Source: an uncultured delta proteobacterium (GTDB taxonomy: Bacteria; Desulfobacterota; Binatia; UBA9968). From it: DNA of 64,000 bases. Made by a program: the position numbers and the translations under genes. Location of the stretch: positions 192,001 through 256,000 of the forward strand of contig CAWDPO010000045.1 of NCBI GenBank assembly GCA_963804165.1. The letters run 5' to 3'. Positions 1-64,000 of this stretch are shown in pieces (the stretch's first letter is position 1; every line of letters begins with the position of its first letter). The notes under the pieces were generated by a model, which saw nothing but the letters and a program-made list of their open reading frames with translations, searched no databases and had not been told where the DNA came from.

Positions 1-1383
1 TATGTTTTCGAGCGCGGCTTGAATATTTTCTCTGAGGATCCCGAGACGTCGGTAAAGCAACATTTGTCGTCGCACGGCATCGCGCGCTTGCTCCGACGCG
101 CCGGAAACCGCCTTCTTGTAGGCTTGGCCGACCCGATTCGGCCTGCTCGACGTCAAGCAGATCAGATCCGCGGTGCTGATCTCGACCCAAACATCAGTTT
201 TGTCGATACGCTGTAGAGCCGTTTGCTTCGACTCGATCGCTAACCGGACGCCGGCGGCGAGATCGCTGCGCAACTCTTTGAGCTTTTGCAGCTTTTGTGT
301 CGCTTCTTCCCTAGTATCAAAGCTATCCTCCCAGACGCCCGGCTGTACCTGCGCCAGCTCCGTCAACATAGTGACCATCGCCAATGCGTTGAGGCCCGAG
401 TAAAAATGATTGCGGTCTTCGATGAAACCCGCGCGGTAAAGGTCGAAAGACTTCTCCAAATACGGCGAAGCGAGAGCCGACTTCTGCGCCACGTCCAATT
501 CCGTCAAATTCGCCCAACTCTGCTCCCATTGATTTTTTGCGTTTCGTCCCATTAAGGCGCGAATCTCGGCGCGTTGGCCCGCAGAAATCTCCTTGTTCTG
601 AAGCGCGCGTTCGACGGCTTGATCCGAGCTCACCAGATCGCCGTGCCGTTGAAAGATCGTGCCCAGAAGAATGTTTGCTTCCGCGTCCATATCGTCATAA
701 TCGCGCACTGCGGTCCACGTGACCTTGGCGCCAGGCCAGTCTTTCAAGCGAAATTGCGCGTGGCCGACCAGACGTAAGCCGGCTGCGCGCCATGCAAAAC
801 CGTCGACCTCCGCCGCCAAAAGCTGTAGGTCGCCACACTGTTTGGCTGCCTCCACCCTCTCGACCTCTTCGCGAAAATCGAGCGGAACGACCAGGACTTT
901 GTTAGGATCGGCAGGCTCCAATCCGGGAAGCAGTTGGAAAATCGGGCTATCGGCGTTCTGCGAGTCCAAGGTTGTTTTGAGCGCGGCAGCGAGGATGTCC
1001 ACAGCGCCGCCCGGACTCTTGGCGTCATAAGACAAATAGCGATCGGTCTTCAGATCAAACGGCACGTCCGTTTCTCGAGGCATACCTTCACTGTCTACAA
1101 TAGATTTGATGAGGAACGTGCGTTTATCTCGCAAAGCATGGCGAATGCCCAATTCGTAAAATACATTGGCGTTATGGATCGAGATATCGGCGATGACGAG
1201 ATCGGCGATGAGCAGTTGTTCGAACATGTCGGCGCGGATGTTTCCTTGCTGGATAAACCGCCCCGTGGTGCCGCCCCTCAAACCCGCCCGGTCCATGGCC
1301 GGACGAATGAGATCGTTTTCGACGCGGTCGAAGTCGATTCCACTCTTGGTACCGAAGGGACGTACGATAAACACGTTCAACAT
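1..1383 (-). CDS. Nucleoside 2-deoxyribosyltransferase-like (DRHyd) domain fused to TPR / DUF4071 (TPR-S, MAP3K TRAF-binding-like) region; 3' end runs off the window
   Basis: Absent from the ORF track. Hand translation from ATG 1383 is open to base 1: MLNVFIVRPFG...ADLVIADISIHNANVFYELGIRHAL...VPFDLKTDRY, then a TPR-like segment (EANILLGTIFQRHG) and GRNAK..W / HFYSGLNALAM. Confidence 0.8.
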   Translation of the reverse strand, partial: MLNVFIVRPFGTKSGIDFDRVENDLIRPAMDRAGLRGGTTGRFIQQGNIRADMFEQLLIADLVIADISIHNANVFYELGIRHALRDKRTFLIKSIVDSEGMPRETDVPFDLKTDRYLSYDAKSPGGAVDILAAALKTTLDSQNADSPIFQLLPGLEPADPNKVLVVPLDFREEVERVEAAKQCGDLQLLAAEVDGFAWRAAGLRLVGHAQFRLKDWPGAKVTWTAVRDYDDMDAEANILLGTIFQRHGDLVSSDQAVERALQNKEISAGQRAEIRALMGRNAKNQWEQSWANLTELDVAQKSALASPYLEKSFDLYRAGFIEDRNHFYSGLNALAMVTMLTELAQVQPGVWEDSFDTREEATQKLQKLKELRSDLAAGVRLAIESKQTALQRIDKTDVWVEISTADLICLTSSRPNRVGQAYKKAVSGASEQARDAVRRQMLLYRRLGILRENIQAALENI

Positions 1384-1933
1384 GGCGATGCCTTTCGACG
1401 ATTTGTCTGCTCACGCTGCTTTGTTGCTCATGCTCGCGTGTCTTAAATATCTCTCCCAAATTCGCGCCGTGAGATCGAACATCGGCGGGAACTTGCGCTT
1501 GCCCACCGCAGTGCAGGCGCGATCAAGCTGGAACGAACTGCCGGCGCCGAGCACTGCTTTACGCGTCGTCCCCGCGTCGTCCAGCAAGTGCTTGTCGCGC
1601 GCGAAATTCGGACACCCTCATGTCTCCAGGTATGAAAACCTAAGTATCATTCATTTGCTGCGCGCGCTCAACCGTAGATGCGCTGATCTACAATCCCAGA
1701 GCCGGTCGCATTATCGCGACGTCGAATTGCGGTGTCGGGCTCCCGTCACGGCCACCAAGGTCTTCTGTTAATCACGATTTCGCCGGCGATCAATCGGAAT
1801 AACGATGATCCTCGCGGGCGGAATGAACCGGCGCGTAAATTCGCTGATTGACAGCAACCCCGAACCAAAGGTATTGGAAGCACACAGTCGTCGGGATCGA
1901 ATTGAGCTATTAACCGTCAGGAGGGAGTACCAA

Positions 1934-3334
1934 GTGAACGCACAAAAGATCTTTTCACGCTTATGTACGGGCTGTTTGATGGCGATTCTTGCTGCCGCCA
2001 GCGCGTTCGGCCAGCCGCAGATTCTCGGCGGAGCGAAAGAGCGCCAACCCGGCTACGGCGAAATGGAGAACTTCACGATTCTCTCTTACACCGATCTCAA
2101 CGGCTGGGATCAAGCTGCGGAATTTCGCGTCAGCAAGGATGGCAAGCATGCCTACGTATCGAACTACCAAGGTTTCAGCATCGTCGATGTCAGCGATCCC
2201 GCCCGGCCGAAAGTGATTTCGCAAGTCAAGAATGATCCCAGCGTGCAGAGCCAATACATCGACGTCCTGGGAAACATTCTCGTGATAAACCAGGACGGGG
2301 TTCGCGATGAGAAGATCAAAACCTGGGACGGCGGTATTCGACTCTTCGATATCAGCGATCCCGCCAAGCCTCGCGAAGTGGGTTTCTTCAAAACCGATGT
2401 TGCGCCGCGGCGTGGCGTCCATGGATTTTGGCTTCACGAGGATCCAAAGCAAGGAAAATTTGCTTTCATCGCGACGACCAAAGAAGGCTACTACGACAAC
2501 ATTCTGATGATCGTCGACATCACCGATCCCGCCCAGCCAAAAGAGGTCGCGCGCTGGTGGTTTCCGGGGCAATGGACCGCCGGAGGAGAAAATCCCGGGG
2601 AAAACTGGGTCGAACCCGACCGCGGGCTGCGTGAAGGGTTGCCCAAGATCTGGGTCGCTCTGCATGATATCACCGTTTACAAAGACCGCGCCTATCTCGC
2701 TTACCGCGATCAGGGCGTAATTATTCTGGATATTAGCGACGTGCGTAAGCCGACCATGATCAGCCAGATCAAGTGGTCGCCGCCCGAAGAAGGTAACACC
2801 CACAGCATCGGTATCGTTGTCCCATCCCACGGCGGCAGACCCGATATCATCGTCGCTGGCGACGAATTGGTCCGCCCCGAACATTGTCCATTTGGTTACA
2901 TGCACGTCATCGACGTCCGCAACGAGAAAAATCCGGTTCAGATCTCTACTTTCCGCCTGCCCCTGAACAGGTTTTGCCCGCCCGATCGGCCCGGTCGCCG
3001 TTTTGGCATCCACGATGTCGAGCGGATGATAAAAGGGAATATCGTTTTCAGCGCCTGGGAAAATTCCGGCTTTTGGGCCGTCGATATATCCGATCCGCAT
3101 CAACCGAAAGCCGTCGGTCATTTCGTGCCGCCGGTATTCCGCAAAGTCAACTCTGACGCCGGTCATGCCGACGACGTTTTCGTCCACGACAACGGCTTGG
3201 TCTTCTTCAGTTCGTCCGACCCGGGTGGCGGCTTTTGGATCACGCGACATACGCCAGGGGTGAAGGCCACTGTCGAGTGGACACCCGATAATAAAGGCGT
3301 AAATGTAAAATATGAAAAGCGGCCCGAGAATTAA
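1934..3334 (+). CDS. Secreted LVIVD-repeat beta-propeller protein
   Basis: GTG after GAGGGAG; signal peptide ending ASAFG; repeated units IVDVSDPARP, LFDISDPAKP, IVDITDPAQP, ILDISD, AVDISDPHQP. Confidence 0.85.
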   Translation: MNAQKIFSRLCTGCLMAILAAASAFGQPQILGGAKERQPGYGEMENFTILSYTDLNGWDQAAEFRVSKDGKHAYVSNYQGFSIVDVSDPARPKVISQVKNDPSVQSQYIDVLGNILVINQDGVRDEKIKTWDGGIRLFDISDPAKPREVGFFKTDVAPRRGVHGFWLHEDPKQGKFAFIATTKEGYYDNILMIVDITDPAQPKEVARWWFPGQWTAGGENPGENWVEPDRGLREGLPKIWVALHDITVYKDRAYLAYRDQGVIILDISDVRKPTMISQIKWSPPEEGNTHSIGIVVPSHGGRPDIIVAGDELVRPEHCPFGYMHVIDVRNEKNPVQISTFRLPLNRFCPPDRPGRRFGIHDVERMIKGNIVFSAWENSGFWAVDISDPHQPKAVGHFVPPVFRKVNSDAGHADDVFVHDNGLVFFSSSDPGGGFWITRHTPGVKATVEWTPDNKGVNVKYEKRPEN

Positions 3335-3740
3335 CGCCAAACTCTGTCTTATTTTACTGCTATTCGGCGTCTTCCATTCCCTACCGGCGTTTGCCGGCCA
3401 CGGCGTGGAAGACACCGTCGACAACTTAAGCGCCGATCGCGTCAAGCAGCTCATGGACGCCGGAGAAAAGCTGGTGTTCATCGATCTGCGCCCGGCGAAG
3501 GAGTATCAGGAAAAACGTCTGCCCGGCGCGCGTTCGATTCCTCTCGCCGAAGTCGCAAGTCGGTTCGGCGAAATTCCCAAGAGCGGAAGAGTGGTCCTTT
3601 ATTGCGACTGCAAACCCTACGACGCCGCAGACCGCGCCGTGTTTTTGGAATATCGCGGTTATCGAAATATTTTCATCATGCCCGAAGGCTTCGCCGGCTG
3701 GGTCAAACGCGGCTATCCGCTGGAAACTGCCCGTCGCTGA
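3312..3740 (+). CDS. Exported rhodanese-like domain protein
   Basis: Signal peptide (AFA-GHG); IDLR..EY...LPGA.SIP, VVLYCDC and GFAGW...GYP rhodanese signatures. Confidence 0.85.
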   Translation: MKSGPRINAKLCLILLLFGVFHSLPAFAGHGVEDTVDNLSADRVKQLMDAGEKLVFIDLRPAKEYQEKRLPGARSIPLAEVASRFGEIPKSGRVVLYCDCKPYDAADRAVFLEYRGYRNIFIMPEGFAGWVKRGYPLETARR

Positions 3741-4099
3741 TGCCGCGATCTTGGCTTTCTGCGACTTTTATCCTGCTGCTTGCGCCGTCGATGGTCTCGG
3801 CTCATGCCTATCTCGTCAAGTCGGTGCCGGCGCAACGCGCCGTGCTTTTTCGCGCTCCCGCTAAGATCCAACTTTGGTTCAACGAGCGCTTGGAGCCGCG
3901 CTACTCTTCCTTCACTTTGAGCGACGCCGCGGGCAATCCGGTCGAGATCGGCAACTCAGAAGTGCCCAGCGATGATCCCAAACAAATCTCCGCATCGATC
4001 AAAAGCCTCCCCGCCGGGCGCTACCTGATCAAATATCGCGTCCTCTCCGTCGACGGCCATGTGGTTCAAGATAAGTTTCCGTTCACCATCAGGCAATGA
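3740..4099 (+). CDS. copC: Copper resistance protein CopC
   Basis: ATG overlaps the upstream TGA; mature N-terminus HAYLVKSVP; FNE; YRVLSVDGH. Confidence 0.9.
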   Translation: MPRSWLSATFILLLAPSMVSAHAYLVKSVPAQRAVLFRAPAKIQLWFNERLEPRYSSFTLSDAAGNPVEIGNSEVPSDDPKQISASIKSLPAGRYLIKYRVLSVDGHVVQDKFPFTIRQ

Positions 4100-6135
4100 G
4101 TGAGCTATCGGCAGTCGTTCGCTTCGTTCATCTGACCGCTGCCGTGCTGCTTGCGGGTGGCTTTGCCTTCGATCTGCTGATCGCGGGCCCGGCGTTTGCG
4201 CGTAACCGCCCGGATGGCAAATCCCATTACCCGGATTTTTTGACATTTCAGGTTCGCCTCGCGAGATGGTACGTAGTAGTGGAATTCATCACCGCCATGC
4301 TCGCCCTCTGGCTGCAGACGGCCAGCGTGAGCGAATTGTCCGCGGGTGCATCATTCTCTCGCAGCGCCACCTTCACTCTGCTGGTGGAGACACAGTATGG
4401 AAAAGTCTGGCTAGTCCGGATGGTGCTACTGCTTGTCCTCGCAACCGTCATCTTCAGCGCTGTCCGCAAACGTAGCGCAGAAAATAATGTTGCCCTCCAA
4501 AGCTCAGGCTTCGTACTGAGCATTTGCTTGCTGGCATCGTTGGCTCTCGCCGGCCACGCTGCCGCTGGCGAAGGCATCGCGTTGCTGTTACTGGGGGCAG
4601 CGGACGCGTTTCACTTGCTGGCAACTGGTATCTGGTTGGGTGGATTGATACCGCTCGCGGCTCTGATGCGTCAATGCGTTCGACAACCTAATGCCGCACT
4701 CTTAGAGGTCGGGAGAGAAGCGACGCGACGTTTTTCCAAAGTAGGAATCGTAACCGTCAGCATTCTTATCGCCACTGGCGTCTACAATGCCTGGAATTTG
4801 GTCGGCGGATTCGCAGCACTGTTCGGAACACGCTATGGCAATCTCTTGCTGATCAAAATGGGCGCTATCATTCCCCTACTGTGCATCGCGGCCGTGAATC
4901 TTGTGCGGCTCAAGCCGAAAATTGTCGAAGCGCCACAAGCCCAGCCCGAAAAGGCAAATGCCTCTCTAAAGCAACTGACTCGCAATGTGATGATCGAAGC
5001 CGTGCTCGGCATATCCATCTTGCTCATCGTCGGCCACATGGGCGTCACACCGCCGGCCCGCCATGTCCCGCCCGACTGGCCGTTTTCGTTTCGTTGGGAT
5101 TGGAGCGTTCTCGACAAAGCGCCAAAGGCGCGTGCGGAAGTCGAGCGTGGCATGATATGGGCGGGAGTCGGTGCAATTGCGCTGATCACGGCTCTCACGC
5201 GCCGGCGCCGGCGAATCTTAGGCGCGGTTATCGGATTCGGCGCGCTCGGATATGCTAGCAACACAGTTCACACTGCGGTTTCGATTGATGCCTACCCGGC
5301 AACTTACAAGCGGCCCGCTGTCGCTTATCACGCGATCTCTGTCGCTAACGGTCGCATGCTGTATCAAGAAAGCGGCTGCATCGCCTGTCACGGACCCAAC
5401 GGCTACGGCGACGGGCCCACGGCACAAGATCTAAATCCGAAACCTGTCGACCTCACCGCCGCGCACGCCAACGCGCACACCGCCGGCGATCTTTATTGGT
5501 GGTTGAGTCACGGCGTCAAGCAATCCTCCGCCATGCCGGGTTTCAGCCAAAGCTTGAACGAAGAAGAACGCTGGGACTTGATCAACTACATGCGCGCGCT
5601 ATCGAGCGGCGACAAGGCGCGCTCGCTCGCGCCCGTGATCGAGGAGAATCCTTGGCTCGTCGCGCCGGACTTCGCCTATGGGACCAATGCCGGCGAACCG
5701 AGCACCCTTAAGGACCACCGCGGCGACAAGATCGTCTTGCTCGTGTTGCTCAATCTGCAGGACACTGAAAAACGATTGAAAGAAATCGCCAACGCCCTGC
5801 CGCGACTGCAGTCCGCCGGTGTCGAGATGATCGTGGTTCCAAAGGTGACCGATCAGCTTTTCGTTGCCAACAAGGCACCGGGCCTTATCGTAACGGAAGG
5901 GATCAGGGAAATCACGGAAACCTATACTCTCTTCGCTCGCTCATTCGCCGACGAGAATTTACTCTCGGCCACACCTCATGTGGAATATCTCATCGACAGA
6001 CAAGGCTACATCCGTGCGCGCTGGCTGCCCGCCGAAAACGACGCATGGCGCAAAAGCGAGTCGCTCATGGCGCAAATCGATCTGCTGCGTAAAGAGAAAC
6101 CCCGCGCCCCCGCACCCGACGAACACGTGCACTAG
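4096..6135 (+). CDS. copD: CopD family membrane protein fused to cytochrome c and a C-terminal redoxin-like domain
   Basis: CopD motifs (GHAAA, HLLATGIWLGGL, RFS, YGNLLLIK); heme motif CIACH with MPGF; PDF...EYLIDRQGYIRARW redoxin fold without CxxC. Confidence 0.85.
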   Translation: MSELSAVVRFVHLTAAVLLAGGFAFDLLIAGPAFARNRPDGKSHYPDFLTFQVRLARWYVVVEFITAMLALWLQTASVSELSAGASFSRSATFTLLVETQYGKVWLVRMVLLLVLATVIFSAVRKRSAENNVALQSSGFVLSICLLASLALAGHAAAGEGIALLLLGAADAFHLLATGIWLGGLIPLAALMRQCVRQPNAALLEVGREATRRFSKVGIVTVSILIATGVYNAWNLVGGFAALFGTRYGNLLLIKMGAIIPLLCIAAVNLVRLKPKIVEAPQAQPEKANASLKQLTRNVMIEAVLGISILLIVGHMGVTPPARHVPPDWPFSFRWDWSVLDKAPKARAEVERGMIWAGVGAIALITALTRRRRRILGAVIGFGALGYASNTVHTAVSIDAYPATYKRPAVAYHAISVANGRMLYQESGCIACHGPNGYGDGPTAQDLNPKPVDLTAAHANAHTAGDLYWWLSHGVKQSSAMPGFSQSLNEEERWDLINYMRALSSGDKARSLAPVIEENPWLVAPDFAYGTNAGEPSTLKDHRGDKIVLLVLLNLQDTEKRLKEIANALPRLQSAGVEMIVVPKVTDQLFVANKAPGLIVTEGIREITETYTLFARSFADENLLSATPHVEYLIDRQGYIRARWLPAENDAWRKSESLMAQIDLLRKEKPRAPAPDEHVH

Positions 6136-6160
6136 CAGGGGCGCGACTCATCGCGCCCTG
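6135..6160 (+). repeat. Single REP-like palindrome
   Basis: GCAGGGGCGCGA-CTCA-TCGCGCCCTG resembles the GTAGGGGC REPs at 9455 and 12544. Confidence 0.5.
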
Positions 6161-6181
6161 AGAATCACCAACCCAAACACC

Positions 6182-6211
6182 TTGACGATAATCCGCCGGT
6201 GCGGCTATAAG
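6182..6211 (+). promoter_or_regulatory. Putative sigma70 promoter
   Basis: TTGACG-N18-TATAAG upstream of the 6300 gene. Confidence 0.45.
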
Positions 6212-6299
6212 CAGCAATCGATCGACAAGAATTCACCTAAGAATCGATGCCGGTGCAAACGCCATCCGAATCTCGCCTCGGTCGAAACGGAGGTCTCAC

Positions 6300-7835
6300 A
6301 TGGGAGCGAACTCTAGCAAACTGACTCGCCGGCAGTTTTTGCAAAAAAGCGCGGCTCTGAGTCTCAGCGGCTTAAGCCTCGCCTCGCGTCCGCGTTTGGC
6401 TCGCGCCGCGTCGAAGGAACGCGTCGTCGTATTCCAAGGCGTCGGGCTGGATTCGCTTCATCCCTACGCCTATAGCGGTGGCGGCATCAGCGGCATTTGG
6501 CAGCACGTGATCGAGCCGTTGATCGAAATGGATTACTCCCGAAGTGTATACGTCGGCGTGCTGGCCGAGTCGTGGGAGTTTCAAGGTAAGAAATGGATTT
6601 TCCATTTGCGCAAGAAGGTTCGTTTTCATGATGGCTCGCCGCTTACGTCCAAGGACGTGCTTTTTACCATCGATCGCATGATCAACGATCGTAAGAGCCT
6701 GCAAGCTTCCAACTTTGCCGAGGTGACCGGCGTCGAAGCTCCCGACGATTACACCGTGACGATCACGACCAAACAACCCAACGCGGTCTTGCTCGAACGC
6801 TTGAACAACCGCTTCATCGTCAGCCAATCGGCGACGGAAAAAAACGGCAATCAGCTCGATAACTACAAAACCGGCACCGGGCCGTACAAGCTGGTCAGCT
6901 GGCAGCGAGCTGGGAATTTAGTGCTCACGCGCAACGACGACTATTGGCGCGCCAAGCCGGAGATCAAAGAGGTTCTGTTTAAGACTGTCAAAGAGGAAGC
7001 GGCGCGCGTCGCCGGGCTACTAGCGGGCCAGGCGGATGCGATCAGCAATTTGCCGATCGAGGAAATCGAGCGTGTCGAAAAGAACCCGCGCACGCGAGTC
7101 GAACGAGTTCAGGGTTATCGCATGTATTTTTTGGCGATGAACGTGACCCACAAACCGTTCGACAACAAGCAGGTGCGCCAGGCTTTCAATTATTCCGTGG
7201 ACCCGACGGTCATCCTAAAGCATATTTTTGAAGGAAACGGTTACGCACTGAATGGTCCGCTGAGCTCGAACATGATCGGCTATGACCCGGCGATCAAGCG
7301 TTACCCTTATGACCCCAAGAAGGCCCGCGAGCTGCTCGCCAAAGCCGGCTACCCGAATGGTCTGGAGGTTAAGCTTTACCTGGCGCCGGACCGTCATTTG
7401 AAAGGCAAAGAAGTCTGCCAAGTGATTGCCCGCCAACTCGCCGAGAGCGGCATCAAAGTGGATCTCGTGCCGCAAGAGTACCCGATCTATTGGGGCAGAG
7501 ACGGCGTCAACGGCGGTAAATTGCCTTTCTATTATGCCGGCAGATCAGCCTACGACGCCGATACCTTTTACGACCAATATTTTCACACCGGGGTGACCAA
7601 ACGCACCGGCTACAGCAATCCGGAATTGGACAAGCTCATCGAGGAAGAACAGCAAACCGGCGATCATAAGAAACGCGTTGGAATTCTCCAGCAGGCCGGG
7701 CGTATCGTGATGGAAGACGCTCCCGTCGTGCCGCTCTACACGCTCGCGGAAATTTATGGCTTGGCGCGAAATATCATTTGGCAAGGCAATCCGAATAACG
7801 AAATCATTGTCGCCGATATGAAGATCAAGGGGTGA
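6300..7835 (+). CDS. ABC transporter substrate-binding protein, family 5 (peptide/nickel), Tat-exported
   Basis: TRRQFLQK twin-arginine signal; LRKKVRFHDGSPLTSKDV; GTGPYKL; NPELDKLIE. Confidence 0.9.
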   Translation: MGANSSKLTRRQFLQKSAALSLSGLSLASRPRLARAASKERVVVFQGVGLDSLHPYAYSGGGISGIWQHVIEPLIEMDYSRSVYVGVLAESWEFQGKKWIFHLRKKVRFHDGSPLTSKDVLFTIDRMINDRKSLQASNFAEVTGVEAPDDYTVTITTKQPNAVLLERLNNRFIVSQSATEKNGNQLDNYKTGTGPYKLVSWQRAGNLVLTRNDDYWRAKPEIKEVLFKTVKEEAARVAGLLAGQADAISNLPIEEIERVEKNPRTRVERVQGYRMYFLAMNVTHKPFDNKQVRQAFNYSVDPTVILKHIFEGNGYALNGPLSSNMIGYDPAIKRYPYDPKKARELLAKAGYPNGLEVKLYLAPDRHLKGKEVCQVIARQLAESGIKVDLVPQEYPIYWGRDGVNGGKLPFYYAGRSAYDADTFYDQYFHTGVTKRTGYSNPELDKLIEEEQQTGDHKKRVGILQQAGRIVMEDAPVVPLYTLAEIYGLARNIIWQGNPNNEIIVADMKIKG

Positions 7836-7907
7836 TAAGAGTTGGCGTGAGGGAGTGTTGGTTGCTCAATTCACCCAATCTTCCAACACTCCATCACGCC
7901 AATTTTC

Positions 7908-9407
7908 TCATCCTCTGCTCAGCCATTCACCGAGCGCTTGGCCGTACGGAGCCGCATCAAGTCCATAAACAGCGAAATCTCCGCTAAAGGCGGCTAACGC
8001 CGAAAACGCGGCATCCCCGTGTTTCCGCTCCTTCGTCACATCCGCGAGCATCAGGAAGAACGAAGCGGCGGTGCCGTTCTGATCGATTAACGATAATCGC
8101 GAGCCGAAAAACTCCAGTTCGCTCTTTCCGCGGTCGAAGTAACCACCGCCAGGATTGCTGAGATGCAAAAGAATAAACTCCGCTAGCTCTTTCGCGCGCT
8201 CGAGAAAGGAAACTTCGTTGCTAGCGCGGTACGCTTGCACCAGCGCGATTCCCATGCGCGCCTGATCGTTCAGCAAGCCCGCCGCGTGCGGCGCACCGTC
8301 GGAGTAATGAAACATACCTTGATGCTCGCTCCGATTGTGGCGCCAAAGATATTCGATAACGCTCAGGGCCCGCGTTTTGTACGTGGACTGGTTTAGGACA
8401 TCCGCGGCGGCTAAATATGCGGTGATCGCCTGCGCGTTAGCATCGGTATAGACGCATTCGTCGATGATGGCAAAGAACTCGTCAGTCCTCGCGTCCTCGT
8501 CCCGGCGCAGGAAATCCTCGCATCCAAAAAACGCCGGTTTTGATGCGTCAAAAAGTTTTTGGTCTAAGTAGCCGATGATTTCTTCAGCCATGCGCGCATA
8601 CTCGGGTCGCTGCGTGATGCGAAACAGCCGCAAGCAATTCCCGAGCAAACCAGCCTGCTCGGCCAACAGCTTCTCGCGGTGCGGTTGTACCCAGTCGGCC
8701 CCCGTCGTCGTGCGAAAATATCCGGCGTCGTTGTCATCGTAGATGGGACTTGCTCGCATCCGATCCAACGTCAGGCGCACATGCTTGAGACAAGCCGGTT
8801 CCTTGGTCGCTTCGTAACGGGATAGCAAAAAATCATTGGCTTCAGCCTGTATGAATTTTTGGCCTCTGCCATAGCCGCCGTTCACAAGGTCGGCTGTAGC
8901 CAAAACTACGTCCGTAATCTCTCGAAGACTTACGTTACTCGGCGAATCTGACGGAATTGTCGGTGCCACAGCGAATTCACTCGTGTCGACGCTTAGTCGG
9001 AACTCGTCTTTCCGCTGCTCATACTCCATGTACACGTTAAGCAAAAACTCTTTGAACTCGTCGGTGGGAAGATAATTTGCCGCCGCGAGGAGTTTCCCGT
9101 TAGGAGTCAGAAAAGCGAGCGTCGGCCAGCCGTTGAGATTGTAGCGCGCGTCGATGTCGGGCCGCTTGGCGTTTTCCACCCGCAGCGAGACAAAGTAGGC
9201 GTTGAGCAACGCCATGTTTTCTCGGTCCGAGAACGCCCCTTCATCCATGCGCTGGCAGTAGCGGCACCAAAACGCCCCTAAAAAAAGCATGACGGGTCGG
9301 TCTTGCTCGCGCGCCTTTCGAAACGCGTCGTCTTCGGACTCGATCCAATGAATCAAGTGGGAGAGATTCGGATTTGGCGAAAAGCGAAACATAATGCGGT
9401 CGATCAC
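7908..9407 (-). CDS. Thioredoxin-domain protein, DUF255/YyaL family
   Basis: WCRYCQRMD; RPDIDARY..GWPT; PHREKLL; start uncertain (9392 or 9407). Confidence 0.85.
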   Translation of the reverse strand: MIDRIMFRFSPNPNLSHLIHWIESEDDAFRKAREQDRPVMLFLGAFWCRYCQRMDEGAFSDRENMALLNAYFVSLRVENAKRPDIDARYNLNGWPTLAFLTPNGKLLAAANYLPTDEFKEFLLNVYMEYEQRKDEFRLSVDTSEFAVAPTIPSDSPSNVSLREITDVVLATADLVNGGYGRGQKFIQAEANDFLLSRYEATKEPACLKHVRLTLDRMRASPIYDDNDAGYFRTTTGADWVQPHREKLLAEQAGLLGNCLRLFRITQRPEYARMAEEIIGYLDQKLFDASKPAFFGCEDFLRRDEDARTDEFFAIIDECVYTDANAQAITAYLAAADVLNQSTYKTRALSVIEYLWRHNRSEHQGMFHYSDGAPHAAGLLNDQARMGIALVQAYRASNEVSFLERAKELAEFILLHLSNPGGGYFDRGKSELEFFGSRLSLIDQNGTAASFFLMLADVTKERKHGDAAFSALAAFSGDFAVYGLDAAPYGQALGEWLSRG

Positions 9408-9454
9408 CCTTAACTATCACCGTTTCGCCGTCAGAAGAAACGTCGGGAATCATT

Positions 9455-9514
9455 GTAGGGGCAGACCTCTGTGTCTGCCCCATCGGACGGGCGATCACAC
9501 AGGATCGCCCCTAC
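9455..9514. repeat. REP doublet (REPIN)
   Basis: GTAGGGGCAGACCTCTGTGTCTGCCC followed by the inverted unit GGGCGATCACACAGGATCGCCCCTAC. Confidence 0.85.
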
Positions 9515-9555
9515 ATAAATTCACACTACTGAATTATTACCGATGCGCATTCGCG

Positions 9556-9585
9556 TTGACAACCTTCCGCGCCAAGACATAAGAT
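9556..9585 (+). promoter_or_regulatory. Putative sigma70 promoter of the grd-like operon
   Basis: TTGACA-N18-TAAGAT. Confidence 0.5.
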
Positions 9586-9639
9586 CCCACAGTCGCAGCG
9601 GTTGAATTGCCCGGCCTAGCCGAGCCAGAGGAAGAATCC

Positions 9640-10920
9640 ATGCAGCTCGCTTTGGCGAATCATCCGATCACGGATTTACAGTTCGGTTCTGCAATGCGCC
9701 TTGATGGAACCGTGTTGATTGTCGACGCTGCTGCGTTGCGCGATCTTGTTCTCGAGGACAATTCCATCGTCAGCGTCGACTTTGATATCGTCCGTCCCGG
9801 CGAAGCCTGCCGTGCCGGACCGATCTTCGATGTGATCGAACCACGCGCGAAAGCCCCTAGCTCCGGCTCTGATTTTCCTGGCATCTTGGGAGCACCAACA
9901 ACGGCTGGCCTGGGCACCACTCACGTCCTCAAAGGCGGCGCAGTATCCGTCTTAGCCGAAATTTCTCCCGACCTGACGCGCAGCGCTACCGGCCGGGTGT
10001 TGGAGATGAGCGGCGCGCCCGCAGAGGCCAGCGACTACGCTGCGCTCACGCATCTATTGGTGATTCCGCACACCAAGGTCGGCATGGCGCGCCAAGCAAT
10101 CGAAAAAGTTTATCGCGTAGCCGGCATTAAAGTCGCTGTCGCGCTCGCGCGGATTGCGCTGAATAATCCTCCCGCAACTGTGCAAACTTTTGAGCCCGTG
10201 AGCCCAGTGGATAAGACGCGAGAAGGTCAGCCGCGCGTCGCCTATGTCGGGCAAATTTTTTCGCGCCAGCGCAAACCGGCGGTGGACGAACCGATTCTCT
10301 ACGGCGCCAACACTGACGGCATGCTGCCGGTCATGCTCCATCCCGATGAGTGGCTCGACGGTGCCGTCGTGCCATCGCTTCATTCCTGGTTCGGCGGCAC
10401 GGAGACTTATTTCTATCAAAACCATCCGATCATTCTCGATCTCTACCGTCGCCATCACGCGCGCGAAATCAATTTAGTCGGCACGGTCGCGACCATCGCC
10501 GGCTCGGACAACTTCGACCGCGAGCGCCATTGCCGCGCCGCCGCCAATCTCGTCAAATGGAACTTGCAAGCCGACGGCGCGGTGCTGTCGAAATACGGCG
10601 GCGGTTTGCCCCACGCCGATCTCGCCGAAACCGCGCGTCTGCTCGAAAACATGGGGATACGAACAGCCGTTATGGTATCCGACGTCTCGCGAGACCGGCG
10701 CGTAGAGTCCGCGCTGCTGTTCAACGTTCCGGAAGTCGACGCCATCGTATACAACGGCGGCAACGGCACGCAATGGCAGGTACCACGGCTCGATCGGATC
10801 ATCGCCGCAACGGCGGAATTCACTGAATTGCTCGCCGGTCCGATGACGATCGACGCCGCCAACATCGTCGGCGTAACCAATCAGCAAGGTGCATCGAGAA
10901 TGAGGTCGATGGTTTATTGA
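9640..10920 (+). CDS. Glycine/sarcosine/betaine reductase component B proprotein (GrdE/GrdI-like)
   Basis: PGE..R..PIFDVIEPRAK; G.THVLKG.AV; PDEWLDGAVV; TY.YQNHPII..LY.RH; DAIV..GGN. Confidence 0.85.
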   Translation: MQLALANHPITDLQFGSAMRLDGTVLIVDAAALRDLVLEDNSIVSVDFDIVRPGEACRAGPIFDVIEPRAKAPSSGSDFPGILGAPTTAGLGTTHVLKGGAVSVLAEISPDLTRSATGRVLEMSGAPAEASDYAALTHLLVIPHTKVGMARQAIEKVYRVAGIKVAVALARIALNNPPATVQTFEPVSPVDKTREGQPRVAYVGQIFSRQRKPAVDEPILYGANTDGMLPVMLHPDEWLDGAVVPSLHSWFGGTETYFYQNHPIILDLYRRHHAREINLVGTVATIAGSDNFDRERHCRAAANLVKWNLQADGAVLSKYGGGLPHADLAETARLLENMGIRTAVMVSDVSRDRRVESALLFNVPEVDAIVYNGGNGTQWQVPRLDRIIAATAEFTELLAGPMTIDAANIVGVTNQQGASRMRSMVY

Positions 10921-10997
10921 GAAGGCGAAAGGCATGAGGCGTGAGTAAGGATTCCGACTCTCGCCTCTCGCCTCATGCCTACTCTGAGGAGTTCAAG

Positions 10998-12281
10998 ATG
11001 CAAGTCGCACACTATCTAAACCAGTTCTTCGGTGGTATCGGCGCCGAGGAACACGCCGGTAGACCTCTAGAAATTCGCGACGGCGCAGTCGGACCGGGAA
11101 AGTTGTTGGAGTCTTCCCTCGGCGACGACGCGCGCATCATACTGACTTTTGTTTGCGGCGATAATTACGCGGTCGAGCATGAAGCGGAGTTGACCGCTGC
11201 GATATTGGAAAAGCTACGCGAAACACGCGTAGACCTGTTTGTCGCCGGCCCATGTTTCGACGCCGGCCGCTACGGCATGGCGGCCGGCGCACTCTGCCGA
11301 GCAGTTCAAACTGAATTAGGCATTGTAGCCGTCACAGCTATGAGCGAAGAAAATCCCGGCGTCGATCTTTATCGCGACGCGCTCTATATCATCGACTCCG
11401 GAACAAACGTCACCAAACTGCGAGACGTTGTCGACAAGATGGCCACACTCGGTAAAAAACTCATCGCCCACGAACCCATCGGCCTACCCGCCAAGGAAGG
11501 ATATTTGCGCCGGGGATGGCTGCGCGATCAGCTCGTGGAGAAGAGGGCCGCGGTCCGATTGGTGGACATGCTCGTTGCAAAGATGAAAGGAGAGCGCTTT
11601 GAGTCGGAAATGCCGCCGACTGCTTTTGCACCAGTGCCGATCCCTGCGGCGGTGAAAGATTTATCGAAAGCGAAAGTCATGTTGATCACCGACGGCGGGT
11701 TAGTTCCGAAAGGCAATCCGGATAAAATCGAGGGAACCGCCGCGACTCGTTGGGGTTCCTATAACATTGAAGGCCGCGACGATCTGCGCGCGGAAGACTA
11801 CGAAGTTTCCCACGGCGGCTACGACACAAGGTTCGTTCAGGAAGACCCTGATCGCCTCGTCCCTCTCGATGCGATGCGCGAGATGGAAAAGAACGGCGTC
11901 ATCGGCAAATTGCACGATGAATTCATTTCCACTTGCGGCCGTTCCAACCCGCTCTCGAACACGCGCCGCCTCGGTCGCGAGATAGCGGAAAAGGCCAAAC
12001 GAGACGGCGTCGATGCGATCATTCTCACCTCGACGTGAGGAACCAGCACTCGCAGCGGCGCTGCGATCACAACTGAACTGGAGAAGGCCGGCATCCCGGT
12101 GGTGCAGATTACCGCCGCGAAGCCGATCGCGAAGATGGTGGGCTCCAATCGCGTCGTCCTCGGCACCGGGATCGTACATGTCACCGGCGACGCGAAACTG
12201 CCGCCCGCGGAGGAAAAAGAGTTGCGGAGAAAACTGGTGCAAAAGGCACTGGACGCGCTGCAATCGAATGAAAAGCAGTAA
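10998..12281 (+). CDS. grdB: Glycine/betaine/sarcosine reductase selenoprotein B family, Sec at in-frame TGA 12036-12038 (U347)
   Basis: HYLNQFFGGIG, CGDNY, AGRYG, TDGGLVPKGNPD, HGGYD, DPDRLVPLD; LTST-TGA-GTSTRSG continues in frame into the track ORF 12099-12281. Confidence 0.9.
12050..12066 (+). promoter_or_regulatory. Bacterial SECIS hairpin of grdB
   Basis: Perfect 7-bp stem TCGCAGC-GGC-GCTGCGA after an 11-nt spacer from the TGA. Confidence 0.8.
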
Positions 12282-12304
12282 TTCCGGTCGCATCCATCAG
12301 TGCG

Positions 12305-12913
12305 CTAATGAGCTCCATCTTGTTTCAGCTCTGTTGCTGCAGGATTCTCGCGATCAAACTCCCACCGCGCAGGATTATCGAGAACATATTGCCGGATCTG
12401 ATTCAATGAATCAGGGTTACGAATAATATGTTCGTAATAGCTACGTTGCCACAGTTGGCTCCGAAATGATGGCCAACCGAACTCTTTCACCCCGCGAATA
12501 TATTCGTTTGTCGTCATCGTTTTAAACCATTGCACGATTGTCGGTAGGGGCGCACCTGTGTGTGCGCCCGTCGGGTGATTCAGAGGGCCGACATATAGGT
12601 CAGCCCCTACGGAGGCATCTGCAATTAAGATTATTCCGTGGAAATGATTTGGCATGACGACGAATTCGTCGGTCATGACCGCGGCGAATTTGTTTTTCAA
12701 TTCAAACCACCAAAATTTGACTGCTTCACCGGCACCACTCAACTGCATTGCGCCATTGATAATCTCGCCAAACAGACAACATCGACCCTGCGTTACGATG
12801 GTCACAAAATATGCACCGGGCGCTGCGTAGTCGTAAGCTTTCAACCTTAGGGACCGACGACGGCGCTGTAACCGTCCATCCTTCATAAAACTCTCTCGAA
12901 CCCTGGGACTCAC
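12305..12913 (-). mobile_element. REP-associated tyrosine transposase (RAYT, Y1 HUH)
   Basis: RRSLRLKAYDY..PGAYFVTI; VVMPNHFHGI (HUH); WQRSYYEHIIR; YVLDNP. Confidence 0.9.
12544..12610. repeat. REP doublet inside the RAYT coding sequence
   Basis: GTAGGGGCGCACCTGTGTGTGCGCCC...GGGCCGACATATAGGTCAGCCCCTAC. Confidence 0.85.
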
Positions 12914-13419
12914 AAAAACACGCTGATATTCTTCGCCGTCAAAACCGACTGATCCAAGATAATCGTCCGCTTGGCGATCTTGAAACCATTGTCCACGCGA
13001 CGCAAAACATCTTGACGCTCTCCGACGAACATATCCTGATCAGTCTCCAAGCGCGTGCGATAGACGATGAAGTTCAAATGAACCTCGATTTCGTTGCCGT
13101 CATCTTTCTTGATTCGAACGTTGGAAATCATATGCCGCGTGCGCGATGGCGGCAGTTCGGCCCACGCGTTTCGCGCGTAAACTCGCTCGACCCTGATCTT
13201 AAGGCTCTTCTTGTCGTCGTCGAAGTAGTAAGCTTCGCCGGGCTTCGACAGCTCCTCGCCGATATTTTCAGGCCGTTCGAGCGTGTTATGCCGGATCGGC
13301 ATCCAGTAACGGACATCGTCGGCAAGCAGGTCCAACCAGTCCCGCAGTTTTCGATCGTCTAACAGCTCGGCTTCGAGATAATAGAAATCTTCTATCCGAT
13401 GGCGTAGATGGCTATCCAT
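12910..13419 (-). CDS. Aromatic ring-hydroxylating dioxygenase beta subunit
   Basis: EAELLDD....WL; YWMP; PPSRTRH..SNV; G.RQDVLRR; IAKR.IILDQ. Confidence 0.92.
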   Translation of the reverse strand: MDSHLRHRIEDFYYLEAELLDDRKLRDWLDLLADDVRYWMPIRHNTLERPENIGEELSKPGEAYYFDDDKKSLKIRVERVYARNAWAELPPSRTRHMISNVRIKKDDGNEIEVHLNFIVYRTRLETDQDMFVGERQDVLRRVDNGFKIAKRTIILDQSVLTAKNISVFL

Positions 13420-14695
13420 TTTGCGCGCTCAGGATTTCGCTCCAGTTTTTCGCCTGAAGCATTTTGGCCCAGTGCATGTACATGCTCAGTTGATTGTTAT
13501 CGCTAAAACGGTTTCTCACCCGCCCGCGTAGGTCGAGCTCTACTGGCGGTTCGTTGCCCGTCATCTGATAGTTGGCGGGATAACGCCGGCCTATCAAGCT
13601 CCTCGCCGCGCTGGTCACTTGAGCCCAATTGTCCATGTCATCCTGCTCGAACACGCCGGTGGGGCTGAAGCGGTATTGCGACACGAAGCGCATCCGTTCC
13701 TTAATCTCCGCGGACGCCGCTTTGTCGACGATCGCCCAGCTCCAGATTTCCATCTTGTCCGGCCCGCGCGGCTGCCAGACACGAATCGAGCGCGTGAGCC
13801 AGTGGACGGACAAATTGGGGAACACCGTACCCGCAGATGGCGTGATTTGCCGAGTGCGAATGCTTCCCAGTCGACGTTCGATCTCCGCAGCGTGTTGCTT
13901 CATGTAATCGATGATCTCGTCGTCGGGCTGCGCATACCACGGACCGCCATCCGGCGGCGAAATCCAGGCGTTCAATATATGGCCGTAGTCGCACGCGATT
14001 TGACAGCCCTTATTCCACTGGCGTGTTTGGCTCATCGTCGTATCGACGCCGAGCTCGCGCGCCGAACCATGCGTGGGAGTGATGTGATAGCCGTCGCCGC
14101 CGAAGTTCTCCGCCGCGGTTTTCCAGTTGGCGTCAAGCAGCCACCGGTGCGGCCCGCTCACTTCCGTGCCGCCCTCGCGACGGTCAAGAAGAATGTCGAG
14201 ATACCACGCCATGTCGCCCAAGTATTGGCGCAGGGTTGGCGCTTCGGCATCGAACGTCGCGAAAATCAATCCCTTATAACCGTCGATCTGCGCAACGGGA
14301 ATCAAACCCCACTTCTCGCGCTCGAGTCCCTTGAACGCGTCGACCATCGGCACGAGCGCGAGTTTACCGTCGCTCGTGTACGACCAGCCGTGGTAGGAGC
14401 AGGTAAAAAGCTTCGTATTGCCGCGGTCGGCGCGGCAAACCCGATTGCCGCGATGGCGGCATAAATTTAAGTGCGCGCGCAGTTTACCGTTCTGATCACG
14501 AGATAAAATAACCGGCTCCTCGCCCATATAACGAGTCACGAAGTCGCCGGGATGTGGAATCTCACACTCGTGGCCGAGATAGAGCCAGCAGCGCGCAAAC
14601 AAACGCTCGCGCTCCAGCTCATAAATTTCGCGGTCGGCGAAGATGCGCCGGTCGACGAGGCCGCCTTCGGGATCGATTAGAGCCTTTATATCCAT
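13412..14695 (-). CDS. Rieske aromatic ring-hydroxylating dioxygenase alpha subunit (biphenyl/phenylpropionate-like)
   Basis: Rieske CRH...CSYH; NWK.AAENF.GDGYH...H; EQDDMDNW. Confidence 0.92.
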   Translation of the reverse strand: MDIKALIDPEGGLVDRRIFADREIYELERERLFARCWLYLGHECEIPHPGDFVTRYMGEEPVILSRDQNGKLRAHLNLCRHRGNRVCRADRGNTKLFTCSYHGWSYTSDGKLALVPMVDAFKGLEREKWGLIPVAQIDGYKGLIFATFDAEAPTLRQYLGDMAWYLDILLDRREGGTEVSGPHRWLLDANWKTAAENFGGDGYHITPTHGSARELGVDTTMSQTRQWNKGCQIACDYGHILNAWISPPDGGPWYAQPDDEIIDYMKQHAAEIERRLGSIRTRQITPSAGTVFPNLSVHWLTRSIRVWQPRGPDKMEIWSWAIVDKAASAEIKERMRFVSQYRFSPTGVFEQDDMDNWAQVTSAARSLIGRRYPANYQMTGNEPPVELDLRGRVRNRFSDNNQLSMYMHWAKMLQAKNWSEILSAQNG

Positions 14696-14919
14696 TTCAC
14701 TCCTCTTTCGAGTCGTACAGCTTCTACTCGCTGATTATAGCTCGCGCCGCAAGCTGTCAAGTAAGCCGTGGAGATCCTTAAACGGTGTCTTGAGACCGGC
14801 TCGAATCGGGTGTAAAAACTGATGTCTCTGGACGCACATGGAGTCTTGGGACAGGGATCTCGCGAACGCGTCGTTTGAGATCAACTTAAGCAAGATAAAT
14901 TATCGGAGGAACTCTGAGC

Positions 14920-15414
14920 ATGACTGCTGAGGCGGAATACGCAGCGGTGCCGATCAATATTGCCGTGAACGGGATCAAGTACGATGCCGTCGTCGAACCA
15001 CGGACACTTTTGGTTTATTTTTTACGCGAGCAATTGAATTTGACGGGCACCCATGTCGGCTGCGATACCAGCCAGTGCGGCGCCTGTACCGTACATTTGA
15101 ACGGTCGCGCCGTAAAGTCTTGCACTGTTCTCGCCGTGCAAGCCAACGGCGCCGAAGTAAAGACCGTCGAAGGTCTCGCTGATGGCGACAATTTTCATCC
15201 CGTGCAGGAAGGATTTCGCGAAAAGCACGGCCTGCAATGCGGTTACTGCACGCCGGGGATGATTATGACTGCGGTGCATCTGTTGGAAACCAATCCAAAC
15301 CCGAGCGATGACGAGATCAAACACGCTCTGGAAGGCAATCTCTGCCGCTGCACCGGTTACGTCAACATCGTCGAATCTATTAAATGGGCGGCCGAAAAGA
15401 TGAGGAAGGGATAA
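14920..15414 (+). CDS. CoxS/CutS-like 2x[2Fe-2S] subunit
   Basis: [12 protein letters not shown]; QCGYCTPG; GNLCRCTGY. Confidence 0.92.
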
Positions 15415-15502
15415 GCGATGGCAAGAATATTAGAGCTTAGAAATCTTCCGAACTCACGCCTCAAGCCGCGCGCGTCACGCTTACTTGGAAAAGGAGACAA
15501 AA

Positions 15503-16372
15503 ATGTTCCCCTCTAGTTTCGGCTACGTCGCGGCCCGCTCCGTCGAAGAAGCGCTCGAATTAGTGGTGAAGTACGGCGAAGACGGAAAGATTCTTGCCGG
15601 CGGACATAGTTTGATTCCGGCGATGAAGTTACGACTTCAGTCGCCGCAAATGTTAATCGATCTCGGCACCGTGCCGGGATTGCACGGCGTGCGCGTGGAT
15701 CGGGACCTTCTCGCCATCGGCGCGCTCACCGTCCACGCCGACGTCGCTTCGTCGGATCTCGTGCGCAAGCACGTGCCGGGATTGGCCGAAGCCGCTGCGG
15801 TCATCGGCGATGTGCAAGTGCGCAACCGCGGCACCATCGGCGGCAGCGTCGCTCACGCCGATCCGGCAGCCGATTTGCCGGTCATCCTGACAGCGCTCAA
15901 TGCCTCGTTCACAGTGCAATCGTTGTCCGGCAGCCGTTCCATCGCCGTCGATGACTTCTTCACTGACTTCTACACCACGGCCATGAATACCGATGAAATC
16001 CTCACGGAGATTCACGTGCCGATTCCAGCGACGGGAACCGGGAGTGCGTACGCAAAATTGCCGCATCCCGCTTCCGGTTACGTCGTCGTGAGTGCCGGCG
16101 CGTTGATCACGCGTCAAGCCTCCGGCACCTGCGCGGCGGTGCGCGTCGCCGTCGGTGGACTCGGTAGCGGCCCGATCCGCGCTATTGCTACCGAAATAGA
16201 GTTGCAGGGCAAACCACTTACGCCGCAGATCATCGCTTCCTCCGCAGCCAAAGCGGCGGAAGAAACCGACCCTATGGAAGATTCCTACGCCGGTGCAGAA
16301 TACAAGTGTCACGTGGCGACCGTATACGCGCGCAGGGCCATCGAAGCGGCGGTGGAAAGAGCAAAAAGCTAA
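15503..16372 (+). CDS. CoxM/CutM-like FAD subunit
   Basis: AGGHSLIP.MKLR; QVRNRGTIGGS.AHADPAAD. Confidence 0.92.
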   Translation: MFPSSFGYVAARSVEEALELVVKYGEDGKILAGGHSLIPAMKLRLQSPQMLIDLGTVPGLHGVRVDRDLLAIGALTVHADVASSDLVRKHVPGLAEAAAVIGDVQVRNRGTIGGSVAHADPAADLPVILTALNASFTVQSLSGSRSIAVDDFFTDFYTTAMNTDEILTEIHVPIPATGTGSAYAKLPHPASGYVVVSAGALITRQASGTCAAVRVAVGGLGSGPIRAIATEIELQGKPLTPQIIASSAAKAAEETDPMEDSYAGAEYKCHVATVYARRAIEAAVERAKS

Positions 16373-16484
16373 AACCGTGCTCGTGATCGAGACGCGTGTT
16401 CGGAGAACGAACCAAGAAGTCGGCTGTTGATTCCGCTACACGAGCACGAGCCACGAACACGATTACGTTTCTAAGAGGTAAACG

Positions 16485-18800
16485 ATGACAACCGAACACG
16501 AACCAAATGGGCTTATCGGCGCATCGCTCAAACGTATCGAAGATCCGCCGCTGATCACCGGCAAAGGCTGCTACGTCGACGATATCAATTTGCCCGGCCT
16601 GCTGCATTTAGCGTTTCAGCGCAGCCCCTATCCACACGCCAAAATCCTTTCTACCGATATCGGCAAAGCCAAAGCGATGCCCGGCGTCGAGGCAGTAATA
16701 ACGGGCAATGACATCAGCGAAAAGCTAAATCTGTCGTCGTCGCAGGTGCTGCCGAACATGAAGATCCCGCCGCATCCGGTGCTGGCGCGCGGCGCGGTGC
16801 ACTGTGTCGGCGTTCCGGTCGCTGCGGTGGTAGCAAAGTCGCGGGCACAGGCCGAGGATGCAGCCAACGCCATCGACGTGGAATATGAAGCGCTGCCCGG
16901 AGTATCGAATGCGGAGGCGGCGCTTGAGCCGGGTGCGCCGCTCGCGCGCGAAGAAATCGACAGCAACATCTGTTACACGCGGGTCAAGAACGGCGGCGAC
17001 GTCGATAAGGCGTTCGCCATGGCGGATCATATTTTCACGATGCACATCGCCAGCCCGCGGCAAGTCGCGTTGGCGATGGAACCACGCGGTGTCGTCGCCA
17101 GTCCGGACCCGTTTGGTAAGAATCTGACCGTATGGCTTTCCACCCAGGGGCCGCACCGCGCGCGTGCCGAGATCGCCAATGTGCTGAGTTTTCCCGAGCA
17201 TAAAATTCATCTGATTGCCCCCGACGTCGGCGGCGGGTTCGGCAGCAAGGGACCGGTTTACCGGGAAGATATCGTGGCCTGCCATCTCGCGCTCAAATTG
17301 CGCAAGCCGATCAAGTGGGTCGCCACCCGCAGCGAAGATTTTATCACCACGATTCAAGGCCGCGATCAGGCGATGACCTCGGAGATGGCGCTTAGCAAAG
17401 ACGGCAAGATTCTCGGCTTGAAAGTCAAAGTCATCGCCAACCTCGGCGCTTACCTCCATTCGAGCACGGCCGGACCGCCGCAGCGCATGCTCGGCATGGC
17501 CTGCGGCAGTTACCAGATCAAAGACTGCCGTGTGGAAATCGCCGCGGTCTTCACCAACACGTGTCCCACCGGTCCCTATCGCGGCGCCGGGCGGCCGGAA
17601 TCGGTGTTGAACATCGAGCGGCTGCTCGATAAAGCCGCCGGGGTTCTGGGCATGGACCGCCTGGAAATACGCCGGAAAAATTTCATTCAACCCGAGCAAT
17701 TTCCCTACACCACCGGCACCGGCGTCGAGTATGATTCCGGCGATTATGAAAAGCCGCTGCGCGAAGCGCTCAAGCTGTCCAACTACGACGATCTGCTGCG
17801 CCAACGCGACGAACGGCGAAAACACGGCGAGTTGGTGGGGGTCGGCTTTTCGACGTTCGTCGAGCCGAGCGGCGGCGCCGGCTTTGAAAGCGGCACGGTG
17901 CGCGTCGAGCGCACCGGCGAGATCACCGTGCTCACCGGCTCGAGCTCCCACGGCCAAGGGCATGAAACTTCGTGGGCGCAAATCGCCGCCGAGTTGATGA
18001 AGACGTCGATGGACCATGTGACTGTCCTCCACGGCGATACCCACGTGAGCCAGCAAGGCACCGGCACTTTCGGCAGCCGCAGCGCGGTTGTCGGCGGCGG
18101 CGCTCTCGCGACGGCGGCGCAGCGGGTGGTTGAAAAGGGCAAGCGCATTGCCGCCCACCTGGTAGAAGCCGCGCCGGAAGATATGATCCAAAGCGATGGC
18201 GGTTTCGCCGTCAAGGGCGTCCCCGACAAAAGGATCAGTTGGCGCCAGGTCGCAGCCGCTGCCTACAGCGGTAGAGTTCCGAAAGGCATGGAGATCGGCC
18301 TTCAGGAGACAGCTTTTTTCGATCCCAAGCGCGAAGCCTGGGGATTTGGCACACACGTCGCTCTCGGCAGCGTCGACCGCGACACCGGGCAGTTCACAAT
18401 CGAAAGACTCGTGCTTGTCGATGACTGCGGTGTCGTGATTAATCCGATGATCGTCGACGGCCAGATTCACGGCGGGGTCGCTCAGGGACTTGGTGAAGCG
18501 ATGCGCGAGCAAATGCTCTACGGTGACGACGGCCAGGTGCAAACCGGCACTTTTATGAATTACGCGATTATGCGCGCCGCCGACATGCCGCCGATGATTC
18601 TGGGCGAGACAATCACACCCAATCCGTTCAATCCGTTGGGCGTCAAGGGCGTCGGCGAATGCGGCACCAACGGCGCTCCACCTTCGGTGGCAAATGCGCT
18701 GATGGATGCACTCGCGCCGCTCGGCATCGAGCATGTCGATATGCCGTATACCGCGCCCAAATTATGGGCACTGATTCGCAATTCCGAGAGAAAGAATTAG
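16485..18800 (+). CDS. CoxL-like molybdopterin large subunit (xanthine dehydrogenase family, not form I CODH)
   Basis: DVGGGFGSK; active-site loop PYRGAGRPE; HGQGHET; GQIHGG.AQG.G; KGVGE. Confidence 0.9.
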   Translation: MTTEHEPNGLIGASLKRIEDPPLITGKGCYVDDINLPGLLHLAFQRSPYPHAKILSTDIGKAKAMPGVEAVITGNDISEKLNLSSSQVLPNMKIPPHPVLARGAVHCVGVPVAAVVAKSRAQAEDAANAIDVEYEALPGVSNAEAALEPGAPLAREEIDSNICYTRVKNGGDVDKAFAMADHIFTMHIASPRQVALAMEPRGVVASPDPFGKNLTVWLSTQGPHRARAEIANVLSFPEHKIHLIAPDVGGGFGSKGPVYREDIVACHLALKLRKPIKWVATRSEDFITTIQGRDQAMTSEMALSKDGKILGLKVKVIANLGAYLHSSTAGPPQRMLGMACGSYQIKDCRVEIAAVFTNTCPTGPYRGAGRPESVLNIERLLDKAAGVLGMDRLEIRRKNFIQPEQFPYTTGTGVEYDSGDYEKPLREALKLSNYDDLLRQRDERRKHGELVGVGFSTFVEPSGGAGFESGTVRVERTGEITVLTGSSSHGQGHETSWAQIAAELMKTSMDHVTVLHGDTHVSQQGTGTFGSRSAVVGGGALATAAQRVVEKGKRIAAHLVEAAPEDMIQSDGGFAVKGVPDKRISWRQVAAAAYSGRVPKGMEIGLQETAFFDPKREAWGFGTHVALGSVDRDTGQFTIERLVLVDDCGVVINPMIVDGQIHGGVAQGLGEAMREQMLYGDDGQVQTGTFMNYAIMRAADMPPMILGETITPNPFNPLGVKGVGECGTNGAPPSVANALMDALAPLGIEHVDMPYTAPKLWALIRNSERKN

Positions 18801-18844
18801 ACTACGGGCTAAGCAAACGGTACAGACGGTAAATAACACCAGAC

Positions 18845-18886
18845 GAACAAAAAAGGACTGCGGTAAACCGCAGTCCTTTTTTGTTC
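18845..18886. terminator. Bidirectional intrinsic terminator
   Basis: Perfect 20-bp inverted repeat GAACAAAAAAGGACTGCGGT-AA-ACCGCAGTCCTTTTTTGTTC between convergent genes. Confidence 0.9.
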
Positions 18887-18891
18887 ACTCT

Positions 18892-19144
18892 CTAAAAGTA
18901 ATAATGCCGCGCTGAACCGTCATATCGACCGCTCAGCATACAGCATTTCTTGAAACCTTCTTCCTGAGTTGCATGGGCAGAGATCGTCACTGCCTAGTTT
19001 TCCCATCAGTTCCTTGTCGCCATAAACTGCGCGGTGACCGCGTTTAACGCGGGTCTCCGACGGAAATCCGGTGGCGCCGGCGCCGCTTGCTGGTACGCTC
19101 AAAAGCCGCTTTGGCCTTCGTAATGTTTCGTATTTTTCATACAA
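18892..19144 (-). CDS. Small SEC-C motif zinc-binding protein, split across reading frames
   Basis: [11 protein letters not shown]...[16 protein letters not shown] in one frame; KKCC...YYF-stop in the +1 frame after AGG TTT C. Confidence 0.7.
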
Positions 19145-19377
19145 CTAACCCTCCTTTCAATTGCGCCGAGCGGCTAAACACAAGCACACCGCCAATGTTA
19201 GACGCAAGAAAAAGCAAATCTCGGCAATTCGCCAGCCTATGGTCGATCGCGCCGATCCCCTTGGGGATCGGCCGGGAGCTTTCCTAAAACTTATTTCGCA
19301 CCTTGCCGCTTCTTTTGAACTAAATCCGCAGCGCAAGTTTCCCGTCAGTTTTGCGTTCGTCTGCTATCAAACAAGAG

Positions 19378-19393
19378 TGGCACCGCCGTTGCT
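19378..19393 (+). promoter_or_regulatory. Sigma54 -24/-12 promoter
   Basis: TGGCAC-CGCCG-TTGCT matches consensus TGGCAC-N5-TTGCW. Confidence 0.65.
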
Positions 19394-19804
19394 CCTTTTT
19401 TGGCGGATACTTGGGATTTGTCGGCAAGGGTGCATTGAATCAATCTCATACGACAAAAAATTCGTTAATCTGACCGGAAGTATCGAATTTGTCACAGTTG
19501 ATTTCTGTGCAGATTCGAACGTGAAATAGGCACTGCTGACAAATTTGACCGTTTGGTGCAGCGATTTCGTACCATTGTTCAAGTCATGAACCTCATTAGC
19601 GAGCCGAATCAGGCAAATCGGGCGACGAAGCCGCGATCGAGTCGAGTCGCCAACCTGTGGACCGAAGACTTCAAGCGCTGGTCGTACCCTCTTCCTTTCC
19701 CATCCAACGCATCAGCAGTTCGCCGGCGCGCGCAGGACACGCAGGTTTCCAAACAACATTTCTCGGAAGCTAGGCATTGATTCTGAGCTGGAAATAGGTG
19801 GTGA

Positions 19805-22462
19805 ATGAAAAAACCGAAACACGGCTTCAAAATGGGCGCAACCGGTCAACCTCTATCAGGGGGCGGTATCGTCAAGAAAGCCGTCACCAGCCCATCGCCT
19901 TACCAGTCACTCTTCGATACCGCGGCTCTCAGCATTGTCCAAACGGATCTCGATGGTCGCATCATCGGTTGCAATCCGGCCGCTGCGCGAATGCTCTTAG
20001 CTAACCAGGAGGACATGAGAGAGCGCGAGTTCTTGAGCCTCGTTCCCGATAAATGGCATCGGAAAGAAGAAGCCGCGACAACCGAGGTGATTAAAAACGG
20101 CGTCGCCGAGGAATATGAAATCGAACTCCGCAAAGAGGATGGCGCCGCTTTTCCCGCTGCTGTAAAGAAATGGCTGCAAATCGATAAGTTCGGACAGGCG
20201 CATGGCGTTTGTGTGGTGGTACGGGATATCACGGAGAAAAAGAGGAGCGACGACGCGGTGTATCAGCACGCGATTCTCCTCTTGGAGAGCCAGGCCCGGC
20301 ACCAATCTTTGTTAGCCAACGCGCCCATCTGCATCTTGACGGTCGACACGTCAGGGCGGATAGAGGCGACTAATCCGACCATTGAAGAACTGCTGGGTTA
20401 CGAGTCAGCCGCTCTCGTCGGCAAAAGTTTGGCAGATTTTGTGACGAGCCCCGGCGGACAGCCGATTTCGATCACGTCCGGACAGCCGCAGACAGCCGTC
20501 GCCAGATGCCATGATGGTAAAATTTTGCCCGTGCAAGTCGTCTTTAGCGAGCTTCGCACCAAGGGCGAAGTCTTTCATACCTGTTTTCTTCGAGATATCG
20601 CGGTCGATTTGCACATTCGCGAAGCACTGCAAGGCGCACATAGTGAATTGGAACAACGCGTGCGCGAGGGGAGCAAAGAAATCGCCAGGCTGAGCGATGC
20701 TTTGCGGGCGGAAATCAGCGAGCGCACTTGGGCTCAAGAGCAATTTCAAGTCGCCGTGGAATCGGCGCCTAACGGGATATTGCTTGTAGACAAGACCGGG
20801 CACATCACCCTGGTCAACGCTTTCATGGAGCAACTCTTCGGCTACGGCCGCGAGGAGCTGATCGGACGGCCGATCGATGTCCTGGTTCCGGAACGCTTTC
20901 ACAACCGATTTCCCAGCCAGCGCGAGTATTTTTTTTCTCATCCGCGCGTTAGATGGCTGGGGCGTCGGCAGGACTGGTACGGATTGCGCAAGGACGGCTC
21001 CGAGTTTCCCATCGAGATCGGCTTGAATCCGATCCACACTCCCCGGGGCAATGGTGTTCTCGTGTCGGTCGTCGACGTGACCGAGCGTAAGCGGGTCGAA
21101 TCTGAGCTCAAGCGCACTGCGTTTCATGACGGTTTGACGGGACTGCCCAATCGCACGCTGTTCCTTGACAACCTGCTTCGGCTCAACGCAGCGGCCAAAC
21201 GCTATGGACATCATCCCTTCGCGCTGCTGTTCTTGGATCTGGACAGGTTTAAAGTGATCAATGACAGCCTCGGTCACACGATCGGCGATAAGTTGCTCAT
21301 CGAGATGGCGCATCGTCTCGTCGAATGCACACGTGAGGAGGATACGGTCGCGCGCCTCGGCGGCGATGAATTTGCTATTTTGCTCGAGCAGGTACGCGGC
21401 CCTGAGGATGCCGTTCGAGTGGCTGACCGGGTGGTGGAACGATTCGCCGATCCCTTGATGTTGGATGAAAACGAAGTGTCCATCAGCGCAAGCATCGGCA
21501 TCGCGCTCAGCCTCACCGGCGAGAAAAGCCCCGAAGACCTGTTACGGGAGGCAGATATGGCGATGTACCAAGCTAAGACGCGGCGCTCGGGCTACCAAAT
21601 TTTCGATGCCAAGATGCATGCCCACGCGCTGGAGAAGATGCGCCTGGAGATCGACATGAAACGCGCCGTCGAACGAAAGCAGATTCAACTTCACTACCAG
21701 CCGATCATCTCGCTGGCGACCGGTAAGCTCGCCGGGTTCGAAGCGCTGGCGCGCTGGCACCACAATGGACGGGGGGTGATTTCGCCGACGCAGTTCATTC
21801 CGTTGGCGGAGGAAACCGGGCTGGTTGGCAACCTAAGCCGGTCGGTGCTCAAGCAAGCTTGCCTGCAAATGCGCCAGTGGCGAGAACACTTTCCGCTGAA
21901 CGACGATTGCTTCATTAGCGTCAACGTATCCAGCAAGCAGGTATCCCAAGGCGGACTCATCGATGAAATCGATGACGTTCTCCAGGAGACCGGATTGGAG
22001 CCCCAGTATCTTCGCCTCGAAATCACTGAAAGCGCGCTGGTCGAGAACACCCGCATCGCATCGCATGCGCTGGCCCAACTCAAAAAGCGCAGAATTAAGC
22101 TCTGCCTGGATGATTTCGGCAAGGGATTTTCGTCGCTTAATTATCTCCACCGGTTTCCCATTGACGTTTTGAAGATCGATCGCTCGTTTGTGCGCCGACT
22201 AGGGGCCAACCTTGCCAACGATCACGGCAGGAAACGGCCCTATGAAATTGTCCGCACGATCGTGGCCTTGGCACAAATACTCGGCATGCAGGTCGTCGCC
22301 GAAGGGGTGGAAATGTCAGGTCAGTTGAAAATTTTAAGAGATCTCGGCTGTGAGTTCGGTCAAGGATTTCTATTCTCTCCCGCAGTCGAGGCCAGCGATG
22401 CCATCCGTTTTCTCGAAGCCGGCCTATCGCTTTCAGAAATGACCGCACCGCAAGCCGAGTAG
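19805..22462 (+). CDS. PAS-PAS-PAS-GGDEF-EAL diguanylate cyclase/phosphodiesterase
   Basis: Three PAS/PAC units; HDGLTGLPNR, DLDRFK.IND, RLGGDEF; FEALARW, EITES, DDFG, KIDRSF, AEGVE. Confidence 0.93.
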   Translation: MKKPKHGFKMGATGQPLSGGGIVKKAVTSPSPYQSLFDTAALSIVQTDLDGRIIGCNPAAARMLLANQEDMREREFLSLVPDKWHRKEEAATTEVIKNGVAEEYEIELRKEDGAAFPAAVKKWLQIDKFGQAHGVCVVVRDITEKKRSDDAVYQHAILLLESQARHQSLLANAPICILTVDTSGRIEATNPTIEELLGYESAALVGKSLADFVTSPGGQPISITSGQPQTAVARCHDGKILPVQVVFSELRTKGEVFHTCFLRDIAVDLHIREALQGAHSELEQRVREGSKEIARLSDALRAEISERTWAQEQFQVAVESAPNGILLVDKTGHITLVNAFMEQLFGYGREELIGRPIDVLVPERFHNRFPSQREYFFSHPRVRWLGRRQDWYGLRKDGSEFPIEIGLNPIHTPRGNGVLVSVVDVTERKRVESELKRTAFHDGLTGLPNRTLFLDNLLRLNAAAKRYGHHPFALLFLDLDRFKVINDSLGHTIGDKLLIEMAHRLVECTREEDTVARLGGDEFAILLEQVRGPEDAVRVADRVVERFADPLMLDENEVSISASIGIALSLTGEKSPEDLLREADMAMYQAKTRRSGYQIFDAKMHAHALEKMRLEIDMKRAVERKQIQLHYQPIISLATGKLAGFEALARWHHNGRGVISPTQFIPLAEETGLVGNLSRSVLKQACLQMRQWREHFPLNDDCFISVNVSSKQVSQGGLIDEIDDVLQETGLEPQYLRLEITESALVENTRIASHALAQLKKRRIKLCLDDFGKGFSSLNYLHRFPIDVLKIDRSFVRRLGANLANDHGRKRPYEIVRTIVALAQILGMQVVAEGVEMSGQLKILRDLGCEFGQGFLFSPAVEASDAIRFLEAGLSLSEMTAPQAE

Positions 22463-22629
22463 CGGCCTCGGTGCTCCCGCGCGCTATCGCGTCACGACAG
22501 TGCGGGTGATTCCGCGATCAGTAAGTTTGCTGTCACCAGCCGAAGCTAACTGATAACTCCTCAGTATCCACGCACGGGGTTTTTCCCCGATTCAAAAGGT
22601 AAACCACTGATTCTTCGACCCGAGTGACG

Positions 22630-24333
22630 CTACTGCGCAGGCTTTCCGCCGTAATCCTTCTCCGCTGCTTCAGCTGAGACATAGCCGCGCCGCAAATCTC
22701 GGTCGACCAGCACGCGCGGCCGCTCCGACGGCGGTCCATAGCCGCCACCACCACCGGTTTCGACGATGATCGAATCGCCGAATTCGAGCGGATAACCTTT
22801 GCTCTTGTAAATGACCTCGCGCTCACCGGACTTTTTCACCACAGTAATCTGGCCTGACTTGCCCGCTTGACCGCCGTGCACGCCCCAGGGCGGATACTTG
22901 ACGCGATCGAACATCGCCTGCAGATCACAAGCGCCGAGGATGAGGTAATGTTTACGAAACCCGAGGCCGCCGCGAAACTTCCCCGCGCCGGCGGAGTCTT
23001 CGCGCAAACTAAACTCGACGAGACGATAGGGATACATCGACTCCTGCAGCTCGACGGGAATAATGCGCGTGTCACCGTGCGCCATGGTACGGAAGGGCCC
23101 GGCGCCGTCGTGGGTCGCGCAGGCGCCCCAGCCGCCGTGGCCGCTGTCATGGCAATCGAACGGCGTGCCGTTGTCGCGCTTGCCACGAAAGCGCACGCCG
23201 GAGAACGTGCCGAAATGCGCCCCGGTGACGCGCTCCGGTAGCGCCTTTTCCAACGCTTTGATGATCGCGTCAATTACCGTCGGAAACGGTTGCGAATAAT
23301 TGCCCATGGGCGCGGTCGGATGGGCGCTCAAGATTTTGCCTTCTGGCAAGATTAATTTTAACGGCCGAAACGTCCCTTCGTTGGCCGGCTCCTCGTTGGC
23401 AATTAAATATTTAAAAGCCACTCGCGCCGTGGTCCGGCCGCCGCCGTAATAACCGGAGTTGATGCAGCCGCGCACTTGCTCAGCAATATCGGAATAGTCA
23501 ATGGTCATTTCATCGTCGGCGACGATCACCTTGACACGTATCGGCAGCGCCTCATCCGACTCGCCGTCGTTATCGAAAAACGTTTCGTAGCTGTATTCGC
23601 CGTCAGGGATCGCGCGGATACGCGCCCGCGCCGCCGCTTCGCTCTGATCAAGCATGGTTTTCACCGCGGCGAAAAACGTGTCGACGCCGTACTTGTCAGC
23701 CAGCGCCTGTGTCAGATCACGACCGAGAACACAGCCGGCGTGTTGTGCTGCGATATCGCCCAGGAGTTCCACCGGAAATCGCGTATTGTTTTCGATGATT
23801 CGATAGACTTCCTGTATCGGCTCGCCCTTGGACCAGAGCTTGATCGAGCGCAGTTGCAAGCCTTCCATAAAAATATCGCTCGAGCGCGGGGTGATGCCGC
23901 CGATATCGATCCAGTGGACATTGATCGCGAAGAAACCGACCAGCGTGGCGCAATCAGCGCCGGCAAAAATCGGCGTGTACATCACGGTGTTATTCAAATG
24001 CTGCCCTTGAACAGCACCATGATTGCACAAGACGACATCGCCACGATACAAGCGCTCACGACCGTAGACGGCCAGACCATCGCGCACGGCCATGCCGACG
24101 GAATCGGCGACAAACACCGGCATGCCGCCGGTGCACTGCGCGATTAATTCGCCCTCCGCGCTCACCAGCCCCACGGCAAAATCTTTATACTCGTAAATGT
24201 AAGGACTGAAGGCCGTGCGGGAAATATTCGCGTCGATCTGGTCGGTGATCGAGACAATGCCGTGGCGGATCACTTCGAGGGTGATGGGATCGACGGAAGA
24301 ATTGTGTGAACTCGATTTTGAATTGTCGCTCAT
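22630..24333 (-). CDS. Hydantoinase B/oxoprolinase family protein
   Basis: DPITLEVIRH; RTAFSP.IYE..D; QHLNN; HWIDIGG; GAGKFRGGLG; GGGGYGPP.ER. Confidence 0.9.
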   Translation of the reverse strand: MSDNSKSSSHNSSVDPITLEVIRHGIVSITDQIDANISRTAFSPYIYEYKDFAVGLVSAEGELIAQCTGGMPVFVADSVGMAVRDGLAVYGRERLYRGDVVLCNHGAVQGQHLNNTVMYTPIFAGADCATLVGFFAINVHWIDIGGITPRSSDIFMEGLQLRSIKLWSKGEPIQEVYRIIENNTRFPVELLGDIAAQHAGCVLGRDLTQALADKYGVDTFFAAVKTMLDQSEAAARARIRAIPDGEYSYETFFDNDGESDEALPIRVKVIVADDEMTIDYSDIAEQVRGCINSGYYGGGRTTARVAFKYLIANEEPANEGTFRPLKLILPEGKILSAHPTAPMGNYSQPFPTVIDAIIKALEKALPERVTGAHFGTFSGVRFRGKRDNGTPFDCHDSGHGGWGACATHDGAGPFRTMAHGDTRIIPVELQESMYPYRLVEFSLREDSAGAGKFRGGLGFRKHYLILGACDLQAMFDRVKYPPWGVHGGQAGKSGQITVVKKSGEREVIYKSKGYPLEFGDSIIVETGGGGGYGPPSERPRVLVDRDLRRGYVSAEAAEKDYGGKPAQ

Positions 24334-24456
24334 ATTTGTGTCACTGCTCGACAAGCGCTTCGCTGATTCTTGCCTCCTTCCCCTCGACGGGGAAGGACTG
24401 AGGAAGGGGTGATTCCTGTCTACTAGCAGCACCCCCATCCTAACCTTCCCCCATCA

Positions 24457-24586
24457 GAGACTGTGTCGCAATGTCATTCTGAGCCGCAGGCGAAGAATCT
24501 GCTTTTCGTAAGGTGTCGGAAAAACAGATGCTTCGCTCACGCTCAGCATCACAACCAGGTGACTTGTAGCATTGCGACACAGTCTC
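24457..24586. mobile_element. MITE (130 bp) with TCA target duplication
   Basis: TIRs GAGACTGTGTCGCAA / TTGCGACACAGTCTC, flanked by TCA on both sides; internal TGTCATTCTGAG...GAAGAATCT palindrome pair. Confidence 0.75.
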
Positions 24587-24638
24587 TCAAGGGGAAAGGA
24601 ACTCGGATCAAGGATACAATTCTCCGATTACAACATTT

Positions 24639-26690
24639 TCATTTCGAGGCGCATTGAATGCGAATTTCATGCAGCTCGCCGATCTGGAACCGGTCTCCCG
24701 GCCACACCACCGTCGTCGAGCCGTATTCTTCGATCACCGCCGGACCCGTGCCGCTGAATCCCGGCTGCAGTTCGTCGCGGCGATAAATTTGCGCGTCCAA
24801 CCAGCCGCCGGCGTTGCCGATGTAAATCCGCCGCGCCTGCGCCGGCTGCGCTTTCACTGCCGCGCGTGGTAGGCACCCGATCTCCGGCTGTTTCAGGCGA
24901 GCGAACGCGGACAGATGCAGCGCTTGAAATTCCGCGGGCGCCTTGGCGTCGGCGTGGCCGTAGCGGCGCTTGTAATCGCGCTCGAAGGCGGAGCGGATCT
25001 GTTCCGCGTCTTTCAGTCCCGTTACCGGCACTTTGATGTTATGCCGCTGGCCCCGGTAACGCATCTCCGCGTGATGCTCATAAAAGACGTCCCCGGTACC
25101 GAACTCTTTTGCCAATGCCGTCGCGGCTTCCTTTTCCATGGCGCCGTAGATTTCGGCCATCGCCACCACTGTCTTATCGTTTAGAATCCCGACGAACGTT
25201 TTTGACGTATCGATGCGCGCGTCGGCCAAGAGCATGCCGATCGCCGAAAAATTTCCCGGTTCGGGCGGAATGACGACGATGGGAATAGACAGCTCGTGCG
25301 CCAGCGCGCAGGCATGCAGCGGGCCGCCGCCGCCGTAGCTGAAAAGAATAAAATCGCGCGGGTCGAGCCCATGCTCAACGGAAATCTTTCGAATCGCGCC
25401 CGCCATGATCACGGTGGCGATGGAAATAATGCCGTCGGCCATCTGAACCATGCCGATATCGCCGCCGTAGCCGAGCGGCGTGGCGATGCGTTCTGCGACC
25501 GCGCGCATCGCTGCGCCGATGTCCAACTGCATTTCACCGCCGAGGAAGTTTGCCGGATTGAGACGGCCAAGCGCCAGATTCGCGTCCGTCACCGTGGGTT
25601 CCGTACCGCCGCGCCCGTAGCACACCGGCCCCGGTGTCGAGCCGGCGCTCTGGGGCCCCACGTGTAACCGCTTTTGCGAATCGAGCCACGCGATGGAACC
25701 GCCGCCGGAGCCGACTTCGACGATGTCGATGACAGCCGACTTGATCGGAAAACCTTTGACGTAGCCGTTGGCGTAATAGACGGAGTTGACGGAGAATCGG
25801 CCGTTTTCGACCAACGCGCATTTTGCAGTCGTTCCACCCATGTCGAATGCGACGAGGTTTTTGAAACCGAGCTTTTCAGCGTACGCGGCCGCGCCGATGC
25901 AGCCGCCGATGGGGCCGGATTCGACCAGGCCGATGGGTTGGCGGCAAGTGCGCTCGGCGGATAACAAGCCGCCGTTGGAGCCCATCATGAACAGCGAGCC
26001 GCGGAATCTCTGCTCGCGCAAGTCACCGTCGAGCCGGCGAATGTACGTGCTCACCTGCGGCCCGACGTAGGCATTTGCCGCCACCGTCGAACAGCGCTCG
26101 TACTCGTACCACTCGCGTGTCAAATCGGTGCTGAACGTAACGTAAGTGTCCGGCAAAAATTCTTTCAGTTTCTCGGCCGCCGCCTCTTCGTGGGCCGGGT
26201 TGATGTAAGAGTTCATAAAAAAAACCGCCACCGATTCGACCCCGAGTTTCTTGATCTCGCCGGCAAGTTTTTCCAGCGCCGCCGTATCGAGGGCTGTGAC
26301 GACTTCGCCTTTGCTGCCCGTGCGCTCGGCGACTTCCAAGCGCAGCTCGCGCGGAATCAGCGGTTCATCGCGCTGGTAATGCAAATCGAATGGATCGGGC
26401 CGGTTGCCGCGGGCGATTTCAAGAATGTCGCGAAAGCCTTTGCTCGTCACCAACGCGGTCTTCGCGCCTTTGCGCTGGATCAGGGAATTGATCACCAGCG
26501 TCGTGCCGTGATTGACCAGCGACGCTTCGGCCGGCTTGATCTTGGCTTTATTGAAACAGTCGAGAACACCGTCGACGAGATTGTCGTAAGTGGTCGGACT
26601 CTTGGCGTAGATCACATTCTGGGTTTCGTGATCGAAGGCGACCAAATCTGTGAACGTACCGCCGATATCGACGGCGATGGCGTAACTCAT
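24639..26690 (-). CDS. Hydantoinase A/oxoprolinase family protein
   Basis: DIGGTFTD; HGTT..IN; SGP.GG; DMGGTT; GPQSAGS.PGP.CYG.GG..PTVTDA; RYRGQ. Confidence 0.92.
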   Translation of the reverse strand: MSYAIAVDIGGTFTDLVAFDHETQNVIYAKSPTTYDNLVDGVLDCFNKAKIKPAEASLVNHGTTLVINSLIQRKGAKTALVTSKGFRDILEIARGNRPDPFDLHYQRDEPLIPRELRLEVAERTGSKGEVVTALDTAALEKLAGEIKKLGVESVAVFFMNSYINPAHEEAAAEKLKEFLPDTYVTFSTDLTREWYEYERCSTVAANAYVGPQVSTYIRRLDGDLREQRFRGSLFMMGSNGGLLSAERTCRQPIGLVESGPIGGCIGAAAYAEKLGFKNLVAFDMGGTTAKCALVENGRFSVNSVYYANGYVKGFPIKSAVIDIVEVGSGGGSIAWLDSQKRLHVGPQSAGSTPGPVCYGRGGTEPTVTDANLALGRLNPANFLGGEMQLDIGAAMRAVAERIATPLGYGGDIGMVQMADGIISIATVIMAGAIRKISVEHGLDPRDFILFSYGGGGPLHACALAHELSIPIVVIPPEPGNFSAIGMLLADARIDTSKTFVGILNDKTVVAMAEIYGAMEKEAATALAKEFGTGDVFYEHHAEMRYRGQRHNIKVPVTGLKDAEQIRSAFERDYKRRYGHADAKAPAEFQALHLSAFARLKQPEIGCLPRAAVKAQPAQARRIYIGNAGGWLDAQIYRRDELQPGFSGTGPAVIEEYGSTTVVWPGDRFQIGELHEIRIQCASK

Positions 26691-26704
26691 CGAAGATGAC
26701 TCCC

Positions 26705-26798
26705 GTTCAAAAGTTCAACGGTTCAACGTTCAAAGCGATTGCTTCCAGTACTCCCGCATTTTCTGACGTTGAACTTTTGAACCTTTGAACTGTTGAAC
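26705..26798. repeat. Inverted arrays of short GTTCAA/TTGAAC units
   Basis: Four GTTCAA units then four TTGAAC units; similar arrays at about 49790-49826 and 53567-53635. Confidence 0.6.
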
Positions 26799-28549
26799 GT
26801 CATGGGCGGCGTGGCTTTGCCGCTTGCATCGAAAACGACGCCGTAATCGTCGCGCGCGCTTTCGCGCGAGACAAAGCCGCGAACCACGTCGCGCTGGACT
26901 AATTCGACTGGGCGCTCGCGCGGATCGCCGTAGCCGCCGCCACCGCCGGTGGCCATGCGCACGCGATCGCCGGATTGCAAGGGGCGATTTTCGGTTTTGT
27001 AAAGCAGCTCGGGATCCTTCGCACCGTTCTTATAGATCAGCACCTGACCGGACTTGCCTTCCTTCGCTCCTTGCACACCCCACGGCGGACAGCCGATGCG
27101 GTCGAAGTTCGCCCACAGCTCGCAGGGCGCGAGCAAGACATATTGCTTATCGAATCCCAATCCGCCGCGCCATTTTCCTGCTCCTCCCGAATCTTGGCGC
27201 AAACGAAATTCTTCGACGCGGAACGGATACATCGACTCCTGCAGCTCGATGGGAATCAAGCGCGTGTCGCCGTGCGCCATGGTGCGAAACGGTCCCGCGC
27301 CGTCGTGCGTCGCGCATGCGCCCCAGCCGCCGTGGCCGCTGTCGTTGGCTTTGAACACTGCGCCGGTATCCATGCGCTTGCCGGCAAAGCTCAGCGAAGA
27401 AAACGTCCCGAAGTGCGCACCGGTGACGCGCTCGGGCAAAGCCGGCTCCAACGCTTTGATGATGCAGTCGATCACCGTCGGGAAGGGAATGCTGTAGAGC
27501 CCCATCGCCGCAGTCGCCTCGGCGCTGATCAACTTACCTTCCGGCAGGATCATCTTCACTGGCCGGAAAGTTCCCTCGTTTGCCGGCTCGTCGGTCGCGA
27601 TCAGATATTTGAAAGCGACTCGCACGCAAGTCCGCCCGCCGCCGTAAAAACCCGAGTTGATGCAGCCTTTGACTTGATTCGACATTTCGGAAAAATCGAC
27701 CGTCATCTCGTCGCCGGCAATGATGACTTTAACCTTGATCGGAATCTTCTCGTCGCGTACGCCGTCATTATCGAGAAACGCTTCATGCTGATAAACACCG
27801 TCTGGAATCGCGCGGATTTTTTCTCGTGTCGCCGCCTCGCACTGATCGAGAATCGTGTCGAGAGCATCGAGAAACACCGTGGTGCCGTATTTGTCGCCCA
27901 TCGCCTGAGTAAGATCGCGCCCCAAGAGGCAGCCGCCGAGCTGCGCTTCGATATCGCCGAGCAGTTCCAAGGGAAAGCGCGTGTTGTTCTCGATGATGCG
28001 ATACACTTCCTCGATAGGCTCGCCTTTGGACAGGATTTTGATCGAGCGCAACTGCAGCCCTTCCATGAAAATATCCGTGGAAGAATAAGACACCGACCCG
28101 ATCGCCGAGCCGCCGATATCGATCCAGTGGCAGTTGACGGCGAAAAAGCCGATCACTTCGTCACCGCCGCGGCCGGCGAACACCGGCGTGTACATGACGG
28201 TATTATTCAAGTGCTGACCCTGCACCGCGGCATGATTGCAGACGATCACGTCGCCCTTGTGCAGATTGTCGCGTCCGTAGACTGCCAAACCGTCTTTCAC
28301 CGCCATGCCGACCGAGTCGGCGACAAAGACCGGCATGCCGCCCGTCGATTGCGCCAACAACTCGCCGGCCGCGCCGACGAATCCGACGGCGTAGTCCTTA
28401 TACTCGTAGATATATGGGCTGAATGCCGTGCGTGTCATGTTAGCGTCGATCTGATCGCAGATAGAAATAATGCCGTGGCGAATCACTTCCAGTGTGATGG
28501 GATCGAGCTCGGCGCGTTTCCGCGCCTCTTCTGCCGGCATAGGTCTCAT
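26723..28549 (-). CDS. Hydantoinase B/oxoprolinase family protein (second paralog)
   Basis: Same motifs as 22630-24333; start uncertain (28549 or 28612). Confidence 0.9.
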   Translation of the reverse strand: MRPMPAEEARKRAELDPITLEVIRHGIISICDQIDANMTRTAFSPYIYEYKDYAVGFVGAAGELLAQSTGGMPVFVADSVGMAVKDGLAVYGRDNLHKGDVIVCNHAAVQGQHLNNTVMYTPVFAGRGGDEVIGFFAVNCHWIDIGGSAIGSVSYSSTDIFMEGLQLRSIKILSKGEPIEEVYRIIENNTRFPLELLGDIEAQLGGCLLGRDLTQAMGDKYGTTVFLDALDTILDQCEAATREKIRAIPDGVYQHEAFLDNDGVRDEKIPIKVKVIIAGDEMTVDFSEMSNQVKGCINSGFYGGGRTCVRVAFKYLIATDEPANEGTFRPVKMILPEGKLISAEATAAMGLYSIPFPTVIDCIIKALEPALPERVTGAHFGTFSSLSFAGKRMDTGAVFKANDSGHGGWGACATHDGAGPFRTMAHGDTRLIPIELQESMYPFRVEEFRLRQDSGGAGKWRGGLGFDKQYVLLAPCELWANFDRIGCPPWGVQGAKEGKSGQVLIYKNGAKDPELLYKTENRPLQSGDRVRMATGGGGGYGDPRERPVELVQRDVVRGFVSRESARDDYGVVFDASGKATPPMTFNSSKVQKFNVRKCGSTGSNRFER

Positions 28550-28679
28550 TTCGGATGTTTTCCTGTCTGCAAAAACTTTCGCGATATTTTCAAGTAACCA
28601 CCGGGTTGTCAAGCAACCGTAATTTAGCGTATTTACTCTTACGGCGACGACTGCCGTAAACTTAATCCGGGAGTAAATA

Positions 28680-29681
28680 ATGATCTTATCCGTTAACAGG
28701 CTCCATCTATTCTTGGCAGCAGCAACGATCCTTACTCTCGCGTTCGCCAGCCCACACCGGATCTGCGCTCAAGAACGGCGTGCCAAGTTGAGGATTTCCA
28801 ACGCCGGCTTCACCATCACCGCCCTACCGCTCTTGGCCGCCAAGGACTGGGGATTGTTCACCGCCAACGGACTGGATATGGAAGTCATCCTCATGCAGTC
28901 TTCGTTGGTGCCGGCGGCTCTGACTCAAGGCGACATCGACTTTCAAGCCGGCGTCGGACCCGCTTCGGTGAATGCGACCATGACTGGTTTTGCGACCCGC
29001 GCCATTTGGTTTTCATCGGATAAAATTTCGTATTGGCTCATGGCCAAGCCGCAGTATAAAACCCTCGAGAGTTTGAAAGCGAAGAAAATTTCTATCACCG
29101 GGTTGGGCGGCACAGTTCACGTCGCTTTCAACATGGCGCTGGAAAAACTCGGCGTGAATCCGAAAGATTTTGTTTTGGTGTCGATCGGCGGCCAACAAAT
29201 TCAGCAGCTTATTTCTTTGGAGTCGGGGTATGTCGACGCGGCGCTCCTGTCGCCGCCGGTGACCTTTGGCGCGCAAAAGAAAGGTTTCAACAAGGTTCTT
29301 GATGTCGGCTCTATGGTGGAAATGCCCGGCGGCGGCCTCACGGCGCTGGTCAAAACAATCCAGGAGCGGCCCGTCGAGACCAAGCGAGTCATCCGCTCGC
29401 TGCAGCAAGCCAAAGAAGAAATCCGTAAGTCGAAGCCTAAAACCCTCGATCTGATCGTCAAGCTTCTCAAGATGGATAGAGAAGCCGCGAGCGAAACCTA
29501 CGATCAGTTTCTCACCACGCTTAGCCCAACCGGAATCCCCACGCGCGTCGGCATGGACATCCTCGTTAAATCGGTTCAGTCCCAGGGCCGCCACGTCGAC
29601 CGCAAAGTGGCGTTTAACGAAATCGCCGACGACCGGCTCGCAACAGAAGTGGCGAAGGAATTGGGTTATAAGATTCCTTGA
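28680..29681 (+). CDS. ABC substrate-binding protein, NMT1/SsuA-like
   Basis: Signal peptide; A...GLF...GLD.E; LKAKKI.I; G.VDAA. Confidence 0.85.
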   Translation: MILSVNRLHLFLAAATILTLAFASPHRICAQERRAKLRISNAGFTITALPLLAAKDWGLFTANGLDMEVILMQSSLVPAALTQGDIDFQAGVGPASVNATMTGFATRAIWFSSDKISYWLMAKPQYKTLESLKAKKISITGLGGTVHVAFNMALEKLGVNPKDFVLVSIGGQQIQQLISLESGYVDAALLSPPVTFGAQKKGFNKVLDVGSMVEMPGGGLTALVKTIQERPVETKRVIRSLQQAKEEIRKSKPKTLDLIVKLLKMDREAASETYDQFLTTLSPTGIPTRVGMDILVKSVQSQGRHVDRKVAFNEIADDRLATEVAKELGYKIP

Positions 29682-29748
29682 ATGTTTTCACTCGATGGCT
29701 TGGTTATCCAACAAGTGGATTCTTCGTGGTAACAGAGGTTATTCGCTC

Positions 29749-29817
29749 GAGATTCTTCGCCTTGTAGGCTCAGAATGACGCACGCAGGGTGTCATCCTGA
29801 ACGAAGTGAAGGATCTC
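29749..29817. repeat. Palindromic repeat pair (AGATTCTTCG..CTCAGAATGAC / TGTCATCCTGA..GAAGGATCT)
   Basis: Same units as inside the MITEs at 24457 and 30895, arranged in the opposite order and without TIRs. Confidence 0.7.
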
Positions 29818-29854
29818 GGATTCGAATTTCCCATGGCGCTGCAAGGGAGCATTG

Positions 29855-30868
29855 ATGACGCAGACGTTTCACCTCCATTTTTTAACGGTATTATTCGCCC
29901 GAGCGCTAACGGTTCTGGCCCTGGTTACTGTGCTTGTGTCGCACGCCTCAAGCCAAGACAAGCGCTCCAAAGTCCGCATCTCCAACGCCGGTTTTACAAT
30001 CACCGCGCTGCCGTTATTGGCGGCCAAAGATTGGGGCAAGTTTACCGCTAGCGGTTTGGACGTGGAGTTGATCGTCATGAGCCCATCCATCGCCGCGGCG
30101 GCGCTGGCGCAGGGCGATATCGATTATGTCGCCGGCGTCGGACCGGCCTCAGTCGCGGCGACGCTGAGCGGTTTGCAGTCGCGGGCGATCTGGTTTTCCT
30201 CGGACCGGATCTCCTACTGGCTGCTGGCGCCGTCCCCATACAAAACTCTGGACTCGCTGAAAGGCAAGAAAATCGCCATCTCTGGAGGAGCCGGCGGCAC
30301 GAACCACGTGGCGTTGATGATCGCGTTAGAAAAGTCGGGCGCCAACCCGAAAGACTTCACGATGGTCGGTATCCCCGGACAGCAGCTTCAGGTTTATTAT
30401 TCACTTGAATCCGGCTTCGTCGACGCCGCGCTGTTATCGCCGCCAGTGACCTTCGGCGCGGTGAAAAAGGGTTACTACAAAATCATGGACGTGGGCGCGA
30501 TGGTGGAAATGCCCGGCGGCGGCTTGACCGCAATGATCAAGACCATTCAGTCAAGGCCGGCGGAAGTGAAACGCGTCATTCATGCACTCCAGTCGGCCAA
30601 GGACGAGATCAGAAAATCCAAGCCGAAGACCGTCGAGTTGATCGTCAAGCTTTTAAAGATGGACAAGGAAGCCGCGAGCGAAACCTACGACGCGTTTCAA
30701 ACAACCTTGAGCCCGAATGGTGTTCCAAACCGAGCCGGTATCGACAACCTGGTTCGATCTCTCCAAGCGCAAGGCCGCTTCACCGATCGCAAGGTCGCGT
30801 TCACCGACGTCGCGGATGACCGCTTAGCGGCGGAAGTAGCGAAGGAATTGGGATACAAAATGCCGTGA
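29855..30868 (+). CDS. ABC substrate-binding protein, NMT1/SsuA-like (tandem paralog of 28680)
   Basis: Shares RISNAGFTITALPLLAAKDWG, VEMPGGGLTA and ADDRLA.EVAKELGYK with the upstream gene. Confidence 0.85.
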   Translation: MTQTFHLHFLTVLFARALTVLALVTVLVSHASSQDKRSKVRISNAGFTITALPLLAAKDWGKFTASGLDVELIVMSPSIAAAALAQGDIDYVAGVGPASVAATLSGLQSRAIWFSSDRISYWLLAPSPYKTLDSLKGKKIAISGGAGGTNHVALMIALEKSGANPKDFTMVGIPGQQLQVYYSLESGFVDAALLSPPVTFGAVKKGYYKIMDVGAMVEMPGGGLTAMIKTIQSRPAEVKRVIHALQSAKDEIRKSKPKTVELIVKLLKMDKEAASETYDAFQTTLSPNGVPNRAGIDNLVRSLQAQGRFTDRKVAFTDVADDRLAAEVAKELGYKMP

Positions 30869-30894
30869 TCCCCCTCCTGCATCCTCGCCGCGAC

Positions 30895-31026
30895 GAGACT
30901 TTGTCGTAATGTCATCCTGAGGCAATAGCCGAAGGATCTCGTCTTCGTAAGCAACAGGAAATGCGAGATTCTTCGCTGGCGCTCAGAATGACATTCATGG
31001 GAGTTTTGCTATTGCGACACAGTAGC
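30895..31026. mobile_element. MITE (132 bp), degenerate sister of 24457-24586
   Basis: GAGACTTTGTCGTAA ... TTGCGACACAGTAGC, flanked by GAC on both sides; same internal palindrome pair. Confidence 0.65.
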
Positions 31027-31111
31027 GACATCGAGAGGAAAGAGGTGGGGGCCTACTAGCTATGCTGAACAACCGTCAAAGAGTTAATAAAAACCTAAAG
31101 GCAAAAGCACC

Positions 31112-32505
31112 ATGGAAAAAATGAATTCTGATGTCCTCATCGTCGGCGCCGGCTTGGCCGGATTTACCGCGGCTGTCCGCGCTTCCGAGCAAGGCAGCAA
31201 TGTTTTGTTGATCGACAAGAGCAACGGCGAATTGGGTGACGGCAATGTCTTGATGGCCTCCGGCAGCCTGCGCGCTGGCGGAAAGAGCCCGAGAACGAAT
31301 CCCAACGAGCTTTACGATTTCGTCATGGCCGAAGGCGTTGGCAACCCCGATCTTGTTCGAGCTTGGTCAGAAACTTGCGGACGCGCCGTCGACTGGTTGA
31401 TCAGCAGCGGGGTCAAAGTGGATGAAAGCGCGCCCGGCAGAGTCTGGCTCGATCAGTCCGGTGAAGTTTCCCTAGCTCCGGTTTATAAAAAAGATGTCGG
31501 CACTCGCGCTCTCGCTAAACTCAAAGAGCGTTTCGTAAATCTCGGCGGACGCTATTTGAACGGTGTCGCGGCAGAGCGATTAATCGTTGAGAATGGTCGC
31601 GTTGGTGGCGTTATCGGCAAGCAGGCGGGCGATGAAATCGAATTGCAAGCGCGCGCAATCATCCTTGCCACCGGCGGCTTCAGCGCCAACAAAGAAATGG
31701 TCAAGCGATACATCGGACCGCACGCCGATGAATGCAAACTGCGCGGCTCGAAGCAGGACACCGGCGACGGCTTACGCATGGCGCTCGCCGCCGGCGCGAG
31801 GGCGGTCAATTTAAAATATTTCTATGGCCATCTGATATCGCGCAAAGCGCTCGTCGACGACCGGTTCTGGCCTTATCCACGACTCGATTCTTTCGTCGAC
31901 GAAGGAATACTCATCGACCGTAACGGTAACCGCTTTGTCGACGAGGGACGCGGCGACGTCGCGGTCGCCAATGAACTGGCGCGCTCGGAGGATGTCACCG
32001 GTGCCGTCCTGATCTTTGACCAGGAAAGTTGGGACGCCGCGAGAGACGATGCATTTTCCAATTTGGTAAAGACACCTGCTCCAAATCCTTGGCTTGGACA
32101 ATGAAGGCGAAATATTCTCCGACCGACGATCGCCGGATCTGGCGAAAACAATCGCCATCGATCACGGATCGTTTAACTGCGATGCTGAAGCGATTACAAT
32201 CGCGCCATCGAGTCGGGTACAGGCAATTCGCTATCGCGTACGCACGAACCGGCAAGCCGAAGCTGATGCGGGCGCCTTACTACGGCTTGAGAGTCGTCCC
32301 CGGCATCACGTTCACGATGGGTGGAATCTTAGTAAACGGCCGTGCTGAAGCCCTCGATGAATCTGAAAAACCAATTCAAGGTCTTTACGCCGCCGGCGAC
32401 GCCATCGGCGGTCTCATGGGCGGCTACCGCGGCGGCTATACCGGTGGTCTCATGCAAGCCGTCGTGACGGGTATTCTCGCGGGAGAAAACGCGGCGCAGG
32501 CGTAG
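31112..32505 (+). pseudogene. FAD-dependent oxidoreductase (FAD_binding_2, TcuA/flavocytochrome-like), frameshifted at about 32095-32245
   Basis: DVLIVGAGLAG; ILATGGF; GNRFVDEG; C-terminal PGITFTMGG and GLYAAGD lie in another frame. Could be sequencing error. Confidence 0.75.
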
Positions 32506-32583
32506 GCATAAGAGTCAATCGAAAAAACTGACTTGCCTCCCCCAGGGCATGTCTCTAGCGGAATGATCAAATCAAGACTTCGC

Positions 32584-32615
32584 CTGGATTCCCGCTTAAA
32601 GCATGTGGGAATGAC
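32584..32615. repeat. GGATTCCCGC...GGGAATGAC palindromic repeat
   Basis: CTGGATTCCCGCTTAAAGCATGTGGGAATGAC. Confidence 0.5.
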
Positions 32616-32662
32616 GGACTTCGGAAAAAACTAAAAGGGACCGCAACAGCGCGAGGTGATCG

Positions 32663-33670
32663 ATGCTTCGTAGATTGATTTTGCATTGCTTGTTCAGAAC
32701 GCTCGCGGCCGCGAGTGTTATTGCGGGCGTATCGGCGGGCGTTACGCCCGCATTCGCCCAAGAGCCAAAAACCAAAATCCGGATCGCCAACTCGGCCATG
32801 AGCGTTACCTCGCTGCCGTTGCTCGCGGCGCGTGAATGGAAACTATTTTAGCCGAGCGCGGACTCAAGTTGAAATTATTCTCATGTCGCCGGCGATCACC
32901 GTGCCGGCGATGATTTCCGGCGAGATCGATTATTTCGCCGGCGTCGGTCCGGGCGTCGCGAGCGCGAGCTTAAGCGGATTGCCGCTTTCGCGCCGTTTGG
33001 GTTTCGTCCGATAAAGTGTCCTATTCATTGATGGCGAATCCGAAATTCAAAAACTTGCAAGATCTCAAAGGGAAAAAAATCGGCGTGACCGGAAGTTTGG
33101 GCGCTACCAACCACGTCTCGCTGGTCATCGCGCTGGAAAAACTCGGCATGTCGCCAAAGGATTTTAATATTCTGGCGCTACCGCCGCACCGAGATGCTGC
33201 GCTCTCTTGAAAGCGGCTTTCTCGACGCCGCGTCCCTCAACCCACCGACTTTATTCCTCGCGCAGAAGAAAGGGTTTCCCAACATTCTCGATATCGGCTC
33301 GCTCGTCGAGATGCCCGGCGGCGGCTTAACTGTTATGATCAAAGACATCAAAGCCAAGCCCGATGAAGTAAAGCGGGTGATTCGCGCAATGCAATCGGCT
33401 AAAGACGCCATGCGCAAATCCAAAGACAAGAGCGTCGAGCTGATGATCCGGGTGTTAAAAATGGACCAGGAAAGCGCCGCGGGAACCTACGAGGTATTTT
33501 TGAAAACTCTGAGTGTTGACGGCGTTCCCACGCGTGCCGGCATCGAAAATCTGATCGAAGTCGATTCAGGCGCAGGGCCGGTTCGTTGATAAGAAACCGT
33601 CATTCACGGACGTCGCCGACGATCGCTTGGCGAAAGAGGTCGCTAAGGAGTTAGGCTACAAAGTGCAGTA
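32663..33670 (+). pseudogene. NMT1/SsuA-like substrate-binding protein with four frameshifts
   Basis: Fragments 32663-32851, 32832-33014, 33016-33210, 33194-33589 and the tail DDRLAKEVAKELGYKVQ align consecutively to the 28680/29855 paralogs. Confidence 0.8.
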
Positions 33671-33808
33671 ACTGAATTTCCGCCTGACCGGTTAACGAAA
33701 ACTCTCTGGGCAGCTGCTCAAAAATAGTCATATGCGAGGCACGCGACGGTCGATGAGCGGAGGCGTACTCCGGTCGTACGTCCACGCGAAATCGGACGAG
33801 CGCAACGA

Positions 33809-35464
33809 CAGACTGTGTGAAAACTCTTTGAGCTTTCGGCGTATGCGTGGGCGACGATTGAGCGGCTCATTGAATTCGCCTGTCACCTTTAAAACCGCGA
33901 CTCCTCAGCTGAGGATCCCGTCTTCTTAGATAACGGCCTCCATCATTTTCCTTACTCCGAGAATATTCATCACTCGCCTGAGGTTGTATGCCAGTATTGT
34001 CAGACTCGTCTCGGTGCCGACCTTGCTTAATCCCCGCATCAGAAAGTAACCCTGGTTCATCGCCCGTTTGATGGTGCCAAAAGGATGCTCCACGAGACAC
34101 TTGCGTAACTCTGCCTTCTCGGGATGCTCCGTCATTCGCCGGGCCATCGCTTCCAAAATCGCTTCATCGACCCAGCGTGTGATCCGCCGCCTTCCCCTTT
34201 TGTTGATGCTACACTTGGACTTTAACTCACAGCTGTTACAGCCATAGATCTCGTAGGAGTGCACCGCCCGACCCTGCTCCACACTGTCAAAGCGGTAGCT
34301 CAGCTCTTTTCCCGCAGGACACCTGTAGCAGTCCTTTTGTGGCTCATAGATAAAGTCCTCTTTAGTAAACAGTCCGCGCTTAAGGTTCGATGAATTATTG
34401 GGCTTAGGGACGTAAACCGTCATCCCTGACTGCTGGCAGGCTTTCAGTTCTTCCCCGCTGTAGTAACCCCGGTCGGCCACTACCTCTAGACTCTGTACGC
34501 CGAGCGTCTCTTGGGCCTTCTTTGCCATCGTGGACAGTTGCCCTTGGTCGGTGACTTCATTGGTCACCTCGTGCTCCACCACCAACTTGTGCTTGTGATC
34601 CACCACGATCTGCACGTTGTAGCTGACCTCCACCCCGTGCCCTACACGCATCGAGCGGCTCTGCGGATCTGTCAATGATATTTGACTCTCTGCACTGCCT
34701 TCCAGATCAGTCTTTAACTGCTCATACTGCGCTCGGCGCTGCTTGTATTGTTCGATCTTCTCCGTGAGTTGTTCTGAACTCACACCCCGTTGCCCGGCTT
34801 CCTGCTTATCCTGTTGATCCAATTGCTTAAGATACTGATCGATCTTACCGTCGATCTCTTTTATCATCCGCCTAAGCTTTTTTTCTGTGAAGTTGCGCTT
34901 GGGACTATTAACCGCTCCAAATTTGCTGCCGTCGATGGCCACCAACTCGCTCCCAAACAGCTCTAGCCGCTTACACCACAGCGTGAACTCTCGACATACC
35001 TTCTTGATCCCTTGAGCATTATCCTTGCGAAAGTCCGCGATCGTCTTAAAGTCCGGCCTAAGCTTGCGCATCAGCCACATCACCTCCACGTTGCGCCCGG
35101 CTTCGGTTTCTAGCCGCCGACTCGAGCGCGTCCGATTCAGATACCCGTACACATACAGCCGTAAAAGATCTCCTGGATCATACGGCGGCCGTCCCGTATC
35201 CTTCGGGATCGCCTTTTGAAATCCCATCCCCGAAAGGTCCAGTCCTTCGATAAATACATCGATGAACCGAACCGGATTTTCCTCACTGATGTAGTCGTCC
35301 AGCACCTCTGGAAACAACACCGTCTGCTTACGATCTTCTCCCTCAATGTATCCCATCCAACATCTCCCTTGATCTCAACGTTGGATGATTCTACATTCGA
35401 ACGATCCATTTATGAACAATATTCTCTGTCACTATGGTTCTAAACGGAGTTTTCACACAGTCTG
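33809..35464 (-). mobile_element. Complete IS1182-family element (1656 bp)
   Basis: Perfect 18-bp TIRs CAGACTGTGTGAAAACTC / GAGTTTTCACACAGTCTG; ACGA duplication at 33805-33808 and 35465-35468. Confidence 0.93.
33926..35356 (-). CDS. IS1182 family transposase
   Basis: GRPPYDP..LL.LY.YGY; PDFKTIADFRKDN; IDGSK; SLTDP; ADRGY; VEHPFGTIK; AYNL.R. Confidence 0.95.
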   Translation of the reverse strand: MGYIEGEDRKQTVLFPEVLDDYISEENPVRFIDVFIEGLDLSGMGFQKAIPKDTGRPPYDPGDLLRLYVYGYLNRTRSSRRLETEAGRNVEVMWLMRKLRPDFKTIADFRKDNAQGIKKVCREFTLWCKRLELFGSELVAIDGSKFGAVNSPKRNFTEKKLRRMIKEIDGKIDQYLKQLDQQDKQEAGQRGVSSEQLTEKIEQYKQRRAQYEQLKTDLEGSAESQISLTDPQSRSMRVGHGVEVSYNVQIVVDHKHKLVVEHEVTNEVTDQGQLSTMAKKAQETLGVQSLEVVADRGYYSGEELKACQQSGMTVYVPKPNNSSNLKRGLFTKEDFIYEPQKDCYRCPAGKELSYRFDSVEQGRAVHSYEIYGCNSCELKSKCSINKRGRRRITRWVDEAILEAMARRMTEHPEKAELRKCLVEHPFGTIKRAMNQGYFLMRGLSKVGTETSLTILAYNLRRVMNILGVRKMMEAVI

Positions 35465-35495
35465 ACGAAGCAGATGGCCGTTTTTCAGCAGGCAG

Positions 35496-36488
35496 TTAGG
35501 CTTCCGCTTCTTCCCTGTACAGCCCCAGCGCCTCCGTCGACGGCCGGTCATTGATCGAAAACAGGATCGCGTCCTCGCCACTCGTGTTCTCGTGCGAATG
35601 CCACTGCCATGACGGCACCACGAAGATATCCCCCCTGTCCCAGTTGAATTCGTTAGCCGAGACCTTGGTCATCCCCTGCCCGCGGAAGGAGTAATAAACG
35701 GTTGTACTGGTGTGGCGGTGGGTTTTGGTTTTTTCGTGCGGCCGCAGCAGCTGGATCGAGCAGGAACAGGTCGGCAGCGTATGTCCGCCGTCCACGGGGT
35801 TGGTATATTCCAGGAGCACCCCGTCGTAGGGGTCGCCGGCGCTTTCTTTGAGCGCCTGCAAGCTCGCGTTGGTTTCTTCCCAGGGATAACGATAGGGCGG
35901 CGCTTGGAAACTATTCTTGATCCAGGTTGGGCGCGCGTGGCCGAAAACTTTCGATGCGAAGTTATCCGGTCTTTCGATCGGTTGTTGTTCCTTATTAAAA
36001 TTCTCCTGGATCATCGCGCCGAAATGCGTCACTAGACGAACGTCCAAGCCATCGAGCCACACGACCGGCTCGTCGGAACCGTTGAAATGGTCGTGCCAGG
36101 TCCAGTTCGGCGTCGTGATGAAATCGCCTTCGAACATCGGGAACCGTTCGCCCTCGACGATCGTGTAGGCATTGGGCGTGCCTTTGACGATAAAGCGGAT
36201 CGCCGCCGCGGTGTGGCGGTGCGCCGCTGCAACCTCACCCGGCTTCACGAGCTGCACGGAAATATGCACCGTATTGGTCATGCCCGCGGCGAGCCCGGGA
36301 TTTCTCATCTGGATCGTCCGCCGCCCCGCCTCGCCCGTGGTGATCAACTCGCCGGACCAGTTGAGCGCCTGCATGATCTCGTCACCCTTCCACAAAAAGG
36401 GCTTCACAGTCTGTGACCAATCCGAATGCTCCCAGTGGCCTTTTAAGTTCCTGTCCTTCATCCACTGACTGAGTTCTTGCAAATCCAT
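35496..36488 (-). CDS. Gentisate 1,2-dioxygenase-like bicupin
   Basis: HRHTAAAIRF; TPNWTWHDH; WLDGLD; HRHTS; VPSWQWHSH. Confidence 0.85.
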   Translation of the reverse strand: MDLQELSQWMKDRNLKGHWEHSDWSQTVKPFLWKGDEIMQALNWSGELITTGEAGRRTIQMRNPGLAAGMTNTVHISVQLVKPGEVAAAHRHTAAAIRFIVKGTPNAYTIVEGERFPMFEGDFITTPNWTWHDHFNGSDEPVVWLDGLDVRLVTHFGAMIQENFNKEQQPIERPDNFASKVFGHARPTWIKNSFQAPPYRYPWEETNASLQALKESAGDPYDGVLLEYTNPVDGGHTLPTCSCSIQLLRPHEKTKTHRHTSTTVYYSFRGQGMTKVSANEFNWDRGDIFVVPSWQWHSHENTSGEDAILFSINDRPSTEALGLYREEAEA

Positions 36489-36636
36489 AGATTCCTCCCG
36501 TGCATCAAAAGCGCCCGCCGAGACTTCTCAATACAAACGACGCAGAAGCCTGTCAAGCCAAACGCGGCGTTCGACTAATTTGAAGCTCCGGAAATTTGGC
36601 GGCGCTGGCGAACTGGGAGCGCGAGGAAAGGGGCAA

Positions 36637-37041
36637 TTACTGGCGCGATCTGAATCGGTTCAAGCGTCCGAATGTGGAGACCGATCGGCGTGCGATCCGC
36701 CAAATCTGAGAAAGATAGCGGCCGTGACGGGGCGGATGGATTGAGGGGGCTACATTGAGCTCTTCTACCGCCCGATCGATGATCGACTTGGCGGCGACCA
36801 AGGCCCAACTGTCGGCATCGACCTGGTTTGGAAAAGTAAGTTGCTCGGCGGCAAAACAATGGGCAAAGCTCTGCACCCATAACTTTCGGTGCCCCCGGTC
36901 AGTGCGGAGCCAAACACAAGCCTCAGGAAGCCAGGCCTGCTGGCAGACCTCGTACGAAGCTGCTCTTATGCCGCAGCCCCGATGTTCCAATGTCTGACTG
37001 ATTAGGTTCTCGTCAAAATCCAACAGACTGCTCCATGCCAA
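36637..37041 (-). CDS. Hypothetical protein
   Basis: 134-aa ORF filling the gap, preceded by a sigma54-like motif. Confidence 0.5.
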   Translation of the reverse strand: MAWSSLLDFDENLISQTLEHRGCGIRAASYEVCQQAWLPEACVWLRTDRGHRKLWVQSFAHCFAAEQLTFPNQVDADSWALVAAKSIIDRAVEELNVAPSIHPPRHGRYLSQIWRIARRSVSTFGRLNRFRSRQ

Positions 37042-37076
37042 ATAAATGAAATTTCAGTGTCGGTAACACCTATTGC

Positions 37077-37091
37077 GCAAAGGATATACCA
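37077..37091 (-). promoter_or_regulatory. Sigma54-like promoter
   Basis: Minus strand TGGTAT-ATCCT-TTGC. Confidence 0.45.
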
Positions 37092-37233
37092 ATGGCCGCT
37101 TTGGCAATTCCTAGGATTTGAGTGTAAGACTTCGCCAAACGACCAGCAAAATTGCACCCGACCGGGCGCCCACCGTGCAATTTTTATCAACCGTTGTACG
37201 GCTTGGTTTGACAGGGTTGCCCAATCGTGAAAA

Positions 37234-38493
37234 GTGAAGCGATCGATGAAACTTCTACCCGTCAGTTGTGACTTATGGTCGCGTCCGCTCTTTGTTGCGT
37301 TTCTCGGGGTTTTCTTACTGTCGGGCTGCCTAATCGACCCAATTGGTGGCGCTTTCTCGAAACAGCCCGAAGAACTCGAAGGTGGAGCATCGCAGGCGAC
37401 GCGCAAGCTCATCGATCAGGCCTTCGAAGGCATCGATCCCGCCCGGCTCGTCGACTTTCACACCCATATGCTCGCTATCGGCACGAGCGCCGCAGACGCC
37501 TTCGTCAATCCGAAGATGCGCGACGGGATAAATCTCCAACGATTGAAGTTTCTGATCTATGTCAGCGGCGCCGGCGTCAGGAATATCGAGAATGCCGATC
37601 AGGAATACGTCGAGCGCCTGCTGCGTTTAACCCGCGGCATCAAACGGCACGGCAAGTACCGCATCCTGGCCTTCGACCAACATTACAATGCCGACGGTAC
37701 GGTGGATCTCAAGAAGACCAACATGTACGTGCCCAACCGATATGTCGTCGAACTCGCGGGAAAAAACCCCGATGTTTTTACACCGATCGTTTCGGTCCAT
37801 CCCTACCGCCACGATGCGTTGGAGGAACTCGAAACTTGGGCGAAGGCCGGCGTCAAGCACGTCAAGTGGCTTCCCAATGCGATGGGTATGGACCCGTCAA
37901 ATAAATTGATCGAACCGTTCTATCGCAAGATGAAAGAGCACGACATGATCCTCCTGTCCCACGCCGGTGAGGAGCAGGCGGTGGAAGCCGAGGAGGATCA
38001 AAAGCTCGGCAACCCGCTGCTTTTACGCCAACCGTTGAATCTGGGCCTGCGCGTGATCATCGCCCACGCCGCTAGTCTGGGCAGTTGCGATGACCTCGAC
38101 AACCGCACGGCAACGAAAGTGGAATGCTTTGATCTCTTTTTACGGATGATGGACGAACCTAAACATGTCGGTCTGCTGTTCGGGGAAATCTCCGCGATGC
38201 TCCAGTTCAATCGCATGCCGGTTCCCTTCGCCACTCTTCTGAAGCGCCAGGATTTGCATTCTCGCCTCGTTAACGGCAGCGACTATCCGCTGCCAGCGAT
38301 CAATTCTTTGATCTGGACTCGATCACTAGCACGCAGCGGCTTCATCACCGCCGAAGAGCGCCAATCGCTCAACGAAATCTACGACTACAACCCGCTGCTC
38401 TTTGATTTTGTGGTGAAGCGCACGATGCGCCATACGGAGACAAAGCAGAAACTCGCCGCATCGGTGTTTATGGAGAACCCGGGGCTGGAATGA
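37234..38493 (+). CDS. Amidohydrolase family lipoprotein
   Basis: Lipobox LLSGC; DFHTH; SVHPYR; HAG.E; IAH; NGSDYP. Confidence 0.85.
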   Translation: MKRSMKLLPVSCDLWSRPLFVAFLGVFLLSGCLIDPIGGAFSKQPEELEGGASQATRKLIDQAFEGIDPARLVDFHTHMLAIGTSAADAFVNPKMRDGINLQRLKFLIYVSGAGVRNIENADQEYVERLLRLTRGIKRHGKYRILAFDQHYNADGTVDLKKTNMYVPNRYVVELAGKNPDVFTPIVSVHPYRHDALEELETWAKAGVKHVKWLPNAMGMDPSNKLIEPFYRKMKEHDMILLSHAGEEQAVEAEEDQKLGNPLLLRQPLNLGLRVIIAHAASLGSCDDLDNRTATKVECFDLFLRMMDEPKHVGLLFGEISAMLQFNRMPVPFATLLKRQDLHSRLVNGSDYPLPAINSLIWTRSLARSGFITAEERQSLNEIYDYNPLLFDFVVKRTMRHTETKQKLAASVFMENPGLE

Positions 38494-38503
38494 GATGTAA
38501 GAA

Positions 38504-38563
38504 TTGGAATGTTGGAGTAATGGAGTGGTGGAGTGATGGGCGATCGGAAAACCCAATACTCCA
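38504..38563 (+). repeat. TGGAGTNN octamer repeat element, copy 1
   Basis: TTGGAGTAATGGAGTGGTGGAGTGATGGGCGATCGGAAAACCCAATACTCCA; near-identical copy at 39100-39173. Confidence 0.7.
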
Positions 38564-38649
38564 ATCTTGCCGCCTCATGCTCGGTCAATTCGTCGCATCC
38601 ACCCACAGTGACTCATTTTCAATATGAAGGCGGAATGATTGCGACACCG

Positions 38650-39006
38650 TCAGACTTTTGCGGGGAGCAGGCGCTGAATGGTTGCGGTTAAAATCTCTGG
38701 ATCTATGGGTTTCTGAATAAACTCGGCGGAACCCTCCAAAATAATTTTTGCCGCGCTGTCGGAGAGATAACCTGAGATTACTATTATCGGTATGTTAGGC
38801 GCTTTGGAGTGAATTAGGTCAACTAGATTGAGGCCGTGTAGCCTCGGGAGGACAAGATCTGCAATCACAAGATCGAAGGCTCCCTCGGCAAATAGCTCCA
38901 GTGCTTCGGCCCCGTCTTTGGCTTCGGCGACCTGGTAACCGATGGTGCGTAGTAGCTCGGAATATGCGCGGCGGCTCAGGGCGTCGTCTTCAACGAAAAG
39001 TATCAT
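38650..39006 (-). CDS. Single-domain response regulator
   Basis: ILFVEDD; DLVIADLVLP..HG; IQKP. Confidence 0.9.
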   Translation of the reverse strand: MILFVEDDALSRRAYSELLRTIGYQVAEAKDGAEALELFAEGAFDLVIADLVLPRLHGLNLVDLIHSKAPNIPIIVISGYLSDSAAKIILEGSAEFIQKPIDPEILTATIQRLLPAKV

Positions 39007-39099
39007 TTTCCGTCACACATCCATCTGCACGCTTTTCTCAATCTGAGTAGCTTGTTTCGCGTTCCGAGGCAAGACGGGACTGGAAAACTGAAAACAGAC

Positions 39100-39173
39100 T
39101 GGAGTATTGGAGTAATGCAGTGGTGGAGTGATGGGCGGTCGAAAAACCCAATACTTCCAGTACTCCATCATCC
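39100..39173 (+). repeat. TGGAGTNN octamer repeat element, copy 2 (palindromic)
   Basis: TGGAGTATTGGAGTAATG...CCCAATACTTCCAGTACTCCA. Confidence 0.7.
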
Positions 39174-39184
39174 AACCCTTCCCC

Positions 39185-39532
39185 TCATCCCTTCACGCAC
39201 ACCACCTGTCTCAGCGTGTGGACGATCTCGATTAAATCTTTCTGCGCGTTCATGACATCTTCGATGGGTTTGTAAGCCATCGGCGTCTCATCGATCACAT
39301 CCTTGTCCTTGCGGCACTCGACGCCGGCGGTGGCCTTGATGTGATCGTCGATGCTGAAGCGCCGCTTCGCTTCGTTGCGCGACATCGCCCTGCCCGCGCC
39401 GTGGCTACACCAGTGGAAACTCTCATCGTTCCCCAGCCCGCGCACGATATACGAGCGCGCGCCCATGCTACCGGGGATGATGCCCATGTCACCCTTGCCG
39501 GCGCGCACGGCGCCTTTGCGCGTGACAAAGAC
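39185..39532 (-). pseudogene. rtcB: RtcB RNA ligase, C-terminal fragment only
   Basis: [11 protein letters not shown]...IIPGSMG..SYIV..SHGAGR.MSR...DETP.AYK.I..VM..Q.DL...L....CVKG; N-terminal part absent. Confidence 0.88.
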
Positions 39533-39544
39533 TTGGTGACCATA

Positions 39545-40695
39545 GCATCGGCGACGCTGATAGCCGCTCTAAAGACGTGCTCGGTCGTATCTATGAATAT
39601 TTTCTCTCGCAGTTCGCCAGCGCGGAGGGCAAGAAAGGCGGCGAGTTCTACACGCCGCGCAGCGTCGTCAAGTTATTGGTTGAGATGATCGAACCGTACA
39701 ACGGGCGCGTCTATGACCCTTGCTGCGGTTCATCCGGCATGTTCGTGCAGTCAATCGAGTTCATCCACGCTCACAAGAGCGGTAATGGAAATGGCGGGAA
39801 AGCTAAGAGCGACATCAGCATCTACGGCCAAGAAAGCAATTACACGACCTGGCGCCTCGCAAAAATGAATCTCGCTTTGCGCGGCATCGACGGCCAGATC
39901 GGCCACGGCGACTCGTTTCACAATGATCGTCATCCCGATCTCAAAGCCGACTTCATCCTCGCCAATCCGCCGTTCAATATCTCCGACTGGGGCGGCGACC
40001 GTCTACGCGACGACAAACGCTGGCAGTTCGGCAAACCACCCGTCGGCAATGCCAACTTCGCTTGGGTGCAGCACATCATCTACCATCTGGCTCCGACTGG
40101 CATCGCCGGCTTCGTTCTCGCCAACGGCTCCATGTCGTCGAACCAATCCGGCGAAGGCGAAATCCGCAAGAACATTATCGAAGCCGACCTTGTCGATTGT
40201 ATGATCGCTCTCCCCGGCCAGCTCTTTTACTCGACGCAAATCCCCGCGTGCTTGTGGTTCTTGGCCCGCGACAAGAAAAATTACAAATACCGCGACCGTC
40301 GCGGCCAGGTCCTATTTATCGATGCCCGGAAGCTCGGCCAACTCGTCGATCGTACGCATCGCGAACTCACCGACGCGGAGGTTTGTCGAATCGCCGGGAT
40401 GTATCACCTTTGGCGGGGAGAAAAATCCGTTCGTCCTGAGCACGTCGAAGGACGTACAGCTTATGAAGACATCGCCGGCTTCTGCAAATCTGCTACACTC
40501 GACGACGTCTGCAAACACGGGCATGTCCTCACACCCGGTCGGTACGTTGGCTCGGAGGCCGCCGAGGACGATGGCGAAGCATTTGAGGACAAGATGAAGC
40601 GGCTCACTACGACCCTGCGCGAGCAGCAGGCCGAGGCTGCGGAGTTGGACGTCGCCATTGCCGCCAACCTGAACGAGCTTGGGTATGACAAGTAA
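39545..40695 (+). pseudogene. hsdM: Type I R-M methyltransferase, N-terminally truncated
   Basis: Begins mid-protein at [20 protein letters not shown]; GEFYTP; DPCCGSSG; NPPF; the HsdM N-terminal domain is missing. Confidence 0.88.
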
Positions 40696-41938
40696 CGACC
40701 ATCGAACAACGGTTGGTGATTACGTTACCCTCGTTCGTGGCACAACCTACAAAGGCTCACTCGTTGGCGAACCGGGCCCGGCGCTTCTTGGGCTTGGCTC
40801 GATTGAGCCGGGAGGTGGCTTCCGGATTGGGCACTACAAGACATACGGTGGCGACTGCCCGCGCGAGTTGATGCTGTTCCCAGGCGATATATATGCATCA
40901 CTCAAGGGCGCGACCAAAGACGGCAAGATGATCGGCTCTGTTGCTCGAGTTCCACCATCTGTGTCAATGGGTCGCCTTACGCAAGACACCGTGAAGCTCG
41001 TGTTTCGGAATCCTAATCCAAAGGACGCAAGCTATCTATACTGGATCCTGCGCACCCCTCAGTACAGAGAGTATTGCGCTGGGCATTCAATGGGCAGTGC
41101 AGTTGTCGCGCTTAGTCGGCGCGACTTCCTTGCGTATCCCGTCCCGCCGGTAACGACCGAGCGCAGGATGGCTGTCGTCCTGCTTGATGCGATTGAGGAA
41201 AGGATCGAAGTGAACCGGCGGATGAACGAGACGCTGGAGGCAACGGCGCGCGCGATCTTCAAGTCATGGTTCGTGGACTTCGACCCCGTCCGCGCCAAGG
41301 CCGAAGGCCGCGACCTTGGCCTACCCAAACACATCGCCGATCTCTTTCCGGACAGTTTGGAGGACTCGGAGCTTGCTGAGATTCCCGCAGGGTGGGAAGT
41401 GAGGTCACTCGGGGATTTACTCGAACTCCATTACGGCAAGGCACTGAAGGAAGAAAACCGGGTAGCTGGAAGGATTCCGGTATTTGGCTCGAACGGTCAA
41501 GTCGGCTGGCATGACGAGAAGATGGCTCATGGGCCAGGCATCATCGTTGGACGTAAAGGAAACCCAGGAATCATTACATGGGCCCCTACAGAATTCTTTG
41601 CTATCGACACAACCTTTTATGTAGTGACGAAGCCGGGCTGTAAAAGTGTTTACTTCCTCTTCTACGCCCTCAAGACACACGACCTCGCGGCATTAGGAGC
41701 CGACTCAGCGGTGCCTGGACTGAATCGCAATATGGTTTATATGAGCAAGCAGGTTGCGCCGCCCGAAGCGCTTCTCACGAAGTTTGATTCGTTCATTCAA
41801 CCGCTCTTCCAACGGATTGACAAAGCGAGCAACGAATCACGCACTCTCGTTGCGATACGGGATATAGTGCTGCCCAAGCTCATCTCTGGCGAGCTGCGGT
41901 TGAAAGACGCTGAGCGATTCATCGAAAAGGTCAACTGA
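40685..41938 (+). CDS. hsdS: Type I R-M specificity subunit
   Basis: [18 protein letters not shown]; IP.GWEV; [12 protein letters not shown]. Confidence 0.92.
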
Positions 41939-42609
41939 TGGCGGAGGCGATCATTGCTTCCTTCGTGATGCACGGTGCTCGCGACGCCATCGCGGCCGGA
42001 CTCATGCACATTGAGGAGCAGGTAAAGGCGATCGAGCGTGCTGTGGTCGAGAATCCGGCACTTGCGTTTGATCTCGCCAGAACACTGGTCGAGAGTGTAT
42101 GCCGGACGGTGCTCAGTGAACGCGCGATTGCTTACACCGAAGACGATGACTTACCGAAGTTGTTCAGAATGATCTCCCGATCCGTGCCTTTTCTTCCCGC
42201 GACGGCCAGCAGGGAAGCGGGGACTCGGGAGAGTCTTGCTCGAACACTTGGTGGCCTGAGTGCCGCGATTCAGGGGGTCTGCGAACTGCGTAATCAATGT
42301 GGATTCGCATCGCTTGGGTCGGACAATCCGCGTCCGGCAATGGAATCGGTACAGGCGCTATTGGCGGCCGAGACGGCTGACACTATTGTCGGTTTCATCC
42401 ACCGTGTGCATCGACAGGACCGGAAGCCCCCGCCGTCGCGGAGTGCGACGTACGAGGACAACGCCGCCTTCAATGAATCGGTTGATGAGTCCCACGGCAT
42501 AATCCGCATCTTCGACTCTGAATTTCGCCCGAGCGAAGTGTTGTTCCAGATGGAGCCAGAGAGCTATCGCGTGTATCTCGCCGAGTTCGATGACGAGAGC
42601 TCGGAATGA
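41938..42609 (+). CDS. Abortive infection Abi_C (HEPN-like) family protein
   Basis: LARTLVESVCRTVL; DLPKLF; LRNQCGFAS(L)G. Confidence 0.7.
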   Translation: MAEAIIASFVMHGARDAIAAGLMHIEEQVKAIERAVVENPALAFDLARTLVESVCRTVLSERAIAYTEDDDLPKLFRMISRSVPFLPATASREAGTRESLARTLGGLSAAIQGVCELRNQCGFASLGSDNPRPAMESVQALLAAETADTIVGFIHRVHRQDRKPPPSRSATYEDNAAFNESVDESHGIIRIFDSEFRPSEVLFQMEPESYRVYLAEFDDESSE

Positions 42610-42742
42610 GGAACAGCGACCGAGGGAGACTGACGCGAATAAATTGCGAAACGGCGCGGTAGCTACTGAAGAATCATCGGTGGTTCGAGACGAAACAGGC
42701 TCGACGATAAAGGCACGAGTAAAGACCAAGCAAGATCGTGAT

Positions 42743-44153
42743 ATGGCGACGACACCTGAACAGATCGACCTATGGAGGCAATCTCCTTCCGAGCATCAGC
42801 GCCTCGAATTTAAAGAAGCGAAGACGCAATTCGACAATCGCAACCTTTATGAATACTGCGTAGCTATCGCGAACGAAGGGGGAGGCTTTCTGCTACTTGG
42901 TATCGCCGCCAAGCTCCCGCGTCCGGTTGTGGGTACGAAAGCATTTAGGAACCCCGTAGCCATGGCTGAGAAGCTTTTCCAGGCGGTGGGATTTCGCGTC
43001 GACATTGAGGAAGTGACACATCCCGACGGGCGCATAGTGGTGTTTCATATCCCCTCGCGACCACGAGGTACTGCTTACCACTTCGATGGAAAGTACTTGA
43101 TGCGAGCTGGCGAGGCGTTGGTGCCAATGAGCGAAGACCAGCTCCGGCGGATTTTTGCCGAGGGTCAACCGGACTGGTTAGAGGAACATTCGAAAACCGA
43201 TTTAGACCCCGAGCAAATCGTAGAACTTCTCGATACGCAAACGTTTTTCGAGCTACTCAAGCGTCCATACCCCACAGAACAGTCCGGCGTCATTGACCGG
43301 CTGCTGCAGGATCGCCTGATTGATGAGGTTGAGGGGGGATACGGTATCCGTAGGCTCGGCGCCGTTCTGTTGGCGAAGCGGTTGGCTGATTTCTCTGATC
43401 TGGCGCGTAAGGTTCCGCGCGTGATTGTATATAGCGGCGCGTCGAAATTGGAGACCCGTCTCGATCAGACCGGAGCCCGAGGCTATGCGGTCGGTTTTCA
43501 GTGGCTGGTGCGGTTTGTCATGAACCAGTTACCCCAAAACGAGGTCATTGAGAACGCGCTGCGAAAAGAGGTGAAGCTGGTTCCGGAGATCGTGATCCGT
43601 GAATTGGTTGCCAATGCCTTGATCCACCAGGATTTCGCGATAGGCGGTTCTTCTGTGATGGTTGAGATTTATAGCAACCGTGTCGAGATTTCGAATCCTG
43701 GTGAGCCAGTCGTGCCAGTTGAACGATTTATAGACGGTTATCAGTCCCGTAACGAGCGGCTTGCGGATTTAATGCGCCGGCTACACATATGCGAGGAGAA
43801 AAGCAGCGGGATCGACAAAGTCATTTATACGGTGGAAGCTTATCAACTTCCCGCACCGGATTTTCGTGCGGGCGCATCGTCGCACCCTTGTGATTATTTA
43901 TGGACCGAAAGATTTCGAGGATATGGATCGAGATGACCGAATTCGGGCTTGTTACCAGCATGGTGCGCTCAAGTGGGTCATGTCCGAAAGAATGACCAAT
44001 CAGTCGTTGAGAGAGCGGTTCCGGTTGCCAGAGGCGAAGAGTGCTATTGCCTCACAGATAATTGCCGCGACTATGGAGGCTGGTCTTATAAAGCCGGATG
44101 AAAAGGTCGGGACGTCTCGCAAATTCGCCCGTTATCTTCCGTTTTGGGCGTGA
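42743..44153 (+). pseudogene. AlbA_2 (Schlafen-like) + HATPase_c_4/RecG-C-like protein, frameshift near 43870-43885
   Basis: E..RLEFKEA; AIANEGGG.L..GI; RELVANALIHQDF; EISNPG; SRNE.LA; EEKSSG.DK; C-terminal RIRACYQH...YLPFWA in another frame. Confidence 0.8.
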
Positions 44154-44277
44154 TCTTATTTAAGGCTAATCATAACCGCGACGGCCATTCAGGTATTAAG
44201 TGCCCAAAAAGTAACGGCTTTTTTATTTAAGCGTTTGCCTTAGGACCTGTCGGCGCTGAGAAGCAGATCGATAAAAT

Positions 44278-47433
<3,156 letters not shown>

Positions 47434-47539
47434 TCTTTCAGTCGGACTCGATTCAACCCGCTGTCAAATCTCCTTGACGCCCCTCTCTCTCATCCGCCCT
47501 ATCTTAGCGCAGCTTACGAACAACCGACTGTGACCGTTC

Positions 47540-47710
47540 ATGGCGATTCTAACCTTGCACAACGTCAGCAAATTCTTCGGCGACGCCGATAACGGGTCGG
47601 AACAGGTCGTGGCGATCAATGATGTTTCGTTTGATGTCAGCGCGGGGGAATTTTTTTCGATCATCGGGCCTTCGGGTTGCGGCAAATCGACGCTGCTGCG
47701 AATCACCTGA
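47540..47710 (+). pseudogene. Duplicated 5' fragment (56 codons) of the downstream ABC ATPase gene
   Basis: [56 protein letters not shown]-stop, compared with the 47958 gene. Confidence 0.88.
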
Positions 47711-47760
47711 CGCATTGTGCTGGAAATTCTCGGATGCCCTTCAACGCGATCAACGGCAAT

Positions 47761-47836
47761 AAATGTCGGCACTTAGCTGTAACTGCCGACATTTGGTGCA
47801 TTCGCGATGTCGGGAGTTGTGCACAATCCCGGACAT
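47761..47836. repeat. Two related inverted-repeat sites
   Basis: AAATGTCGGCA-N12-TGCCGACATTT and ATGTCGGGA-N11-TCCCGGACAT. Confidence 0.65.
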
Positions 47837-47957
47837 TTTGTATCTTTTAGACGCGGGCGGGTTCACCGAAACCACATGCTATCATTCTCCCTTGACGCCC
47901 CTTGTGATTGCGCCTATTTGTAGAGCGCGATTTATCGCGCCCTGGTGAGACGAATCA

Positions 47958-48758
47958 ATGGCGATCTTGACCCTGCGCAACGTCAGCAAATTCTTCGGCG
48001 ACGCCGACAACGGCTCGGAGCAAGTTGTGGCGATCACTGATGTCTCACTCGACGTGAGCGCAGGGGAATTTTTTTCGATCATCGGCCCTTCGGGTTGCGG
48101 CAAATCGACGCTGCTGAGAATCATCGGCGGCTTGCTTGCCGCATCGAGCGGGGAATTGACCGTCGGCTCCGAGAAGGTCAATGGCCCGCATCCGTGGCTC
48201 GGCATGGTCTTTCAGGAGGAATCCACTTTCCCCTGGCGCACGACGCTGGGAAACGTCGAGTTCGGGCTCGAGATGCGCGGCATGTCGCAAGAGGAGCGCA
48301 GGCAAAAATCCCGCGAGATGATTCGTCTGGTCGGTTTATCAGGGTTCGAGGAGCGCTATCCGTCGGAGCTTTCCGGCGGCATGAAGCAGCGCGTCGCCAT
48401 CGCCCGCGCGCTGGTGCTCGAACCGAAGATTTTGTTGATGGACGAACCCTTCGGCGCTTTGGACGAGCAGACCCGGATCATTCTCGGTGAAGAGTTGTTG
48501 CGCATTCGCGATCAGCTCAAGCAGACGATCATTTTGGTCACGCATAATATCAATGAATCGGTGCAACTCTCCGACCGCGTGATGATCATGACTGCGCGGC
48601 CGGGCCGGGTGAAGGAAGTCGTGCCGATTGACTTGCCCCATCCGCGCGACTCGACGATCATCGCCTCGGACCGATTCGGCAAGCTCGTCGGCCAGGTATG
48701 GGGCGCGCTCAGAGAAGAATCGATCAAAAGCTTCAAACAATCGGAACAGAGAACTTAA
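47958..48758 (+). CDS. ABC transporter ATP-binding protein (NitT/TauT family)
   Basis: GPSGCGKS; LSGGMKQR; LLMDEPFGALD; VTH. Confidence 0.95.
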   Translation: MAILTLRNVSKFFGDADNGSEQVVAITDVSLDVSAGEFFSIIGPSGCGKSTLLRIIGGLLAASSGELTVGSEKVNGPHPWLGMVFQEESTFPWRTTLGNVEFGLEMRGMSQEERRQKSREMIRLVGLSGFEERYPSELSGGMKQRVAIARALVLEPKILLMDEPFGALDEQTRIILGEELLRIRDQLKQTIILVTHNINESVQLSDRVMIMTARPGRVKEVVPIDLPHPRDSTIIASDRFGKLVGQVWGALREESIKSFKQSEQRT

Positions 48759-48770
48759 GGAGGGCCGTCA

Positions 48771-49778
48771 ATGAAAACCCCAACCGGGAATCTGCGACAA
48801 AAAGTTTTATTGGGCCTATTTGTCATATTGGGCCTATTCGCCTTCGCTTCGTCCACTTGGGCCGCCGCCGCGCGCACGAAGATCATCGTCGTTGTGCCGC
48901 ACCGTATTTTGTTTACCGTCGCCTTGCCGGTGTACGTCGCCCACGAAAAGGGGTTTTATCGAGAGAATAATATCGACGTCGACGCCGTCTTCACCCGCGG
49001 CGGCGGCGAGAACGTGCAAGCGGTGGTTTCCGGCGATGCACAGATCGGCCTGGGCACCGGCACGCTGGCAGTGATCAGCGCGTTCGTGAAAAAAGCGCCG
49101 ATCAAAATCGCCGCCGCCGAGATCACCGGCATGGACGCGTTTTGGTACGTGCAGAGCAATACGCCGATACGTAAGATCGAAGACCTCGCCGGCAAGAAAG
49201 TCGCCTACAGCCGGCCGGGTTCTTCGAGCCACATGGCAGTAATGGCCATCGCCGATCAGATCAAGGCCAAGGGATTGAAACCCGCCGAGCCGGTTTCACT
49301 AGGCGGCATCCCCGAGGTATACACTGCGGTTCGCGTCGGGCAGGCCGACTCGGGATGGTCGGTGGCGCCGTTTCAGCTAGATCGCGTGGAAAAAGGTGAA
49401 TTGCGCGTGGTCGTGAAAGGCGACGAGATTGCGGCGATGAAAGAGATCACTCCGCGGGTGCATTTCATCAACAACGACTTCGCCGCCAAGAATCCCGACG
49501 CCGTGCGCGGCTTTTTCCGCGCGCAACAGCGCGCTCTCGACTACATGTTCGAGCACAAAGAGGAGACCGCAAAAATATGGATTCGCCGGGCTGAAATGAA
49601 ATACCCGGAGGCCGCCGTGCTCAAGACCTGGGACTACTACAATAGAGCGGCGATGACTCTCAAACCGATCCGCGGCCTGCAGGCAACCATCGAAGACGGC
49701 ATCAGGAACAAGTTTTTGACCCAGCCGCTCACTCAAGCGGAGATCAATAGCTTGATCGATCTGAGCTTTTTGCCCTGA
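48771..49778 (+). CDS. ABC substrate-binding protein (NMT1/SsuA-like)
   Basis: Signal peptide; A.EKGFY; DLAGKKVA...GSSS; located in the ABC operon. Confidence 0.88.
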   Translation: MKTPTGNLRQKVLLGLFVILGLFAFASSTWAAAARTKIIVVVPHRILFTVALPVYVAHEKGFYRENNIDVDAVFTRGGGENVQAVVSGDAQIGLGTGTLAVISAFVKKAPIKIAAAEITGMDAFWYVQSNTPIRKIEDLAGKKVAYSRPGSSSHMAVMAIADQIKAKGLKPAEPVSLGGIPEVYTAVRVGQADSGWSVAPFQLDRVEKGELRVVVKGDEIAAMKEITPRVHFINNDFAAKNPDAVRGFFRAQQRALDYMFEHKEETAKIWIRRAEMKYPEAAVLKTWDYYNRAAMTLKPIRGLQATIEDGIRNKFLTQPLTQAEINSLIDLSFLP

Positions 49779-49910
49779 TTGAAATCCACGGTTTGAGCGA
49801 CTTGAACGTTTTGAACAGCTTGAACGGAGTTTCTTACGTCTGAAGCTAAGCGACTCACCGCCTGGCGCCTAGGCATTATTGTTGGCGTCCTCGCGATCGT
49901 CGAAACCTCG

Positions 49911-50582
49911 GTGCGCGTGGGTTGGATCAGCACTTTCTTTCTCGCCGCACCGACGCGGGCCGCGGTTGTGCTGTTTGAGCAAATCATCCACGGCAACGCG
50001 CTTCTGTTAACCGGAATCACCCTGTTCGAAATCGCCGCCTGTCTGGTCATCGCCACCGTTTTCGGCGTGCTTGCCGGGTTTCTCCTCTGGCGCTACAAGC
50101 TGATCGGCCACAGCTACGAGATGTTTTTGGCGGCGTTATTTTCTTCGCCGGTGATTCTTGCCTATCCGATCTTTCTCGTCACGTTCGGCCGCAGCAGCGC
50201 CGCGGTGATCGCGCTCTCGTCGATTTTTGGCTTGATCCCGATCATCATGAACACCAAGGGCGCGTTTCAAAACGTCAACCCGATTTTGCTCCAGGTCGGC
50301 GCCAGCATGAAGCTGACCCGCAAGCAGATGTTCCGGCATATTCTTATTCCCGCCGTGGCGCCGACGATCTTCAGCGGCTTTCGTCTCGCGTTAACGTACA
50401 TCTTAAAATCCGTCCTCGGGCTGGAATACGTCGCCCAGGTCGGCGGCGTCGGCATGTGGTTGTCCGACGCGGCGTTCAAGTTCGAAGTGGAAGAAGTTTA
50501 TGCCGGCTTGTTCGGCACGATTCTGTTGTCGATTCTGTTTCTTTACCTGATCAACCGGAGCGAAATCTTCGTGCGCAAATAG
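49911..50582 (+). CDS. ABC transporter permease (true start probably near 49820)
   Basis: Hydrophobic; EAA-like loop ILIPAVAPTIFSGFRL; frame is open upstream to about 49824. Confidence 0.85.
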   Translation: MRVGWISTFFLAAPTRAAVVLFEQIIHGNALLLTGITLFEIAACLVIATVFGVLAGFLLWRYKLIGHSYEMFLAALFSSPVILAYPIFLVTFGRSSAAVIALSSIFGLIPIIMNTKGAFQNVNPILLQVGASMKLTRKQMFRHILIPAVAPTIFSGFRLALTYILKSVLGLEYVAQVGGVGMWLSDAAFKFEVEEVYAGLFGTILLSILFLYLINRSEIFVRK

Positions 50583-50584
50583 CC

Positions 50585-51400
50585 ATGGAACGAACCGAGC
50601 GAAAGTCCGCCGCGTTCGCGGCGCATATTCAGACGCCGTTGGGCGTGCAAGCTCTGACTCTTCTTGTGGTCGTCCTGGTGTGGGAATTTATCGGCCGGAC
50701 GGGCGTGTTGTTTCCCGAGCTCTTTCCATCCGTCCTGGAGATCTTGCAATCGCTTTGGACCTACGTCACCACGCCTTTGATGATTCCGCACATCAAAGCG
50801 AGCCTTTACGAAGTCGGCGGCGCCATTGGCATCGCAATTATCTGCGGCGTGCCCCTGGGGATTCTTTGGGGCAGCCGACAGAGCTGGCTGGAGATCGTTG
50901 AGCCGCTCATTCTTTATGCAGCCGTGGTGCCCAAGATCGTCATCTTTCCGATATTTATTTTATTCCTGGGTATCGACGTCCATTCCAAGCTCGCGGTCGG
51001 CGCCATCGCGGCGTTTTTCCCGATCTCGCTGTTGACCATAGCCGGCATGAGAGAAGTGAAAAGAGTATACGTCGACGTCGCCCGCACGGTCGGCGCCACT
51101 CCGTTGCAAATCGCCACCCGCGTCTACCTGCCGGCGATCGCCGGCCAGGTGTTCACCGGCATCAGAATCGGCATGGGCGCGGCGGTGACCGGCGCACTGC
51201 TCGCGGAAACAAAGATCGCCAAGGCCGGCTTGGGTTTCATGATCGTCGAATATTACGGCCAGTTTCGCATCGCCGACATGTATTCGCTGTTGCTGTTCAT
51301 TTTTATATTGGCCGCCCTGACCAATTGGGCGATGAAATTATTATTTTCCCGCCTGTCGCCGCTCGGCCGCGCCAATCAAGACGCCGGCATGTATATTTGA
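50585..51400 (+). CDS. ABC transporter permease
   Basis: VPKIVIFP; ARTVGA....VYLPA....FTGIRIG; GLG..I. Confidence 0.9.
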   Translation: MERTERKSAAFAAHIQTPLGVQALTLLVVVLVWEFIGRTGVLFPELFPSVLEILQSLWTYVTTPLMIPHIKASLYEVGGAIGIAIICGVPLGILWGSRQSWLEIVEPLILYAAVVPKIVIFPIFILFLGIDVHSKLAVGAIAAFFPISLLTIAGMREVKRVYVDVARTVGATPLQIATRVYLPAIAGQVFTGIRIGMGAAVTGALLAETKIAKAGLGFMIVEYYGQFRIADMYSLLLFIFILAALTNWAMKLLFSRLSPLGRANQDAGMYI

Positions 51401-51415
51401 GGGTACGAAATCTCC

Positions 51416-52186
51416 ATGAAAAAACTTCTGATTTTAATCCGACAAAGACTCGGCGCCGCACAGATAGTGCGGCGCGTATACCGCTATCTGCCTTCCGGCA
51501 AGCGTTGCAAAGAATGCCTCGTGCCGTTTTTGGGAATCTGCTCGCTGCCCTTCCGTCTGCTGCAGATCCGGCCGTCAAGAAAGAATCCCAATCTCTGCAC
51601 GCTGTGATACGAGCTCGCTCCTCCGGGCGGGGAGACGCTTGTCATTTCGGTTTTATTCGTCGACGTCCGCGGTTTTACCTCGCTCGCCGAACAGCTTCAG
51701 CCCGGAGATGTGGCCACTCAGCTGAACCGCTTCTACGATGTCGCCTCGAAGGCGATCTTTTTGCACGACGGCACCTTGGACAAGCTCGTCGGCGATCAGG
51801 TCATGGCGTTTTTCGGCGCGCCGGTGCAGCGCGCGGATCATCCCCGGCGCGCGCTTCAAGCAGCTTGGGAAATTTTAAATAGCGTGATGTCAACGAAAGG
51901 CGATGGTCTGCGCGTGGGCGCCGGCATCAGCACCGGCGAAGCGTTCGTCGGCAATGTCGGCAGCGGAGCGATGACCGATTACACCGTTCTCGGCGACACC
52001 GTCAACGTCGCCGCGCGCCTCCAGGGCGAGGCAGCTCCGGGAGAGATTCTTGTTTCTCAAGAAACCTATAGCCATGTGGCCTCGGATTATCCCAATGCGA
52101 TCCGCCGGGAATTGTTACTTAAGGGCAAGAGCGAACCGGTCGTCGCCTGGCAAATAGATATAAAAACTTCGACGACGCGTCGCTGA
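51416..52186 (+). CDS. Class III adenylate cyclase with N-terminal CxxC...CxxU motif; in-frame TGA at 51605-51607 (candidate Sec64)
   Basis: Track ORFs 51416-51607 and 51710-52186 share one frame, joined by YELAPPGGETLVISVLFVDVRGFT; DKLVGD; DYTVLGDTVNVAARLQ; LKGK. Confidence 0.85.
51609..51642 (+). promoter_or_regulatory. SECIS-like hairpin
   Basis: Lower stem ACGAGC/GCTTGT; upper stem CTCC(T)CC-GGGC-GGGGAG with bulged U; loop starts 17 nt after the TGA. Confidence 0.65.
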
Positions 52187-52462
52187 TCAGGCTTCCCAAG
52201 AAATGTGCGCAGCGACTGGTTGAAACAAAGTTTCGAAAATCTCTCCGGCGTGCATACATTTTCAGAAATCGCAAAATTCACGGGCGGGGCCCCGTGATTG
52301 ATCGTAATTGCAAATACATTGCAACTACAAAACTAATGTCAATAGTGGCTCCTGGGCCCTTTGCTGCGTTGCTATCGCCGGCTCTCGCCGCCGCTCGATT
52401 GACAGCGGCGCACCAACTCCACTAGTGTGAGGTTAATTTTTCATGACGAGGGAGATAATTTT

Positions 52463-53566
52463 ATGGAAACGCCGATCGCCGCCCGGATCATCGACGCCGA
52501 TGCCCATGTCGTCGAGTGCGCCCATACTTGGGATTTCATGGATCCTTCGGAACGGCAGTATCGGCCGATTCCGCTGGAGACCCGTGAAGAAGCGGGAGTC
52601 AAACTTCAGTTCTGGCTGATCGACGGCAAAGTCAGGGGATTTCGCTTTCCCGCGTTTTCCGCCGAAGAGTTAGCCAAGCTGGCGCAAAAAGTTGGCCGCA
52701 AGTTCGCCGACGCGCAGGAAGCCCGCGAGCTCGGCAACGTTGAGCTCCGTTTGCGCCACATGGATGAAACCGGCGTCGACGTCCAGGTGCTGCACAACAC
52801 CGTGTTCATCGAGTCGGCAACCGATCGCGCCGGCGTTGAGGTCGCTTTATACAAAAGCTGGAACCGCTGGTTGGCCGACATTTGGCAACAGAGCGACGGA
52901 CGGTTGCGCTGGTCGTGCATGGCACCGACGCTCAGTATGCCCGATGCTCTCGATCAGATTCGCTGGTCGAACGAGCATGGCGCGTGCGCGGTCATGCTGC
53001 GTCCCATCGAAGGACAGCGGTTGCTCGCCGACCCGTATTTTTATCCGATTTACGACGAAGCGCAGAAGCTCGATCTGCCGATTGCGATTCACATCGCCAA
53101 CGGCAACGCCTGGCTTACCGACTTGTATAGCCACCCGGTGCGCATCGCGTCGACCTTTCACCGCTTTAGAATTCCCACGGTGGGATCATTCAACGATATC
53201 ATTATGAGTGAGATTCACGAGGTGTTTCCGAGGCTGCGTTTCGGTTTTATCGAGGCCAGCGCCCAATGGCTGCCTTGGGTAATGCACGAAGCGCGCAATC
53301 GCTTTAGAACCCTTGGCAGAAAATGGCCTGAGAACGGTGTGCGTGAGTTGGGCATGTACGTCACCTGTGAAAATTCCGACGACATTCCCTACATCGTCCG
53401 CGAAGCCGGTGAAGACTGCCTCGTAATCGGCACCGATTACGGTCACACCGACACTTCAAGCGACGTCGACGCGATCAAAGTGTTCAGAAATCGCAGCGAT
53501 CTTTCGCCCGGCGTCAAGCAAAAGATTTTGAGCGACAACGCGCGTGCGCTTTACGCTCTGTCATAA
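52463..53566 (+). CDS. Amidohydrolase_2 family protein
   Basis: IDADAHVVE; PIAIH; FP.LRFGFIEA...W.P; GTDYGH.D. Confidence 0.88.
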   Translation: METPIAARIIDADAHVVECAHTWDFMDPSERQYRPIPLETREEAGVKLQFWLIDGKVRGFRFPAFSAEELAKLAQKVGRKFADAQEARELGNVELRLRHMDETGVDVQVLHNTVFIESATDRAGVEVALYKSWNRWLADIWQQSDGRLRWSCMAPTLSMPDALDQIRWSNEHGACAVMLRPIEGQRLLADPYFYPIYDEAQKLDLPIAIHIANGNAWLTDLYSHPVRIASTFHRFRIPTVGSFNDIIMSEIHEVFPRLRFGFIEASAQWLPWVMHEARNRFRTLGRKWPENGVRELGMYVTCENSDDIPYIVREAGEDCLVIGTDYGHTDTSSDVDAIKVFRNRSDLSPGVKQKILSDNARALYALS

Positions 53567-53645
53567 GTTCAAGGTTCCGGGTTCAACGTAGAGAATTGGA
53601 ATTCGGCGTTGAACTTTGAAATTTAACGTTGAACTGTCCAATCGC

Positions 53646-54659
53646 ATGCGATTTTACATCAACATCCTGGCGACCTACTTTCCGGATATCGATCCACCCT
53701 ACAACGTCTACTACGAGCAAATTCTTGAACAGGTGGCGCTTGCTGAAGAGCTGGGCTGGGAATGCTTCATGTTCAACGAGCACCATTTTCTCGGCTACGG
53801 CGGGCCGATAGCTAACCCTGCGGTGCTGCTTGCCGCGGCCGCGGCGCGGACGTCGAAAATTCATCTCGGCCCGTGTATCGCAATCCTGCCGCTACGCCAT
53901 CCGCTTCATAGCGCCGAGGACTACGCCATGGTCGACGCCATCTCCGGTGGACGGTTAGAGTTTGGCATTGGCTCGGGCAACACTGAGATGGACTACAAGG
54001 TGTTCGGCGTCACGAGGGAAGATGACCGCCACCGTCTTCGGGAGGCGATCGATGTCATCCTCAAGACTTGGGGCAACGCGCGGGTCGGCCACAAAGGCGA
54101 GTTCTGGCAATTCGATGAACTGTCACTCTACCCGCGGCCCGTGCAGCAGCCCCATCCGCCGATCTGGGTGGCCGGCACGTCTGCCGAAGGTCTAGGATGG
54201 GCGGGACGCCAAGGCTATCACATCATGACCGTCGGCCATCCGCACCCGCCTGAAAAAGTTCGACCGGGGGTCGAAGCTTGGCGGCAAGGTTTGATCCAAG
54301 CGGGCTACAAGCCCGAAGAAAAACATTGTCAATTTCACGCCCGCACCTACGTCAACACCAACGCCGAGCGCGCTCGTGAGACCGCGTGCGCCGCCATCAC
54401 TCGATATGACGAGATCTCACGGATCGGACGGCGATCCCTTACGGCGCCACCGGCGGAATATAACTGGGACATGATGCTCGCCACCGGCCGCAACAATTAC
54501 GGCACTCCTGACCAGTGCATCAAGAACATTCGTAACGCCATGAACAATTACTACTTCGACACGCTGACGACGACGTTTAATTTCGGCGGCATCCCCCATG
54601 CCGAGATTCTGCAATCCATGCGTCTTTTCGCCAAAGAAGTCATGCCGGCGTTCCGCTAG
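53646..54659 (+). CDS. LLM class flavin-dependent oxidoreductase
   Basis: AEELG.....EHHF; LPLRHPL..AED.A..D..SGGRLEFG.G.G; PRPVQ.PHPPIWVA; MRLFAKEVMP. Confidence 0.92.
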   Translation: MRFYINILATYFPDIDPPYNVYYEQILEQVALAEELGWECFMFNEHHFLGYGGPIANPAVLLAAAAARTSKIHLGPCIAILPLRHPLHSAEDYAMVDAISGGRLEFGIGSGNTEMDYKVFGVTREDDRHRLREAIDVILKTWGNARVGHKGEFWQFDELSLYPRPVQQPHPPIWVAGTSAEGLGWAGRQGYHIMTVGHPHPPEKVRPGVEAWRQGLIQAGYKPEEKHCQFHARTYVNTNAERARETACAAITRYDEISRIGRRSLTAPPAEYNWDMMLATGRNNYGTPDQCIKNIRNAMNNYYFDTLTTTFNFGGIPHAEILQSMRLFAKEVMPAFR

Positions 54660-54749
54660 ACGTTTATTCGCTCGGTTCGAAAAATCCCTTGTCGCCTTCA
54701 AGGTAGCTGCGTATGCCGCTGTCTCGCTAGCTCATTCCCTTCGACCCGG

Positions 54750-55292
54750 TTAAAACGGCAGCCCTCCAAGATTGAATGTCTTTGGCGCGAATTGCATTTC
54801 GGGTTTAGGCAACAACATGGCGCATTCTGGCCAAACTACTTTTCCGGTCGGCTGGTCAATCTCAACTGGACATTCGATGACTTGCCATCGGCGCTTGGTG
54901 TAGAAGCGCACCAATTCAGGTAGGCAAAGTAGAAACCCAATTTGCGCATTCATCTCGTCGACTATGAGTCGTTCGGCTTCGCGCAACGCCATGCTCGAAA
55001 ACCCTTTCCGGTGGTGCTCTGGCGCCGTCATGACTGCACCTAGCCCACCTGCGAGAACGTCCTTGTCGTCAATGCTCACGATGCGTTCGATAATACGCAA
55101 ATGACTCACCAGCTCTTCGCCGCTGTAAACTAGAACACGAAACCGTACGCCTTCCTGGGCCACCCACGTGAACCGAGTTGTTAGCGGATGTAAACCGAAA
55201 AACTGACGAGACCAAGAACGGATTAAGTCACGCTCGCGTTGAGTTAATATTTCCGGCGCTGGAGAAACAACTTTTAGCGAAACATCTTCCAT
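54750..55292 (-). CDS. GNAT family N-acetyltransferase (AAC(2')-like)
   Basis: GLGAVMT.PEHHRKGFS; LLC......FY...W. Confidence 0.8.
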   Translation of the reverse strand: MEDVSLKVVSPAPEILTQRERDLIRSWSRQFFGLHPLTTRFTWVAQEGVRFRVLVYSGEELVSHLRIIERIVSIDDKDVLAGGLGAVMTAPEHHRKGFSSMALREAERLIVDEMNAQIGFLLCLPELVRFYTKRRWQVIECPVEIDQPTGKVVWPECAMLLPKPEMQFAPKTFNLGGLPF

Positions 55293-55321
55293 AACTCGTC
55301 CCCCGCTGGCTTAGGATTCTT

Positions 55322-55470
55322 TCACGTGGACTGCATCGCGTATCGATATCGTGCGCCGTAATATGGCTCGACTTGCTGGTCGCTGTGATGCTTAAATCCG
55401 AACTCTTCGTACAAGGCTCTTACGGTCACGTGGCTCGCCGGGTCGAATTGTAAGAGCCACAAACGATTCC
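55322..55470 (-). pseudogene. Possible C-terminal remnant of a GNAT gene
   Basis: LWL......VRALYEEFGF resembles GNAT motif B; no start of its own. Confidence 0.35.
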
Positions 55471-56222
55471 TACGGAATGGCGCGCAAACGTACTGTGACG
55501 CTCGTTGCGTAGCGCGCAAAGCCCAATTTCGCGGCAATTTTCAAGGAAGGACCGTTGCTTTCGAGCGTTCGGTATTGCGGGACGAGATTTCGATCAAGCA
55601 AAACCTCGGTCAACTTGCTGACCGCAGCGCGGCCGTAGCCGCGTTGCCGGTATTGGGGATGGGTCACAATGGAGATGTGCGCAATTCTCTGACCCCATAG
55701 ATCGTAACCGGCGAGCGTAACGAGCTCTTCTCCGGCGAATATACCGATGCTTGGGTTTCCACCGAGATCGCGTCCTCCATGTTCCCATTCCGCGGGCTCG
55801 CAAGCTGCGCGCAGCAACGACACCGCCGCAGCGTGAGCCTTGTTCAACAAGGTCGTCGTAGGCGCTTCAATCGCGCGAAACATTACACGTTCGGTGTAGC
55901 CGATGAATGCCGGCCCGATGATTCTATCAACTCGGTCTCCGATCAAAGAGCGAAGGCGCGCGCCATCAACAACGTCTGAAGCCGGCCATGTTTGCGCTTC
56001 CAGTGCGAGAAAAGAATATAACTCACGCGGCAGCGAGATGATTGGGGCGGTTCCGACCAATAGAATAAAGATTCCCATGAAGTCGGCGTACTGATCGGGA
56101 TGCGCAACGACGACGGTGCGCTCAGCGCGCAACTGTTCGCGGGAGCAGCCCACGTCGTGGGACCAGAACTCATCTACGGTTCGAAGCGTAGCTTCCCTCA
56201 GGTTGGGGATTTCATGCGTCAT
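55470..56222 (-). CDS. GNAT family N-acetyltransferase
   Basis: ISIVTHPQYRQRGYG; N.PSL..A.KLGF. Confidence 0.85.
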   Translation of the reverse strand: MTHEIPNLREATLRTVDEFWSHDVGCSREQLRAERTVVVAHPDQYADFMGIFILLVGTAPIISLPRELYSFLALEAQTWPASDVVDGARLRSLIGDRVDRIIGPAFIGYTERVMFRAIEAPTTTLLNKAHAAAVSLLRAACEPAEWEHGGRDLGGNPSIGIFAGEELVTLAGYDLWGQRIAHISIVTHPQYRQRGYGRAAVSKLTEVLLDRNLVPQYRTLESNGPSLKIAAKLGFARYATSVTVRLRAIP

Positions 56223-56272
56223 AGACGCTCGGGAACGACAGCTTATAATCACTGAGCGGCACGGCCAGGTTC

Positions 56273-57304
56273 CTACTTCAGGATCTCTTTCATCTTGCTC
56301 ACCAACGTCGGCTCAAGCTTGAACAACTCTCTGACCTGTTTCTCGATCTCAACGCCGTCGATGGGATCGAGATCGAGCTTTGCCTTTTGCGTGTCGGCCA
56401 AAAACTCCGGGTCTTTCATCGTGTCCATAAAGGCTTTGCGCAGAAGGCGCACGCGGTCTTTGGGAGTTCCCGGCGGCAACACGTAAAAGCGATTGAGTAC
56501 GCCGTTGACGCGCGCCGACGTTAGAATCAATTTCTTGGCGTCCTCACTTTTCGCCAAATCGACCGCCCAAGGAACATGGGGCACTTCGGGATGCGGTTTA
56601 AGATTCCCTTGCACCAAGAGTACGACTTCGCCTTTGTCCATCTCAGCGCGCCAAGTCGACTTGAACGACTCCCATGAATTACACGCGCCTTGAACTTCGC
56701 CGGCGTTGAATGCCAGGCGCACCGGAGCCGTGCCTTTGTAGCCGGAAACCAGTTGAAGCGGCAATCCCAGGGTAGCTCTCAACACTTTCGGAATGTCGTC
56801 GGTGCCACCGCCAGGCGCCACGCCGCCGATCTTGATTACCGTGCCGGAGGCCTTCCACTGTTCGATGCTGGTGATGCCTGTGGATTTCGCCACGCCGATC
56901 ATGAAGTTGTCCTGCGCCGGCACGCCGAGAAATTCGAACTTCGGCGCGTCGAATTCGATTCCGGGAAGACCGAGCAACTGCTGAAAAGAAAGTCCGCCGA
57001 TAAAGTTGCCGATCGTGAGGCCGTCCGGCTTGGCGACCTTGTAGACGTAGTTGGCCGCGAGCAAGCTCGCTGCGCCGGGCATGTTGTCGACGACCGTCGT
57101 CGGATTGCCGGGAATATGTTTGCCGATGTGGCGGGCAATCACGCGCGAGTAGGTATCGAACCCGCCCCCCGGCGCCAGCCCGACAATGAGCCTGATGGTT
57201 TTTCCCTTGTAGAAATTTTCCTGCGCAAAAACGGACGCCGACTGGGCGGCGATAATCAAAACGAGGCTGAACGCCAACAACAAGCAACGTGCGCTCCGAG
57301 ACAT
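56273..57304 (-). CDS. Tripartite tricarboxylate transporter substrate-binding protein (Bug/TctC)
   Basis: FYKGKTI..IVG.APGGGFD; PGNP...V.NMPGA; KPDGLT; PPGTP.DR. Confidence 0.9.
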   Translation of the reverse strand: MSRSARCLLLAFSLVLIIAAQSASVFAQENFYKGKTIRLIVGLAPGGGFDTYSRVIARHIGKHIPGNPTTVVDNMPGAASLLAANYVYKVAKPDGLTIGNFIGGLSFQQLLGLPGIEFDAPKFEFLGVPAQDNFMIGVAKSTGITSIEQWKASGTVIKIGGVAPGGGTDDIPKVLRATLGLPLQLVSGYKGTAPVRLAFNAGEVQGACNSWESFKSTWRAEMDKGEVVLLVQGNLKPHPEVPHVPWAVDLAKSEDAKKLILTSARVNGVLNRFYVLPPGTPKDRVRLLRKAFMDTMKDPEFLADTQKAKLDLDPIDGVEIEKQVRELFKLEPTLVSKMKEILK

Positions 57305-57523
57305 GGAGACCTCCTTGGTGGAAAAATGACCGCCCTCTGAGTAGCATCGGACATCGGATGCCCGTGATCTTCCCGACGTGGTCGCGATTAGAGCAATTTT
57401 CATGTGAGCAAACAACTGAAAAGTTTGACCCTCTGACGGTCACCGCAGCAAGTTACCGAGCTGCGACAGAATAGCCTTCGACTGAAACTGCGGCGAAACT
57501 CGATCATCCCGGCCGATGATGAG

Positions 57524-57568
57524 AATAGAAAAATTCTATTTGACTGAAACGCGGAGGTTGCCTAATAT
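57524..57568 (+). promoter_or_regulatory. Operator-like palindrome abutting a sigma70 promoter
   Basis: AATAGAA-AAA-TTCTATT directly before TTGACT-N17-TAATAT; ATG follows the -10 after 9 nt. Confidence 0.55.
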
Positions 57569-57577
57569 GCCGCGCTT

Positions 57578-58468
57578 ATGGATACCCGGATTGGCGGTTT
57601 CGCCACGATTCGAAAACTTTCGAGATTTATCGAGCGACGATCCCCAAAAACACTGGTTGCCTGCGCGATCTTAACGACGGTTCTTTTGGGTATCTTCGAC
57701 TTGCAGACAGGAGCCGAAGTCCATTTCTTACTCCTTTACCTGGTTCCCATTTTCATCGGCAGTTGGTTTGTTTCCCGGGAAGTCGGAGTTTATCTGGCGT
57801 TTTTTGGTTCATTGACTTGGTTCGCTGCGGATTCGCTGAGCGGCCGCTCCTACTCTTCCGTCTGGATCGCGTACTGGAATCTGCTGATGCGCACGAGCGT
57901 GTTCGTCCTGTTCGCGGTCACGCAGGCGCACCTGCGCGCAAAACTGAATGAGCTTTCGAAGCTGGCCAGCCGCGACTTTCTCACCGGACTGCCGAACGGT
58001 CATGCCTTTTACCGCCTGGCGGCCAAAGAAATGGACCGGGCGTTTGGCCTGGAGCCGATGACTTTGGCTTGTATCGATGTCACTGGATTCCATTGGGTCA
58101 ACCATCGTTTTGGCTACCCGATAGGAGATCAGATGGTTTGCAGGATTGCCCATACTATCAAACAGTACGTGCCGCGTCCCGATTTGGTCGGTCGGATGGG
58201 CGGCACCTCGTTCGCCGTATTGTTGCCTAACGTAGCTTCAGATACCGCGAATTTTATTCTCAAAGGGGTTCACCACGCGTTGAATGAAGAGCGGCGGAAG
58301 TTTTCTCACCCGCTAACGTTCTTTATCAGCGCGATTGCCTGTACCAAGGCGCCGCGCACGGTCGCGGAGCTATTGCACGAGGCCGATGCCCAAATGACTC
58401 GCATGAAGGGCGGCAAAAGGGATTCGCTGCAAGTAGCCAAAGTCGATGATCTGCCGATGTTAAACTGA
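57578..58468 (+). CDS. Membrane protein with degenerate GGDEF domain
   Basis: Four TM segments; RDFLTGLPN; GRMGGTSF in place of GGDEF. Confidence 0.8.
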   Translation: MDTRIGGFATIRKLSRFIERRSPKTLVACAILTTVLLGIFDLQTGAEVHFLLLYLVPIFIGSWFVSREVGVYLAFFGSLTWFAADSLSGRSYSSVWIAYWNLLMRTSVFVLFAVTQAHLRAKLNELSKLASRDFLTGLPNGHAFYRLAAKEMDRAFGLEPMTLACIDVTGFHWVNHRFGYPIGDQMVCRIAHTIKQYVPRPDLVGRMGGTSFAVLLPNVASDTANFILKGVHHALNEERRKFSHPLTFFISAIACTKAPRTVAELLHEADAQMTRMKGGKRDSLQVAKVDDLPMLN

Positions 58469-58907
58469 CCGTAGCGGCATTCAATCGGAGAGAAAGTGGC
58501 AGTCGGCGGTCTTGTTCGAAAGAATCATCCTGGACTCGGCAAAGGCGCGAGGCTTTTTCCCTCGTAGCACGACCGCTTGCGAATTATTACCACTCGCTGC
58601 AGCAACGCCATCCTCCGCTAGCCGCAAGATTCTCCAATCGTTTTGATGAGCGCGGTGCCTCGCAGTCTCCCTGCTCGGGCGCGATATGATTCCCTGCGAG
58701 TAACTGAAGCTGCGCCGACCTTCGTTTCTGCATTGCCGTCGGCCAATTCAGGGCTCATGCGTTGAATGCGGCCACCGCGACTTGATCGTAGCCGACGACT
58801 TCTTAGCTGTCGTTGCCCGCCCGCTCTTCGTTTTTGACCATGCGCATGGGATAATTCGCCTATCCGTAAAACGCGCCGTTACGCCGCCGCCGCGCCAAAT
58901 TATCACG

Positions 58908-60219
58908 ATGCAATTTTCATTTTTTGTCGAATCGCCGCTCTGGCGTTCGTTGCACCATCGCAATTATCGGCTTTACCTTATCGGGCAACTGATTTCCGTA
59001 TGCGGTACCTGGATGCAGCAGGTCGCCCAAAGCTGGCTCGTGTATCGCCTCACCGGCTCGGCCACGTTGCTCGGGCTGGTTGGCTTCGCCACGCAGATTC
59101 CCGTGTTCGCACTCGGCGCACTCGGCGGCGTCATCAGTGACCGCTACTCATCGCACCGGGTCGCCGTCTGGACCCAGAGCGCGGCGCTGCTGCAAGCGAT
59201 CGTTCTCTCGGCGCTCACGCTGACGGGTTGGATTCAGCCGCTTCACATCATTCTCCTGGGTGTCATCCTGGGCGTCGTCAACGCCTTCGATATGCCCGCG
59301 CGCCAGGCGCTGGTGCACAAGCTGGTTGCCATTGATGATTTGCCGAATGCCGTGGCGCTTAATTCTTCGATGATCAACGCGGCGAATCATCGGGCCGGGC
59401 CTAGCCGGCATCGTGGTCGCCAAGCTCGGCGAAGGCGCATGCTTCCTGATCAACGCTCTCAGTTATCTGGCGGTCATCGTCGCGCTGTTAGCCATGAAAC
59501 TGCCTCGTCAAACCGCCCAGCCGACCGAACATTTGTCCCTGGCGCATTCGCTGGCCGAAGGGATTCGATACACGTTTGCCACCGCGCCGATACGCGACGT
59601 TCTGCTGCTACTGGGCGTCGTCGGTGTCATGGGAATGCCTTACATCACGCTGATGCCGGTTTTCGCGGCGGACGTGCACAAAAGCGGCGCTGACGCGCTG
59701 GGAGTGATGATGGGCGCGGTCGGCTTGGGCGCGCTGATCGGAGCGCTTTCTCTAGCCCGGCGAAAATCTGTGATCGGCCTCGGCCGTGTCATTGCGATGG
59801 CGACTTTAGGTTTTGGCGTGGCGTTGATTGCCTTTACCTTGTCGAATCTTTTTTGGCTCACGTTGTTGCTACTTACCGCTGTCGGGATGGGTTGGATGGT
59901 GTTGATCGCCGCCAGCAACACGGCGCTGCAAACCCTCGCCGACGACGCCATGCGCGGCCGGGTAATGAGTCTGTTTTCGATGATGCTGGTCGGGATGGCG
60001 CCATTTGGCAGCCTGTTGGCAGGTTGGTTTGCCGATCAGGTCGGCGCGCCGTTGGTCGTCGCCGTGGGTGGCGTGGGTTGTGCGCTGGCGGGTCTCTTTT
60101 TTGCGCGCCAACTGCCGCGTCTACGCGAAGCCGCGCGCTCGATATTGGTGGCGCGCGGCATCATCATCGAACCGACGACCGCGGGCGAAACCGTCGGCGT
60201 TGATCCCGCTTCAAATTAG
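58908..60219 (+). pseudogene. MFS transporter (DUF894/EntS-like), frameshift near 59385
   Basis: SL.HRNYRLY..GQ.IS..GTWMQ; AFDMPARQA; NAVALNS; second half (MRGRVMSL) in another frame. Could be sequencing error. Confidence 0.85.
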
Positions 60220-60305
60220 CTTCGTCTTAATACCGTGCAACCCAATCCTCGCTGCAACCTTCGCGCACGAGCGCGCCGTTGGCGCATTCGTCGCACTCGA
60301 TTCGC

Positions 60306-61301
60306 CTAGCGGTAAAGCGCATCGATGAACCCAGTTTTATCGAGTTCCCGCAAAATGCCGTCGTCGTAAAATCTCTTGGGGTCCTGGCCCTTTGCTTTCG
60401 GATTGACCTGCGCTAGCTCGTTCATCACCGAGCGAAATGCTTCCGCGCTTGGGTAGGGACGTGACTTTAAATATTTGGTCACGGCGAATTCATAAGTTTC
60501 GTCGAGCAACTCGCGATCTTTTGTGCGCAGATATTTTCCCATCACTTCCATCGCGAACGCTTTGTCCTTTTTCACCCGCGCAATCGCTTCCAGATAAGCC
60601 CGCAAAAAGTTCATCGCGATTTCACGGCGCTGTTGCATGAAACTTCGTCGCAACGTGATCCCGTTGGCGGCATAGGGCGTGCCGAGCGATGCGATGTCCA
60701 AGATTTCGCGAAAGCCTTCGCGGCGCGCCTGGACGATCGTCGGATAGGAAAGAATCGCCGCGTGAATGCGACCGCCGCGCAGCGCCGCAACAGCCGAGGA
60801 TACCGCGCCGACCTGCACTAGCGAGACATCTTTGATCGGTTCCAGGCCGTAATGTTGAATCGCGATGCGCGCCGCCGTGTCGATGGAGGTGCCGAAGCGG
60901 CTTATGCCGATCGACTTGCCCTTTAGATCTTCCGGTTTTTGAATGGCGGGGCCGACCACCAGACTCGTCAAAAGGCGGTCATTGATCAGCGCCATGCTGA
61001 GCACGTCGGCGCCGCCAATGGCCGCGCTCGCTGTCGTGCTGCCGGCGATGGCGAGAAACTCGATTTCGCCCGCGATCATCGCAGCCATCCCCTCGGTGCC
61101 GCTCGGAAAAGCAATGAGATCGATATCGAGTCCATACTTTTTGAATAAACCGGAATCGCGTGCCGCCCATAGCGGCGTAATGTTACCCGACAACGACGCG
61201 TATCCGGCTCTGAGCTTGCGGCCCTCCTGCGCCAATGCGTCTGCAGGTCGTAAAACAATCAGACCGAGAAAAAACAGCGCCAACCATCTAGGTGTCGTCA
61301 T
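60306..61301 (-). CDS. ABC substrate-binding protein (NMT1/SsuA-like)
   Basis: GLFKKYGLD; DLKGKSIGISRFG; signal peptide. Confidence 0.88.
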   Translation of the reverse strand: MTTPRWLALFFLGLIVLRPADALAQEGRKLRAGYASLSGNITPLWAARDSGLFKKYGLDIDLIAFPSGTEGMAAMIAGEIEFLAIAGSTTASAAIGGADVLSMALINDRLLTSLVVGPAIQKPEDLKGKSIGISRFGTSIDTAARIAIQHYGLEPIKDVSLVQVGAVSSAVAALRGGRIHAAILSYPTIVQARREGFREILDIASLGTPYAANGITLRRSFMQQRREIAMNFLRAYLEAIARVKKDKAFAMEVMGKYLRTKDRELLDETYEFAVTKYLKSRPYPSAEAFRSVMNELAQVNPKAKGQDPKRFYDDGILRELDKTGFIDALYR

Positions 61302-61311
61302 CACGGAATCC

Positions 61312-62322
61312 TTAGCGATAGAGCGCATCGATGAATCCGCTGCTTTGCAAATCGCGCACGAAGCGGTCGTCAAAAAATCTCTTCGGGTCCTCAGCTTTCG
61401 CTTTGGGATTTCGTGTGGCTAGCTCGTCGAGCACCGGCCTGATGGCTTCAACAGTCGGCATCGGCACTTTCAGCAAATATTTGTTGGCATAGATATCGTA
61501 GGCTTCCGAAAGTTGCTCAGTATCGTTGGTGCGCAAAAATTTGCCCATGACGCTCACGGTAAACGACCGATCTTGCTTCATCCGCGCGATCGCCTCAACT
61601 TGCGCGGTCATGTATTTGCGCACCAACTCCGGTTCCTTGCGAATCACCTCGCCGCGCGTCGCAATCCCGGTGGACGCATAAGGCAGGTTCAAGGCGGCGA
61701 TATCGAGCAGCTCGCGAAAGCCGAGTTTTTTAGCCCGGCCAATCGCCGGATAGGAAAGGATGCCACCCTGCACACGACCCCCGGCCATCGCCGGCACGAT
61801 GGATTCCATGCCGCCGATCTGAATGATCGATACGTCTTTTTCCGGCACCAGGCCGAAGTGGCGCAGCGCGATACGCGCGCCGGTGTCGATCGTGGTGCCG
61901 AAGCGACTTATGCCGATCGACTTGCCGCGTAGTTGTTCAGCTTTTTCAATCTCCGGACGAACCATTAAATTCAATACCAACGTGCCGATCGTCGTGCCGA
62001 TAACGATCACATCGGCGCCACCCACGGCAGCGCTAACGGTGGTCGCGCCGGCGATTTGCAAGAACGTGATTTCACCGGCGATGAGCGCGTTCATGCCTTC
62101 CACGCCGCTTGGCGTAGCGATGACTTCAACTTCCAAGCCGTGTTTCTTAAAGATCCCGGCTTCCCGCGCCAGCCACGGCACCGCCATCGAGCCCGACAGC
62201 GACGTGATCGCAACACGTAGCTTGCGCGGCGGCGACTCCGCGGCGTTGGAGGCCCGCGCCGCGAAAGACAGGAAAACTAGACACCCAATTAGAAATAATA
62301 ATTGCTCAGTGACTCGTTTCAT
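61312..62322 (-). CDS. ABC substrate-binding protein (tandem paralog of 60306)
   Basis: GIFKKHGLE; LRGKSIGISRFGT; NPKAK..DPKRF.DD. Confidence 0.88.
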   Translation of the reverse strand: MKRVTEQLLFLIGCLVFLSFAARASNAAESPPRKLRVAITSLSGSMAVPWLAREAGIFKKHGLEVEVIATPSGVEGMNALIAGEITFLQIAGATTVSAAVGGADVIVIGTTIGTLVLNLMVRPEIEKAEQLRGKSIGISRFGTTIDTGARIALRHFGLVPEKDVSIIQIGGMESIVPAMAGGRVQGGILSYPAIGRAKKLGFRELLDIAALNLPYASTGIATRGEVIRKEPELVRKYMTAQVEAIARMKQDRSFTVSVMGKFLRTNDTEQLSEAYDIYANKYLLKVPMPTVEAIRPVLDELATRNPKAKAEDPKRFFDDRFVRDLQSSGFIDALYR

Positions 62323-62431
62323 CGTTTATCCTTGGCTCCATTCGACGAGCCTCGGCCAAACACACCGGGGGCGCGTTCATGACTTCAACATTGCGGGGCA
62401 AAGATTTTCAAATCCGCGAAAGGAGCTTTCT

Positions 62432-63421
62432 TTATCGTGCCGGATTCAATCCCAGCTCCTGCTGGGCGCGCCGCAGATAACTCATGTCGAGATATTTTTC
62501 CGGCGCCGGATAGGGACGGCTTTTGAACAATCTCTCGCCCATCAAATCGATCAAGCGCTGAAAGCCCTCGCGATTCACCGACCCGTCGCGGCTGATGATG
62601 CCCTGAGAAAGATATTCCTCGACGGTGGCCCGCGTGTATTTAAGCGGTATGCCGGTGCGCTTGCTGACCAGCTCGGCCGCTTGATCCCGGTTAGCGTGTG
62701 CCCACTGCATCGCCCGCACCATCGCTTTGAGGTAACGCACCGTCAGTTGACTGTTCGCTTCGGCCCAGCGGCTGTCGACAATCAAGCTATGAAACTGCAA
62801 GTTCGGGATATAGTCGGACAGTCGCGCGACTTCCAAAAAGCCTAGCTCGCGCGAACGCGGCAGGTCGCCGCCAAGCAGCATCGTCGCGGACGTGCTGCAA
62901 GTCTTCAGGCTGGCAAGGCGTTGTCCGGTAGGTCCGTTTTGAATGATAGTGTAGTCGCGATTGAGTTCTAGGCCTTCGGCTTTGAGCATCTCGCGCAGGA
63001 AAATCGTGCTGCCGGAAACCAGACTGACGACGCCGACCATCGTGCCCTTGAGTTCTTTGATCGATTTGTATTTGGCACAAGTCACCAGCGTGTAGGCCGC
63101 AATCGGCACCGTGCCGCCGATGATTTTGAGCGCCGCGCCCCGCTCCACCGCGTTGATTGCCGCAGACGGATCGACGATCGCCACGTTCACCTGACCGGCG
63201 ATGAGCGCTTGAATCAGCGTATCGGTCGAGCCGATCAGCACGACGTCGCCGTGAATTCCCTCTTGCGTGAAGAACCCTTTGTCCGTGGCTGCATAGTTGG
63301 GCAATTGTTCTACGGTGCGGGACACGTTGCCGATAATCACGCGATCCGCGCCGTAACCGAATGATACAAATAAACCAACCAGCAGAAAAGCCGCGCAGCA
63401 CGTCGACGATTTTGTCTGCAT
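62432..63421 (-). CDS. ABC substrate-binding protein (NMT1/SsuA-like)
   Basis: KGFF.QEG; ELKG..VGV; GL....DY. Confidence 0.85.
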   Translation of the reverse strand: MQTKSSTCCAAFLLVGLFVSFGYGADRVIIGNVSRTVEQLPNYAATDKGFFTQEGIHGDVVLIGSTDTLIQALIAGQVNVAIVDPSAAINAVERGAALKIIGGTVPIAAYTLVTCAKYKSIKELKGTMVGVVSLVSGSTIFLREMLKAEGLELNRDYTIIQNGPTGQRLASLKTCSTSATMLLGGDLPRSRELGFLEVARLSDYIPNLQFHSLIVDSRWAEANSQLTVRYLKAMVRAMQWAHANRDQAAELVSKRTGIPLKYTRATVEEYLSQGIISRDGSVNREGFQRLIDLMGERLFKSRPYPAPEKYLDMSYLRRAQQELGLNPAR

Positions 63422-63436
63422 GTCCGTCCTTTCCCC

Positions 63437-64000
63437 TCACGCTTTCTGATAGTAGTTAGCATAATAGTAGTCCGCAATCTCAGCTCCCGTCGCTTTCCAT
63501 ACCCCATCGTGCGCGCAAATATATTCAAGCGCTTTGTCGAGGTATTTGATGCGGAACGCCAAGCCGATCACAAACGGATGCAGCGGTATCGTCATGACTC
63601 GACCCTGGGCGGCGCCCTCGGCATACAGCGTATCGAATTGGTCGCATACCATCTGGAGCCAATCCTTGGGCGTGTGGCCGCCCTGGAAAATTACCCGGAT
63701 GTCGTTGAGGCCTTGCTGGTACGGAATCGCGACCATGCGACCTGATTTTACGCGCATCGCACAAGGTTGATCGTCGAAGCCCCAATCACAAACGTAATCG
63801 AAACCCTCCGCCGCCAGATGGTCCAACGTGTGCGGACTCTCGTCGCCGCCGCCGGGGCCGAGCCAACCACGCGGCGCTTTGCCGGTCGCCGCCGCGATGG
63901 TTTCGCGTATTTGCCGAACGACCGAACGCTCCTCCTCGGCCGGATATTGAGTCATCCGGATATTATTGGTCACGCCGTGGCCGAGCCACTCCCATTTTCG
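63437..64000 (-). CDS. Polysaccharide deacetylase/PuuE allantoinase-like protein, 5' truncated by the window
   Basis: WEWLGHG; PRGWLGPG; YVCDW..DDQP; FDTLYAEG; LHPFVIG. Confidence 0.85.
   Translation of the reverse strand, partial: RKWEWLGHGVTNNIRMTQYPAEEERSVVRQIRETIAAATGKAPRGWLGPGGGDESPHTLDHLAAEGFDYVCDWGFDDQPCAMRVKSGRMVAIPYQQGLNDIRVIFQGGHTPKDWLQMVCDQFDTLYAEGAAQGRVMTIPLHPFVIGLAFRIKYLDKALEYICAHDGVWKATGAEIADYYYANYYQKA

Follow-up and report, generated by a model that had tools for sequence, protein, structure and literature searches.

We conclude that a single gene occupies positions 51416 to 52186 of the forward strand, and that it very likely encodes a soluble class III adenylate cyclase of 256 residues in which the UGA at codon 64 is decoded as selenocysteine (Sec) via SelB and tRNA-Sec. 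The continuous frame across the TGA, the pairing of Sec with Cys at that column, the constraint upon a hairpin and the full set of catalytic residues are shown. That UGA-64 encodes Sec throughout the family is an inference, though a very likely one, made without direct evidence of selenium incorporation or of expression. It rests upon the retention of TGA in 34 of 34 orthologous contexts, the presence of Cys at the same column elsewhere and the interleaving of Sec and Cys forms on a tree. It rests also upon the coding character of both flanks, a freeze of synonymous codons confined to the hairpin, the agreement of that hairpin with the bSECIS model and the existence of two further lineages with a TGA at this place. 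The features concerned are listed here; positions are those of the window, that is, the whole stretch of 64,000 nucleotides that was analysed.

51416..52186, + strand: whole gene, putative selenoprotein cyclase; 256 codons with the Sec-UGA at codon 64; orthologs of 66–74% identity align end to end across the TGA.
51605..51607, + strand: in-frame TGA read as selenocysteine (U64); TGA in 34/34 lineage-A contexts, Cys at the column in 18 loci and 12 database proteins.
51491..51613, + strand: knuckle module, about residues 26–66; ligand conservation in alignments A2 and A3; AlphaFold2 pLDDT 81–89.
51618..51634, + strand: putative SECIS core, a 6-bp stem (51618–51623 with 51629–51634) and the loop CGGGC (51624–51628); supported by pair conservation, frozen synonymous codons and the bSECIS criteria.
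51609..51642, + strand: lower stem of the MFE fold (51609–51614 with 51637–51642), enclosing the core; fold of this genome only.
51644..52138, + strand: class III nucleotidyl cyclase catalytic domain, residues 77–241; PF00211, the 3r5g profile and the Foldseek match to 1wc1.
10998–12311: grdB-like selenoprotein gene in the same window, with an in-frame TGA at 12036–12038.

The cyclase frame runs from the ATG at 51416 to a terminator TGA at 52184–52186, and the TGA of codon 64 is its sole internal stop. Translation table 11 splits it into a 63-aa ORF (51416–51607) and a 158-aa ORF; the latter opens at GTG 51710, codon 99, and is therefore without the first metal Asp, D83 (51662–51664). TGA also serves as an ordinary stop in this genome, terminating both the cyclase gene itself and the permease gene upstream. 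The original prediction, made without database searches, had joined the two ORFs into one 256-codon frame broken only by the TGA at codon 64, had placed that TGA at the position of a fourth ligand in the residue pattern C31/C34 ... C61-T-L-[TGA], and had noted that the shorter ORF lacks the first metal Asp. All three claims held. The catalytic residues of a class III cyclase, whose active members it took to be marked by K..GD plus N..AR, are all present; activity itself is inferred.

A DNA contig of public run X1 spans 51590–51840, the TGA codon included, and no difference was reported at codon 64. Contig X11, from an RNA library, covers only 51409–51599, with 8 differences; it may be of DNA origin, and neither transcription nor habitat is shown by it. 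These public-run records are contigs, none of which covers the whole stretch. The gene is flanked by a NitT/TauT-type ABC transporter upstream and an amidohydrolase downstream, an arrangement common to the genus only. An operon-based function deduced from this neighbourhood was considered and dropped, since the neighbours are conserved only within the genus.

What enzyme does the uninterrupted frame encode? Residues 77–241 match Pfam PF00211 with an E-value of 2e-22 and 80.1 bits, against a cut-off of 21.9. The best profile match in the PDB is CyaB of Pseudomonas aeruginosa (3r5g, E 1.1e-36), with whose motifs the catalytic residues align. AlphaFold2, run on a 28-row alignment, returned a model with a pLDDT of 87.8 and a pTM of 0.83 in which residues 71–248 adopt the class III cyclase fold; Foldseek ranks Spirulina platensis CyaC first (1wc1, E 4e-19, TM 0.85 by target). 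The key residues D83, K123, D127 (51794–51796), T190, N197 and R201 are invariant in the 28-sequence alignment A2. We take D83 and D127 to be the two metal Asp, K123 to be the substrate Lys, and N197 and R201 to be the transition-state Asn and Arg. Thr at the position of T190 generally marks class IIIb, and a Lys/Thr pair is read as adenine-specific. The product is thus assigned as a soluble class III adenylate cyclase with a full catalytic set; cAMP synthesis, dimerization and adenine specificity are inferred, the last from the Lys/Thr pair. NCBIfam holds no specific model for this cyclase family and gave only weak, sub-threshold cyclase hits.

Ahead of the catalytic domain lies the module that houses codon 64. 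Its first knuckle, C31-K-E-C34, is encoded at 51506–51517; the second lies in N-P-N-L-C61-T-L-U64, with C61-x2-U64 at 51596–51607; and a conserved R-P-S-R-K-N-P stretch separates the two. C31 and C34 are nearly invariant in A2, while C61 and position 64 (Cys or Sec) are invariant. In A3, whose 30 rows include paralogs of only 25% identity, three ligand positions never vary, and conservation at the remaining one is 90% or more. The lineage that we call B has Asp at the second ligand position. In the AlphaFold2 model beta-bridges flank each CxxC turn and a helix lies between the turns; the module ends about six residues ahead of the first catalytic beta-strand, the one that bears the first metal Asp. 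This pattern speaks more for a putative metal site with four ligands than for a CxxU redox pair standing alone.

The module shows the two CxxC knuckles of a Cys4 zinc-ribbon or rubredoxin-like metal module; it gave no significant match to a known metal-binding fold. Modelled in isolation (pLDDT 77), it found no significant match in the PDB by Foldseek, the best having an E-value of 1.1 and TM scores not exceeding 0.40, and no Pfam family matches it. The non-significant matches are largely small zinc or iron modules, which is a hint and nothing more. Eight of the ten longer module hits that were scanned carry a cyclase domain after the module. Of these eight, one has in addition a cNMP-binding, Crp-type regulator behind the cyclase, and another a MerC-type mercury-transport domain ahead of the module.

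How is codon 64 written in other genomes? In a first search, of 61 related genomes, full-length orthologs (66–74% identity) were found in G018, G005, G004, G007, G033, G003 and G008, each with exactly one TGA, always in the same column. The copy in G019 keeps the TGA and is frameshifted further on; the copies in G027 and G029 are broken. A species-level scan, with one genome per species, gave 35 loci, 8 of which are the same stretches as loci of the first search. TGA stands at the column in 33 of the 35, the remaining two being the frameshifted copies of G027 and G029, and Cys in none. The titles of these records name Candidatus Binatia, 'uncultured delta proteobacterium', Syntrophobacteraceae and Dehalococcoidia, together with single Verrucomicrobiia, Udaeobacter and Proteobacteria MAGs. 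Once duplicates are removed, lineage A comprises 34 distinct contexts of orthologs, every one with TGA; the titles of the MAGs concerned read Binatia and Dehalococcoidia. Decayed copies in other genomes are those of G027, G029 and G019 and the loci L080, L082 and L083. Two genomes, G005 and G035, are unpublished; the former contributes one ortholog row, the latter enters the tallies only, and no claim depends on either alone.

At the aligned column, 18 loci of paralogs or homologs have a Cys codon (15 TGC, 3 TGT); they are membrane-anchored paralogs of 381 aa from the same genus and soluble forms from genomes of Dehalococcoidia. Cys is found there too in 12 full-length or near full-length database proteins of 225–267 aa and 48–60% identity, one of them labelled Chloroflexota. 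The regular expression that collected the loci demanded U or C at the site, and a count with a profile of the module alone (A3) was made as a less biased check. Searched against 1.84 billion cluster representatives, this profile returned 960 hits with an E-value of 1e-3 or lower, of which 238 had 1e-10 or lower. Among the best 150, the site is Cys in 133 and Ser in 1; a further 9 are short ORFs whose last residue immediately precedes the site, and in 7 the motif is missing.

A quick maximum-likelihood tree was computed from 65 rows, 37 of them Sec and 28 Cys, after masking of the site; the short or broken L011, L031 and L078 were excluded. Sec and Cys forms interleave upon this tree: a minimum of 7 changes is needed, of which the starred branches force at least 5, and in one instance a Sec row is sister to a Cys row with a support of 96. 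The Binatia-type clade of 23 rows is entirely Sec. Such repeated exchange between Sec and Cys is the pattern of established selenoprotein families. Two more lineages, moreover, carry a TGA at this column, followed in each by a hairpin of its own: lineage B, found in four genomes (G034, G012, G031 and G033) with the motif C-L-A-D ... C-N-R-[TGA], and the copy in G188. Both flanks of the TGA are coding. Over the 34 contexts, amino acids are conserved at codons −20 to −1 and +10 to +24, whereas the fourfold sites are free to vary, with an entropy of 1.3–1.75 bits.

Between these flanks lies the hairpin. The SECIS core begins after a spacer of 10 nt from the UGA, within the coding sequence, its bases serving also as codons for A-P-P-G-G-E; the residues conserved directly after the TGA are Y-E-L-A-P-P-G-G-E. 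Here alone the synonymous codons are nearly frozen (GCT 30/32, CCG 32/33, GGG 34/34 and GAG 30/30), the entropy falling to 0.34, 0.20, 0 and 0 bits. What variation is left consists of CCT/CCC, both of which pair with G, and of changes within the loop, at the third position of the first Gly codon. The six pairs of the core are kept, each in 29–32 of 32 sequences. The lower stem is absent in most orthologs.

The bSECIS model (PMC13188914) calls for a loop of 3–9 nt, an upper stem of 4–16 bp, a G in the first two loop positions, a UGA-to-loop distance of 16–37 nt and an MFE of −7.5 kcal/mol or lower. The cyclase hairpin satisfies it with a loop of 5 nt, a stem of 6 bp, a G at loop position 2 and an MFE of −8.1 kcal/mol (−14.6 with the lower stem); its UGA-to-loop distance, 16 nt, is the lower limit of the range. 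In lineage B the hairpin has an 8-bp stem of unrelated sequence and a GGC loop, again starting 10 nt after the UGA, and one of its stem pairs occurs as A-U, G-C and G-U. The G188 copy has a 7-bp stem of yet another sequence, likewise with a GGC loop. This structural equivalence across lineages is more telling than covariation within lineage A, which is slight: a U-A becomes G-U in two sequences, and a C-G alternates with U-G. When tested, two pairs were found changed on both sides, in 3 cells, a cell count that 55 of 500 shuffles reach. Lineage-A covariation was accordingly set aside as decisive support, there being too little variation.

Taken as a single sequence, the hairpin folds no more stably than chance would allow (z +1.17, with equal or better folding in 179 of 200 shuffles), and 195 of 15,996 sampled 17-nt windows of GC-rich DNA are as stable as the core. 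These statistics, not being significant, were discarded as support. On its own, then, the hairpin discriminates poorly, and its significance comes from comparison across genomes, not from this sequence. Most Cys forms lack a conserved hairpin; three Cys-form loci (L095, L096 and L100) fold short hairpins at the same place, because the Pro-Pro-Gly-Gly codons are self-complementary. It is possible that the hairpin was recruited from sequence already present, and the locus illustrates how a SECIS may originate from codons that are self-complementary to begin with.

Does the organism possess the means to decode the UGA? The source genome has selA, selD (with an in-frame TGA of its own) and a tRNA-Sec that scores 76 bits on RF01852 with anticodon TCA. 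SelA was found in all 19 of the TGA-bearing genomes tested. It was found also in G182, G264 and G084, where the only forms seen carry Cys; we therefore rejected the presence of SelA as a discriminator, since it is a necessary condition only. G027, whose cyclase copy is broken, gave no SelA hit at 92% completeness.

The source selB, on contig C16 at about 140.9–142.9 kb, is less straightforward. Compared with the 665-aa SelB of G004, it falls into four segments in frames −1, −2, −3 and −1, with three apparent +1 frame shifts in a stretch of some 600 nt; beyond each shift the segments are stop-free and still 58–74% identical to that SelB. In 8 of the 9 relatives with a hit selB lies in one open frame, and in the ninth, G005, it is cut by the contig end. 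The genes rpoB, rpoC and uvrA, taken as controls for assembly errors, are unbroken single frames in the source assembly, which makes pervasive assembly errors a less than obvious explanation. The indels could not be placed or tied to homopolymers, pairwise DNA alignment at 74% identity being too noisy. Local assembly error and recent decay are not distinguished by the data, and clustered local errors are not excluded in a genome that is 80.9% complete. If the breaks are real, the organism could not currently make the full-length cyclase. The conclusion drawn for the family does not depend on the source genome, because G003 and G004 pair a TGA ortholog with an intact selB and selA.

How do the remaining claims of the original prediction stand? 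The presence of a hairpin 3' of the TGA held, and the two-tier form claimed for it held in part: the upper stem is conserved, the lower stem is formed in this genome only. Its spacing does nearly match that of the grdB SECIS in the window, in which a spacer of 11 nt leads to a 7-bp stem with a GGC loop. Codon 64, which was to be tabulated across homologs, reads TGA in every close ortholog and encodes Cys in homologs that are more remote; the upper hairpin proved conserved and under synonymous constraint; and both results favour Sec. The Sec machinery, likewise put forward as a check, is present here as selA, selD and tRNA-Sec, with selB apparently frameshifted. The statement that no Sec-containing nucleotide cyclase had been described held in the literature searched. 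All of the proposed checks that were run came out in favour of the Sec interpretation. The further claim, that cAMP synthesis is gated by selenium and tuned by a Sec metal or redox switch, is still inference only.

The alternative that survives best is that the family is a true selenoprotein family and the source copy silent: selB has decayed, UGA-64 terminates and only a 63-residue stub is made. In its favour are the four frame segments of selB, the integrity of three long control genes in the same assembly, the intact selB of 8 of 9 relatives, and a precedent among kin in G027, where the cyclase copy is frameshifted and SelA gave no hit in a genome 92% complete. Against it, the selB segments beyond each shift remain stop-free and 58–74% identical; selA, selD with its TGA, tRNA-Sec and the grdB-like gene with its TGA are intact, as is the cyclase otherwise; and clustered local assembly errors cannot be excluded in an incomplete genome. 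We regard a silent copy as unlikely.

Could the TGA be a genuine stop, with a 63-residue CxxC peptide followed by a separate, N-terminally shortened cyclase made from an internal start? This is the reading of table 11 and of the public gene callers. However, the conserved residues begin directly after the TGA, with no conserved start codon in between, and the first canonical start, GTG 51710, drops the metal-binding D83. Homologs with Cys at the codon are continuous proteins, and the constraint upon synonymous sites is what an RNA hairpin would impose rather than a ribosome-binding site. The explanation is very improbable.

Equally hard to sustain is the proposal that UGA-64 is read as a residue other than Sec, either as Cys by a tRNA-Sec-like tRNA or through near-cognate read-through. 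Some bacteria do have tRNA-Sec-like tRNA systems that deliver Cys. Cys is accepted at the site in many homologs, and there is no chemical evidence of selenium. But the genome has the genes that Sec synthesis requires, namely selA, selD and a standard tRNA-Sec (anticodon TCA; 76 bits on RF01852), and the hairpin fits a SelB-type model. A sequencing or assembly error, or a lone pseudogene, has in its favour only that single in-frame stops are often errors, and is all but excluded by the same TGA in dozens of independent assemblies from different studies and in the run X1 contig, and by the intact remainder of the frame.

Returning to the reading that we prefer, the selenoprotein cyclase, what might the Sec do? 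We propose that SelB, with Sec-tRNA, would read UGA-64 at the short GC-rich hairpin, and that Sec would replace the fourth Cys of the conserved CxxC...CxxC module. The module is inferred to bind a metal, Zn or Fe, to form a C61–U64 selenenylsulfide, or both, and its metal or redox state may in turn control the activity of the cyclase. We propose such control because the module abuts the first catalytic strand. Full-length enzyme would be made only where selenium and the Sec machinery are available; otherwise translation is predicted to end after 63 residues. This metal or redox switch is inference only, and on balance we lean slightly against it.

There is also a bolder reading, in which the Cys3-Sec module is a sensor that switches the adjoining cyclase. 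The selenolate would make the metal–thiolate site unusually reactive, permitting a reversible response to oxidants or thiophilic metals, and the supply of selenium would set the amount of enzyme. We put this forward as a tentative possibility, rather less likely than not. The MerC-domain fusion ahead of the module and the Crp-type fusion behind the cyclase, mentioned above, are leads in its direction. Were it true, second-messenger signalling through cAMP would have its first selenoprotein sensor, one widespread in soil bacteria labelled Binatia and Dehalococcoidia.

Public annotation handles the Sec-cyclase gene as a truncated cyclase, the gene callers cutting the gene short. All 40 of the short database hits examined begin past the Sec site, 17 of them at a Leu codon three codons downstream, and many such entries lack a catalytic Asp. 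No full-length protein more than 60% identical to the cyclase was found among 120 listed database hits. As a separate observation, and as leads only, the Cys homolog P0006 gave in the ESM Atlas clusters of 263–284-aa cyclases together with 98–125-aa 'hypothetical' stubs.

A Sec-containing cyclase was not found in the literature searched; the supplementary tables of the surveys, the BSepDB family list among them, were outside its scope and might list the family. Table 1 of PMC13188914 (2026) lists 119 prokaryotic selenoprotein families and subfamilies, without a cyclase or PF00211 entry, and the word 'cyclase' does not occur in the main texts of PMC13188914, PMC12013277, PMC13326102 or PMC9312934. 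The great majority of the bacterial selenoproteins known so far are redox or metal-cofactor enzymes. In the cyclase the Sec lies in a non-catalytic module of a signalling enzyme, a module that is probably regulatory, although regulation is inferred. If confirmed, the cyclase would add to the prokaryotic selenoproteome a new family, absent from the 119 of the 2026 catalogue; it would tie selenium or redox chemistry to cAMP signalling in abundant uncultured soil lineages; and it would put right a systematic annotation error, that of entries truncated after the TGA.

How does this gene compare with known systems? CyaC (1wc1) and CyaB (3r5g), soluble bacterial adenylate cyclases of the IIIb type whose structures have been solved, share its catalytic fold and motifs, with the two metal Asp, the Lys, the Asn and the Arg. 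Their matches, however, cover the catalytic domain only, from about residue 68–75; the PDB matches have no counterpart of the CxxC...CxxU module, and neither enzyme is a selenoprotein. Closer are the Cys paralogs and homologs, the 381-aa membrane-anchored forms and the soluble forms of 242–267 aa labelled Chloroflexota, in which the module likewise precedes the cyclase and the four ligand positions align. They differ in having TGC or TGT for TGA, in mostly lacking a conserved hairpin and in keeping A-P-P-G-G-E less strictly. The grdB-like gene of the same window encodes an unrelated protein and has another stem sequence, yet its hairpin, with the 11-nt spacer, the 7-bp stem and a G-rich GGC loop, sets the loop Gs equally far from the UGA.

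The last comparison is with predicted bacterial selenoproteins, listed in Table 1 of PMC13188914, whose Sec lies in metal-binding or zinc-ribbon-like motifs of the CxxC type. These include an FmdB-family putative regulatory protein (UxxU), a dual CXXC motif small protein, a metal-binding protein (UxxU) and a putative mercuric transport protein. The cyclase protein gave no hit at E ≤ 0.01 to the NCBIfam models of these selenoproteins, and none of them is fused to a signalling enzyme. The likeness lies in the design: in them, as in the cyclase, Sec replaces a Cys of a paired CxxC, and the hairpin lies downstream within the ORF.

Where else does a TGA occupy the alignment column of codon 64? It is found at the same column in a second lineage of short cyclases, at about 40% identity (loci L016, L018, L032 and L033, in genomes G034, G012, G031 and G033), in which the first CxxC of the N-terminal module reads C-L-A-D. 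The sequence of the putative SECIS hairpin is different in this lineage, with one compensatory pair change. A third TGA-bearing copy, L094 (genome G188), is placed among the Cys forms of Dehalococcoidia genomes. It has a hairpin of its own, which starts 14 nt past the UGA and consists of a 7 bp stem and a GGC loop.

Decayed copies of the cyclase were also recorded: L010/L073 (G027), L015/L081 (G029), L011/L076 (G019), L080, L082 and L083. Several of these carry frameshifts. L083 retains the stub N-terminal of the TGA, the cyclase domain having been deleted, and adjoins an amidohydrolase gene. A search for SelA in G027, one of the genomes with a broken cyclase copy, gave no match.

What is the condition of the selenocysteine genes in the window's own genome, G000? 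Its selB lies outside the window (contig C16, about 140978–142867) and, when compared with the SelB of a relative, falls into four frame segments. This amounts to three +1 shifts in a stretch of some 600 nt. The adjoining selA and selD are both intact, as are rpoB, rpoC and uvrA at other locations in the genome.

The window contains the following features.

10998–12311: grdB-like gene (PF07355), in-frame TGA at 12036–12038
44278–46092: type I restriction enzyme R subunit, first ORF, 604 aa, HSDR_N and SWI2/SNF2 domains
46111–47433: R subunit, second ORF, 440 aa, T1R domain 3 and C-terminal domain
47958–51400: NitT/TauT-type ABC transporter (ATPase, NMT1-like binding protein, two permeases), upstream of the cyclase
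51416–52186 (+): cyclase
52427–54659: Amidohydro_2 protein and luciferase-like monooxygenase, downstream of the cyclase

The order of transporter, Amidohydro_2 protein and monooxygenase around the cyclase is conserved solely within the genus. Further upstream, the R subunit is seemingly broken into its two neighbouring ORFs.

The module–cyclase unit is itself fused to other domains in two proteins recovered by the module-profile search, P0212 and P0264. One fusion form has a cNMP-binding domain and a Crp-type HTH C-terminal of the unit; in the other, a membrane domain of the MerC mercury-transport-like type precedes it.

With the grdB-like gene, the window holds a second selenoprotein gene. 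Its TGA lies in the residue context T-S-T-U-G-T-S and is followed by an 11 nt spacer, a 7 bp stem and a GGC loop.

Do hairpins just after the codon 64 column of the cyclase occur only beside a TGA? Short ones are present in the Cys-form homologs L095, L096 and L100 as well, because the codons for Pro-Pro-Gly-Gly pair with one another. Such self-pairing codons in Cys forms may have been raw material for the evolution of a SECIS.
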